DNA of 63,294 bases, the filler included, from Basidiobolus ranarum (Eukaryota), in the NCBI GenBank assembly GCA_040143965.1. It is 29 parts of 29 records of this genome, joined end to end, with 100 filler letters (N's around TTAATTAATTAA, not from the genome) between each part and the next. Parts side by side here need not be neighbours in the genome. Positions count along the whole stretch, not along the records: positions 4,391 to 6,485 come from JASJQH010010663.1; 28 more parts are not named here. One strand, given 5' to 3'. The notes under the pieces were generated by a model. The model was not told the DNA's origin. It did no database searches and saw only the letters and a list, made by a program, of their open reading frames with translations. The position numbers and the translations under genes were made by a program. Below, piece after piece: positions 1 to 63,294 of the stretch. Every line of letters begins with the position of its first letter. Position 1 is the first letter of the stretch.

Positions 1-323
1 CTTGCCAGATGTAGAGTTTGACTTGTTTGCTTGATTGGCTAAAGTTCTACAATCATTGGTAGTATGGGAACCTTTCCCATGAAGTTGGCAGTACTTTGGA
101 CTTGAGGTATTCCTAGCAGAATTGGTGTTTTGGGAACTTGATTGATAAGGTTGGCAGTGAGCAGAGTAAGTAGTACTACTTGTAGCAGCAAGCATGGTGA
201 TTGCTATGGAAGCTACTTCTGAAACCTTATCATAACTACAACTACCAAGGTGCCAGGTGTTTGGTAAGCTTGCAACTTCTGCACTTTTCCAACTGCTGTA
301 CTTGGAGGCATGGTAATTTTAAG
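1..323 (-). mobile_element. Ty3/Gypsy gag remnant (CHHC zinc knuckle)
   Basis: Reverse strand reads PKYCQLHGKGSHTTNDCRTL (C-x2-H-x4-H-x4-C); interrupted by a CACTA terminus at 324. Confidence 0.5.
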
Positions 324-1384
324 CCCTAACAAAAATAAAATAAATATGATCTGGATTGGATGAACCCTTCTGAAGTATAAAACCATCAGAGGACCATCAC
401 ATTAATGATAGCTTGTATTCTGCTAGATATTGTGATAATGAGACAGCATCTTCACAATGGGAATATGATGGCAATGGTACATGTTGAAATGTTGATCCTC
501 ATACTTGGCATGCATTATTTAATTTCCCATAACATTTGGAAAAACCATATTTGTGAATGGCAAATGACTGGGCTTACTGTTACAGATATTCAAATTAATA
601 TGCATGCCCTTATTTTATATTCAAGGCTTGGTATTCCAGCCATAATGAAAAAAAAAAACACAAGATTTTGTTGGCTTTAGTATTTACATATGCATATACA
701 TTATCAATGTGACATAACTCACTAACATCAATATGCTTTACCATCAAACTAATGGTAGAAAAACTGCTAATCATCTGAAACTTAGAGTAGCACTCACACT
801 TGGAAAATAATTGTTACCACTGACAATGAAAATAAGCTCTTGGATTTTGGCAAGTTTTTGTAAAGAATTTGGCAAAAATATCTCCAACTTGGGGTCAACG
901 GATATCTGCCCACAAATAGATATGTCATTGCTTGGATAGATTACCCCATGGCCAAAAAAGCAATGCAATGTGTCTTAATCTATCTCTCCAAGAAGTATGT
1001 CTTGCAGGTTTCCTAATAATACTGTCAGATTATCACACAAACAAAATAGTCCACCTTATAGAGATATTTACTCCGTGTCCATCAATTGGGTTTTGTTGCT
1101 GTTGTTGTGCTCAAACAATGCAAAAACCCATGAGCACATTGAATAGAGCCTTGTGCTAGAAGGTTAATATAGTTTGAAGTCTCCTTAACCCATTGCATTA
1201 CATCTATCCCTGATTATGCTGATACATTGTTAATAAGATTTGCATATGGTAACACTGAGAGTTTCACATGGCACATCATTTCACCACAGTAACACTCCAT
1301 TGGGAAATCCCAGAATGTATAGCTTGGGCCTATTATCTCTATGCATTATGAAAGATACAGTAGGGAATGTTCTGAATAAAGTAT
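324..1384 (-). mobile_element. CACTA/EnSpm element: terminus A plus decayed transposase C-terminus
   Basis: Begins CCCTAACAAAAATAAAAT; 580-1380 is homologous to 2196-2940; reverse strand gives GPSYTFWDFPME motif. Confidence 0.75.
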
Positions 1385-1995
1385 CCCTAACAGAAATTTG
1401 TGGATTGGTGTTGTAAGAAAACTGTTGAAATTTAATCCATTTTGGATTTATCATTTACTTACAGTCATAAAATCATCAAGTTTTTGCCATCATAAAATTG
1501 TAAAGTAATATTTACTTATATCAATTTTGTCAATTTCAGGAGTAAAATTTCAAGATCTCACAAAATAGTTACACATGATTGACAAAAATATCAGAAAACT
1601 ATGTATTGACACATTATCAAAAAACATAACTCAAGCTTTACACAATAACTACTTGCACACTAATTTGTCACCTTCAAAATCCCTAGTTTCCTTGATCCCA
1701 AACAGAAATTTGAGGATTGTTATCACAGGAAAACCATCACAGTTTTCATCCATATTGGATTGACCATTTGCTAATCATTATAAAATTATCAAGTAATATT
1801 TGATATTAAGCAATTTTTTCAGTTTCAGGAGTGAAAATTCAAGATCTTGCAAAATAATTGCACTTGATTGGCTACAACCTCTCAGAATTTAGATCAACAC
1901 GTGTGCAAAAAACATAACTCAAAATTTACACATTACCACTGGAACACCACTTTGTCACCTTTAAAATCTCTAGTTTCTTTGAGATATTCTTGTTG
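1385..1995. mobile_element. CACTA terminus B, tandemly duplicated (units start 1385 and 1697)
   Basis: CCCTAACAGAAATTT and CCCAAACAGAAATTT starts; both units homologous to 5254-5550 and to 54780-55115 (reverse). Confidence 0.7.
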
Positions 1996-2095
1996 GATAA
2001 TTAATCTTTATTCAACATCATAGTTAACTTTAGTTATGATACATATATCAGAAACAGAAAGCAACGTATCTATAGCCCCTATATTCTAAATAGGA

Positions 2096-2195
2096 NNNNN
2101 NNNNNNNNNNNNNNNNNNNNNNNNNNNNNNNNNNNNNNNTTAATTAATTAANNNNNNNNNNNNNNNNNNNNNNNNNNNNNNNNNNNNNNNNNNNN
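2096..2195. other. Artificial contig-join spacer (first of 28, recurring about every 2.19 kb up to 61117..61216)
   Basis: N44 + TTAATTAATTAA (stop codons in all six frames) + N44; intervening segments decrease monotonically in length. Confidence 0.99.
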
Positions 2196-4290
2196 ATAAT
2201 GAGAATCAAAAAATACAAGAATCTTGTTGTGTTTAGTCTCTACATATGCACATACTCGACTGATTATACATAACTCAACAACATCAATAAGCTTTACCAG
2301 CAAACTGATGATGGAAACATTGCTAAACATCTGAAATTTTGAACAGCACTGACACTTTGCAAATAGCTGACTCTTGTTACCATTCACAATAGGAATAAGC
2401 TCCTTGATTTTGGCAAATTTTCATAAAGAATGCAGCCATGATATCCCCAACTTACAGCCAACAAATGTCCTGCCACAAGTAGATGTGTCTTTGCTGGAAT
2501 AGATTACCCCATGGCTAAAATGGTAATACTGCGTATCTTGATCTATCTCACCAAGAAGTCTGTCTTGCAGCTTTCCTAAAAATACCATCAGATCATCAGA
2601 CAAGCATATTAGTCGAATTATAGAGGTGCTTACTCTGTGTCCATGGATTGGGCTTTGTTGCTGTAATTGTGCTTAAACAATGCAAAAGCCCATGAGCATA
2701 TTGAAAAGAGCCCTTTATTGGAAGGTTAGTATAATCTGGAGTCTCTTTAACCCATTGCATTGCAACCATCACTGATTTTGCTGATAATTTATTAATCAGA
2801 TTAACAACTACTAATACTGATGATATCATACAGAGCATCACTTCACCACAGGTGAGCTCCATTGGGAACTCCCAGAATGTATAGTAAGGGCCTATAATCT
2901 CTAAGCATTGTGAAAGATGTAGTAGGGAATATAACAAATACCAGCATATATTCAGTCTATCTTCATTAAACCTGTAATAGAGTTATTCGTATCCAATCAC
3001 AAAATTGTTGCGCAGTCACTGCATCTACCTGAGATCTGCCAATGTGAGTTGATGTCATAAGAATATATTAACAATGTCAACAAACAACTTCTAGTGTTGC
3101 CAATATTTATTAGGCCAAAATCTTTTCAAAACTCCACTTGAATATATATAAATCCAGTATTTCAAGTCTTTGCATTTGAATAAACTCCTAGATGAGTGGA
3201 TATTGATTGGAGTCCTGGTAAAATATGATGGTATCTTGACATTTTCAAGCATTTTCCCAAGCAATTCAAACTTTGATCCTATCTCAAATGGCTCATTCCT
3301 ATTGAATTTTCCATTATATAGCTTAGTAAGTATTATTGAACTGTTGTTGAAGAGTAAGTGCATGGTGCCTAATGGGAAGCTCTGGCTCTAACTGATCCCT
3401 TTTAGCACTATAATCTTAGGCTTATGGCTAATACCAAGTTTAATGTTATACTGACTATTTGGTGAACTGATATCAAGGATCATATTGAGATCTGACTGGG
3501 CTCTTGATGGTAAAATCATGGAGTTTAGTTTCTATTTGGATAGTAGTAATGTGTATGCCCGATTGAGTAGACTTCATTGATTTGACAAAATCTATAGCAA
3601 GATAGGGCATTGTGCCCACAAACACCTCCAAGTTTACTGATGGCAGGAGTGTCACCAATACATATAATCATATTAGTTTTATTAAAATATTCACCCATCT
3701 GAAACCCAATAGATAGCAATTCATATTCTGCAATCAAATGCTCCAAGATGCTATCTATAAGCACTGGTGATTTAGGTCCAGATATGATGGATGGTATCAA
3801 AATATTTTGACTCTTATACTGTTCAGAAGGAGGAAGATTTAAGTTAATTAAAATTATTGGCCAGCAAGCCTTTCCAATCGTATATTTGTTTAGCAAGAAA
3901 CCATCCAGAGCCAATGCAAATGCATGATCATACATGTTCTCAAAGAAACCTTGACTTTTCAGATTCTGGTAGTGATATCCATCAAGTATATTGGTAATGC
4001 CATCAGCTTTATGGTCAGTATTTTGGCATTGGATTAATGATGTATATTTGAGTGATATCCTCAAAACTGTAAGGTGGGGAATCAACAGTATGTAAGCCAA
4101 ATATGAAAAATATTTACATGATTCAGTGATTGCCAATTGTGTGCAAACAGTACATGACTTCAGGTTTCTCAGATAACCAATGAAAGCCAAACAACCATTT
4201 GGACATGATGGTAGTTTAATAACTGAAGGAATATAAGTTATACAATTGACAAGTGTTTTCCACTTGTACCAGGTCTGTGGCAAGCAACAG
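2196..4290 (-). pseudogene. CACTA/EnSpm (Transposase_21/Tnp2-type) DDE transposase, frameshifted
   Basis: ORF 3525-4283 has CPNGC, LALDGF, WPIILINLNLPP, GPKSP and GDTPA motifs; downstream pieces (DPMHLL region, GPYYTFWEFPME) broken by stops and frameshifts. Confidence 0.9.
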
Positions 4291-4391
4291 NNNNNNNNNN
4301 NNNNNNNNNNNNNNNNNNNNNNNNNNNNNNNNNNTTAATTAATTAANNNNNNNNNNNNNNNNNNNNNNNNNNNNNNNNNNNNNNNNNNNNA

Positions 4392-4714
4392 GGATATCAG
4401 TCTCAGCAGAACCCTACAGAAGACAGTATGCTTAAGGAATTTTATTGTTTGAACTTGACATCACACACTTGGGAGAAACTCTATATCCACTCCAAAATTT
4501 GTGCCTTAGGCACGACATTTATAGGGTTGGTGAATGAGTTTGGCAATTTAATTTGATATACCAACAATGCCAATACTAGTTTTATTTACGATGTTGACAG
4601 CCAAATGTGGGTTTATCCTCCTAATGAAGCGCAACATCTTAGCACACAACAGCTTTTGGGTCAAATTACCAATGAGATTGGGTTTACAGCAAATAATTTT
4701 TCAACACAGAGTAC
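4392..4714 (+). pseudogene. Kelch/beta-propeller-like gene fragment truncated by LTR-like insertion
   Basis: Manual translation GYQSQQ...EFYCLNLTSHTWEKL...SFIYDVDSQMWVYP with in-frame TGA at 4554. Confidence 0.4.
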
Positions 4715-4996
4715 TGTTGAAAGTCTGGTGACTTGTGGTACAAGCAGTAATTCCCAAAGAGGAAAATATGGAGTATGGTGACTGCATCTGAACACAAAGT
4801 CTAAAGCCAATCAGTTGCTTGTATAGCTGAAATGCCAAAGTACCATACATTGACAGACTAGGTTAAGGTTCCCTAGTAATATAGGTATAGCATACAAGGA
4901 CTGGTAGCTCAGTGGTTAGAGCACCTTGCTAGAGTGAAGGAGGTCCCAGGTTCAATTCCTGCCCAGACCAATATTTCTCCCTAAATAATTTCAACA
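4715..4996 (+). mobile_element. LTR-like repeat carrying a tRNA-like gene (copy 1, complete)
   Basis: Perfect 8-bp terminal inverted repeat TGTTGAAA...TTTCAACA; homologous to 19735-19969. Confidence 0.7.
4898..4970 (+). tRNA. tRNA-like/pseudo-tRNA, 73 nt, nominal anticodon AGA with short variable loop
   Basis: GGACTGG/CCAGACC acceptor, GCTC/GAGC D-stem, CCTT/AAGG anticodon stem, CCAGG-TTCAATT-CCTGC T-arm; A box TAGCTCAGTGG, B box GGTTCAATTCC. Confidence 0.75.
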
Positions 4997-5253
4997 TTGA
5001 TCTATGCTATGACTGGAACCCAGCCAGATAGCTCTTTTGCAGTGGGAGTAGCCAGTCAACATGTGCAAAACCCAGGATCTAAGCATTATGCAGCAGTTAT
5101 GAGGATTTTCAGATATTTGAAGCAGACAATTGATCTGTCACTAAGATACACATCTTCTTATGAGAATCAAAATCTAATTGGGTTTAGTGATGCAGATTAG
5201 GGATGTGATAATAGGAACAGAATATCTATCACCGGATATACCTTTAACTATAT
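4997..5253 (+). mobile_element. Ty1/Copia RT-RNaseH junction fragment
   Basis: LIYAMTGTQPD...RIFRYLKQT...IGFSDAD*...SITGY. Confidence 0.9.
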
Positions 5254-6485
5254 CTCTAACAGAAATTTCAGAATTGTTATTGTAGGAAAAACGTCACAAT
5301 TTTAATCTATTTGGGATTGACAATTCACTTATCATCATAAAATCATCAAGTTAGATTTGATTTTAAACAATTTTTTCAGTCTCAGGAGAGAAATTCCATG
5401 ATCTTGCAAAATAGTTGCACATGAATGGCTACAATCTCAGAGAATTATGGATCAACATATGTGTGAAAAACATAACTCAAATTTTACACAATTACCACTT
5501 GAATGCTAATTTGTCACCTTCAAAATCTCTAGTCTCTTTGATATATTTTCCTGAATATTCTTATAGAGTTCTTCATACCCAAGATTTAGCTCATATCCAA
5601 CACAAGTTTGTATCAATATCTCCATCAAAGCCCACCATTGTATTAATGTTGATGAATCAACATTCTTCCAGCTATGTGGGAGATACCCTGAAATATTGTG
5701 CCACTCTGTATCAAGTTCTTCCCAGATATGTGCACAGTCAACACCAGAATGAATATCAAGTTGAATTTTCTTCTTCTGAAGCCACTTTCTGCATACTTGC
5801 ACTATGTTTTTCCCTTCATACTTTGGAGAATACTCCTCAAGCACTTTGACTATGTTTGTACATCCTTGTAATGTGACACTACTTAGGGTGCTTTGTGGTG
5901 TTTGTGTGTCTTTTTGCTTGCCTTTACATTTGGGGCTAATTTCAACACTTTGAAAAGTACCAGTTAATGTTGGAAAGCTGTGAGTTTTATTGGCTGGTGT
6001 TTTAGTTGTTGAGAGATGCCAGGTGTTGGATAAACTTCAAATTTAGCACTCTTCCGGCTGGTGTACCCAGTTCCATGGTGAAATTAAGATTTTTTGCCAG
6101 TATATCTAACTCTGGAAATGCAGATCTTTGTAATAGTGTGAAGAATTTGGTAAGTTGGCCAGTAGAGCCTAAACTCACTGGCTCCCTTGCTTTTCCCTTG
6201 AGTTTACTAACTTCCTGCTCCTTTAGTACTTCTTTAGTTGCTTTTCTTTCTTTTCCCAGTTGATAATTGCCTACATTTTTGAGATGGTTCATGAATAGGC
6301 CTATACTAGCCCAATTGCAATTTGCTTGCAAAAACCCAGGATAAGCCACATTAAATAAGTCAAGTACCTTTAGAGTAACACCTGGTTTTTGGTTTTTCCA
6401 CAATAGGCTCAAATCCAGGTAATTTTGGACAAGATTCCACACAGTTTCCAAAATATTAAACCACTCATCATCAGAGCAAGTGATG
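5254..6485 (-). mobile_element. CACTA terminus B with C-terminal part of accessory ORF2 (ORFs 5506-5844, 6002-6451)
   Basis: CTCTAACAGAAATTT terminus; ORF motif VWNLVQNYLDLSLLWKNQ...YPGFL...NWA recurs at about 9400-10230, 45050-45380, 58537-58660. Confidence 0.7.
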
Positions 6486-7347
6486 NNNNNNNNNNNNNNN
6501 NNNNNNNNNNNNNNNNNNNNNNNNNNNNNTTAATTAATTAANNNNNNNNNNNNNNNNNNNNNNNNNNNNNNNNNNNNNNNNNNNNAGTATATGAGCCACA
6601 GTATTTCTCAAATATAGCTTCTAGGGTGGTGATAGGAAAGCCAGTAGTTGCTTTTGGATTAATGAGGAATGACCATTTAGAGTAGATGGAGTGCATGATA
6701 TTAATCTTGTATTGAGCTGACATGATACTGATCAATCTGGCATGTGCAAGTTATTTATCTAAGAATTTTAATTATCATTGTCAAATTCCCTACACTCTGT
6801 ATAATAAAATTTCTGTTTGCATTTATTATCCTAATTGTTTCAATTATGTGTAATTGCATGGAAATTACATAATAAACTGCATCAGCAAAGTTAATTATAG
6901 TTCAATCCAAATCAATTTATTTAGCATATATGTTGAAATGGCTCAAAGCGGAACACATTATGCTTGATCACACTATAGGAAATTAACTTTGACATTTTAA
7001 CCAATAATATAAAAAGATCCCTAATTCTTATTGAAACCAATAAAGTCTAACATCATAGATATATATGGTAGTTATGTATCATGTCATAACAGATTCTTCC
7101 TGATTCACAACCTACTCTGGTACAGGAAACCACCACTTCCAAAATTTTGTGTGCACAGTTGAATGATGGTGTGGGTGGTGCAAAGCAACACATGCCTAAA
7201 GATTTTACAGATGCCCAGGTATCCACTATCAATTCTTGCTTGGATATATGGGAGTTATTAATATATGTGACAGAAGCTGGGGAAGGGGGCATTAGATAAA
7301 AGTGGAAGCAACTTTTGACTCTGCTTTAAAGAGAATAATGTATCTTC

Positions 7348-8679
7348 ATGCCTTCAGAAGTCTGCAAGAAAATATACAATAATACTCATGAGGACAGAAA
7401 GTGTGAATTGAGAAATAGGAATTTTGATTTTGAGTCCACAAAGACAAAATTCCAATTCCCTTTTTGCTTGTATGGACTGGAAGCAACCATTGAAGCCTTA
7501 ACTTTAGAAACAAGAGATGTTCTAGATAGAAATCTATCACTACTCAATGAGAGTTTGCAGCAACTGTTGATGGAGGTTGCAGAGTTCAAAACAACATTTG
7601 AGGACACTATGGTAAGAGTCATCAACAGAGGTGTAAAGAGAAAAGCAAGACAATTTATTGAATCAGAAGTTATTCCCAATGGCAAATTGGAGCATTCTAG
7701 ACTGTTGCAGAGATGTACTAGATCACTCCAAATCAAAGAGACTCCTGACAAGGTATCTATTTCACAAGAAGAATCTACACAACCCACCACTGGAGTTGAG
7801 GTAACACCTCCAACAAGGGCAAGAGCCCAATGAGTTGGTTCATCAGCTAGTAGTACACATTGATAGCAATGCCAGCTTGAAAGAGTCCATGATGTTTCTC
7901 CCATTTTTGATGAAGCGCAAGCAGTCAATGAAGAACCAGAAAGAGGATGGCCTGCATTCTCATGCATTGTAGGATGCAATTTACTTAATTCAACCAAACC
8001 AACCAGTGAGCTTTTTACATCTGGAGAAGAGTCAGCTCCAAGGAGCATGACTCCAGAAAGTCATACCAGAATAATGCATACTACCATGCGACAGCAACAA
8101 AGGCCAACTGCAAAAATTATTGAACCTTCCACTTTGTTGGACAAAGATCTGACACCTGAGAGCATTCAACAAAGACAGCAATCTGTTACAAAGCATAGCC
8201 TCAAAAGACCAAAACAATTGGTGTTTGAGAGAGATAGTGAAGCTCTGACAATATGCTCCAATGCATTCCACCATGCAACAGAGGTCATGGTGGCCAGTCA
8301 AAAGAGATGAAGCCTCTACCATGGTTGAAGAGGCAAGAACTGCCAAATGCAAACCTCAAGGTACACAACTTGCTCCAACACGTACTGCCATGCAACTGTG
8401 GCCATGGCCAATTGAAAGAGATGAAGCTTCTACCATGGTTGAAGAGGCAAGAACTGCCAAACACAAACCACAAGGTAGACAACTTGCTCCAATACATACT
8501 GCCATGTGACCGTGGTCATGGCCAGTCAAAAGAGATGAAGATTCCACCATGGCTGAAGGAGCAATAACTGTTGAGCACAAACCTCAAGGTAAATGACTTG
8601 CTCCAACACATTCCGCCATGCAACAGAGGTCATGGCGGCCAGTCAAAAGAGATGAAGCTTCTACCATGATTGAAGAAGC
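7348..8679 (+). pseudogene. Decayed long transposon-associated ORF (coiled-coil N-terminus followed by tandem repeats)
   Basis: ORFs 7348-7833 and 8047-8310 share a frame separated by TGA/TAG; paralogous copy at 10230-10870; CpG-depleted. Confidence 0.55.
8250..8679 (+). repeat. Tandem repeat, about 4 units with periods 114/114/117 bp
   Basis: Anchor GAGATGAAG at 8304, 8418, 8532, 8649. Confidence 0.9.
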
Positions 8680-8779
8680 NNNNNNNNNNNNNNNNNNNNN
8701 NNNNNNNNNNNNNNNNNNNNNNNTTAATTAATTAANNNNNNNNNNNNNNNNNNNNNNNNNNNNNNNNNNNNNNNNNNNN

Positions 8780-9395
8780 ATGTGCCTCAATTGAGAATCT
8801 CTGAGATGTAGGCAAAGTGTAGAGAGTGCTTTCCTCTGCTTCTTGTGAAAGGCAAGGATAGCTTCTGGTAGTCCCTTTGGCCCTATTTCTTCTTCTGTAA
8901 CAAATCCCTAAAGGTCCTTGTCTTCTGGATCCATTTGCATCTTGAACTTCCAAAGGTGAGAGTCTTCACCATCAAACTTCTCTGTGGATGCAAAAACGTT
9001 GGTAATCGTACTGGTAGACATTCCTTTAGCAGCTAGCTTGTGGCTCATAATCTGATAAAAGTGCTTAGGAGACTTGCAAGTGTTTTGGACAAGATTTAGA
9101 TTTGTGAATTAGATGCTTAAGTTTTATTGAATTGAATATCTCCTACTTATAGTTTATTATGATATAGGACTATTGGACATGCTTAGATCATAACAAACTT
9201 GCCTGTTAAATATGGGAGAAAATTTGAGGTGATTTGGTGAAGTTTTGAGAAAAAAGTGAAAATAGGTGAAAGTGATACTTCTATCAATTAGAGCAATAAA
9301 CACATGTTTTTGAATGCCAGAATGGAGTGCTAAATAATCAGAATATGCATAAACTAACTACTAAATAATGAGTTGCTATTTACCGCATTTCAACA
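8780..9395 (-). mobile_element. Copia 5' end: LTR (family L3, 9053-9395), PBS 9041-9052, gag N-terminus
   Basis: TGTTGAAAT...TTTTATCA LTR then GATTATGAGCCA; gag FASTEKFDGEDSHLWKFKMQM; near-identical gag piece at 17350-17446. Confidence 0.8.
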
Positions 9396-9399
9396 AATC

Positions 9400-10872
9400 T
9401 CAGAGCCACTATAAAATACTCTGAGCATGAATAGCTTAGTATTTAAGAAACAGTGCCAAATCTTGCTCTAAGTAATCTCCATATGAAACAGCTGTGGAAA
9501 AATGAAGGAGTAGGCAATACTTGGAAGATTCCTTCCTTATTTCATGGAGCATATCCTGGGTTTTTGCAGGTAAACATTTGGTCTAGTATAGGCCTGTTTA
9601 TAAAAAATCTCAAAAAGAGACCCAATTGCTACTTATAAAAGAGAGAAAAGCTGCTAAAGCTGTACTCACAAAGCAGGAAGTTGGTAAACCCATTGGAAGA
9701 GCAAATACACCAGTGATTGTTAGATTTACTCTCCTACTTGCCAATTTCTTTACACCATTACTTTGACCTGTATTTCTCTATATGGATAGATCTGCTGATA
9801 TACTGTTAAACCCACTTGATTTACCATATGCCCAAGAACTTCAGTTGGAAGGGTTCAAAAGTTAAAACATTAACCAACACCTGGCATCTTGCAACAAGCT
9901 AAAGCTTCAGAAAATAAAACTCATGACCCTACAACTTCAACTGGTACTCTTCAAAGAGCTGAATTCAGCCTCACATTTAAAGGCAAGCAAAAAGCTGCCT
10001 GTACACCACAAAGTAAACTGAGTAGTGTCATACTGCAATTATGTAAAAACTCAGTAAAGGTGCTGTAAGAGTGCTTACAAGAGCTTGAAGGGAAGAACAT
10101 AGCTCATGCATGCTGTTAGTGGCTTCAGAAAAAGAATAATCAACTTGACATTCAATCTGGTGTTGATCTTCTGGATATTGAGGAATAAATTAGCACAGTG
10201 TAGCACAATATTGCAGGGTATTTATAATATAGATATCTACCACTACTGAATGAGTCTTTGCAGCAACTGTTGATGAATATTGCAGAGTTCAAAGCAACAT
10301 TTCTGGATACTATGGCAAGAGTAATTGATAGAGATGTAAAGAGAAAAGCTAGGTAATATTCTGAATTGGAAGATATTCCTACAAGCACATTGGAGCAGTC
10401 CAGACCATTGCACAGATGCACTAGATCACTCCTAAGTGAAGAGACTCCTGACAAGGTTTCTATTACACAAGAATATTCTATGCAACTTGCCATTACAATT
10501 GCAATAAAATCTCCCACAAGTGTTTCATCAGCTAGTAGTACAAATCAACAGCAAAACCAGCTTTGAAGAGTCTGTGATGTTTCTCCCATTTTTGATGAAA
10601 ATTAAGCAGTCAATGTAAAACCACAAAGGGGATGGCCCACATTTTCTCTCATCATTGCATGCAATTTACCATATTCAACCAAACCAACCAGTGAGCTTTT
10701 TACATCTGAAGAAGAGTCATCTCATAGAGCATGCCACCAGACAGCTATTCTGGTTAAACCTTAAGGTAGACAACTTGCTCTTACATATACTGGAATGCAA
10801 CAATGGCAATGGCCAGTTGAAAGAGATGAAGTTTCCTAAGTAGTTGAAGAAGCAATAACCACCAAACACAAA
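9400..10872 (+). mobile_element. Rearranged CACTA ORF2 remnants
   Basis: 9400-10230 matches 5720-6480 (reverse); 10230-10870 matches 7520-8350. Confidence 0.65.
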
Positions 10873-11309
10873 NNNNNNNNNNNNNNNNNNNNNNNNNNNN
10901 NNNNNNNNNNNNNNNNTTAATTAATTAANNNNNNNNNNNNNNNNNNNNNNNNNNNNNNNNNNNNNNNNNNNNTTCCCGCTCTCGAAAAAAATGCCCTATG
11001 AATAAATGTCCGCAGTGTGGACCTTTATTTTCTAGTTTCCTTGGCTCATGGATCAACCAGTTTTTCATGGAAGTGTCTAAACAAACAAGATAATCAGCAA
11101 TTATTCCAGTTTTCGGCGTTTTTGATGTTAGAGCTGTGATGATTCTAGAGCTATGGCCTCATGGTAATATCACGTGATGTGACGCTTTCTATACTCAGTC
11201 GTTTCATGTTACAATATGCCACAAATATTCTCGATATATAAATGGGACATGGTGACAAAGTTTTTAACCAAACTAAATCGACTCATCTCAACTATCACCA
11301 GCTCACCTT

Positions 11310-11843
11310 ATGAAACTCTTCGTTCTTATCGCTATTTTCGCTTCAGTGCTACCTCTTGCTCGAAGTGACTGTCCAGAAGATACTGCAATGTTTTTCCAGA
11401 CGTTGCCTGAAGGCCCTGTTACTCAGTTGGTGAACGGAGTAAATGTTACCAATGGAGCTATCTTTCTCAACAAAGGAGTAAGTCAGCTTGGACATGTAGA
11501 TACACAATGGCACCCAACTGCTACAGACCCTATAATCTTGACCTTTCCTCGTACAGTTAACTCAGCCGAAGTCGAACTTGTTGCTTGTGGGATACGTGGA
11601 GAAGGAGCCTTTGTTGAAGCATATAATGCTCAAGATGAACTTATATCCACTAAAAGCTACGCAGGTGACGGGTGTGGTAGAATGTCTTCCTCCTTGTACG
11701 ATACCCTCTCTTTTAAGCTAGCATTTAACGAGCCTGATACCACATCTCTACGTATTTATTACAAGCTCAATAGCACACCTTGCCATACCATTGGTCAGTG
11801 TAACTACGGTGTCGTGGTTAGAAGTGTGAATTATCACTGTTAA
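11310..11843 (+). CDS. Small secreted protein, 177 aa, 6 Cys, intronless, unknown function
   Basis: Clean ORF, signal peptide MKLFVLIAIFASVLPLARS, TATATAAA about 70 bp upstream, CpG-intact contig. Confidence 0.85.
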   Translation: MKLFVLIAIFASVLPLARSDCPEDTAMFFQTLPEGPVTQLVNGVNVTNGAIFLNKGVSQLGHVDTQWHPTATDPIILTFPRTVNSAEVELVACGIRGEGAFVEAYNAQDELISTKSYAGDGCGRMSSSLYDTLSFKLAFNEPDTTSLRIYYKLNSTPCHTIGQCNYGVVVRSVNYHC

Positions 11844-12828
11844 ATTTATTCTAACACAAACCAGTATTTTACCCTTTGTAACATTGTTAAATCTCGCTAC
11901 AGCTTCGCTTTGATCACCAACTTTACTGAATTCATCATAGGTACTTATGGCTGAAATAGTATAGCGCCTGTACTACTTTTATTTGTGAACACTGAGATTT
12001 ATTTTCCGAACTTGATATAAAGTCTATTCTAAACCACTACTGAAAGCCTCTTTAATTACATCATGAATATCTCACATCGAACCAAACGCAACTCATCAAA
12101 TCATGTAGAAGATTCTTTTGTAGATGAGAATTAAAAGGATTTTATTCGTTTATCCCTTACCACGTGATAAGACAATTGCATGAGCTGTCCCCTCGAATGG
12201 AGCTAAAAATAGGATTCTCCAACACGGTATCATTATAGTTTGCGAGAGCATATTGGACTGATGATTAAACCAGAATTTAACCAATGTGCGTTAAATATTG
12301 GCCATTTTGTTTCTCGTAAAACACTAGTAGAGCTGAGAATTGATCCTTTTTGTTTAAACTCTAGACAAGTACTGCACCAAGTTCCTCAGTGATTGTTTTC
12401 AGTCGTTATTTGGGTCGGGTGCCTATATTTCGGTCGAGTTTAAAGATTGGAATGATAGCTAATCGGATATAGTATGCTAGTAATTTCGGTGGACTACCTA
12501 ATTTGCCTTGGTAACGTTGTATTGTATGCAAAGCACTACCAATATAACTTCAGAATAACTAAATAAGCTGACTCAAGTTGGTGAATTCTTATTGTAGTAA
12601 TATATTGAACCCTGAGATAACAAAATGAGCCTTTCAAACAAACGTCATCAATATCTAAAGAGCAATTCACATCATATCAATCACCGTCAAGAGCAAAACG
12701 CGTATTGCGGAATCTTTGATGAAGTCTCTATTACTAATCAACATCCACTGTCCCTTTAAGATGGTTTTCGCATATATAACTCCTGTCAGTCGAGTACAGC
12801 TTATCACAAAACTTCCTCTCTATTCAAC

Positions 12829-13065
12829 ATGCTACGCTCTGACGATAAAGAATTCGACTGTTACGCTTGCCATGGCAAGGATCAAGCGGTGAAGCCTTGG
12901 TCATACAGGCCTCGTCCTCTTGGAGAAGAGGATGTTGAAATTGCCATATCACACTGGGTGATCTGTGTCTCTGATATTCATACTTTAGATTCTGGATGGG
13001 GTGCTACTGACTATCCGGTAGTTGTTGGCCATGAGATTATCGGGAAGGTTGTTGACAAAGGTCCA
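12829..13065 (+). CDS. Zn-dependent NADP alcohol dehydrogenase (cinnamyl-ADH/Adh6-like), 5' fragment
   Basis: DVEIAI..IC.SDIH..DSGWGAT.YPVVVGHEIIG motifs; TATATAA upstream; cut by contig end. Confidence 0.9.
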
Positions 13066-13231
13066 NNNNNNNNNNNNNNNNNNNNNNNNNNNNNNNNNNN
13101 NNNNNNNNNTTAATTAATTAANNNNNNNNNNNNNNNNNNNNNNNNNNNNNNNNNNNNNNNNNNNNAGAAACTTGTGTATTTAAAACTTCCCTCTCCCAAC
13201 ATAGTAAGTATTAAGACTACACCAGCCCCCA

Positions 13232-15257
13232 CAATGGAAGATATCATGCAAGCTCTTACTCAGCTTTGGCCAGAAAATCAAGAACTTTGTGCTTCTCTTG
13301 CTCAAGTAAAGAGTCCAGCTCCACCCAACTATCCTGCAAATTTGACTCCTGAACCCTAGATCTCATTAACAAATAAGTTGGATGGCACTTGCCAAAACTA
13401 TTGTGGTTTTATTAACCAAGTAAAGCTCATCACACAGTTACATCCCTATTACTTCCCTTCTGACCAAACAAAAGTAGGCTTAGTAGGAACACTATTATCA
13501 GGAACAGTGCTATCTTGGCTTGCTCCTTTGATGGAAAGTCAATCTCCACTTCTTTCCAACTTCCTTGCCTTTCTTGCTGAATTGGAAGCCACATTTGGAA
13601 ATGCAGATAAGGAAAGAACTTCAGCCACCAAGCTCCATGCACTTAAACAAGGGCCAAAGCCTGCATCAACTGATGCTGCAGAATTCCACCTACTTGCCTG
13701 TGATCTGAATCGGGGAGAATCTGCCTTGACCAACCAATTCCATTATGGACTCTGAGAAAATCTTAGGATCTTTTTTTCACTGTGGCTGAACCAGTGACCT
13801 TGACTCATGCCATCCATCAGGCAGTTAAATTTGACAACTGGTTGTTTGAAATACAACAACAAAGAAAAATGGCTCCTTTCTTGTCTCCTTCCTCATCTAC
13901 TTTCAAACTTCCCTTCCATCAAACCCAAAATACAGCTCAAGCAGATGACCCAATGCAAATTGATGGATCTCAATTCAGAAAGCTTAGCCCTGAGGAGAAA
14001 TATCAACACCAACAAGAAAATCTATATCTCTATTGTGAAGCTCCTTGGCATGTATCAAGAACCTGTCACAAAAAAGAATTCTGGATTTAAGATCAACAAT
14101 TTCAAAGTTTATGAGAACTCTTCCCAACCATCTTTAACAACATTTCTTCACCATACATTACAATCTCTGCAGTTATACCATTCATTAAAGCTGCCCATTA
14201 CACTCCTGCTACCAAATTCCAAGTCAATAAAAACAACTGCACTTCTTGATTCAGGTACTTCCTCCTGTTTTATTGACTCTGCCTTTGTCAAATCCCACTC
14301 TATACCAAAAATCAGGAAATCTAGTCCAGTCCTTGTCAAAGTAATTGATGGAAGGCTGCTATCCTCAGGTGCTCTAATACTCAAGACAACCTTTAGGATA
14401 CTCATGTCCACTGCTCATCATGAAGAAACAGCCTGTAATATCATTTCTCCTCCTCACCACCCAGTCATCCTTAGTATCTCATGGCTCATGCAGCACAACC
14501 CAGTAATCAACTGGAAGAACAAGATTAACATGTTCAAGCAAACTCCACCTCCTAAACTATATTTGCCAACCTGGTAAGTATCCAACTCATCATCAGCCCA
14601 AATCATAAAAACATCTATCAAGCAAATCCTGTTTACAGTGTTGCTGAAGAGCTAAAACCAATCAAACCTATGGTCATAAGCTCTCACCCAAATACTTAGC
14701 ATTTACTGATGTCTTTGCCAAGAAGAAATCTGATATACTCCTAGCTCACCACCCATATGATTGCCTTATAGATCTACAAGAAGGAAAACAGCCACCATTT
14801 GGACCTATCTATTGGCTGACCCAGCTAGAACTCAACATTCCGAAAGAGTACATTGCAGAAAATCTGGAGAAAGAATTTATCCAACATTCAAAGTCACCAG
14901 CAGGCTCTCCAATCTTATAAGTCAAGAAAAAGGATGGATCCCTCTGTCTCTGTGCTGATTATCAAGGCCTAAATAGCATTACAGTCAAAAGTTGATATCC
15001 CTTGCCATTAAGGAACTCACTCTTGGATCAGCTTACTTCCACCAAGGTGTTTACAAAGATTGATTTAAGAGGTGCTTACATTCTTGTACAAATCAAACTA
15101 GGAGACTAATGGAAAACTGCCTTTCAAACTTGCTATGGACACTTTGAATACAATGTTATGCCATTTGGACTTACCAATGCCCCTGCAGTCTTTCAACAAA
15201 TGACAAATGATATCTTCAGAGAGTATCTTGACCAATTTTTGGAAATCTACATTGAAG
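13232..15257 (+). mobile_element. Ty3/Gypsy gag-protease-RT, decayed
   Basis: Retrotransposon gag (DPMQIDG), protease ALLDSG, RT motifs [28 protein letters not shown]; many stops. Confidence 0.95.
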
Positions 15258-15357
15258 NNNNNNNNNNNNNNNNNNNNNNNNNNNNNNNNNNNNNNNNNNN
15301 NTTAATTAATTAANNNNNNNNNNNNNNNNNNNNNNNNNNNNNNNNNNNNNNNNNNNN

Positions 15358-16047
15358 TATATGGCTACCTCTGCTACTACACAAGAAGCTATGTAGTTAA
15401 GGAAGTTATTTACAGACTTAGGATACATGCAAAAATATGCTATTGCTGTATTTGAAGATCATCAAAGTTGTATTTTATTACCTAAAAACCAAACATTTTG
15501 TCCTAGAACAAAACATATAGATATTAGTTACCATTGTGTTTGAGTAGCAATAGAGAATGATATAATTGAACTTGTTTGTTGCCCTACTGAAGAAATGATT
15601 GCTGACATCTTAAACCAACCAGTAGCTAAAGCGCAATTTGAATTATCAAGGTAAAGTTAGGTGTAAGAGAAACACAAAATAATTAGTTCAGTGGGAATGT
15701 TGAAATTAGGTAAATAGCAACTCATTGATGAGTAGTTAGTTTGTTTGTATTCTGACTATTTAGCACTCAGCTTTGCCATTTAAAATGTGTGTTTATAGCT
15801 ATAATTGATAGAAATATCAATTAGATCACTTTTATCAATTTTCACTATTTTCTCAAAACTTCTCCAAATCACCACAAATTTTCACCCATGCTTAACAGGC
15901 ATGTTTGTTATGATCTAAGAACATCCAATAGTCCTTATTCTTAGTAAACTAAAAATAGGACATACTCAATTCAAAAATTTGTAAGTGTCTAATAACAAAT
16001 CTAAATCTTGTCCAAAACACATACAAATCCCCTAAACACTTTAATAA
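15358..16047 (+). mobile_element. Copia 3' end: RNaseH, PPT (15685-15697), LTR family L3 from 15698
   Basis: RTKHIDISYH...MIADIL; AGTTCAGTGGGAA followed by TGTTGAAATT. Confidence 0.85.
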
Positions 16048-16051
16048 TTAT

Positions 16052-16400
16052 TGTTAACACCCTCAACTTGCAAGTATCCTTGAGTAACAAGTCTGGCTGT
16101 GTCATGGCTTGGGGTTTCATTGGCATTTCCATGAATCATGAAGCCAATCTTTATCCAACAGTGATTTGCCCCCCAGGCAATGGCACCTGGTCCCATCTTC
16201 CATTTGGCATTACGGAATTGATATTTTTTACAGCCTTCTTCCAGAGCTCTTTATCATCTCTTTCAAGTGCTTGAAAGATAGTCTTGGGTTCAATAGTAGC
16301 CATATTAACTTAGACATTGATAGTCTTCCACCACTCAGTGGGAGGATTCATTGGGTAGTAGGAGTTTCTGGTTTAATTTGTATCTTCCTTGGAAACTCTT
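16052..16400 (-). mobile_element. Copia RT N-terminal fragment
   Basis: Reverse strand TARLVTQGYLQVEGVN. Confidence 0.65.
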
Positions 16401-16509
16401 GGCAATACTACAGCTCCTTTGTGATAAAGGTGTTCAGGGGATTTGGAAGTGTTTTGGACAAGATATGAATTTGTGATTAGGCATCCAGCCTTACTGAACA
16501 CAAAATTTA

Positions 16510-17446
16510 ATATTTGAGTTGTTGCTTGGCTTACTGAGAATAGATTCTTGGCTATATTGGGTACATAGAGTACATCATCTAATTTTGCAGATGGTTAGCT
16601 GAATTTTGGTCTAAGTTGAGTACAAATGTGCCCTTACCAACTGCATCTAGTGCAAAGTCATCACCTAAGTAGACTTTCCTTGTTTGGATTGGTTTTAAGC
16701 TGGAAGACTAATCTTTCCTGTTTGACATATGCTGGGAAGCTCCTGAATCAATGTACCATGTTTCTGAGGCTTCTTTAGTGGTTACTGATATGGCAGACAC
16801 AAATAGATGATCTCTATCAATGCTTCCTTGATTTGCTTGTTCCGATTTTAGCTTTTTGGCAAAAATCCTTATTCTACAATCTTTGATTAAATGGCCTGGT
16901 TTCCTGCAATATTTGCAGATGATTGATTTCCTTATAGGGACACAATTATTGAAGCCTGTTGGTCATTTTACAGCTCAAAAAATGCCTGTTCTGCATTATT
17001 TTGCTTAGAATTAGATCTCCTTAATTCTTCATTCAAAAGCCTAGATTCAACATATTCCATTTTTAATGGCTCTGAACTTGATTCTAGGGTGATTATGAGC
17101 TTCCCAAACTTGTCTGGCAGGCTCCCAAGTAGTGTGATGACTAAGTCATCTACATTTAGAGGTGCTCCAATGGATGAGAGCCAATCTGCCTTAGTTTTTA
17201 TCAGATTTATATGATTAAGCATAGATTCATCAGGATTGTTCTGAATTGAAGCAATTTTCACCTAAGATATAGCCTATTAGCCAGACTTTTAGTCTCATAT
17301 AGTCCCTCAAGTGTTTCCCAAGCATTTTGGACGTTTTTGGCTGATTGTATATGCCTCAATTGAGAATCTCTGAGATGTAGACAAAGTGTAGAGAGTGCTT
17401 TCCTCTGCTTCTTGTGAAAGGCAAGGATAGCTTCTGGTTGTCCCTT
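16510..17446 (-). mobile_element. Copia gag-protease fragment
   Basis: ITLLGSLPDKF, CKYCRKPGHLIKDC knuckle, WYIDSGASQHM. Confidence 0.9.
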
Positions 17447-17546
17447 NNNNNNNNNNNNNNNNNNNNNNNNNNNNNNNNNNNNNNNNNNNNTTAATTAATT
17501 AANNNNNNNNNNNNNNNNNNNNNNNNNNNNNNNNNNNNNNNNNNNN

Positions 17547-17808
17547 TGCTGAAGACACGGTCTTCCAATGGAATGTTTACAGGACCCCACCAGATATCAC
17601 CGCTGGTGGACTTCTCTTCAACAATACGTTTGTCGTTGGGGCTTCTTCCGGTCTTCTTACCAGAAGAGGTGATGATAGCACCAGCTGAGCTGAGATAGGT
17701 GCCTTTTTCATATTGTAAAGCATGTTCGTAAAGCTTGGCTACTGGGAGATTTCTAAGCACAGGCTTATTGACATCAATACCAGAATCAGAACTGAGAGTG
17801 AAAACCAT
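17547..17808 (-). CDS. PCK1: Phosphoenolpyruvate carboxykinase (ATP), 5' fragment
   Basis: LRNLPVAKLYEHAL.YEKG..LSSAGA...SGKKTGRSPNDKRIV...DIWWGPVN. Confidence 0.95.
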
Positions 17809-19474
17809 TGTGAAGCTAATTCGAGGATAGAGAATTGATAATTAGGTAGTTCGTGGTTAAGAGCCTTTATATTGTTTCGAAACATTCGTTGACAAATACC
17901 AGCCTGCAAGTCTATTGATATCATGTGTCACATAATACCTCAATAACTGGTTAGCCCAATAGTACCCTGCTCCGCTCCGATGTGCTGAAACTTCCTTACC
18001 GATATCGCCCGTCATTTGAGCCATCATTTCCTAGCAGCTTGTATATCATAAAGGTACTTTCCGCACCCCTCCGTGTCTCATGGATTACCTCCCGTTAATA
18101 TATTCATCTAACCAATCATTTTCAACTAATTCGGGTGTTTGATGGCTGACTATTGTTTCCAGGATTTTGATTTATCACCCTCATTATTGCCTAAACTTCA
18201 GTCATGCTTCATTTTGCTGTAATTGATTCAGCTGCTTACGATGCATCTCATCGGTTGATTCGACCATATGGATCACCTTGCCTATTAAGACCTGAGCTAT
18301 ATATGGAAACCGTGTGATTCATCCCATTCGTACTACTTGTCAACACAAACCTTGGCCATACTTATAATAAGTGTCTCACTTCGGAGATGTAAATATTGTC
18401 CAAATTTGGCATACATCAATGCTATTCCATAGGAACTTACAGGTGTCCTTTCCACGCATGCAAGGATATATATTGATGTGGGAACTACAGTAACAGCGTG
18501 CTACTGTCATTTCATATGATAATATTGTCGAAAATCACGGAACCTCAAGTAAACTGCGTGCTCATTCCTCAATACAGACACATTCGAATTTCTTGGTTTC
18601 TAAGCCAGTTTATTCTACTTCCATATTAATCACCTTAGTTCCAATTTGGAAATCAGTGAGAAACTTATTTGTCGGTAAATAATTTCATAGCAATATTTAT
18701 ACTCGAACCTATCATGATGTAGTTCGTGAGAAGTATAAGATCTAACTTGCCTTATATGGATGTGAGTTTCAAATTCCATGTGGTGGGAACAAATCGCTCA
18801 ACAAGATATATCACTCACTAAATGAGAACAAAGGATTTTCTCCACTTCAATAATGGATGCATGTACTTTCAAGATGTGAGTCAAGCATCCAAAACGAATA
18901 CCGTATATGGAAGTGGCTTTCTTCACAATGCTGCTCCGCACATTGCCCCAACTAATAGAGTTACTACTGTTGTTCGAACAAACAAGTTTTAAGCAATAGC
19001 AATTCTCAATATAGGACGTCAATTATCGGGAATATTCATAAGAGTTCCACGTTTTTCATGTTTATGTTACTCTTAGTTGGTGCATGTGGAAAATTCATGG
19101 TAGTTTAAAGTGTGGTCATCATCGACACTAGCCCCCAATGTCGAAGTAGCTGCGAATTATACCACCCCCAATTTGGTAATTTACCATCACCAATATTCAA
19201 AATTAGAAGATATATTTGATGATACAGTATGTTTATTTTTAAACAATATAGCACCAATAATAGACCGCGGAAATCAAAATTGGTAAATAGATGAATGTTT
19301 TCAGAGTATGATCCCTGATGCAAGTAAATGATGTGATGATTATGTTATGGTGGTGATGTTTACATATGCTTGTAAAAAGTTAGCTTATAGACGTGGACCA
19401 GCAGCAATGATTTCGGGAGTGGCTTGATCGGCATATAATTGGAAGTTCTCATTGAAGAGACCAGCGAGCTTCTC

Positions 19475-19634
19475 GACACAATGTTATTTACCATTTTTGA
19501 AACAGTTTATTTTACTTATGTGGTATGTTTAAGAAAAGAACTTTTAGACATTATTGCACATTCAAAAGATAATGAAAGCTTTATTCATAGTGTCTTAAGT
19601 CTAGAGCTCTCAATGGATATCTTTGAGTATGGAT
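19475..19634 (-). mobile_element. Terminus of PIF/Harbinger-ISL2EU-like element (second copy)
   Basis: Homologous to 32418-32560, both starting G(G/A)CACAATG with unrelated outer flanks. Confidence 0.6.
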
Positions 19635-19734
19635 NNNNNNNNNNNNNNNNNNNNNNNNNNNNNNNNNNNNNNNNNNNNTTAATTAATTAANNNNNNNNNN
19701 NNNNNNNNNNNNNNNNNNNNNNNNNNNNNNNNNN

Positions 19735-19969
19735 AAAAATATGGAGTATGGTCACTGCTTCTGAATACAAAGTCTGAGGCCAATCAGTTGCTTGTATAGC
19801 TGAAATGCCAAAGTACCATACATTGATAGACTAGGTTAAGGTTCCCTAGCAATATAGGCATAGCATACAAGGATTGGTAGCTCAGTGGTTAGAGCACCTT
19901 GCTAGAGTGAAGGAGGTCCAAGGTTCAAATCCTGGCCAGAACAATATTTCCCCCTAAATAATTTCAATA
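19735..19969 (+). mobile_element. tRNA-carrying LTR-like repeat (copy 2, 5' end lost in gap)
   Basis: Colinear with 4762-4996, ends TTTCAATA, abuts a Copia integrase. Confidence 0.7.
19871..19943 (+). tRNA. tRNA-like/pseudo-tRNA copy 2
   Basis: GGATTGGTAGCTCAGTGGTTAGAGCACCTTGCTAGAGTGAAGGAGGTCCAAGGTTCAAATCCTGGCCAGAACA. Confidence 0.7.
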
Positions 19970-21822
19970 GTCCCTTGACTTGATTAGCCACTTGTTTTCA
20001 TTGTCATACAGTCTGTACCCTTTTGTCCCATAACAATATCCCAAAAAAGACATTTCTGGCTTTTTATGGTTTAGGTTTGAACTCATCACATCTGGAATCA
20101 TTGCATATACAGTACTTTCAAAGACTCTGAGATCAGCCACATCAGGCTTACTTCCAAACCAAGCTCGATAAGGTGTCATAGCCAATAGAGACCTAGAGGG
20201 ACATCTATTCTTAATATATATGGCAGTTGCAACCAATTCAGCCCAAAACTGTTTTGGTAAATCTTGAACATGAAGCATTGATCTTGCCTTTTCCATTATT
20301 GATCTTTTTGCACATTCTGCTACTCCATTCTGCTGTGGAGAATATGGCACTGTAGTACACTGTTTTTACCCATGTGTTGAGCACAAGTTAGAGAAGAGTT
20401 TTGATTTATATTCCCCTCCATCATCAGTACTGATGATTTTAATCTTTAGACCTATTTCAATCACCACCATTGCTTTAAATTTCTTGAAGATATCAAAGGC
20501 TTCATCCTTACTGGCCAGAAGGTACACCCTAAAATACTTTGTCTTATCATCAATAAAGGTCATAAAATACCTTTTTCCCCCTGAGGATTTTGTCTGCATT
20601 GCGCCACACAGATTTGAGTGTATCAGGCCCAATTTTTGATCATTTTTGCTAATTCCAGAGCCCACAAATAGCTCTTTGTGTTGCATACCATATAGGCACC
20701 TTCACATACCTCCAGATCCAGTGGAATTACAAAATTTGGTCCCAAAACCATCTTGTTTTTGATTAAATTTCTCATTTTTTCAGCTCCTAGATGACCCAAT
20801 CTCCTATGCCAGATTTTCAGGTCTTTTCTCTTCGGCTGTGGCAGTATTAACTTGTTCATATATTTGCCTAATATAATGAAGTTTATACAAGTTATTTGCT
20901 TAGCTACAGAAGCTATGTAATTCCCTTTTTGATCTCTGATTGTACAGCTATTTTGATCAAAATTAAAGCTGTATCCCTCTGATGTAGCTTTACTTGCTGA
21001 TAACAAATTTTTTGCTATTGCCGGCACATATAGCATGTTTTTCAGTGTCAAATACATGTCCCCAGAGATGCCCCCAAGATCCACTTGAATCTCTCCCACT
21101 CCCAGTGCTTCTAGTGGCTGTTCAACTCTCATATAAACCTTCTTGTTTATGTCAGTTTTGAGTGTCTTAAACCAGTTTTTTTGATTAGAGTAATGTTGAT
21201 AGGTTCCAGAATCAATATACCAGAGCCTACAGTCTTGTTCAGAGGTCACTGATAGGGCAGAAATGAATAAAACTTCCTCTTTGATTGAAACCTGATTAGC
21301 TTGTTCCAACTTCACATTTTTGTTGTAATTTCTTGATTTGCAATCTTTTAACTGGTGTCCTGGCTTGTTATAACCATAGCATAAACCTGGTGTCTTTCTG
21401 TTGTAATCTTTGTACTTGCTAAAGCTACAGTTTCCAGCTCCAAAAAGAGCCACTTCCTCAGATTCTTTTTCAAAATTCTTACTTCTGAGGTGTTGATCCA
21501 TCAGCCTTGCTATTGTAAACTGCAAAGATAACTTGTCAAATATTACTTCCAGAGCTGTGACCAAGTTTGAATACTGCTCTGGTAGACTACTTAGAAGAGT
21601 CATAATGACATCTTCTTCCTGTATAGCTGTGCAAATATTTTCCAATTGTTTTCCCAAGATCTCACATTTGCAATGTGAGTAACCATGCTTTCAGACTTTT
21701 CCATCTTTATATTGAAGAATTTTTGTCTGAGAAAGAGTCTATTAGCAAAGCTTGTTGCTTCATAACACTCATCCAATATAGTCCAAGCTTGATGGGAAGT
21801 CTTTGCATATTGAATATTCACA
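19970..21822 (-). mobile_element. Copia gag-protease-integrase, frameshifted
   Basis: LLSSLP, WYIDSG, WHRRLGH, IHSNLCG, FIDD, TDDGGEY, PYSPQQNGVAE. Confidence 0.95.
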
Positions 21823-21922
21823 NNNNNNNNNNNNNNNNNNNNNNNNNNNNNNNNNNNNNNNNNNNNTTAATTAATTAANNNNNNNNNNNNNNNNNNNNNN
21901 NNNNNNNNNNNNNNNNNNNNNN

Positions 21923-23369
21923 CCACGCAATCATACAAGAGCTCTGGTTTAATCAAATCTATCAAAAAATTGGATCTAATTCATTCAGATTTGTGTGGAC
22001 CTATGCAAAATTTTTCTTGAGGTGAAAAAAGATATTTATTCACATTTATTGATCATTATACCAGATACACTTGGGTCTACTTTATGAAAAGAAAAGAAGA
22101 AGCTCTCTCTATCTTTAGAGATTTTTAAACACTTGTGGACACTAAAACTGGAACTAAAATCAAGAAAATACATACTGATAATGGTGGAGAATATACTTCA
22201 ACACTATTTAAGCACTTTTGCAAAGTTCATGGAATCAAGCAAGAAACTACTGCCCCCTATTCACCTCAACAAAATCAAGTTGCTGAAAGAGCTAACAGGA
22301 CTATAATAGAAATGGCAAGATCTATGATAAATGCACAAAATTTATCTCATAACCTTTGGGCAGAATCTGTTGCTAAAGCTGTATATCTGAAGAATAGGAG
22401 TTTTACTAGAAGTCTGTCTAACCCTACACCATATCAAGCTTAGTTTGGAGTTAAAACTAATGTAAAACATTTGAGGATCTTTGGATGTATTGCTTATGTC
22501 AAAATTATGACCAAAAATTGGTCCAAACTTGATCCAAAAGGTACGAAATGCATATTTCCAGGTTATTGTACTCAAACTAAGGCCTACAGACTCTATGATA
22601 CCAAAATCTCCAAGTTAATCAAGTCCAGGGATGTTTTGTTTAATGAAAATGAAAAATATTCATCCAAAATGACCCTGGATAATGACAAAAATCAATTTTC
22701 TCCTGATCCAATCATTCAAATTGATTCAAACCAAAACAATGAAGAAAATAGGATTCCCGTGGACCCTTCAACCAAAATTTTGCCTACTGAAGTGCCCAAT
22801 ACAATGCCAGAAGTTGTAGTACCTTTTTCCCAAACCAGGAGATCAAATCAGATCAGAAATAGCCCTGATTACTATATCAACAAGTCCCAAAATTGGGCCT
22901 ATGCCCACAGAGCTCAAATACATAAGCCCCAGGCTGTAAAAGAGGCCCAGAATGGCCCTCACACAAAAATTTAGAGATCTGCAATGGCTGATGAGTACCA
23001 GGCTTTGATTAATAATCAAACTTGGATCTTAACCAACTTACCTGATGATAAAATCAATTTGTTGCTGCCAATGGGTGTTTAAAGTTAAATAGAACTCTGA
23101 TAGCAACATAGAAAGGTACAAGGCTAGACAAGTAGCCAAAGACTATTCCCAAACACCAGGAATAGATAATGCAGAAACTTTTGCTCCTGTATCAAAGTTT
23201 AATTCAATTAGATTGATTTTAGAAATTTCCACTAAATATCAGCTTATTTTACATCAAATGTATGTTAAAACTCCTTTTTGAATAGTGAGCTTGCTGAGGA
23301 GATCTATATGAACCAGCCAGATAGATTTGTGAACCCAGAAAACCCTAACAAAGTTTGCAGACTCCATAA
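21923..23369 (+). mobile_element. Copia integrase-RT, decayed
   Basis: IHSDLCGP, HTDNGGEY, SKLDPK, YKARQVAK, ETFAPV. Confidence 0.95.
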
Positions 23370-24010
23370 TATTGGGAAAATATGGGCTGTTTGGAGGAAC
23401 TTGAGAAAAGTGGAGTTGTGAATAGCTTTGTGAGATAATTGTTTATTGTCCAGAAATAAAGCATTTATACTTTTTGGTGGAAATACAGAAAACTAACACT
23501 GGGGTTGTGTTCAGAACATCTGTGGGAGTAAAATGAGTTATTTCTGGGGCAATTTGGACGAGTTTGAAATTTCCAATATGTAATTGCTAATTCTCACATA
23601 ATTCACATATATATAAAATATATGTTCCAATTTTCAGCTAAGTGATATTTGACTAAATAATGTTGACTAACTAATATGTGATATATGAAATAGTTAGGTG
23701 TATAAAGATAGGGATAACATATATGATAAAGACAATAAACTTCAACACTCCCACTCAACTAAATATTCATATATCTTAATCCTAACTTAAATCTTAATTC
23801 TTCAAATTTTGGTTTTGGTAATGGTTTGGTAAGGATGTCAGCAATCATGTCCTCAGTTGGACAGTACTCCAGTTGGACGTGCTTATTCTCAATAGCTTCC
23901 CTAACAAAGTGATGTTGAATATCAATGTGCTTACTTCTAGCATGAAATTTGGGATTTTTAGCTAAAGAAATACAACTTTGATTATCCTTAAAAATTATGG
24001 TGGGTGAACT
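23370..24010 (-). mobile_element. Copia 3' end (RNaseH, PPT 23748-23760, LTR family L2 23370-23747) nested in preceding RT
   Basis: KHIDIQHHFVRE..MIADILTKP; AGTTGAGTGGGAG-TGTTGAAG; same LTR at 35039-35373 and 38460-38837. Confidence 0.9.
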
Positions 24011-24194
24011 NNNNNNNNNNNNNNNNNNNNNNNNNNNNNNNNNNNNNNNNNNNNTTAATTAATTAANNNNNNNNNNNNNNNNNNNNNNNNNNNNNNNNNN
24101 NNNNNNNNNNAAGAATAAAGTAACTAAAACACACTATCATAAGTTGCTTCTAATACTCAAAGTCTACCCCCATTATGTCAAGATCCTCCAACAG

Positions 24195-24537
24195 AAATTA
24201 GCATTGCCTAAAAAACCTATATAATCATATATAGCTTAGTACTTAGTTATCTTCTAGTTCACTAAGATATTGTCTATTATTCTCAATCGGAATTTACTTT
24301 GAATATTTTTATCAACTTAGAAGTTCTCAGATATATAGATTTTTCAATCTTGTGCTAGAAGACCCAAACCTTGCACACATGTTCCTAGAACCTTCCTTAC
24401 ATATTCTACACCTTAGTTAGTTTACATCTTGACAAAACTATAAATGTCAACTTTCAACTCAATAAATCAATAAGTGAAAACCACCAATTACTCTAATTCT
24501 CCAAACCACTTCCAACAGGCTCCCAAATACTTTAACA
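24195..24537 (+). mobile_element. Copia LTR family L1
   Basis: AATTAGCATTGCC...CCACTTCCAACAGGCTCCCAAATACTTTAACA; matches 49272-49599 (reverse). Confidence 0.8.
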
Positions 24538-26297
24538 ATAAGTGCTAGTGTGTTTAGTACACAAGTAAAAAATTACAGAATTATAGTGTTGAAAACACTG
24601 TGAAAAAGCATTACTCTCAGAGATGATCACAGCAAGACCCTACTACTAATTTTCAGGACCTCCTCAAAGTCCAAATCTTGATATTGAGAATATATCGATT
24701 CTAAAAACTCCTCCACAAATCCAAATCTCAATAATGAGAATTCTGAAAAACTAAAAATTTTACAGAGTAGTCGAAATATTGATTATATAGCAAAAGTAGA
24801 GTATAAGATCATCAACAATACATATCATTTGTCTGATAGGAGTGTATACAACATAAGCAACTATAAAGCCAAAGCAGGTAATCACCGACACTATACACGT
24901 TATTAAAATAAACAACAAGATTCGACCCAAATGTAACGAAGTGAATTTAACATGGGTAATACCGTACTCGTGAAAACTTGTGATTCTCAAAGCTAGATTA
25001 AGGTGCTATATCAGCACCGAAAACTTCAGTTCGCTGTTACTGGCAACATTAGCCCCACTTTATAGATATTTCGTATTGTTTTGAGAGTAACCAAGATAAA
25101 GTTCAGTTTAGTGGGATGCTCACTTTAAGTTAACTAACAAGAGATTCAAATATTCAATTACAATGGTAGTTCACCATACATGCTCGGTCATATGTGCAGT
25201 CAATTGGAAGCCATTATCAGTGAAAAGGGAACGCTTACGTTGTTATATACTTATAAATTGGAAAAGAGGAGTGAAGTCTTTGCTTATTCTACAGAGCGTA
25301 TACTATAATAGTCACGTAGATACTCTCTAAAATAAGACTATAAATGGAAGTACACACGGGTGCGGGAGTATTTGTGACGGATCAATGAGTAGTTGTCATC
25401 ATCTTGCTTCCATTAAGGTATATTAATAGTGTGCGTAATCAGCACAAGGTGATTGGCATATTTGAGAACGAGATATGTCTCAAGCAAGTCAGAGATTCAT
25501 GTATCTTCAGAAGATTCTCAGTTGAAATCCCTTAACTCACTACAAGATAGGCGAACAAAACCTTCATTGAAGACTTGGGAGTATATTCCTCGGAAGGCCT
25601 GATTGTACCCAGTATATTTTATTTAATGAATCAGGTCACAATGAGAGAATATGTCAGATTAAGTGCACCTCGAAATTTTTCTTATGGATGTGACCAAGTG
25701 ACAATACGAAATTCCCATTCTTGGCATTGTCCTATAGAACAAAGCTCCTCAAAACATGGAAGAGTGAGAAAATCCTAGACATTTCTCTTAATCGATTGAA
25801 TCTTGGGGTTAAATGAACTTTCATATATAGTATAATTATAAAGAAACTGGTTAACAGCGCATTGTCATGTTAATGCTTGTGAATTTTTCAAAGTAACACT
25901 GAATACTCATTCAAAAGTCTGCGGGACCTGTGCTACGTTGAAAAAGTACCACCTCAGAGAGTGCCACATGATTTCATCTTACAAGTGAGCATCGTTTTCA
26001 CACAACTAAATCAGGTAATCACTCGTTTAGGAAATTTCCACCTACGTAAAATCTCGATGTCAAAAATCTGGTCATTTATTGTACATAAATGCGAATTAAA
26101 AATAAGATATCTCGTTGGATCGATTAGAAGAATGAATGGTCGTGGCTGTGTGAAAACTAGGATATCAGGTAAGATAGTGGTAATTTTACATGTTGAGNNN
26201 NNNNNNNNNNNNNNNNNNNNNNNNNNNNNNNNNNNNNNNNNTTAATTAATTAANNNNNNNNNNNNNNNNNNNNNNNNNNNNNNNNNNNNNNNNNNNN

Positions 26298-28383
26298 GTA
26301 ATCAGGGCTATTTCTGATCTGATTTGAACTCCTGGTTTGGGATAAAGGTACTACAACTTCTGGCATTGTATTGGGCCCTTCAGTAGGCAAAGTTCTGGTT
26401 GAAGGGTCCACAGGAATGCTATTTTGTTCATTGTTTTTGTTTGAATCAATTTGAATGACTGGATCAGGAGAAAATTGATTTGTGTCATCATCTGAGGTCA
26501 TTTTTGGTGAAAAATTTTCATTTTGATTAAACAAAACATCCCTGGACTTGGTTAACTTGAAAATTTTGGTATCAAAGAGTCTGTAGGCTTTAGTTTGAGT
26601 ACAATAACCCAGAAATATGCATTTCTTACTTTTTGGATCAAATTTAGACCAATTTTTGGTCATAATTTCAACATAAGCAATGCATCCAAAGATCCTCAAA
26701 TCTTTTACATCAGGTTCAACTTCAAACCAAGCTTTATATGGTGTAGAGTTGGACAGACTTCTAGTAAAACTCCTATTCTTCAGATATACAGCTGTAGCAA
26801 CAGATTCTGCCCAAAAGTTATGAGATAAATTTTGTGCATTTATCATAGATCTTGCCATTTCTATTTTAGTCCTGTTAGCTCTTTCAGCAACTCAATTTTG
26901 TTGATGTGAATAGGGGGCAGTAGTTTCTTGCTCAGTTCTATGAACTTTGCAAAAGTGCTCAAATAGTGTTGAAGTATATTCTCCACCATTATCAGTATGT
27001 ATTTTCTTGATTTTAGTTCCAGTTTCAGTGTCCACACGTTTTTTAAAATCTCTAAAGACAGAGAGAGCTTCTTCTTTTCTTTCCATAAAGTAGACCCAAG
27101 TGTATCTTGTACAATCATCATTAAATGTAATTAAATATCTTTTTCCACCTAGAGATAAATTTTCCATAGGTCCACACAAATCTGAATGAATTAGATCCAA
27201 TTTTTTGACAGATTTGATTAAACCAGAGCTCTTGAACAGTTGCCTGGCTTGTTTTCCATATATACAACCCTCACAAATTTCCATTTTGATTGGGGGTTAA
27301 TTTGAATTCCAGAAATTAGGCAATTTTTGATCATTTGCTCAAATAATCAAATCCAATACGGCCAAATCTCTTATGCCATAATTGAATAGCTTCTTGATTG
27401 GAATAACTTATATTTACACATAAATCTCTTGTATTAAATGTAAGTTTGTATTAGCTTGTATTCTTTTCTCCCAAAGCTAAATAATTCCCATTTTGATAAG
27501 TGATGTTGCATCATGACTTATCAAAATTGAATCTTAGCCCTTCTGAGGTGGCCTTGCATACAGATATTAAATTCTTGGCAATATCTGGAACATGTAATAC
27601 ATCCTTAAAAGTACATACTTTCTGCTCAGAAGCCCCAGTTAAATTGACTTGAATTGTTCCCATTCCAATTACATGCAATGTGTGGTCATCACCCATGAAA
27701 ACCTTTCTAATTGGGATTTCTTCATATTCCACAAACAAATGTTTTTCATTTGTGAAATGTTGGGAAGCTCCAGATGCAATATACATTGTCTGAGAATCCT
27801 TGTTGGCAGTCATAGATAGAGCAGATATGAACAGGTGATCTTCTGTTGTAACCACATTTCCAGATTTAGTATGTTTTTCTTCTTTTGCAATTCTTTTAAA
27901 GTAATCTTTGCTTAAATGGCCAGTTCTCTTACAGTAATCACACAATGTGTTACTTTTCTTCTTAAAGTGCTTTTGACCTTTATAGGAAGGTTTCCCATAG
28001 CCTATTAAAGCATTTTCTTCATTCTTTTGGTTGGATCCTGATTTGTGTAAATCTTCATCCAGAAGTCTGTCAAATACATAATTTAAGGTCAAATTTTCAG
28101 TTCTTGATTCTAGAGCCATTACTAGACTCTGAAACTTGTGTGGCAGGCTATTCAGGACTGTAACTATGATATCTTGATCAGTAGTAGTTACTCTAATGCA
28201 TTCCATTTCATCCACTAAAATAGTGACTCTGTTAATTAGTGATTTAATGTCTTCTCCTGGCTTCATCTTTAAGTTAAAGAATTGTCTTCTTAGAAACATC
28301 TTGTTGGCAGCAGAACTTGTTTGGTAGGTGTCTTCCAAGGCTTTCCATACCTTCTTGGCAGTTTTAGCTCTTGAACATTGAAT
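26298..28383 (-). mobile_element. Copia gag-protease-integrase (paralog of 21923-22900)
   Basis: ORFs 27511-28338 (gag, CDYCKRTGH knuckle), 26892-27284 and 26298-26858 (integrase). Confidence 0.95.
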
Positions 28384-28483
28384 NNNNNNNNNNNNNNNNN
28401 NNNNNNNNNNNNNNNNNNNNNNNNNNNTTAATTAATTAANNNNNNNNNNNNNNNNNNNNNNNNNNNNNNNNNNNNNNNNNNNN

Positions 28484-29355
28484 GTTCAAGTGTTCTTGAT
28501 GCCACTTTGTGTTGAAACTCCACGTTATCTTGTATCAAGAGGGCGTCTTGAAGAGGCCAGAGCTGCTTTGGTCAAATTAAGAAGTGGATACGATGTTGAG
28601 GCTGAATTCGAAGAAATCGTTCAAGCTCGTGAGGCCGCTAAAGATCTTCCAAAGAGTCTTGGTTTTGGGGAAATCATGAAAGATCCCTACTGTAGAAAGA
28701 ACTTCTTCATTTCAATTGGTATGAGTCTCCTCCAACAATGGTCTGGAATCAACGGCGTCATGTACTACTCTACCTCTATCTTTACCAATATCTACGGTGA
28801 TACTGCTAAATATGTTACTGTTGGTCTCTGCTGTCTAAATGTTGTGATGACCATCATTTCCGTTGCTCTGATCGATCGCGCTGGTAGAAAGATTTTATTG
28901 CTTGTCTCCAGTGGCGGTGCAGCTATTTTCTGTGTTCTCATGTGTGTCGGACTCCAAGTACCCAGTAATGGTCTAACTGTCGCAGCCAGTAAGTGTTCAT
29001 TCTATTTCATTGTTCCATATTAATTTCCACTAATCCTCTTCCGTTTAAAGTCATGATGTTTGTTGGATCCTTCGCCATCGGTCTTGGTTCGATTCCTTTC
29101 CTCATTATGAGTGAATTAATGCCTACCAACGCTATTTCTACCACCACCAGTTTCACCCTCACAGTTAATTGGTTATCTAACTTCGTCATCGGCCTCATTT
29201 TCCCCACTCTCTCTGATGTTATGAATGGCTATGTCTTCATCATCTTCGCTTCATGCTGTGCTTTAGGCTTCTTAGGAGTTCTTTTCTTCGTCAGAGAAAC
29301 CAAGGGAAAGAGTATTGAAGAGCTGACTGCGGGAAGTTACAGTAACAAGAACTAA
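28484..29355 (+). CDS. MFS sugar porter, 3' fragment; intron 28989-29050
   Basis: VETPRYL, QQWSGINGVMYY, IDRAGRK, SELMP, VRETKGK; GTAAGT...CTAAT...AAG intron restores the frame. Confidence 0.95.
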
Positions 29356-30668
29356 TGATCCAAATAATTATTACATATTCGTCTAGTAAAATTCTACCAT
29401 GAAATAAACATACACAGTCAATCATTTGGCTATCTATTTTAGTAGTTATCTTGAATTAACATATTGAATTACCATATATACTTAGTAATTGCCCAAATAG
29501 GTTGTTTACTATCAGTCAAATAGGGTATATAGGGTTTCATAATCCGTAAAAGGGAAACTAAAAAGAACATTAGTAAAGTCTGGACATAGTTTGCATTGAA
29601 TAGACTTTGCCAAATAATACGAGTATTGTGAGTTAAGTTAGGGTTAGAGAGCGGTGGGTAATCCGGAAACAACGTAGTACTATGTATTCAACAATGAGTT
29701 GAACCTTTTCGTAATACTCTTGCAGTGATGAGAATATCTATTCTAAAGAACTAATCCTCGCTAGTTTTGCTTACCGATATTTATGTTCTCCATCCACAAT
29801 ACTTGCTCAGCAGTCCTTTCTCATTACTATCGCATTACTAATCCTAACCCACTGAATTTTTGTCTGAGAATCTTTCTACAACTTGACTAATAGTGCAATA
29901 ATTAAGAGATGTAATTAATAGAATCTTGCTTTCGTTCGTGCAAGCTTACATTACCGTAAGCTAATCATTCAAAATTGCATTGATACACTAGCATTCATAT
30001 CAGATTCCCTTTTTTACATGCATTTCTAAATGTCTATATTTCAGCACTCACTTCATGATGTCTGTCACATTGGTCAATAAGAGCTCAAATGACAGTCGTT
30101 GATAATAAGAGATTGACTTCAATACCATTCGAGATGTTACCAGCTTCTGTATTCATTGCAATCGGTGAGTTAGTTTCAAGGTCAGCATATTTTTTGTGTG
30201 ATAATTATATATTGTTTGTTATATTTATAAATACTAGATTCTATAAGACACAAGCTATTGAAAACATGATTGTACTCATTAGATCATCAAAACGCTATTT
30301 TTATTCTAAACCTCAATATCTAAGACTATTATTTAGGCTCTGATTAAGGTGTACTAAATTATGAAGGAAAACAATTCGGTGAGTGCGGAAATATTTTCAT
30401 TTCAAACCTACCCATAAAAAGAGTGAAGCAGTTTTGTTGCTAGTGTGTATTAGCTGGCAAATGTCACTGAATCTGTGTCCACTATTACACTCTACTACTG
30501 ACCTGGGTACAGAGTGGGAGCTAAAGGTATTTCAGAAAGAATTAGAGATGTCTAGAAGAGCAGGATGCNNNNNNNNNNNNNNNNNNNNNNNNNNNNNNNN
30601 NNNNNNNNNNNNTTAATTAATTAANNNNNNNNNNNNNNNNNNNNNNNNNNNNNNNNNNNNNNNNNNNN

Positions 30669-30856
30669 ATCTATATAAGCCCCATATATTCCTTGATCAG
30701 ACTGAGGTCTGATCAATGCCAGTTATCAATAAAGATTCCAGCCAAAGTATCTTCCTTGTCCAGTCTTGTCTTGTCTTGTGGTCTACACCCAAGTACTCCC
30801 CTGCCTTCTAGCCTCTTGTCATTGTTCCCAGTCCTTGTCCAGTTCCTTATTGTGAC
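30669..30856 (+). mobile_element. LTR 3' part (ends TTGTGACA), inserted into CACTA internal sequence
   Basis: Second copy 41240-41489 (reverse); flank 30857-31285 matches 6890-7310 (reverse). Confidence 0.65.
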
Positions 30857-31289
30857 AGAAAGTTGCTTCCACTTTTGTCTAATGCTCCCTTGCCCAGCTT
30901 CTGTCAAGTTTATCAATAACTCCCATATATCCAAGCAAGAATTCATAGTGGATACCTGGGCATCTCTAAAATCATTAGGTGTGTGCTGCTTTGTGCTACT
31001 CACACATTCATTTAACTGTGCATGCCAAATTTTGGAAGTGGTGGTTTCCTGTACCAAAGTAGGTTGTGAATCTGGAAGAATCTGTTTTGACATGATACCT
31101 AACTACCATATATATCTATAATGTTAGACTTTATTGGTTTCAATCAGAATTAGGGATCTTTTTATATTATTTGTTAAAATGTCAAAGTTAATTTCCTATA
31201 GTTTGATCAAGCATAATGCATTCTGCGTTGATCTGTTTTTGATATATATGCAAAATATATTGATTCAGATTGAACTATGATTAACAAGC

Positions 31290-32360
31290 CCAGTCTTATT
31301 AACCTTATTAGTAAATGACCTTATTTTAGCAACCAATTACTTGAAGTCTTTGGATAATAACATCCTGCTTATCTACTGATTCAAAATTCCTGATATTGGT
31401 AAACTGATGCACTATCTTCAGGTCCAGGTTAAGAAAGACAGAACTACCAAAACAATAACTTTAAGCCAGTCTAACTATATCAAAGATATACTGTGGAAGT
31501 TTAAAATAAAAGAATGTAATCCAGTTTCAATCCCAATGGAAAAAATGTTAACTTGACCAAAAATTGGTTTAAACAGACATACTACACCATTAGCTAGACA
31601 GAAATTTGAGAAATTTAGAACCTTTATGGGATTAGTTTGTACAACTATTTAGTTGAGGGAGAGTGTTGTAACTGACTTTGCCAAAACACCAATATAGTCA
31701 TATATAGCTTGAGTTATCTCATATTTCCCTGAAACTTTATCTATTTTCTGTGTTGGATTTTACTTAGAATATTTTTACTAAGTTAGAAGTTATCAGATAT
31801 ATGGATTTTTCAAACTAGTGCTAGAAGCCACAAACTTTGCACACATGTTTATGGGACCTTTCTTTACACATTCTACGTAGTGGTTTGCTTACATCTTGAC
31901 CACATACTAAATGTCTACTCACTGCTCAGTAAATGAATAAGTGAACACTATCAATATTTCTAAATATCCAATTCACTTTTGACAGGTTTGCTGATGCTTT
32001 GACAGAAAGTACAAAGAATGCAAGCTAAGGGCTCATAACCTGCTATATTATCTGGGATCCTATTGTGAGTGGCATGGAGAATTAGAGAAATTGGTTATTT
32101 TCACTTATTGATTAGAAAGCTGACATTTATACTTTTGTTGATATGCAAACAACCTCAAGTGCAGATTGTGTTAAGGAATGTCCTAGGATCAGGTGTGAAA
32201 AGTTTGGGCTTATGTCACAAGCTTGAAAATCTATTTGTTCTGGGAGCTGCTAGCTTGAAAACATATTCCAAGTAAATACAAATTAATAATAATAGGTAAT
32301 ATCACAGTGAAGTACTGAATAGCTAAACTCTTTGGCATTTATGACTATATATGTATTAGT
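31290..32360. mobile_element. Copia mosaic: RT fragment, PPT, L1-like LTRs, PBS at 32029-32040 (-)
   Basis: AGTTGAGGGAGAG-TGTTG PPT/LTR junction; GGTTATGAGCCC next to LTR end. Confidence 0.75.
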
Positions 32361-32504
32361 GTTGTTCCATTTTATTGAGCCACATCAGGCCAGCTAAAAA
32401 GTGTGCCAGCACAAATTGGCACAATGATATTTACCGTTTTGGAAACAGTTTATTTTACTCACGTGGTATATTTAAGAAAAGTACTTCAAAAGATGATTAA
32501 AGCT

Positions 32505-32753
32505 TTATTCATAGTGTCTTAAGTATGGAGCTCTCAATGGATATCTTTGAGTATGAATGTATTGAGAATTAATCAAGATTTTGACTACTTTGCCTAACTT
32601 TGGTTGAGGCCCACAAAATGATTTTCCTCTATACTTTCCTGCTTCAATGCTATATCTCTTTAGGAAACCAAAGCTATGTTCCATTCTTACTCTAAAATGG
32701 GAAAAATTGTCATTATAAAGCTTTTGTCTCTCTGTGAGTATCCCTCCTCTGGG
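32505..32753 (-). mobile_element. PIF/Harbinger/ISL2EU-type (DDE_Tnp_4-like) transposase C-terminus; element end about 32418
   Basis: Manual translation, open to contig end: PRGGILTERQKLYNDNFSHFRVRMEHSFGFLKRYSI...RYPLRAPYLRHYE*. Confidence 0.7.
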
Positions 32754-35038
32754 NNNNNNNNNNNNNNNNNNNNNNNNNNNNNNNNNNNNNNNNNNNNTTA
32801 ATTAATTAANNNNNNNNNNNNNNNNNNNNNNNNNNNNNNNNNNNNNNNNNNNNGCAGAATAAATCAGAGAGTGGCTGAAGGCTAATTTACATTGTGGCAC
32901 TATTTGATTGGTGGCTGGGAGCAAAACTCCAAAATCAGATAACCTACTTAGTGATTATGACTAAAGCACATAGGGCTAGATGAAATAACCACAAGACTTT
33001 GATATAACTTGATGGTCATCATATGGCTCAGAGTCTTGCTATCATGTTTACATTAGCAAAGAATGCTTCCAATGTATATAAATTTGGATTATTCAAGAGT
33101 AGTTATAAAATATGAGACCAAGCCTAAGCCAACAGAGTCAAAGAATCAATCAGGGCCTCACTATAGAAACCTAGGTGCTTAATTATTGCATCTGACTAAG
33201 AATCCAAGGTACAAAATTTGAATATGATATTTGAAGGCTTCCTGGCAATAAAGTGGTAGATTCAATCTTTCACTATGTTTATCAAACTTGATTGTAGGAG
33301 AGGAAATCTAATGGCCTGTAGCCAAGTATAATGTTGTTGCTCAAATGATATATGTGATTTTGGTTTGTTAAGAAATTTCAGCTATTTGATCAATGATTAC
33401 AAAGGAAGATGTCAATAAAAGGCTGAAAACAAAGCATTTAAATTGAGTAAGCAGTCAAAAGGGAAATAAGTGTGTAACAGCACCATTGGTAGCCACTAAC
33501 AAATGCCCAAAATTGTAGTACCTGGATTCAAGTAATTTCCAGCATATACAAATCAGGAAACCACCATTTTGTAACTTAACACCAATTAAAACTATATTCA
33601 GCTGATTGAATAATACCCAAAATCAATCTGAAACACTAAAAAAGAAGCAAAATTAGACAATTAAATTTATTTTTGATAATTGGTATGGCTGAAGAAACTT
33701 TAAACTCACAAAGCTACTTTGGCAAGTTGTACAAGCCAATACTTGATACTGCTTTGATTAAAGGACAGCCTCAACTTCCAAGACTACCTACCATGGAAGC
33801 CTGTTAACTTCATCACTAACTAATTTCAACTCAATGTACATCAAACTAATGTTCATCAAGTTTTTTAGTTTCATTTTTAACACTCAACATGATTTATATA
33901 ACCAAGTTAAGAGAAACAAGAGTTTGGATGAACTACAATTGCAAATTCAATTTAAATTCTTAACTAGATGGTTTATGGCAATTACTGTTAACTAACATTG
34001 CTGAAGCATGGAATTGCAGTCTAACTGATTGCTTTCAAGTACAAGAGTAAGTGGGTTAATAATGATAAGTAGGGAGTGAAAAGCTATTAGTTATCAGTGA
34101 ATATTGCAAACATTCTGGTATATATTTCATATAGTCATGTTTACTTCTTGAAGTAAATTATGGCCTCATTAATAATCTCATGAGTTCTGAAAAATATGAA
34201 ATATCCTTACATCAAATGTGTATTTATATCCTTAACACTATTGTAGGCTACCATGCTGACTGAAACTGCAAACAGCATAGGTAAAATGTTTGACCAACCT
34301 TGCTTTTCTATACAATAGTATACCTGTGCATTTGCAGCACCTGTATTTTTTTAGATGATATTACAGCTTAAACTAACATGAGCTTAGATATTGATTCAGG
34401 CAGGAAAAGCAAATACATGAATATATGAAAGTTGAGTAGTAATATGGTTCATACTTTGATAGAGGCAATAGAGAGGGGGCACCAATAACATTCAGCCACT
34501 TACTATCCATCACTGCTTGCAAAATAATACTAGTTGGAGTTTGGGACCTGGGCAATTTATTTCTTTAAACATAGTTTGTAGACTTTCCATCAACATTGAC
34601 AAGCACTGGTAAGGTAGTACTAACCTCCTCTATAGGGTTGATTGTAGAACTATAGTTTGAAGAAGTACCTATTAGCTTTTTGAGAGAAAATCACTGCAAA
34701 AGTGATAATCAGAAGAAAGCCTGACATTCCTTTTCCTAGCCATGTGGACAATATGTTATGCTAATTAGCTTTAGCTGTCAAATATTCTTCAGTAATGTGA
34801 AGGCCTCTAGTTATATACAGCATGTGAAATATATTGCTGCCTTTAACACACTGCTGCCCATGCTGCAAGCATAGTCACATGAAAAATTCAAAGGCTTTTC
34901 TATGATTAAAACTTTATTAAACTGTTTTACAGCATCCTNNNNNNNNNNNNNNNNNNNNNNNNNNNNNNNNNNNNNNNNNNNNTTAATTAATTAANNNNNN
35001 NNNNNNNNNNNNNNNNNNNNNNNNNNNNNNNNNNNNNN

Positions 35039-37122
35039 GAGTTGTGAATAGCTTTGTGAGATAATTATTTATTGTCCAGAAATAAAGCATTTATACATTT
35101 TGGTAGAAATACAGAAAACTAACACTGGGGTTGTGTTCAGAACATCTGTGGGAGTAAAATGAGCAATTTTTGGGGCAATTTAGATGACTTTGAAATTTCC
35201 AATATGGAATTGCTAACTCTCACATTATTCACATATATAAGTAATATATGTTCTGATTTTCAGTTAAGTGATATTTGACTAAGTAATGTTAACTAACTTG
35301 TATGAGATATATGAAATAGTTAGGTGTATAAAGATAGAGATAATAAATATGATAAAGACAATAAACTTTAACAAGACCTTTATAGGGAGGTTTCCCATAG
35401 CCTATAAAGCATTTTTCTTTATTCTTTTCATTGGATCCCAATTTGTGTAAATCTTAATCTGGAAGTCTGCCAAATACATGATTTAAGGTCAAATTTTAGG
35501 TTCTTGATTCCAAAGACATTACTAGGCTCTGTAACCTGCATGGTAGGCTATTCAGGAATGTAATTCTAATCTCTTGATCAGTAGTTGGTACTCCACTGCA
35601 TTCCATTGCATCCACTAAAATAATGACTTTGTTAATTAGTGATTTAATACCTTCTCCTGGCTTCATCTTAAACTTGAAGAATTGTCTTCTTAGAAACATC
35701 TTGTTGGCAGCAGAACATGCTTAGTAGATATCTTTCAAGGCTTAGCATACCTTCTTGGCAGCTTTAGCTCTTGAACATTGAGTTAGCAATTTGCCTCTAA
35801 CATTAAGACAAATTGTTTTAAAGGCACATTGTTCTTTTTCTACCTTGAGTGAGACTTTTGTTTCAGATAGTTTTGCACTGTTTTCTTCTCCTACAACAGT
35901 GTCCCAAAGTCCTTTTTCTTGCAGCAGCTTTATCATTTTAATTTTCTGAACTTGATAATTGGTTTCATCCAATTTTTCAATAGAGGGAAAACTTCCATAA
36001 ATTTGCAAAGTAGACAATACAGAGAGAGCAAGCACAGGGCTCAAAACCTGTTAAAGAATTTGGGAGTCTATTGGAAGTGGTTTGAAGAATTAGAGAAATT
36101 GGTGGTTTTTGCTTACTTATTTATCAAGTATTCAGATGATATTTCTAGTTTTGTCAAGATGTACACAAACTAACATGTAAATGTGTTAAGGAAGGTCCCA
36201 GGAGAATGTGTGCAAAGGTTGGGGCTTCTAGCACAAGTTATCAAAATCTACATATCTGAGAACTGTTATAGTATTTGTGAGCCTGCTGGAAGTGGTTAAG
36301 AGAATTAGAGGAATTGGTGGTTTTCACCAATTGATTTATTGAGGAGAAAGTTAACATTTATAGTTTTGTCACAATGTAAACAATCTAACATGTAGAATGT
36401 GTTAAGGAAGGTCCCAGGAACATGTGTGCAAAGTTTGGGGCTTCTAGCACCAGTTTGAAATATCTGTATATCTGAGAACTTCTCAGTTGGTAAAAATATT
36501 CTAAGTAAGTTCTGATCGAGAATAATTGATAATATCTTTGTGAATTACAAGATAACTAAGTACTAAGTTATATATAACTATATAGGTGCTTAGGCAATGC
36601 TAATTTCAACACTCTCTCTCAACTAAATAGTCATATAAACTAATCCTAATAAAGGTCTAAATTTCGCAAATTTCTGTCTAGCTAATGGTTTGGTTAATAT
36701 ATCAGCAATCATGTCTTCTGTAGAACAATAAGTTAAGTCAATAAACTTATTCACTATAGTCTCTCTGATGAAGTGATGCTTAATATCTATATGTTTGCTT
36801 CTATTATGAAATGTGAGATTTTTAGCTAATTTGATACAACTTTGATTATCTTGAAATATTTTAGTTAGTGAATTTTGAGAATAACCCTAATGTGTTAAGA
36901 AACATCTGATTTGAGCCACTTTTGGTCTAGTTAAGATTTGTCTCCATTGGGGTAGATACTGGATTATATTCTTCCATTATAAACTTCTTTAGTATATCTA
37001 TGATATACTTAGACTGGTTTAAAGTTATTGTTTTGGTAGTTCTATCTATCTTAATTTTGTGTAGGCAGCTCTATCTATCTTAATTTGAATTCCAAGATAG
37101 TACATCAGTTCACCAAGATCAG
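35039..37122 (-). mobile_element. Nested Copia cluster: L2 LTR, gag (35374-36044), PBS 36037-36048, tandem L1 LTRs 36049-36611, RNaseH/RT
   Basis: IEKLDETNYQVQKIKM...EKGLWD gag; GGTTTTGAGCCC; SKHIDIKHHFIRE. Confidence 0.9.
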
Positions 37123-37222
37123 NNNNNNNNNNNNNNNNNNNNNNNNNNNNNNNNNNNNNNNNNNNNTTAATTAATTAANNNNNNNNNNNNNNNNNNNNNN
37201 NNNNNNNNNNNNNNNNNNNNNN

Positions 37223-39306
37223 TGTTGGCTTCTTTGTTTCAGTGTCAGAATCTGTGCTTTCTTTTTCAGAATTTCTTCTTCTTCATCTGGTTGACCTAAT
37301 TCCCAGACATGTTTCCCTTCAGCCACAAGTTGCATCTTGAATTTCCATTCATCGAAATCTTCCCCATTGAATGTTGGAATATTAGTAATCTCCTTTTGGA
37401 AAGAAGACTTTAATTCACTTGCTGCTACCCTGCTGGAGGATCTTGACATAATGGAAGAAATAAGTATCCGGTTGTAGATCTCCTGTCTTCAATCTCTCTT
37501 TGCCAATTTGCATCTGAATATCCCATCATATCAAAGTTTGATCCAGAATATGTGTATTTTAAGCACATATCCATAGTATCTTTCTAATATCTGATAATCT
37601 GCTTAACTACTGTGATTTGATCATATCCATAATTTTGAAGATATTGGCACATAACTCCTGCAGAATATGCAATGTCTGGCCATGTTCCATCCATGATACA
37701 TATTAAACTACCAACCATGGATTGATAAGGAAATTTCTGGCTTTCGTTCAAATCCAAAAATGTCTGATTTGTGCCATTTTTGGTCAAGTTAAGATTTATC
37801 TCCATTGGGGTAAATACTGGATTATATTCTTCCATTTTGAACTTCTTTAGTATATCTAGGATATACTTGGACTGGTTTAAAGTTATTGTTTTCATAGGTC
37901 TATCTATCTTAATTTGAATTCCAAGATAATACATCAGTTGACCAAGATCAATCACTTTGAATCTGTCAGATAAGTTGGATTTGGTTTTCTCCAGGGTCTT
38001 CAAGTCACCAGTTGCTATAATAAGGTCATCTAATAATAAGGCTAATAAGACTGGGCTTGTCTTATCTGGCCTGAAGTAGATATTACAGTCAGCACTACTC
38101 TTTTGGAATTAGACTGTTTCCAAAAAAGCATCAATATTGCTATTCTAGACTCTTGGAGAATATTTCAAGCCATAGAGTGTTTTCTGAATCTGCAAACATT
38201 TTGAGGAATTTCTGGGTCCACAAATCTATCTGGCTAGTCCATGGAGATCTCCTCAGCAAGCTCACCATCTGAAAAAGCAGTTTTAACATCAATTTGATGT
38301 ATAATAAACTAATATTTAGCTGAAATTGTTGAATTTAGCATGGCCTAAACACCTATATAGTCATATATAGCTTAGTACTTAGTTATCTTATAATTCACTA
38401 AGATATTATCCATTATTCTCAATTAGATTTTACTTAAAACATTCTTACCAACTTAGAAGTATTGGGAAAATATGGTCAGTTTGGAGGAACTTTAGAAAGG
38501 TGGAGTGGTTAATAGCTGTGTGAGATAATTATTTATTGTCTAGAAATAAAGCATTTATACATTTGGAACAAAATACAAAAAACTAACACTGGGGTTGTGT
38601 TCAGAACATCTGTGGGAGTAAAATGAGCTATCTTTGGGGCAATTTGGCTGAGTTTGAAGTTTTCAATATGGAATTGCTAATTCTCCCATTATTCACATAT
38701 ATATACAATATATGTTCCGATTTTCAGTTAAGTGATATTTGACTAAGTAGTGTTAACAAACTTATATGTGATATATGAAATAGTTAGGTGTATAAAGATA
38801 GAGATAACAAATATGATAAAGACAATATACTTCAACACTCCCACTCAACTGAATATTCATATATCTTTATCCTAACTTAAATCTTAATTCTTCAAATTTT
38901 GGCTGCAGTAATGGTTAGGTAAGAATGTCAGCAGGCATGTCCTCAGTTGGAGAGTGCTGTAGCTGGACATGCTTATTCTCAATAGCTTCCCTAACAAAGG
39001 GATGTTGAATGTCAATGTGCTTACTTCCAGCATGAAATTTGGGATTTTTAGCCAAAGAAATACAACTTTGATTATCCTTGAAAAATATGGTGGGTGAACT
39101 TTGAAAAATGCCCAGGTCTTTGCACAGTTTTCTTAACCACATAGCCTCCTTTGTTGTATGTGATGCTGCCATGTACTCTGCTTCAGTTGTTGAAAGTGCA
39201 ACAGTGGGTTGCTTCTTGCTACTCCAAGATACAGCTGCTTCACTATAGAGAAAAGTATATCCAGTGATAGATCTTGTGGCCTCAATATCAAGTCCCCAAT
39301 CTGCAT
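37223..39306 (-). mobile_element. Nested Copia cluster: gag start, RT, L1 LTR piece, L2 LTR, RNaseH
   Basis: IPTFNGEDFDEWKFKM; DLGQLMYYLGIQI; VALSTTEAEYMA; SKHIDIQH. Confidence 0.9.
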
Positions 39307-39406
39307 NNNNNNNNNNNNNNNNNNNNNNNNNNNNNNNNNNNNNNNNNNNNTTAATTAATTAANNNNNNNNNNNNNNNNNNNNNNNNNNNNNNNNNNNNNN
39401 NNNNNN

Positions 39407-41489
39407 TTGCTGGCAGCAGAACATGTTTGGTAGGTGTCTTCCAATACTTACTAAATCCTCTTGCCAGGTTTGGTTGCTGATTATTGAATTAGTAATTTAT
39501 CTATAACATCAAGCAACATTCTATTGAAGGCACTTTGTTTTTTTAACATGGAATAAAGCTTTGGTTTTATACAGCTTTGCATTGCTTTCTTCTCCTACAA
39601 TAGTAACACAAAGTTCTTTTTCTTGCAGCAGCATTTCCATTTTCATTTTCCAAACTTAATAAATGCCCCATCCAATTTTTCAGAGACAGAAAAATTTCCA
39701 GTAATCTGAGTAGTAAATATCAAAAAGATTGCAAGCTTGAGGCTCACCACCTGTTGAAGTGGCATGGAAACCTAGAGAAACTTTGGTTGTCACTTATTGA
39801 TAAATTAAATAGAAAATTGACAACTATTGCTTTGTCAAGATATAAGCAAACTAACATGTAGGATTTGTTAAGAAAGGTCTCAAAGCCATGTGTGCCAAGT
39901 TTGGGCTTTGAGCACAAGTTTAAAAAATCTGTAAATCTTTGTACATCCAAGTTAAAAAATATTTCAAGTACATTTCAATAGAAAACAGTTTGTGATATTT
40001 TAGTGAAATATAGGATAACCTTATACTAAACTATATATGACTATCTGAATGTTTAAACATTCCCTAATTCAAGATTCTCTTGCAAATAGATAATCATTGA
40101 AATTATTCCAAACAAAGGGCCAAATTTCTCAAATTTCTGTTTAGCTAATGGTTTGGCTAATACATCAGCAATCATGCTTTCTCTGGAACAATGATTTAAG
40201 TGAGTAAGCTTATTCTCTATAGTGTCTCTAATGAAATGATGTTTAATGTCTTTCAGCTTGCTGGTAGTGTATAATCAGCAATTTCTAGGTAATTTGTTAT
40301 AACTTTTATTATCTTGAAATATGGTTGTTTGGCAATTTCAAGTATAGTCCATATCTGTATGGAGTTTTCTTACCCATATTGCTTCTCTTCAGGCTTCATA
40401 AGTAGTCATGTATTCTGCTTTTGTTCCTTAACTTGCTGTAGCATGTTGATTCTGTGATTTCCAAGGATTAGCTTAATGACTATGTAAATACATATATCCC
40501 TCTTAGATCTGATATATTCTATATCTCTTCCTCATATGGCATCTTGGTATCCCATAAGATCAAAGTTTGATCCAGAATATGTGTATCTTAAGTGCATATC
40601 CATAGTTCCTATCTGATATCTGATAATCATCACAGCTGCTACAATTTGATTAAATCCATAATTTGGAAAATATTGATACATAAGCTCAAAAGTCTAGGTG
40701 GTGTTATGATGGAAAAGATGTTTCATGAAGATCAGAGGGAATTTGGTATTCCAAGTACAAGGTGCCCATTTCAGACCATGTAGACTTCTCTGTAGTCTAC
40801 ATGTTTGATATTTTTTTCCTATATCAATATATCCCTCTGGTTGATCCAATAGTGTGTTTTCATCAATTTATCCATTAGGAAATGCTGTTTGAACCTCCAT
40901 TGGTTCAATCAGCATTCCTTGGTGAGTAGCAATAGCTAAGATATCCATCTGAGTTTAGTTCCACATTCAGCACCTATCTTGCTACCAACAGTTTTTCTTC
41001 TAGTAGGTAAGTCCACACAGTACCATGTGTTGTTCTTGATTAAGGAAAGAATTTCATTTGGTGGCTTTTCTCTATTCTGTTGATTAGTAAGATTCCAGAT
41101 ATTATGTCAAACTTTCTGATTCAGAAAAGGCTACATGTGCTAATATATTCCATCCTTTTTCTGAATTGTATCAGTTGATTTTGTACTCAGATTTGAGATA
41201 TCCAAAGTTGTCAGCAGAGAGGTCAGATGTTTCACATACTGTCACAATAAGCAACTGGCCAAGGACTGGGAACAATGACAAGAGGCTTGAAGGCAGGAGA
41301 GTACTTGGGTGTAGAACACAAGACAAGACAAGACAAGACTGGACAAGGAAAATGCTTTTGCAAGAATCTTTTTTGATAACTGGCATTGATCGGACTGCGG
41401 TCTGATCAAGGCATGCATGGGGCTTATATAGATATTGCAAGCTAAAACATAATATACTGAATAGGGAATATACTGTGGCAAGTTTAAGA
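39407..41489 (-). mobile_element. Highly decayed Copia gag/LTR/RNaseH/RT pieces plus second copy of TTGTGACA-ending LTR
   Basis: Homology to 35700-36800 and 37500-37650; 41240-41489 matches 30669-30856. Confidence 0.75.
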
Positions 41490-42039
41490 NNNNNNNNNNN
41501 NNNNNNNNNNNNNNNNNNNNNNNNNNNNNNNNNTTAATTAATTAANNNNNNNNNNNNNNNNNNNNNNNNNNNNNNNNNNNNNNNNNNNNTATCAGTTTTA
41601 CTTGCTATCAGTTCTTTAATCCGAAAAAGCAGCAATAGCCAGTTTTTGTTTCCGATACCAAAAACCATGAAAATTTGAATGATGCGAGTTTCAACAAGCA
41701 AGAAAGTTTTGGCGTAAAGTATTAACCAAGCCTGATCTTTTTGGTGGGGTTATAGTGGAGAGTTGCACCTCGACAAGGAGAAGTTGTTGAATCCAAGTCC
41801 AGCTGGAGAATAATCTTTCGCAGTTAAAGCAGTAATTGTTAAACTGAAAAATATAGCGTATTTGATAGGATATAATTGTATATCTCAATTGATTTGGAAA
41901 TTGTTTTTTGATATTAAGAGAATTACTAGCTGTCAGAATGTGCAAACCGTCCTCGCCTGGTTGTTGGAATAATCAACCGGCAAGATCATCGACTGGAAGT
42001 ACTCAGAGGTTCCAAAGAACTATGAAACTCTATATTAAG

Positions 42040-42950
42040 TGCTTCACATACTTATTGTATTTGTCAGAAGTTTATAGGACTAGGTGGATTCTTTTTTTAG
42101 TGTTTCCCATCCTACTTGTTTGTAGATGCCATACCTTTCATTATTGGTTAGCAGTCTTCAGCACTTTGTAGACTCTCCTTAAATATGTCTCATACCCCTT
42201 GTTTCTTGGCACCATACCTTTTATGATTTTTCCATACTCATTAGCTCTTTGTTGGCTCTGCTGTATGTTTTTTGCATGCTTGTGATTTCTTGATGCCATT
42301 ACTTTTGTCATTTGTCAGTGTGCTTTTGAACTTTGCAGACTCTTGTTAAGTGTAGCCAATACTCTGTATTTCTAGGCACTATAGCTAATGTTATATATTA
42401 GTGGGCTTGGTACATTGTAAACAGTAAGTAATATCAAGGTTTGCAAGTTCACAGATATAGGCCTTATTATTGAAAGCTTGGTATAGATGTCCATATTGCA
42501 AAACACTCATTTCTTGGCTCCATGCATCTTGTCATTTGCAAGTAGGCTTTGGGACTTTGTGTATTAAATTTCAAGTCTTTTCCATACTCATTTGCATCTG
42601 TCAGTGATATTTAGCACTTGGTTGACTTTGATTTAAGTGTTTCCTATACCCTCCATTTCTTTACACCATACCTAATGACACTTGTAAATGGCTCAACACT
42701 TTGTCAGCAGTAAATAATATTGCAGTCAATAAGTTCCCCATTTGAGTTTTGGCTTTGAAGGCTTGGTCAGAGTGACCAAGTAGCTCATACTAAGCATCCC
42801 ATGGCTCCATACCCTTTATCATTTTTTAGTAGGCTTACCATTTGTTTCATGGTTCCATAACCCTTCTTATTTGTCATCAGTCTTTTTCATTGTGTAGACT
42901 CTTCTTTAAGCATTTTATATACCAATCATTTTGCAGCATTGTGCCTGAGA
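42040..42950. repeat. Diverged hierarchical tandem repeat
   Basis: Recurrent ACTTTGYAGACTCT..TTAAGTG..CATAC..TTTCTTGGCACCATAC..TGTCATTTG motifs; two longer units about 285 bp apart. Confidence 0.55.
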
Positions 42951-43772
42951 ATTCCTTTTAGTGCTATTTGCATTTGATCCATAGTAATGAATGTCTCAGC
43001 CCTTGTGGTTGCATGAAGCTTACTAGAATCTATAAGTATGAAATGCTATTATTGCTTACATTTGAGACAGAAATAGGGGGGTTGCAAATAAAAAGTGGTT
43101 AAGGTGGCAAGTTCAAAGCGAAATCACAAGAATGCTCTATACTGGACATTAGGTATGAACATGGACAACTGAGTAAAGCAGATACCATGGTTGGGGAAGG
43201 AGAAACTCTTTGCCTGTAAGTTTATTAACCTCTATATTGAATTTTAATCAGAAAAGATGATTCAACAGATTAAAATCACCAAGTATGCAAACATAATTGA
43301 AGCAAGGTATTGTAGTTTGGCGGTGAAAAACCACCAATTACTGAAAGTATTCTCCAGAACTATAGTGCTACATTGGTAGGTGTTTTTTGGCCAAAAACCT
43401 ACCTGAGTGGTTCCAGCTCCTGGTTGAGTATATGTGGACATTGATCAAAAAGTGTACAGGTCATGAAATATAGAATATTTGTTGATGTGATCTCAGTTTG
43501 GAGTCTTCAGTGCCTGCAGAGAAATTGTTGCACACTATTGACTCCAATGTATTCAATCAACCAGACTGCAAAAAAGAACTCATCCTTGTGAGGAAGCAAT
43601 TGATCAATATTTCTTTGGGAAAATATGTATACATTGCTCTAGCCTACAGAATCATGATTCCAGAATTCTTCANNNNNNNNNNNNNNNNNNNNNNNNNNNN
43701 NNNNNNNNNNNNNNNNTTAATTAATTAANNNNNNNNNNNNNNNNNNNNNNNNNNNNNNNNNNNNNNNNNNNN

Positions 43773-45854
43773 CTCAAAGTTGTCTGGACTTACTGGTTCA
43801 ACCAAAGTTGCATTTCTACCTACATCATTCTGGTCATATAACTATGGTAACTCCATGGTATTTTGACTTTGAGCAGTGCTATCAAAACTTTGAGGTAGAG
43901 CATAGCTAGTGGACACAGTGGGCAAAACAAAAGTACATTTTGTGCACTTATTATTGTTGATATTCACCAGGCTTTGTGCAGCTGGTGGCCTTGTATAATG
44001 ACTGTGCTTGTGGTTATTTTTCTATGCTGGCTCCAGCTTTCATAGCGCCAGAATTTGTGAGAACAATAGCAGGGCCTCCTTATCATTTGTGTTGTTTCAT
44101 AAGAAGGATATTGTGGAAATAAGAGCCTCTCCTACATAAGGGTGGTCTTTTAAGTATATTGCAACAATATCATCAGCTGATTCTGAGATGGTGTCACCAA
44201 TGAGTCATCAGGGGATTTACCAGATATTGCTAGTAATGAATGACAATTTTGGTTTATTGTAAGCTATTCCTGAGCAATTTCATTACACCAACTTTGCCAT
44301 TTGAGAATTTCAATTCCATTCAAAGAGCATTCAAAATCTAAATCAAAATTGGCTTTGCAGCAAATGCCTATTGGCACAAAAGGAAAAAACCAGCAAGAAC
44401 AGAGGACTCAATTGATGAGCAGTCTAGCAATCCACTATTGACTTTAGAAGGTGTTCAGATGCCCAAAGCTAACTCAGGTAATACTGAAGCATTAATGAAT
44501 TTAACATATGTGTTCTTTTCTAGTGATAGTGCAAGTGAAGAGATTGTAGTCCCCCAATCACATAGTAAATCAATAGGTGAGCAAAGTTCAACAGAAACAC
44601 TGTCAAGACCATTGACTTCCAAAATGCCTACTTTGCCAACCATTGAACACCCCTCTGTAGACAACTTGGATAGAACTATTACAACAAGGGAATCTCAGGT
44701 GGAACACCATAATGTTTTGTATGTGCTCATTATCAAAAACTACAAAGTTGCTATAAAGGCCATGACAAGCAATAATGCTGCAATATCACAATTAATGCAG
44801 TAATCTGAAGCAACTGGGCAATGTTTAAAGAGTTGCTCAACAATGATTTAAGATCTTCAGAATGCTGAACTCAAGCTACAGCCACATGCTGCTCCTTGCT
44901 TATATTCTCATATGAGATTTCAATCAATCCCACACCATACATAGGAGCATCACCATGACAATCTGGTAGAGCAGAATATGTGACAGACCATTCAGCCGAT
45001 GCAATGACCCAAAATTGGTTAGGCACATGAAAGTAGAAATCTCATTGGAAAACTGGCAAACCAAAAGACTCTGAATGTCAGAGCTGCCATCACTTGCTCT
45101 GATGATTCATGGTTTAGCATTTTGGAAACTGTGTGGATTCTTGCCCTCAATCACCTTGATTCAAGCCAATTGTGGAAAAAGCAAAACCAGGCATTACTCT
45201 GAAGGTTTTTGACTTATTTTATGCAGCTTATCCTGGGTTTTTGTAAGCAAATGACAATTGTGCTTGTATATGCCTGTTCATGAAACATCACCAAAAAGTA
45301 TGTAATAATTGAACTGGAAAAGAAAGAAAAACAGCTAAATAAGTACTCAAGGAACAGAAAGTTAGTAAGCCCAAGGGAAAACCCTAACAAAAATAAAATC
45401 GATTTGATCCGGATCAGATCCACCCTCTGAAATAGCAAAACCATCAGAGAACTGTCACAATATTGTTGGCTTGCATTCTGCCAGGGATTTTGATGATGTG
45501 ACAGCGGTTTCTTGACAGTATCTTAGCAGTATTCATACATGTTAAAATATTGATCCTCAAATTTGGCATGTGTTTTTCAATATCCAGCAATTTTTGCAAA
45601 AATATAATTTTCAAATGGCAAATTACTGGGTTTACTGCTGTGGGAATTTGAATTAATATGCATGCCTTTATTTAGATATTTTAGGCTTTGTATTTCAGCC
45701 ATAATGAGAATCAAAAAATACAAGAATCTTGTTGTGTTTAGTCTCTACATATGCACATATTTGACTGATTAGACATAACTCAACAACATCAATATGCTTT
45801 ACCAGCAAACTAATGGTGGAAAAATTGCTAAACATCTGAAATTTTGAATAGCAC
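43773..45854 (+). mobile_element. CACTA ORF2 remnant interrupted at 45382 by terminus A of another copy
   Basis: Paralog of 46050-47192; ORF2 motif at 45050-45380; CCCTAACAAAAATAAAAT at 45382. Confidence 0.75.
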
Positions 45855-45954
45855 NNNNNNNNNNNNNNNNNNNNNNNNNNNNNNNNNNNNNNNNNNNNTT
45901 AATTAATTAANNNNNNNNNNNNNNNNNNNNNNNNNNNNNNNNNNNNNNNNNNNN

Positions 45955-47385
45955 CAAAGTGTCTATAACAAAACCTTTGTCTTCTTCTTCAACTAACAAT
46001 ATACTACCATTGGTACTGGAATAACGCAGGTCAACATCTAGCAGCAAGTCCTCAAAGTTGCCTGGACTTACTGGTTTGACCAAAGTAGCATTTCTACCCA
46101 CATCATTCTGGTCATATAGCTGTGGTAAATCCATGGTATCTTGACTTTTGACAGTGTTCACAACACTTTAAGGTAGAGTACAGTCAGTGTACTCAATGGT
46201 CTAAACTAAAGTTGATTTGGTGCACTTATTACTGCTGTTATACACCAGGCTTTTTGCAGCTGGTGGCTTTGTACAGTGACTGTGCTTGTGATTAATTTTT
46301 CTATGAAGCGTTTGGCATTTGTAGCTTAAGAATTTGTTAAAATAATAGCAAGGTTTCTTTAAATGTTTGTGTTGCAACATGAGAAGGATATTGTAGAAAA
46401 AAGAACACCTCCCAGATAAGGGTGGTATTTTAGGTATAGCCCAACAATATCATCAGCTGATTCTGAGACAGTGTTACAGATGTGTCAGCAGGGGATTTAC
46501 AAGATATTGTTGGTAATGAATGGCAATTTGGTTTACTGTAAGATGTTTCTAAGCAATTTCATTACACCAAGTTTACCATCTGAAAATTTCAATGCCATTC
46601 AAAAAGCATTCAAAAGCTAAATCAAAATTGGCTTCCAAGCCAAAGCTTGCTGGCACCAAAGAAAAAAAACCAGCAAGAACAGAGGACTTAATTAATAAGG
46701 AGTCTAGCAATTCACTATCCACTTTGGAAGGCATTAAAATCCTGGAAACTAACTCAAGTAATGATGAAGCATTAATCAATTTACCAGATTTGTTCCTTTC
46801 TGCAATAGTGCAAGTGAAGAGATTGTAATCCCCCAATTATGTACTAAATCATAGTTGAGCAACATTCACTAAAAACACCATCAAGACCATCAACTTCCAA
46901 AATGGCTACTTTGCCTACTATTGAACAACCCTTTGTAGAAAATTTCGAGAGAATTATTACAAGAAGGGAATTGCAGGTGGAACACTGTTAAGATTTGTAT
47001 GCTTTCACAAGTAAAAACTACAAAGTTGCTATACTGGCTATGACAAGCAATAATGCCATATTACTGCAATTAATGCAGCATTTGGAAGCAACTAGTCAAC
47101 AGTTAGGGAGTCACTCAACAATGATACAAGACCTTCAGAATGCTGTATTGAGCTACAGTAACATGCTGCTCCCTCCGTCCATTCTCATATGTCCCTAACA
47201 AAAATAAAATTGATTTGATCTGGATTGGATCCACCCTCCAAAATAGCAAAACCATCAGATACCATTGCAATATCATTGGCTTGCATTCTGCCAGGTATTT
47301 TGATGGTGCAACGGTGGTTTCTTGATGGTATCTTCATGGTATTCATATATGTTAAAATATTGATCCTCAAATTTGGTATGCATTG
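45955..47385 (+). mobile_element. CACTA ORF2 remnant interrupted at 47193 by terminus A
   Basis: Colinear with 43773-44915; CCCTAACAAAAATAAAAT at 47193. Confidence 0.75.
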
Positions 47386-48135
47386 TAGTGTGGAATGGGG
47401 GTGTGTTATTAATCTTTGAAATGAAAAGACTAATATTCCACTAAAAATCTTCAGCTAAGCTAAATTTATATTTACTTGAAGCTTAAAGATATTGATAGAT
47501 GATATACCCTTCACTGAAAGAAACAGTTAAAGACAACTTTAAAGTGTGCCTTTAGACTAAAGAGATGGAGGGATGGATGGGAAAAGAGTGTTTTGAAAAT
47601 AATCCTTATGATAATCTTAGCAATCTTTGTGCTGTCTTTAAGTTGATGCTTTGAACTTAAAGAAGAAAAGAATCACTTCTTTGAAACTATATGGAAGAAT
47701 TTGACAAAAGAAATATATTCTCAGTGTGGAACAAAGAGAGTTCTAAGAGATTCAATATTGCAATACTTTAACAGTTTCAAAAACAATCATAAAGTTGCAA
47801 TCAGAGTCTTTATCATCATTCTGTTCTAACAAGAAGAATATGTTTGTGTTAAAGGAAAGGAAGAGTTAAAGGGGAAAGTGGAAGTGGAAAGTGTTGGGAA
47901 ACTTGTTGGGAAGAAGTTTTTTTTGCCAAAAAGGAAGATCAGGAATATATATGAAAGCTTAATTGCTTTCCAGCAAATAGACTATGTTAACTAGTTAAAG
48001 GTGGCTTAGAAATTAAAGAATCAGTGATAAAATTGNNNNNNNNNNNNNNNNNNNNNNNNNNNNNNNNNNNNNNNNNNNNTTAATTAATTAANNNNNNNNN
48101 NNNNNNNNNNNNNNNNNNNNNNNNNNNNNNNNNNN

Positions 48136-48681
48136 CACTACTGCAGGCCAGCAAAAGATGGTAAGCTCATTAGGAACAGTATCCCAAAGAATGCCAAGTG
48201 TCTTGGCCACGTCTTCAGGAGTACGGATACTGCCTACCTGGGTAAACAAGCTCCTAATGGGGCTTAATCCGGACTTCTTAATGAGAGCGAGGTCCAATCC
48301 CGATGTATAGAAATCCCCCAGCAAAGTATGAGTGGTTGAATTTCCTGCTTTTGCTATGGTAGTCAAAAGATAGACTAAGTTCTTTTGGCTAAGAACCGAC
48401 ATGGTGCTCCAGATAGATTCATCGCTAGGGAGAGTAGTGTTCCTAATCCAGTCATAGTTGGTATGAAAATAGAAGTTATCAGTGGAGCTTGGGGTGGTAA
48501 GTCTTGGGTGTGCACTGAACCACCAGGGATAATATAAGAAATCGGAATTTCCAAGTTTATGTAAATAGTGGTAGGGAAGAGTAAGTTCGTCAACCAATGA
48601 ACTCATGGTCGAAAACGATGATACGTATATGCTGAGATGACCATTGGCTGAAGGAGGTTGGAAATCCAAATTAAATGCCAA
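48136..48681 (-). CDS. M13 (neprilysin/endothelin-converting enzyme) metallopeptidase N-terminal region, possibly pseudogenised
   Basis: DNFYFHTNYDWIRNTTLPSDES...LGDFYTSGLD...GLSPI; in-frame TAA immediately upstream of the ORF. Confidence 0.7.
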
Positions 48682-49271
48682 AGATACCGATTACAGCAAT
48701 TCTTCAGGTAACGTTTGAGAAGGATTTGGTGATCCACTCGGAAGCTGATGTGCATCATCTAGGATGAGCCTAACTTGAGCAACCCAGCATCAGTTCTTGG
48801 GAAACATATTCACAACATAGTCCCTAGGTACGATATCTGAAATGCTTCGGGAAGTGTGAAACCTACATATCATTTTTCGTTAGTCGCTTCTTAATTAGCC
48901 CTAATCGTACTAATACCTTAGCTGAATGCATTGCTAATTCCAATTATGAGCATGGTCAAGATGCAGCATTCATATATATTAAACCACTCGAGTGCCCTAA
49001 GAAGGATTAACTTTAATCTTTGACTCATTCACTTAGTGCATAAATCTTGAATAGGTGCAATTTCCAAGTGTCAGGTTTTAACTTGTGATAATAACTTATC
49101 AAATCTGGTGACATCGATAGTGTGCAGAAATAGAGCAGCAAGATAAAGCTCTAAGATTGGAATAATATGTGGGTCTGGTAGCTTGGTGGTATAGTCTATA
49201 TATTTGCTAACCTGAGTATAGAAAGGGCAACTTCACTATTCTATATGTTTTCATAGTGATCAACCTTTATT

Positions 49272-49599
49272 TGTTAAAGTATTTGGGTGCCTGTTGGAAG
49301 TGGTTTGGAGAATTAGAAAAATTGGTGGCTTTCACTTATTGATTTATTGAGTAGAAAGTTGACATTAATAGTTTTGTCAAGAAGTAAACAAACTAACATG
49401 TAAAATATGTTATGAAAGGTCCCCGAAACATGTGTGCAAAGTTTGGGGCTTCTAGCACAAGTTATCAAAATCTATATATCTTCAAACTTCTAAGTAAATT
49501 CCTCATGAGAATAATGGATAATATCTTAGTGAAATATAAGATAACCAAGTACTAAGCTATATATGACATATAGGTGTTTAGGCAATGCTAATTTCAACA
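49272..49599 (-). mobile_element. Solo LTR (Copia L1) with 5-bp target-site duplication
   Basis: TTATT|TGTTAAAG...TTTCAACA|TTATT. Confidence 0.9.
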
Positions 49600-50087
49600 T
49601 TATTCACTTCCAATATATATTGTATAGGATAATCCAAGAACCCGCCCTCCAAACAAGAGCTGTAGCACTTCTACTTGGTAAAATAGCAATTTCCGTCATA
49701 GCATAAAGGTTAAAATAGTGGCCCTCTACCTATAAAGGAACCCAGGATTTCACAAGGGACTTTTGAGCATTGGGGTTATCTAGAGCGTGAAGAAGCACTA
49801 TTGCTTAGACAATTGAGATTCAAACATGTGCAGGAGTAAAAGAAGCAATACTGGGATTGATTTAGACAAATTTGAAATTTCGAGTTTAACTTTTTTGGGG
49901 TTGTCACATTTGTACTGAATGAAATCTTTATTTTTCAATTAACAATAAGGGACTACGAGAGTGTAACTTGAATAAGACGTGTGATATACTAACAAGATTG
50001 GGATAATGTGTATGAACATACTTCAACTGAAGGATATCATGGTTTTTGGGTTGGTAAAGAGATAAAGAAGACACTGAAGTTACAAAT

Positions 50088-50132
50088 ATAGGATACAGAT
50101 TTATAGGATACAGATTTATAGGATACAGATTT
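50088..50132. repeat. Perfect 3 x 15-bp tandem repeat
   Basis: (ATAGGATACAGATTT)3. Confidence 0.95.
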
Positions 50133-50966
50133 CATGTATTTTGCTATTTGTGGGGTGCTTAGATATTATCTGATTTAAACTGATGGAAATAGTTTGAGTG
50201 TTTCCGATTTAAGTTCNNNNNNNNNNNNNNNNNNNNNNNNNNNNNNNNNNNNNNNNNNNNTTAATTAATTAANNNNNNNNNNNNNNNNNNNNNNNNNNNN
50301 NNNNNNNNNNNNNNNNATAGTTCAAACTCAGTTATTCAAAGCCATTTAGTAATCTCAAAGTTTTTACGTTTATTGCTTATCTTTTCACTCGCATTTACGA
50401 TATAATTATCTACCTCAAATCTTATATGATATATTTATCTACATTAAATCTTATAAACATTGTCAACATTTAGGATATTATGGTACTGAAATGCATTAGG
50501 GATATATTGATAATCTTATTTTGACGAATCAACCAAAGTTTATCTCAAAGATATGGAAATCAACTCAATGGAAGCCAGTAGTAGGGAATTGTCTTAGAGG
50601 CGGACTACCTATCATCAAAAGAAGTAAATGTTAGATACTTTTTACTTTGGACTAAATAGCTATATAATTTAAGACTAAAGCAGTATATCTTATCAGTGAA
50701 CATTGCAAATATCTTGAAATTTTGATGAAGTTCGATTTGAGCATACGTGATGAAGGTAATTTATGAGATATGAAATTCTTGTGAATTTGAGAGATGTTGC
50801 TTCATTGACATGGTTGAATGCTTTTATACTTTTGAACATGTTACTAAAAGAAAGATGCGGTTGTATTCAGAGCATGTGTGAGATTATAATGAGCTATTCC
50901 AGAATAAATTTGGAAGACTTTGAAACTTTAAGCTCAACTTTACCAATTCTTCGGTAATGTTAATGT

Positions 50967-52397
50967 TGTTGAAATTGACATAGCCTAAACACCTATATAC
51001 TGATATATAGCTTAGTATTTAGTTATTCAATATTGAAATGAGATATCACAAACTATTTGAAATCCGAATTTACTGAGAACATTTTGAAAACTTGTCTTAG
51101 TAGCCCCAAACTTTGCACACATGTTCCTGGGACCTTCCGTGACACATTCTAGACGTATTTGCTTACCCAACCATAAATGTCAACTCAACAAATCAACAAG
51201 TGAAAACCATCAATTCTTCTAGTTTGAAAACCACTTTCAACAAACTCCCAAAATACTTCAACACATATATCCTATATAATTATCAGTTTCATTTTGCCAC
51301 TGGATGTTATTGTGACTGTTATTAAGAGAAATTTTGAGAAGTTTTGAACATTCACTATGAAAAGCATGCTATATGAATCACTTTGGGCATAATACTAATA
51401 TCTTAATAGAAGCAATTGTTAAAGTATTTTGGGAGCTTATTGGAAGTGGTTTGTGGAATTAGAGAAATTGGTGGTTTTTACTCATTGATTCATTTAATTG
51501 AAAGTTAACATTTATAGTTTTGTCAAGATATTAACAAACTAACGTATACAATGTGTTAAAGAAGATCCCAGAAACGTTTGGGTAAAGTATGGGGCTTCTA
51601 GCACAAGTTTGAAAATATATATATTTGAGAACTTCCAAGTTGGTAAAAAATACATATATCTGAGACTTCTAATTAGGTTCCTCATGTGAAGAGTGGGTAA
51701 TATCTTAGTGAAATATTAGATAACTAAATAATAAGCTATATATGACTATATAGGTGCTTAAGCAATGCTAATTTCAAGAACTATGGCTGGTGGTATTTTG
51801 GGTTCAGTAGTATTAAAGTATTTTGGGAGTAATTAACAGTGATTCGGAAAGCTAGAAGAATTAGTGGTTCTTCACTTACTGATTTATTTTGTTAAAGAAT
51901 TTGGGAGCCTGTTGGAAGTGGTTTGGATAATTAGAGAAATTGGTGGTTTTCACCAGTTGATTTATTGAGTATTCAGTTGACATTTTTAGTTTTGTCAAGA
52001 TGTAAGCAAACAGATATGTATAATGTGCTAAGGAAGGTTCCAGGAACATGTGTGCAGAGTATGGGGCTTCAAGCATATGTTTGAAAAATCTATATATTTG
52101 AGAACTTCTGAGTTGGTAAAAATATTCCAAGTAAGTTCCAATAGAGAATCATGGGTAGTATCTTAGTTCAATATTGGATAACTGAATACTGTTAAAGTAT
52201 CTGGGAGCCTGTTGGAAGTGGTTTGGGGAACTAGAGAAATCGGTGGTTTTCACCAGTTGATTTATTGAGTTGAAAGTTGACATTTATAGTTTTGTCAAGA
52301 TATAAGCAAACCAACGTGTAGAATATGTTACGAACGGTTCCAGGAACATGTGTGCAAAGTTTGGGGCTCCTAGCACAAGTTTGAAAAATATATATAT
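50967..52397. mobile_element. Cluster of at least five L1 LTR copies or fragments
   Basis: Starts at 50967 (+) and about 51417, 51811, 51890, 52190 (-). Confidence 0.85.
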
Positions 52398-52497
52398 NNN
52401 NNNNNNNNNNNNNNNNNNNNNNNNNNNNNNNNNNNNNNNNNTTAATTAATTAANNNNNNNNNNNNNNNNNNNNNNNNNNNNNNNNNNNNNNNNNNNN

Positions 52498-52726
52498 AAA
52501 TTATATTTTTGCAAAAATTGCTGATTATTGAATAATGCATGGCAAATTTGAGGATCAATATTTTAACATATATGAATACCATCAAAATACCATCAAGAAA
52601 CCACCATCACACCATCAAAATCCCTGGCAGAATGCAAGCCACCAATATTGTGATGGTTCTCTGATGGTTTTGCTATTTTGGAGGGTGGATCCAATCCAGA
52701 TCAAATCGATTTTACTTTTGTTAGGG
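52498..52726 (-). mobile_element. CACTA terminus A
   Basis: Ends ...TTTTGTTAGGG; reverse complement of 45382-45610. Confidence 0.8.
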
Positions 52727-53299
52727 ATGTATCTATCCAATCATATTTCTCTTTATCAGTATTGGTCATCTATTATATTGGCACTGACTAATTCTCTTTG
52801 CTATAAAAAAGTATAAATGAAGCAAACTGAACCTTTTGATTTAGTGTGTGTCTCAACAAATACTAGTTTCCCACTACCTGCCTATTGTGTCTCAAGAATT
52901 AACACATTCTCTTCTAGTTTTCTATCAAACCCTAGTATCCACTGGCATGTACAGAACATCAAGCCTAGCTGCCTAGCAAATCTAGTCTCTACTGTTAGAT
53001 AGCAAACCACTGCTATTCTCAGGATCTATATTAGTTAGATCTGCTCTGCTAATATCTCCTGCTTAGGCAGTTCTAGGACTCTGCACTTAACGGTTTTTTT
53101 GGTTCAGTGGAGTTCAAGACTTTTTTTCTACTTTTCTCTTGGACACAACACTAGTCTTATTCCACCAATTTCTATTGTTGCCAAACCATTTTTATCTTTG
53201 TTACTTCCTCCCACTCCACTTAACAGTGTTTTAGACTCTACTGACTTAACTTCTCTACTTTGCAACAATCATACCAATATTCCAGATTATCATAATTGA

Positions 53300-53546
53300 A
53301 TTAAGTATACACAGAATATTTTTACCAACCTAAATGTTCTCTGATATATATATTCTTCAAACTTGTGCTAGAAGCCCCAAACTGAGCACACATATTCTTG
53401 GGACCTTTGTTGACACTTTCTACGTGTTTGTTTGTTTACATCTTGACTGTAAACATCAACTTTCAACTCCATAAATCAATAAGTGAAGAGCACAAATTCT
53501 TCTAGTAGCCAAACCACTTCCAACAAACACCCAAAATACTTTAACA
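53300..53546 (+). mobile_element. L1 LTR fragment upstream of the AAD gene
   Basis: ...CCACTTCCAACAAACACCCAAAATACTTTAACA. Confidence 0.75.
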
Positions 53547-53687
53547 CCTACGCGCTACACACTGGATATGATTGAAAAAAATCCATTTGCAAACCTATTT
53601 TGGCCATTTTTCTCATTTTGAAAGATTCTGCGGATTTGCCGATCAGCTAACATTTACAGGATTTTCCACCATACATGAATTGGCTCC

Positions 53688-53750
53688 GGCTTACGTGTTG
53701 CATCAACGTAATATTGGAGTTGGCTTACGTGTTGCAGCAACGTAATATTG
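53688..53750 (+). promoter_or_regulatory. Duplicated palindromic element upstream of the AAD gene
   Basis: GGCTTACGTGTTGCA(T/G)CAACGTAATATTG twice, period 34 bp; TATAAA near 53864. Confidence 0.5.
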
Positions 53751-53914
53751 AGGCTTTACCAATGGATTCGGTTGCTTTATGATTTCGGCTAAATGGAAGG
53801 ATTTTTATTCCTGAATATACCTCCTATCTAAATCCGCAGTACTTTGGATTGAAAGCAGACGAATATAAATATCTTCGCGATAATGCTCATTAGACAACAA
53901 TACAAACATTCATT

Positions 53915-54577
53915 ATGGCTGAACTATTCGCACCTGCACCAGAGCCTTCCACCGAGCTTGGACGCTACCGCATCCTTTCGTCCACTGCTGGTATTCGTGT
54001 TTCACCACTACAGCTCGGGGCAATGTCTATTGGTGATGCCTGGTCCCAATTCATGGGTTCCATGGATAAAGCAGCTTCTTTCAAAATGCTCGACGCTTAT
54101 TATGATGCTGGTGGAAATTTTATAGATACCGCTAATAACTATCAAGAAGAGCAGTCCGAGACATGGATTGGTGAATGGATGGCCCAGCGTAAGAATCGAG
54201 ATCAGGTGGTTATTGCAACCAAGTATACTACATACTATAAACATCATCAGCTGGGCAAGGGAGGAGCACCAAACCACTGTGGTAACCATAAGAGAAGTCT
54301 TCACATGAGTGTTCGTGATTCCTTGAGCAAGTTACAGACTGACTGGATTGATATTTTATACATTCACTGGTGGGACCATACAACCTCAATTGAGGAAATC
54401 ATGGACAGTCTCCACATCCTTGTACAACAAGGCAAAGTTTTGTATCTTGGTGTCTCTGATACTCCCGCTTGGATTGTCAGTGCTGCGAATACCTATGCTC
54501 GTGCTCATGGTAAGACACCATTCAGTATTTATCAGGGCAGGTGGAATGTCATGAGAAGGGACTTTGAGCGCGAGATT
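53915..54577 (+). CDS. Aryl-alcohol dehydrogenase / NorA-type aldo-keto reductase, 5' fragment, intronless as far as seen
   Basis: [57 protein letters not shown]. Confidence 0.95.
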
Positions 54578-54677
54578 NNNNNNNNNNNNNNNNNNNNNNN
54601 NNNNNNNNNNNNNNNNNNNNNTTAATTAATTAANNNNNNNNNNNNNNNNNNNNNNNNNNNNNNNNNNNNNNNNNNNN

Positions 54678-55115
54678 AGAAAGTTGATTCAGCAACATTA
54701 ATACAATGGTGGGCTTTGATTGAGATATTGATACAAACTTGTGTTGGGTGTGAGCTAAACCTTGGGTATGAAGAACTCTATAAAAATATTCAGGAAAATA
54801 TATCAAAGAAACTATAAATTTTAAAGGTGCCCAATCAGCATTCAAGTGGTAAATGTGTGAGATTTGAGTTACAATTCTTGCACATGTGTTGATCCATAGT
54901 TCTCGGAGATTCTAACCAATCATTTGCAACTATTTTGCTAGATTCTGAAAATTCACTCCTGAAACTGAAAGAATTGATTAAAATCAAATCCAAGTTGACA
55001 ATCTCAATATAAATCTAACTTAAGAATTTAGTGACAATTCATAAGTGATCAAATAAAAATGGAAAAAAATTGTGATAGATTTCCTACAAAAACAATACTC
55101 AAATTTCTATTAGGA
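54678..55115 (+). mobile_element. CACTA terminus B inserted into Copia RT
   Basis: Reverse complement of 5254-5670. Confidence 0.75.
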
Positions 55116-56574
55116 GCTATTTTTGGTCAAGTTAAGATTTGTCTCCATTGGAGTAGATACTGGATTACATTCTTCAATTTTGAACTTCTCTAGTGTATTG
55201 AGGATATACTTAGACTGGTTTAAAGTTATTGTTTTGATAGTTGTATCTATCTTGATGTTGATTCCAAGATAGTGCATCAGTTCACCAAGATCAGTCATTT
55301 TTCATTTGACACATAAGCTGGATTTGTTTTTCTCCAAATTCTTCAAGTCATTGTTTCTATATCAAGGTCATCTATATATAAGCCTAATAAGACTAGGCTT
55401 GTCTCATCTGGCCTGATGTAGATGTTATAGTCAGCATTGCACTTTTGGATTTTGAGTGTTGCCCAAAAAAGCATCTATCTTTCTCTTTCAAGCTCTTGGA
55501 TATTCTTTTAAGCCACAGAGTATTTTTCACGGTCTGTAAACTTTTTTAGGGCTTTCTGGGTCCATAAATCCATCTAGCCAATCAACATAGATCTCCTCAG
55601 CAAGCTTATTATTCAAAAATGCTTCTTTAACATCCATTTGAAATTTAATAACCTGCTAATTAGCTGAAATGGCTAAAATAAATCCAGTTGAATCAAACTT
55701 TGCTACAGGAGTAAAAGTTTGTATATAATCTATTCTTGGTGTTTGGGAATAGCCTTTAGCTGCTAGTATAGCCTTGTACCTTTCTATATTGCGATCATAG
55801 TTGTATTTTACTTCAAACACCCTTAGGCAGCTAATTAACTTTCTATCTTTTGGTAAGTTGGTTAAAGTTCAAGTGTTAATATCAATCAAAGCCTGATACT
55901 CAGCAACCATTGCAGATCTGCCAAATTTTGTTTGAAAGGTATTCAGGGCCTCTTTTATAGTCTGTGGTTTATGTATTTGATCTGTGCAGGGAAGGCCCAA
56001 ATTTGAGACTCATTAAGATAGTAATCAGGGCTATTTCATATCAGATTTGATCTCCAGGTTTGGATAGAGGTATTACAACTTTTAGCATTGTGGTGGGCAC
56101 TTCAGTAGGCAGAATTTTGGTTGAGGGGCCTAAATGAATGATATTTTCTTATTTGTTTTGTTTTGAATCAATTTGAATCATTGAATCAGGAGAAAAGCGA
56201 TATATGTTATCTTCAGAGGTCATTTTGGGTGAAAGGTTTCCTTTTCATTAAACAAAGCATCTCTGGGCTTGATTTAATTTGAAATTTTGTTATCATAGAG
56301 ACTGTTGGCCTTAGTTTGAGTATAGTAACCCAAAAATATTCCTTTCTTACTTTTTTAACCCAATTTAGACTGACTTTGGGCTAGTGTTTTGACACTGGCA
56401 ATGCATCTAAAGATCCTCAAATGATTTATATCAGGTTTAGCTCAAAACCAAGCTTGATATGGTGTATAGATCAAGCAATTCTTGATCATTTTGCTCAAAA
56501 AAATCATATCCGGTATGGCCAAGCTCTTATGCATAATTGTATGGTTTCTTGATTAGAATAACTTATATTTACAC
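55116..56574 (-). mobile_element. Copia integrase C-terminus and RT, decayed
   Basis: YKAILAAKGYSQTP, DLGELMHYLGI; paralog of 22430-23369. Confidence 0.9.
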
Positions 56575-56914
56575 CCCTAACAGAAATAAAATTGATTTGA
56601 CCCAGATCAGGTCCACCCACCAAAATAGCAAAACCATCAGAGCACCATAACAATATTGGTGGCTTGCATTCTGCCAGGGATTTTGATGTTTTAACAGCAG
56701 TCTCTTGATGTAATTTTAATGGGTTTCATACATGTAAAAGTATTGATCATACAATTTNNNNNNNNNNNNNNNNNNNNNNNNNNNNNNNNNNNNNNNNNNN
56801 NTTAATTAATTAANNNNNNNNNNNNNNNNNNNNNNNNNNNNNNNNNNNNNNNNNNNNTTGCTTTTTTGGAGGGTGGATCCAATCAGGATAAAATCAATTT
56901 TATTTTTGTTACGG
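56575..56914. mobile_element. Two CACTA terminus A copies on separate contigs (56575-56757 +, 56858-56914 -)
   Basis: CCCTAACAGAAATAAAAT and ATTTTATTTTTGTTACGG. Confidence 0.7.
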
Positions 56915-58536
56915 TTTCTTGTCTAGCTAGGAGGATTTACTTGACACTAGCAAGAGAGGGAATATCAGAGGTTGATTGGCTGGTAGTTTCTTGATCTACT
57001 TTTGTTATTAGGTGTTGAGGTAGGGCATTCAATAGGTAAATAGTTAGTGTGACTTAAGCAATAATGCCTTGTTGGATAAATTGCTTGCTAGGCATCTTTG
57101 AGAAGCTGGTTTTGGCAAAGCACCCCAAGTCATAAATTGAGTAGGTATGGCAGGGCTCTCCATAGTTTTCTTGCAACTGTCCTTTCATATGGCTCCAGTC
57201 TTGTAGTATGGCAAGGTTGTCTTCAAGTGCTAACACAATATTATCTTCACAGTAATGTGTTAGTTCCTCAGCCATCCTGTCTTGAGGAACATTGTAAGCT
57301 TGGTAGAAAAGTTCCCATCTCCTGATGAATGCTTGAACCATGGTTCTATCAAACAAGGGAGTTTGTAAAGATCTTCATAATGGTAGTATTGGGGTTGAAA
57401 TATTGAATGAGTAGTAGTAGTGTTTGTTGTAAGTCTTCAGAGTGATTCAGTTGAATCCCCCATGTTGGGTGCCAAATGTAGTTGTTTTAAGGTGTAAGCA
57501 GCAACTATATCTGCAGTGTCTAAAGGATTTTGTTTGATGTCTAAAGAGTGCAATAAACATGGTGGAATAACTCTGGGATATACTCTAATATAGATCTGTC
57601 TCTTGCCTCTTGGGTCTTTGAGAAATGGAATTAAGCCTCTTGAACCATCTAAGAACTAATAAGTAACAATGCAGTGTCCAGCTTTCTGTTGAATAATATG
57701 CTGGCTCCTGACAAAAGAATATACTGGCTTCAATATCCCTTGAGATTGATCTGATAAAATGGGTATATCAAATCAAAAATACCTATAAACTCAGCCAGCA
57801 GGGTCTTGAACAAGGATGTACTAGTAGTGATTTATCCAATGATATGAAAAGTTCCTTCCCTATGCGGACAAAGCTAGGTAATAAAGTTTAAGCTATCAGA
57901 AATATAACACCTACCTATCAATACTTCCTCTGAGCTGGTCAAGTCCTTTCTAGTCACACAGTAGTCTGTAACTGTCTCTGGTAGTCTCTCATGAGCTTAC
58001 TCTTCAAAGGTCTCATAATTGGTGATGAAAACAAGGGGTGATAACAAGTAGTAATTGTTGGTTGAATACTAGGATGATTTTTATTTGAAAAGATATGGCT
58101 CCTATTTATACTTTTCTGAAGGTAGAAATAAATAACAATGAGAGTTTGCGGCAAGTTCCAGAGAATTTTAGTGATGGGGATCTTTGGATATGATATCATT
58201 GTAAATCATAAGATTAGTTATGCATCCAATGTTCAACAAGATTGTAGAATAATCTAGAAAGTCTTGGAATGTTCCAGCAAAATCTGGTATTGATTAGTCA
58301 AAATTCAATCAATCATCAAATATTCCAAGAATCTTGGGGAATGCTCCGGAAGATTGTACAATTTTCCAGAAAAACATAGGCCAAATGTGGGTTAATATTG
58401 AAAAATCCGAAATTATAGGGTGAAATACTAATGGTGTGATAGGATTGGCTATATAATGTGGGTAAGTCAAATATGATTAATAAAATAGAGACTGTGCAAT
58501 AGTAATGATAAAAGCTTGCAATGCTACCCCACTGCA
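56915..58536 (-). mobile_element. Ty3/Gypsy-like 5' end: about 1.06-kb LTR (57477-58536), tRNA-Lys PBS (57457-57474), gag start
   Basis: TGCAGT...ACTACA LTR; TT-TGGCACCCAACATGGGG; gag FDRTMVQAFIRRWELF; inserted in CACTA ORF2. Confidence 0.8.
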
Positions 58537-59939
58537 CCAGCAAACTAAAAGACTCTGAATGGCAGAGCTGCAATTACTTGCTCTGATGATGAGTGGTTTA
58601 ACATTTTAAAAGCTGTGTAGAATCTTGCCCAAACACACTTCAATTCAAGCTGTTGTGCATCAACATACAAAGTTGTTTAACTTACATCATACCTATACAA
58701 CTTGCTTGAATATCTGTTTGGTTTATTATCATTGCTAACTAGTCACCTGACCTTATCCAGTGACTCTATCATGTGACTTCTCACATTACTAACTATCTAT
58801 TCTCTTATCCCTTCTATCAGATCATTTGATCATTATCCAATCAGTATTAACCTCTGAGTCATCTGCCTAGACACAAGTCAATATAAGTCACAAGATTCAT
58901 AACCAATGATCTTTCACTGCCAAGACTTCAGCTGATGNNNNNNNNNNNNNNNNNNNNNNNNNNNNNNNNNNNNNNNNNNNNTTAATTAATTAANNNNNNN
59001 NNNNNNNNNNNNNNNNNNNNNNNNNNNNNNNNNNNNNTAGATGTGCTTTACTAATATCTCATGCTTGAGGTTAAACATTTTCAAGTTCACAACTATTTGT
59101 CACTTTTTTCTCCAAGTCCACACTTCTTTTTGATAAGTTAAGTTCAATTTAACCAATAACAATTTTTGTTGAATTTGGATATATTACACTATCAACTTCT
59201 ATATAGTTCATCTCAATTGCCACCAAGCACCTGATTTTAGCCATTGACTTCATATTAAATCCACTATCCAATCTGTCAGTCCATAGGACCTGTCACATGA
59301 TTGGTTTCCAGTTAATTTTAAGCACTGAAACGTGTTCCAATACAAATTATCAAGGATTGTCTCTTACAGACTAGAATAGTATCTGTTTAGCTTTTGATAG
59401 CAAAAGATCATTTGTGAATAAGGTTGAAATCCACTCAATTAATTCAGATCATAAAAATTGGGCAACACCTGACTAATAAGTTGTCCCATATGCCACCCAA
59501 GACCAGGCCAGATTGAGGAGTCAAAACTAGTTTGAATAGTCCAAACATAGCTGGATTTAGGCTTTAAAATTGGGCGAGCATTGCACCACTCACAGATAGC
59601 TCCGTTAAAGAGATAATAAGTATAATTTTAAATGTTTCAATCTTAGGATTCAAGAAATAGATTGAATCTATGTGCACAAAAACCTAAACTAAATACAGGA
59701 GTTCAGCAAGATTACTACAAGATTCTACTTTGCTTGAAGCAATATTAAGCTCAGTGCCAAGTGTGATTTGTCTTGGGAACTTTGGTATTCTGCCTATTGA
59801 CTATAGTAACAGCCCAATGCTTAATTATTGTGTTGGATCCAAAGCCTGCAAAGCATCTGATACTCCAAATCAGTAATATATCCATTACCAAGCTATTAAA
59901 TAGGTTGAAAATGTCAAGGTGTCACCTCAAAGTTCATTT

Positions 59940-61116
59940 CTGTTGTAATTAGATACATGGCAATTTTTTATTCAGTGGTTGGTTGATTCATATTCTGACT
60001 ATTTAGAACTCAAATCTGCCATTGAAAGATATATGTATATTGCTCTAATTGCTTCAGATATCAATTGGATCACTTTTACCCTGTTTTCTTACTTTTCATA
60101 ACTGGCCCACATCATGGCATGTATTTATCCATCCTTTATAGATAGGTTAAATACAATAATAACTTGGCCAAGAGTCCTAATTTGTAGTAAACCATACGTA
60201 GGATATAGTCAATTCAATAATCCATAAGGGTCTAGTTGACAAATCTAAGCTATACCCATAACACTTTCAAGTCCACAAAACACTTGTGTCATGCTATAAC
60301 TGCCAATCTACCCATTAAAGAAATGTCTATCAGTACTACTATCAATGTTTTTGCATCCACAGAGAAGCTGGATGATACAAAACTCTGCATTTAGAAGTTC
60401 AAGCTGCAAAAAGTGGTGGAAGAGAAGGACCTTTGGGTACTTGTAAAAGGAAAAAAAATAGTACACAATACTTAAGTATCATTTTGCATATGTTTCATAT
60501 TTTGACTTGGCAACATTCATTTTTGCTATTTCAACGCATGCACCTCTGGCCATAATTGGTAGATGTATCAATGCAATCAGTTTTACTAATTTCCGTAATT
60601 TTCTCAATTCTTCTCTAAATCATCTCAAATTTTCACAAATGTTTTACAGGCATGTTTTTAATGAACTAAACTTGTCCAAATGTCCTATTATGTAGTCAAC
60701 TATAAATGGAACATATTCAATTCAACAAAATGTAAGTGCCTGATTTACAAATCTAACTCTTGTCCCAGAACAACTTCAAGTCCCCCAAACACTTTTATCA
60801 CAATATTAGCCCCAAGCTAGCTGTCAAAGGAATGTCTACCAGTACTTTCACCAATATTTTTGCATCAACAGAGAAATTTTATGGTCAAGATTTTCACCTT
60901 CAGAAGTTCAATAAGCAAATGGTGCTAGAAGAGAAGGATGTTTGGGAATTTGTTACAGGAGAAAAAATAGAGCCAAAGGCACCACTGGAAGCTATTGTTG
61001 CCTTTCACAAGAGGTAGAGTAAACACTCCCTACACTTTTTCTGCATCTTAGAGACTCTCAATTGAGGCACATACACTGAGCAAAAAATGTGCAACATGCT
61101 TGGAAAACACTGGAGG
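59940..61116 (+). mobile_element. Two decayed Copia L3 LTR plus gag starts
   Basis: FASTEK..D/G..F..QKF..Q.V.EEKD.W gag at about 60330 and about 60830. Confidence 0.75.
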
Positions 61117-61489
61117 NNNNNNNNNNNNNNNNNNNNNNNNNNNNNNNNNNNNNNNNNNNNTTAATTAATTAANNNNNNNNNNNNNNNNNNNNNNNNNNNN
61201 NNNNNNNNNNNNNNNNAGTTCAGCTCCCACCCAGTTGTCTCTATAACTCGTTGGTGGCATGTGCCAGAAGCCTGTTTCTACCAGATTAAATGGTTTTGAA
61301 AGAGAGGCTACTATTTTGTTCAAGAAAGGAAACGATTGACAAAAGGTACCAGACGCCTGTTATTGACTGAAATTTACTAACTCTACTGCTTACCGACGGG
61401 AAAGAAGCCGTAAAAGAAACCTTAAATACCATGCCGGCTCTCTATTGAATTCACCAGGCTACTATCTCATCAGTGCTTTACCTCAAGAT

Positions 61490-62563
61490 ATGAAGTGGAC
61501 TTCATTACTCGTCGCCTCGTTAACCCTTAGCTACTCAGTTTTGGCCTCTCCGATAACCAAGCGCCTGGACCTTCCCACCATCGACAGTAAAGAGCTGGAT
61601 ATCTTCAAAACTCATGCTAAGTACGCTTCGGCTGCATACTGCCCTCAAGCTAAATTGGCTAACTGGTCATGTGGTGAGCGTTGTACTGGCCGCTTGAACG
61701 TAACATCTTACTTTACCAATGAAACTACCGGAATAGCCGGATACATGGGCTACAGTAACGATGATAAGAAGATTGTCATCTCCTTCCGCGGGTATGAATA
61801 TTCGTAAATACTCACCAAAGGTTTGTCGTTTAATTCTAACATCATTACTAGATCCTCTAACTGGGCCAACTGGGCCAAAAACCTGGCAATTGCTCCAACA
61901 ACATTTATCTATCCTACCGCAAATGCAAATGTCAAAGTTCATAGCGGATTCTACGAAACTTACTCAAGTGTTGAGAACACCATCCGTACTGGATTAAAGC
62001 AGATATTGACCACCCTGAAAGACCAAACTATCCCATACAAGTTGGTTATCACCGGACATTCTTTGGTAAGTGGCTAACATTGTAATCAGAATTAGTGATT
62101 CTCACTGACGCTCTACATCTAGGGAGCAGCAGTTGCCACATTTTGTGCTATGGATATCAAGCGAATTTACTTGAATCCCAGCAGTGGAAGATCCTTCAAA
62201 TCCGAATTACTAATAATCGATCGTTCTCAAATATACCTGCACACCTATGGCCAGCCCAGAGCTGGAAACTTAGATTTTGCTCAATTGGTGTATAATACCT
62301 TTGGATTGGGTACCACTCGTGAAACATTAGCAAGAATCACTAATAAGGGGGACCCAGTGACTAGACTTCCACCTCAAGATATGGGTTATCTTCATCATCC
62401 ACATGAGGTTTATATCCGCAAAGATGCTACTACTGTGGCCTGTCAAGATGTAGTTAGTAACAAAGTTAAAGAAGATCCTAACTGTGTTCTAGGAGTCGCT
62501 CTTCCAATCAATTTCGGTGATCATTCTCAATACTGGGATGTTCCATTTGGTTCCGGTTGCTAG
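61490..62563 (+). CDS. Secreted class-3 (Rhizomucor-type) lipase; introns 61792-61851 and 62066-62122
   Basis: Signal peptide, YASAAYC, ISFRG|SSNW lid, VHSGF, GHSL|GAA nucleophile, TYGQPRAGN, GDPVTRLP, DHSQY; both GT-AG introns restore the frame. Confidence 0.95.
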
Positions 62564-63294
62564 AAATAGTATATGTTCACTTCATATACTTCTTCCTGCC
62601 CTATTACGTTCAATATATTGTTTGCGAACTATTACATTGATATTGAATAAAGATTGAGGTCGTGATTTTCTTTTTATTCCTCCATTGTTGCTAATCAGTA
62701 AGTCAGCTGTGTTGGAACTGCGTTTCTATTCAAAATGCGGTGCTTACTGACATAGGGGGTGTACCTTACAAGCTATAGCATGTTGAGCATCCCGATCCAA
62801 TACATAAAATTACACTGGTACCACTTGATTTCGTCATGTGCACTGAATCGTGATTTCAGCATTGATTTCAAGTGACTGGTGAGGTAGTTACCATAGTGTT
62901 TTAAAGAAAGGTCACTTTATGCAAGTTCTTTATGTAGATAGATATAATCATTTATACTAACTTTCCACCATTTTGAAGAACAATTAGCTAGATTTAATAC
63001 CAGAACTGTCGTAGGCATTAGGGTGATGATAATGTCACTATTTAGCAATATGCAAAGGCTAGGTTTAAGGTCGAGTTGAGGAAGAGAATTCAGGGCTTTT
63101 AAATAAATAGATCTTTTTCCCTTCATTTGATTGCTTGAGGATGGTATGCTAACTGGCTTGGGCTCTTGCATAGTGAGGGTTAGGGGGGGAGACAGTCACC
63201 AAAAGGTGAAATCTTTATTTCAAACAAAACAAAGAAGCCATAACTACTTTTGTAGTTTCTTAACTAATGTATGGAGATCTGGAGTATTTGTATG

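Follow-up and report, generated by a model that had tools for sequence, protein, structure and literature searches.

Helenus elements are TRIMs that carry a tRNA-derived sequence in their LTRs (Kojima 2024, Biology (Basel) 13:119; PMC10886601), and together with Cassandra and Ajax they constitute the group TRIMp3. According to that paper, a whole element measures 311-1263 bp and consists of two LTRs, a short non-coding interior, a PBS (primer-binding site), and a PPT. Among the rows of its supplement that were examined, the LTRs are 106-284 bp and the interiors 75-354 bp long, many families are represented by LTRs only, and the internal parts begin ggttatgagcccag. The fungal hosts are Pucciniales and three Agaricomycetes. 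The fungal LTR consensuses start with TGTTG, end with ..ACA, and hold the tRNA-like sequence in sense near the 3′ end: in Helenus-1_HemVas it occupies positions 24-95 of 116, and Helenus-2_PTrit-LTR ends ..gagtaatttcaaca, approximately 27 nt past the module by count. Fungal Helenus elements are associated with 5-bp duplications and are proposed to be mobilized by Copia, and their use of RNA polymerase III (Pol III) was only inferred in that paper. Predicted tRNA counts, such as those of Ser-AGA and Thr-AGT, are inflated by Helenus, and hundreds of tRNA predictions in rust fungi are in fact Helenus LTRs. The same source (PMC10886601) remarks that tRNA-like parts are found in "not a few" Repbase LTRs, only a subset of which are TRIMs.

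Here we analyze a 282-bp unit of the Basidiobolus genome that resembles these LTRs. The initial annotation had presented it as a possible tRNA analog of Cassandra and could not tell whether the family had been catalogued; such elements are already published as Helenus (PMC10886601).

Composition of the window and its copia LTR families

The window, that is, the whole stretch of DNA that was analyzed, is 63,294 nt long and includes 56 runs of N44, two in each of its 28 N44-TTAATTAATTAA-N44 linkers. It is made up of 29 joined assembly pieces of about 2.1-2.2 kb each, the bulk of which are transposon debris. Pfam domains detected in the window comprise copia gag, Pol_BBD, pre-integrase, integrase SH3-like, RVT_2, and tnp2 transposase. 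The window also contains incomplete sequences for sugar transporter, M13 peptidase, and aldo/keto reductase proteins. The aldo/keto reductase fragment is found at 53894-54577 and matches a 202-aa Basidiobolus ranarum protein with 100% identity over 87% of its length, and its best full-length relative (91%) is from Basidiobolus meristosporus; in a protein atlas, this fragment matched bacterial clusters only. Because the reductase piece also holds a copy of one of the LTR families of the window (53313-53546), the repeats and the reductase come from one genome.

Apart from the 282-bp unit, three LTR families were examined:

36264-36611, 49272-49599, 50967-51263, and others: copia LTR, fam2
9053-9395 and 15698-16047: copia LTR, fam3
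38460-38837 and 23370-23747: copia LTR, fam4

Together, the octamer TTTCAACA and its complement account for 20 sites in the window, where 7.1 ± 2.6 would be expected; 0/100 shuffles reached this count, and several of these 20 TGTTGAAA/TTTCAACA occurrences fall at LTR ends. Near 38850-38960, on the minus strand, a copia pol C-terminus (..PTEDMPADILT*PLLQPKFEELRFKLG*) is found just before TGTTGAA, and a purine tract (GAGTGGGAG, GAGAGAGAG, or AGTGGGAA) lies between the pol C-terminus and the TGTTGAA start of the LTR. A PBS of the GGTTATGAGCCC type directly follows LTR 3′ ends, exactly at 32029-32040, with 1 mismatch at 36037-36048, and with 2 mismatches at 9041-9052. The solo LTR at 49272-49599 has AATAA on each side, a 5-bp duplication. 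These features demonstrate that all three families are true Ty1/copia LTRs, and they also establish which way each LTR points. An AATAAA is found 75-77 nt from the 3′ end in five of the seven LTR copies used for comparison below. Adjacent LTR ends, opposed or in tandem, are seen at several places in the window, for example, at approximately 31960-32040.

A 282-bp unit is present in two copies with the same right boundary

The features of the unit are as follows:

4715-4996, plus strand (sense assigned by match to the published Helenus LTRs): putative LTR, copy 1, 282 bp, 5′ TGTTGAAAGTC ... AAATAATTTCAACA 3′
4715-4722, plus strand: terminal TGTTGAAA, inverted repeat of the opposite end, from the sequence
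4805-4814, plus strand: CCAAT-box-like AGCCAATCAG, the same in both copies, read from the sequence
4898-4970, plus strand: tRNA-derived module, 73 nt, with AGA at the anticodon position and a short variable region (ARAGORN, Rfam)
4905-4915, plus strand: A box TAGCTCAGTGG, the same in both copies
4949-4959, plus strand: B box GGTTCAATTCC; in copy 2 GGTTCAAATCC, the sole change being at 4956
4971-4996, plus strand: 26-nt tail ATATTTCTCCCTAAATAATTTCAACA, which includes the LTR terminus and has no T4+ run
4989-4996, plus strand: right terminus TTTCAACA, from the sequence
19735-19969, plus strand: putative LTR, copy 2, its left side cut by a piece boundary, ending ...TTTCAATA
19871-19943, plus strand: tRNA-derived module of copy 2 (ARAGORN; Rfam, 41.7 bits)

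The assembly piece holding copy 1 spans 4391-6485, and that holding copy 2 spans 19735-21822. Positions 4763-4994 and 19736-19967 are 94.0% identical over 232 nt (E 2e-100), and in an ungapped comparison 15 of 234 positions differ. Similarity between the copies ends at the identical right-hand base, beyond which the flanks are unlike. The 282-bp length and the TG..CA ends described in the initial annotation are both found, with TGTTGAAA and TTTCAACA in place at the two termini, and the segmental duplication that it had listed as a possible refutation is argued against by homology that stops at the right end between differing flanks. Its second copy, 19735-19969, does share the right boundary next to a different flank, but the coordinate 19735 is merely a piece edge, the first base past an N44-TTAATTAATTAA-N44 linker, and so tells nothing of the left end of the unit. 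That left end is supported by one copy and by its likeness to the starts of other LTRs.

No further copies were detected with two exact patterns in metagenome contigs (0 loci) or with two exact patterns in viral contigs (0 loci). The folding of the whole unit is unremarkable (z 0.47), and no other tRNA-like or small-RNA head was found in its left part (Rfam, E ≤ 10, positions 4600-5100).

The unit contains a tRNA-derived module 26 nt from its right end

ARAGORN identified two tRNA-like genes in the whole window, one in each copy of the unit, and called both of them Ser(aga). The Rfam tRNA model scores 50.1 bits (E 9.5e-08) for copy 1 and 41.7 bits (E 1.9e-05) for copy 2, relative to a gathering score of 29; over the window at E ≤ 5, Rfam returned only tRNA, and no tRNA beyond these two modules. 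The consensus of the A box is TRGCNNAGTGG and that of the B box GGTTCRANNCC, and the one B-box difference of copy 2, at 4956, falls at an N position of the latter. The distance from the end of the module at 4970 to the end of the unit at 4996 is 26 nt. A 73-nt cloverleaf with A and B boxes and this spacing had been proposed previously, and ARAGORN and Rfam confirm it; the fold itself, however, is unexceptional, with 146 of 200 shuffles folding equally well or better and mismatches in three of the four stems. Of the 21 stem pairs counted on the Rfam alignment, copy 1 forms 18 and copy 2 forms 17.

The two copies differ at 5/73 positions within the module and at 10/161 outside it. As the rates are alike and the stem changes are non-compensatory, the comparison gives no indication that the module is under selection. 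Serine tRNAs possess a long variable arm, and the short variable region of the module means that it cannot be a working tRNA-Ser. The module is kept in both copies and a poly-A tail is absent; the initial annotation had named copies mostly lacking the tRNA, or having such tails, as evidence against its reading. It was also correct that no T4+ terminator follows the module: there is none inside the unit, and the first TTTT is found beyond the LTR end, at 39 nt in copy 1 and 26 nt in copy 2. Decayed tRNA remnants in the other LTR families, hinted at by the T-arm region of a MAFFT alignment, were rejected, as nhmmer gave nothing there below E 60 and Rfam gave none at E ≤ 5.

The unit is an LTR, probably of the Helenus type

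The ends of the unit were scored against the ends of the seven LTR copies from the three families, and in either orientation no more than 0.1% of 2000 random 282-nt segments matched the scores obtained. Since the ends resemble those of copia LTRs far beyond what random segments do, we accept the unit as an LTR, an assignment supported by this sequence comparison. The LTR/TRIM family with a captured tRNA that had been suggested at the outset thus holds for the LTR, whose ends match three copia families, but parts of a TRIM were not seen: there is no second LTR, PBS, or PPT beside either copy, on either strand of the 2.1-kb pieces. The 5 bp to the left of copy 1 are AGTAC and those to its right TTGAT, which is not a 5-bp duplication, a comparison that is relevant only if copy 1 is a solo LTR.

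Our preferred interpretation, to which we assign a probability of roughly 0.55, is that the unit is a Helenus-type ("TRIMp3") LTR of a Ty1/copia-dependent family, with the tRNA-derived module inside the LTR. As part of this explanation, each of the two copies would be a solo LTR or a 3′ LTR lying within an older copia element. Copia partners with a matching terminus and PBS type are present in the same genome. The plus strand of the unit has no T4+ run and only two T3+ runs, and in sense the other LTRs have 1-5 T4+ runs in each of the seven copies. Among random 282-nt strands (n = 16,661), 15.9% lack T4+ runs and 4.5% have two or fewer T3+ runs; the avoidance of T runs is weak evidence, as T4+ runs are likewise missing from 36% of the unit's shuffles.

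It is possible, although we consider it unlikely, that the unit is instead a Pol II-driven copia LTR, or the LTR of a large non-autonomous derivative, in which part of a tRNA gene or SINE is a passive passenger with no role, no miniature TRIM being involved. The remark on Repbase LTRs in PMC10886601 cited above is consistent with passive carriage, as are the similar rates of difference inside and outside the module and the failure to see a short interior. A CCAAT-like box and a weak TATA-like TAATATAGG upstream of the module also speak for it. Neither TATA[AT]A nor AATAAA is found on either strand of the unit in either copy, however, in which respect it is unlike most LTRs of the window. Furthermore, both boxes are intact in 2/2 copies, and the layout is shared with the published Helenus LTRs, which argues against passive carriage.

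The plus strand is favored as the sense strand

Because the ends of the unit are inverted repeats, they do not tell the strand. End scores were 6.0 (5′) and 6.0 (3′) in the plus orientation and 8.1 (5′) and 7.3 (3′) in the minus orientation. In a whole-LTR comparison with the seven oriented copies the unit scored 899 (plus) and 927 (minus), with shuffles at 849 ± 34. As a control, the same test recovered the true orientation of all seven LTRs (7/7), for example, with 913 versus 651. By this test, the body of the unit is not detectably related to the copia LTRs of the window.

We place the chance that the plus orientation, with the module in sense, is correct at roughly two in three. Three considerations favor it: the modules of the published fungal Helenus LTRs examined are in sense near the 3′ end, T runs are scarce on the plus strand as compared with the minus strand (one TTTT and eight T3+ runs), and a unit read in minus would have no promoter of any kind.

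The opposite assignment would make the minus strand the sense strand, with the tRNA-like sequence in antisense 26 nt from the 5′ end and unable to serve the element as a promoter. We regard it as improbable, somewhat more so than passive carriage. The end and whole-length scores are slightly higher for minus, but the gap is within noise (z 1.5 versus 2.3). A 16-mer located upstream of the unit is a direct repeat of its right end, and when the sequence is read on the minus strand, TATAAAT (position 184) and AATAAA (positions 121 and 261) come after this 16-mer, as in an LTR of minus orientation. Against this, the modules of the Helenus LTRs in the accessible consensuses are all in sense near the 3′ end, and the minus strand of the unit, with its TTTT and eight T3+ runs, has neither type of promoter signal.

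Both copies adjoin copia sequence, and an LTR-like terminus precedes copy 1

The flanking features are as follows:

4691-4706, plus strand: 16-mer AAATAATTTTTCAACA, 8 nt before the unit and like its last 14 nt
4997-5257, plus strand: right flank of copy 1, decayed Ty1/copia pol (..LIYAMTGTQPD..GFSDAD..TGYTF), in sense (tblastn)
19970-21690, minus strand: right flank of copy 2, copia gag, pre-integrase, and integrase SH3-like, antisense to the unit (Pfam)

The right flank of copy 1 matches the window's own copia paralog with 35/87 identities (tblastn, E 1e-18); a word-indexed protein search with a 71-aa fragment of this pol gave no match. In the flank of copy 2, Pfam detected SH3_retrovirus (profile positions 1-63 of 73, at the end of the ORF), Pol_BBD, Retrotran_gag_2, and gag_pre-integrs, and the SH3-like domain is cut at the junction with copy 2.

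A simple insertion of copy 1 into contiguous copia pol with a 16-nt target duplication was considered and rejected, as pol is found only to the right of the unit. To its left, the best tblastn HSP with the window's copia paralog as query has E 0.19, RVT_2 is absent from 4391-4722 (Pfam, three stop-masked frames), and tblastx of 4391-4714 against the window gave nothing below E 0.24. The stretch 4391-4714 is hence not a continuation of the right-hand pol, and a plain solo LTR within pol does not describe copy 1. No significant likeness was found between the stretch before the unit and the region of the pol C-terminus and PPT in the other families. Positions 4591-4690 have no similarity to the unit, 4391-4706 has no tandem similarity to it except the 16-mer, and the stretch with the 16-mer has no other copy in the window. 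The 16-mer, resembling an LTR terminus, is situated 192 nt upstream of the module.

Since the 14-mer recurs in copy 2 beside an unlike flank and the ends of other LTR families are alike, the 16-mer is probably the terminus of another LTR beside the unit rather than a target duplication. In a very improbable alternative, 4707-4982 is a tRNA-derived SINE or other LINE-mobilized retroposon within a 14-16-nt duplication, AAATAATTT(TT)CAACA. Positions 4691-4706 (the 16-mer) and 4983-4996 (the 14-mer) do form a direct repeat of the size made by LINEs, but the 14-mer in copy 2, beside its different flank, belongs to the element, and the terminal motif is shared by other LTR families. Moreover, the tRNA-like sequence occupies the 3′ end, and the copies share 135 nt or more upstream of it that would lie outside any Pol III transcript, and an A-rich or simple-repeat tail is absent. 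More improbable still is a miniature DNA transposon with 8-bp TIRs, a segmental duplication, or an assembly artifact, which the perfect 8-bp inverted repeat and the location of the copies on short unplaced contigs might suggest, but against which stand the lack of a 2, 3, 8, or 9 bp target duplication at 4714/4997, flanks that diverge immediately past the right end, and identical termini on LTRs with adjoining PPT, PBS, and pol.

Proposed propagation and implications

If the Helenus-type interpretation is correct, Cassandra and Helenus offer analogies from which the cycle of the family can be proposed. RNA polymerase III would be recruited by the intact A and B boxes, and transcription might start at approximately 4898 in the 5′ LTR and pass through the 26-nt tail, where T4+ runs are absent. 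By the same analogy the transcript would continue into the primer-binding site and a short non-coding interior, and copia proteins could then act in trans, performing reverse transcription and integration via the termini TGTTGAA...TTTCAACA. For the unit family, we infer its strand, TRIM structure, Pol III transcription, and trans-mobilization.

That a Helenus-type, Pol III-promoted LTR element resides in Basidiobolus, an early-diverging fungus far from the Basidiomycota hosts, is a doubtful proposition, and we offer it as a long shot. If true, the capture of tRNAs by copia-dependent miniature elements would have recurred independently and with the same architecture, the module lying approximately 26 nt from the LTR end; alternatively, the Helenus lineage would be much older, or more mobile among fungi, than thought. 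The host range of TRIMp3 may extend to early-diverging fungi, which bears on the question of a repeated origin. Given the LTR-like 16-mer upstream of the module, a further possibility is that the module, if it acts as a Pol III gene, draws Ty1-like copia insertions to its upstream side, where nests of LTRs could then build up. For genome annotation there is a warning: the two "tRNA-Ser(AGA)" calls of the window are retroelement LTRs, not tRNA genes. No new question is opened by the unit, as this kind of element and its proposed working are already in print.

Comparison with known systems

MITEs and other DNA transposons resemble the unit in its 8-bp inverted repeat, and no matching duplication of 2-9 bp surrounds copy 1. 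With SINE2 elements the unit shares a tRNA-derived module, the A and B boxes, and the character of a short non-coding repeat. It differs in that its module is at the 3′ end, preceded by 135 nt or more that both copies share and, in copy 1, by 183 nt, in that it has no tail repeat, and in that its TG..CA inverted-repeat termini are those common to LTRs; it would probably depend on the proteins of an LTR retrotransposon rather than on those of a LINE.

The Ty1/copia LTRs of the window (36264-36611, 9053-9395, and 38460-38837) have the same ends as the unit, TGTTGAA... and ...TTT(C)AACA, and are 300-380 bp long as compared with its 282 bp. They carry TATAAAT and/or AATAAA and no tRNA-like sequence, and they are alike along their whole length, whereas the unit is like none of them beyond the ends.

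Cassandra of plants resembles the unit in that its LTR carries, as internal Pol III promoter, a sequence derived from a gene for a small RNA, and a transcription start in the 5′ LTR has been proposed. Its source is 5S rRNA and its hosts are plants, in contrast to the tRNA module and the fungal host of the unit; 5S rRNA gave no match in the unit (Rfam, positions 4600-5100 at E ≤ 10 and the window at E ≤ 5). Cassandra also has conserved terminators and experimentally demonstrated transcripts, whereas the unit is known here as sequence only.

For Helenus, exact words of the unit were looked up in the consensus file of PMC10886601, which is wrapped at 70 nt, so that words spanning a line end are missed. 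Six of the eight words from outside the D-arm are absent (GAAGGAGGTCC, TGTTGAAAGTC, TTGCTAGAGT, AATAATTTCAA, TGTTGAAAG, and CCAATCAGTTG, with 0 exact matches), the comparison being by exact words and not by alignment. The other two have one match each, AATTTCAACA at the end of Helenus-2_PTrit-LTR, and GGTTCAATTCCTG. Of the D-arm words, GTAGCTCAGTGGTTAGAGC has one match and GCTCAGTGGTTAGAG has 23. The text of PMC10886601 makes no mention of Basidiobolus, Zoopagomycota, or Mucoromycota, and in the accessible literature we found no report of tRNA-bearing LTR elements in Basidiobolus.

The unit differs from Helenus in that it has TTT past the module where the Helenus consensuses examined have TTTT, and in that its host is Basidiobolus rather than a member of the Pucciniales or Agaricomycetes. 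The likenesses are several. The LTR of the unit starts with TGTTG and ends with ..ACA, its 282 bp fall within the range of 106-284 bp, and its tRNA-like sequence with A and B boxes lies tens of nt from the 3′ end. Its predicted anticodon, Ser-AGA, is at odds with the structure of the module, and its genome contains copia partners with a PBS for the tRNA-iMet anticodon loop, GGTTATGAGCCC. Its last 11 nt are the last 11 nt of the Helenus-2_PTrit-LTR consensus. Judged by its sequence, the unit appears to fit the published description of Helenus in every respect that can be examined, and it is probably a new family, in a new host lineage, of a kind of element that is already in print.

Composition of the window

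The window (positions 1-63294) is not a single locus; it is made up of 29 short assembly pieces, each of approximately 2.1-2.2 kb and slowly decreasing in length along the window, which are joined by 28 linkers of the form N44-TTAATTAATTAA-N44 (for example, at 4291-4390 and 19635-19734). Spacing and neighborhood across these linkers carry no meaning. The transposon debris of the window also holds host gene fragments and one DNA transposon:

53894-54577, aldo/keto reductase fragment (100% identity to a Basidiobolus ranarum protein)
28484-29020, sugar transporter fragment
48136-48687, minus strand, M13 peptidase N-terminal domain
3528-4289, minus strand, tnp2-type (CACTA-like) transposase

Surroundings and opposite strand of the tRNA-bearing unit

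A 16-mer resembling an LTR terminus is located 8 nt upstream of the 282-bp LTR-like unit (4715-4996), within the stretch 4691-4722, which reads AAATAATTTTTCAACA followed by CAGAGTAC and TGTTGAAA. The 16-mer and the first 8 nt of the unit form an 8-bp stem. The minus strand of 4391-4706 contains TATAAAT and AATAAA, as an LTR might, and no further copy of 4391-4706 was found in the window. Opposite the strand of the tRNA-like module, the Rfam model "Plastid-ycf2 5'UTR" matches 4898-4971 (minus strand) with 27.6 bits, far under its gathering score of 65.7. This match appears to mirror a tRNA match on the other strand and not to mark a plastid element.

Copia LTRs and their primer-binding sites

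Two of the other repeat families of the window, fam2 and fam4, are Ty1/copia LTRs:

49272-49599, solo fam2 LTR flanked by an exact 5-bp target duplication (plus strand TTATT; element orientation AATAA)
38460-38837 and 23370-23747, LTR copies of fam4; a pol C-terminus and a purine tract come before each of them

Another fam2 LTR is partly duplicated in tandem at 36048-36611, where 36048-36264 and 36263-36480 share 81% identity. Both fam4 copies terminate in ..TTTTCCCAATA rather than ..CA, a departure similar to that of the second copy of the tRNA-bearing unit, which ends in ..CAATA.

Primer-binding sites of the GGTTATGAGCCC type directly follow the 3' end of a copia LTR at three positions:

32029-32040, minus strand
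9041-9052, minus strand
36037-36048, minus strand, with PBS-like GGTTTTGAGCCC

The copia elements of the B. ranarum genome thus seem to use a truncated tRNA as primer, which would liken them to the copia elements of rust fungi and to Drosophila copia, where priming is by a truncated tRNA (Kojima 2024, PMC10886601).
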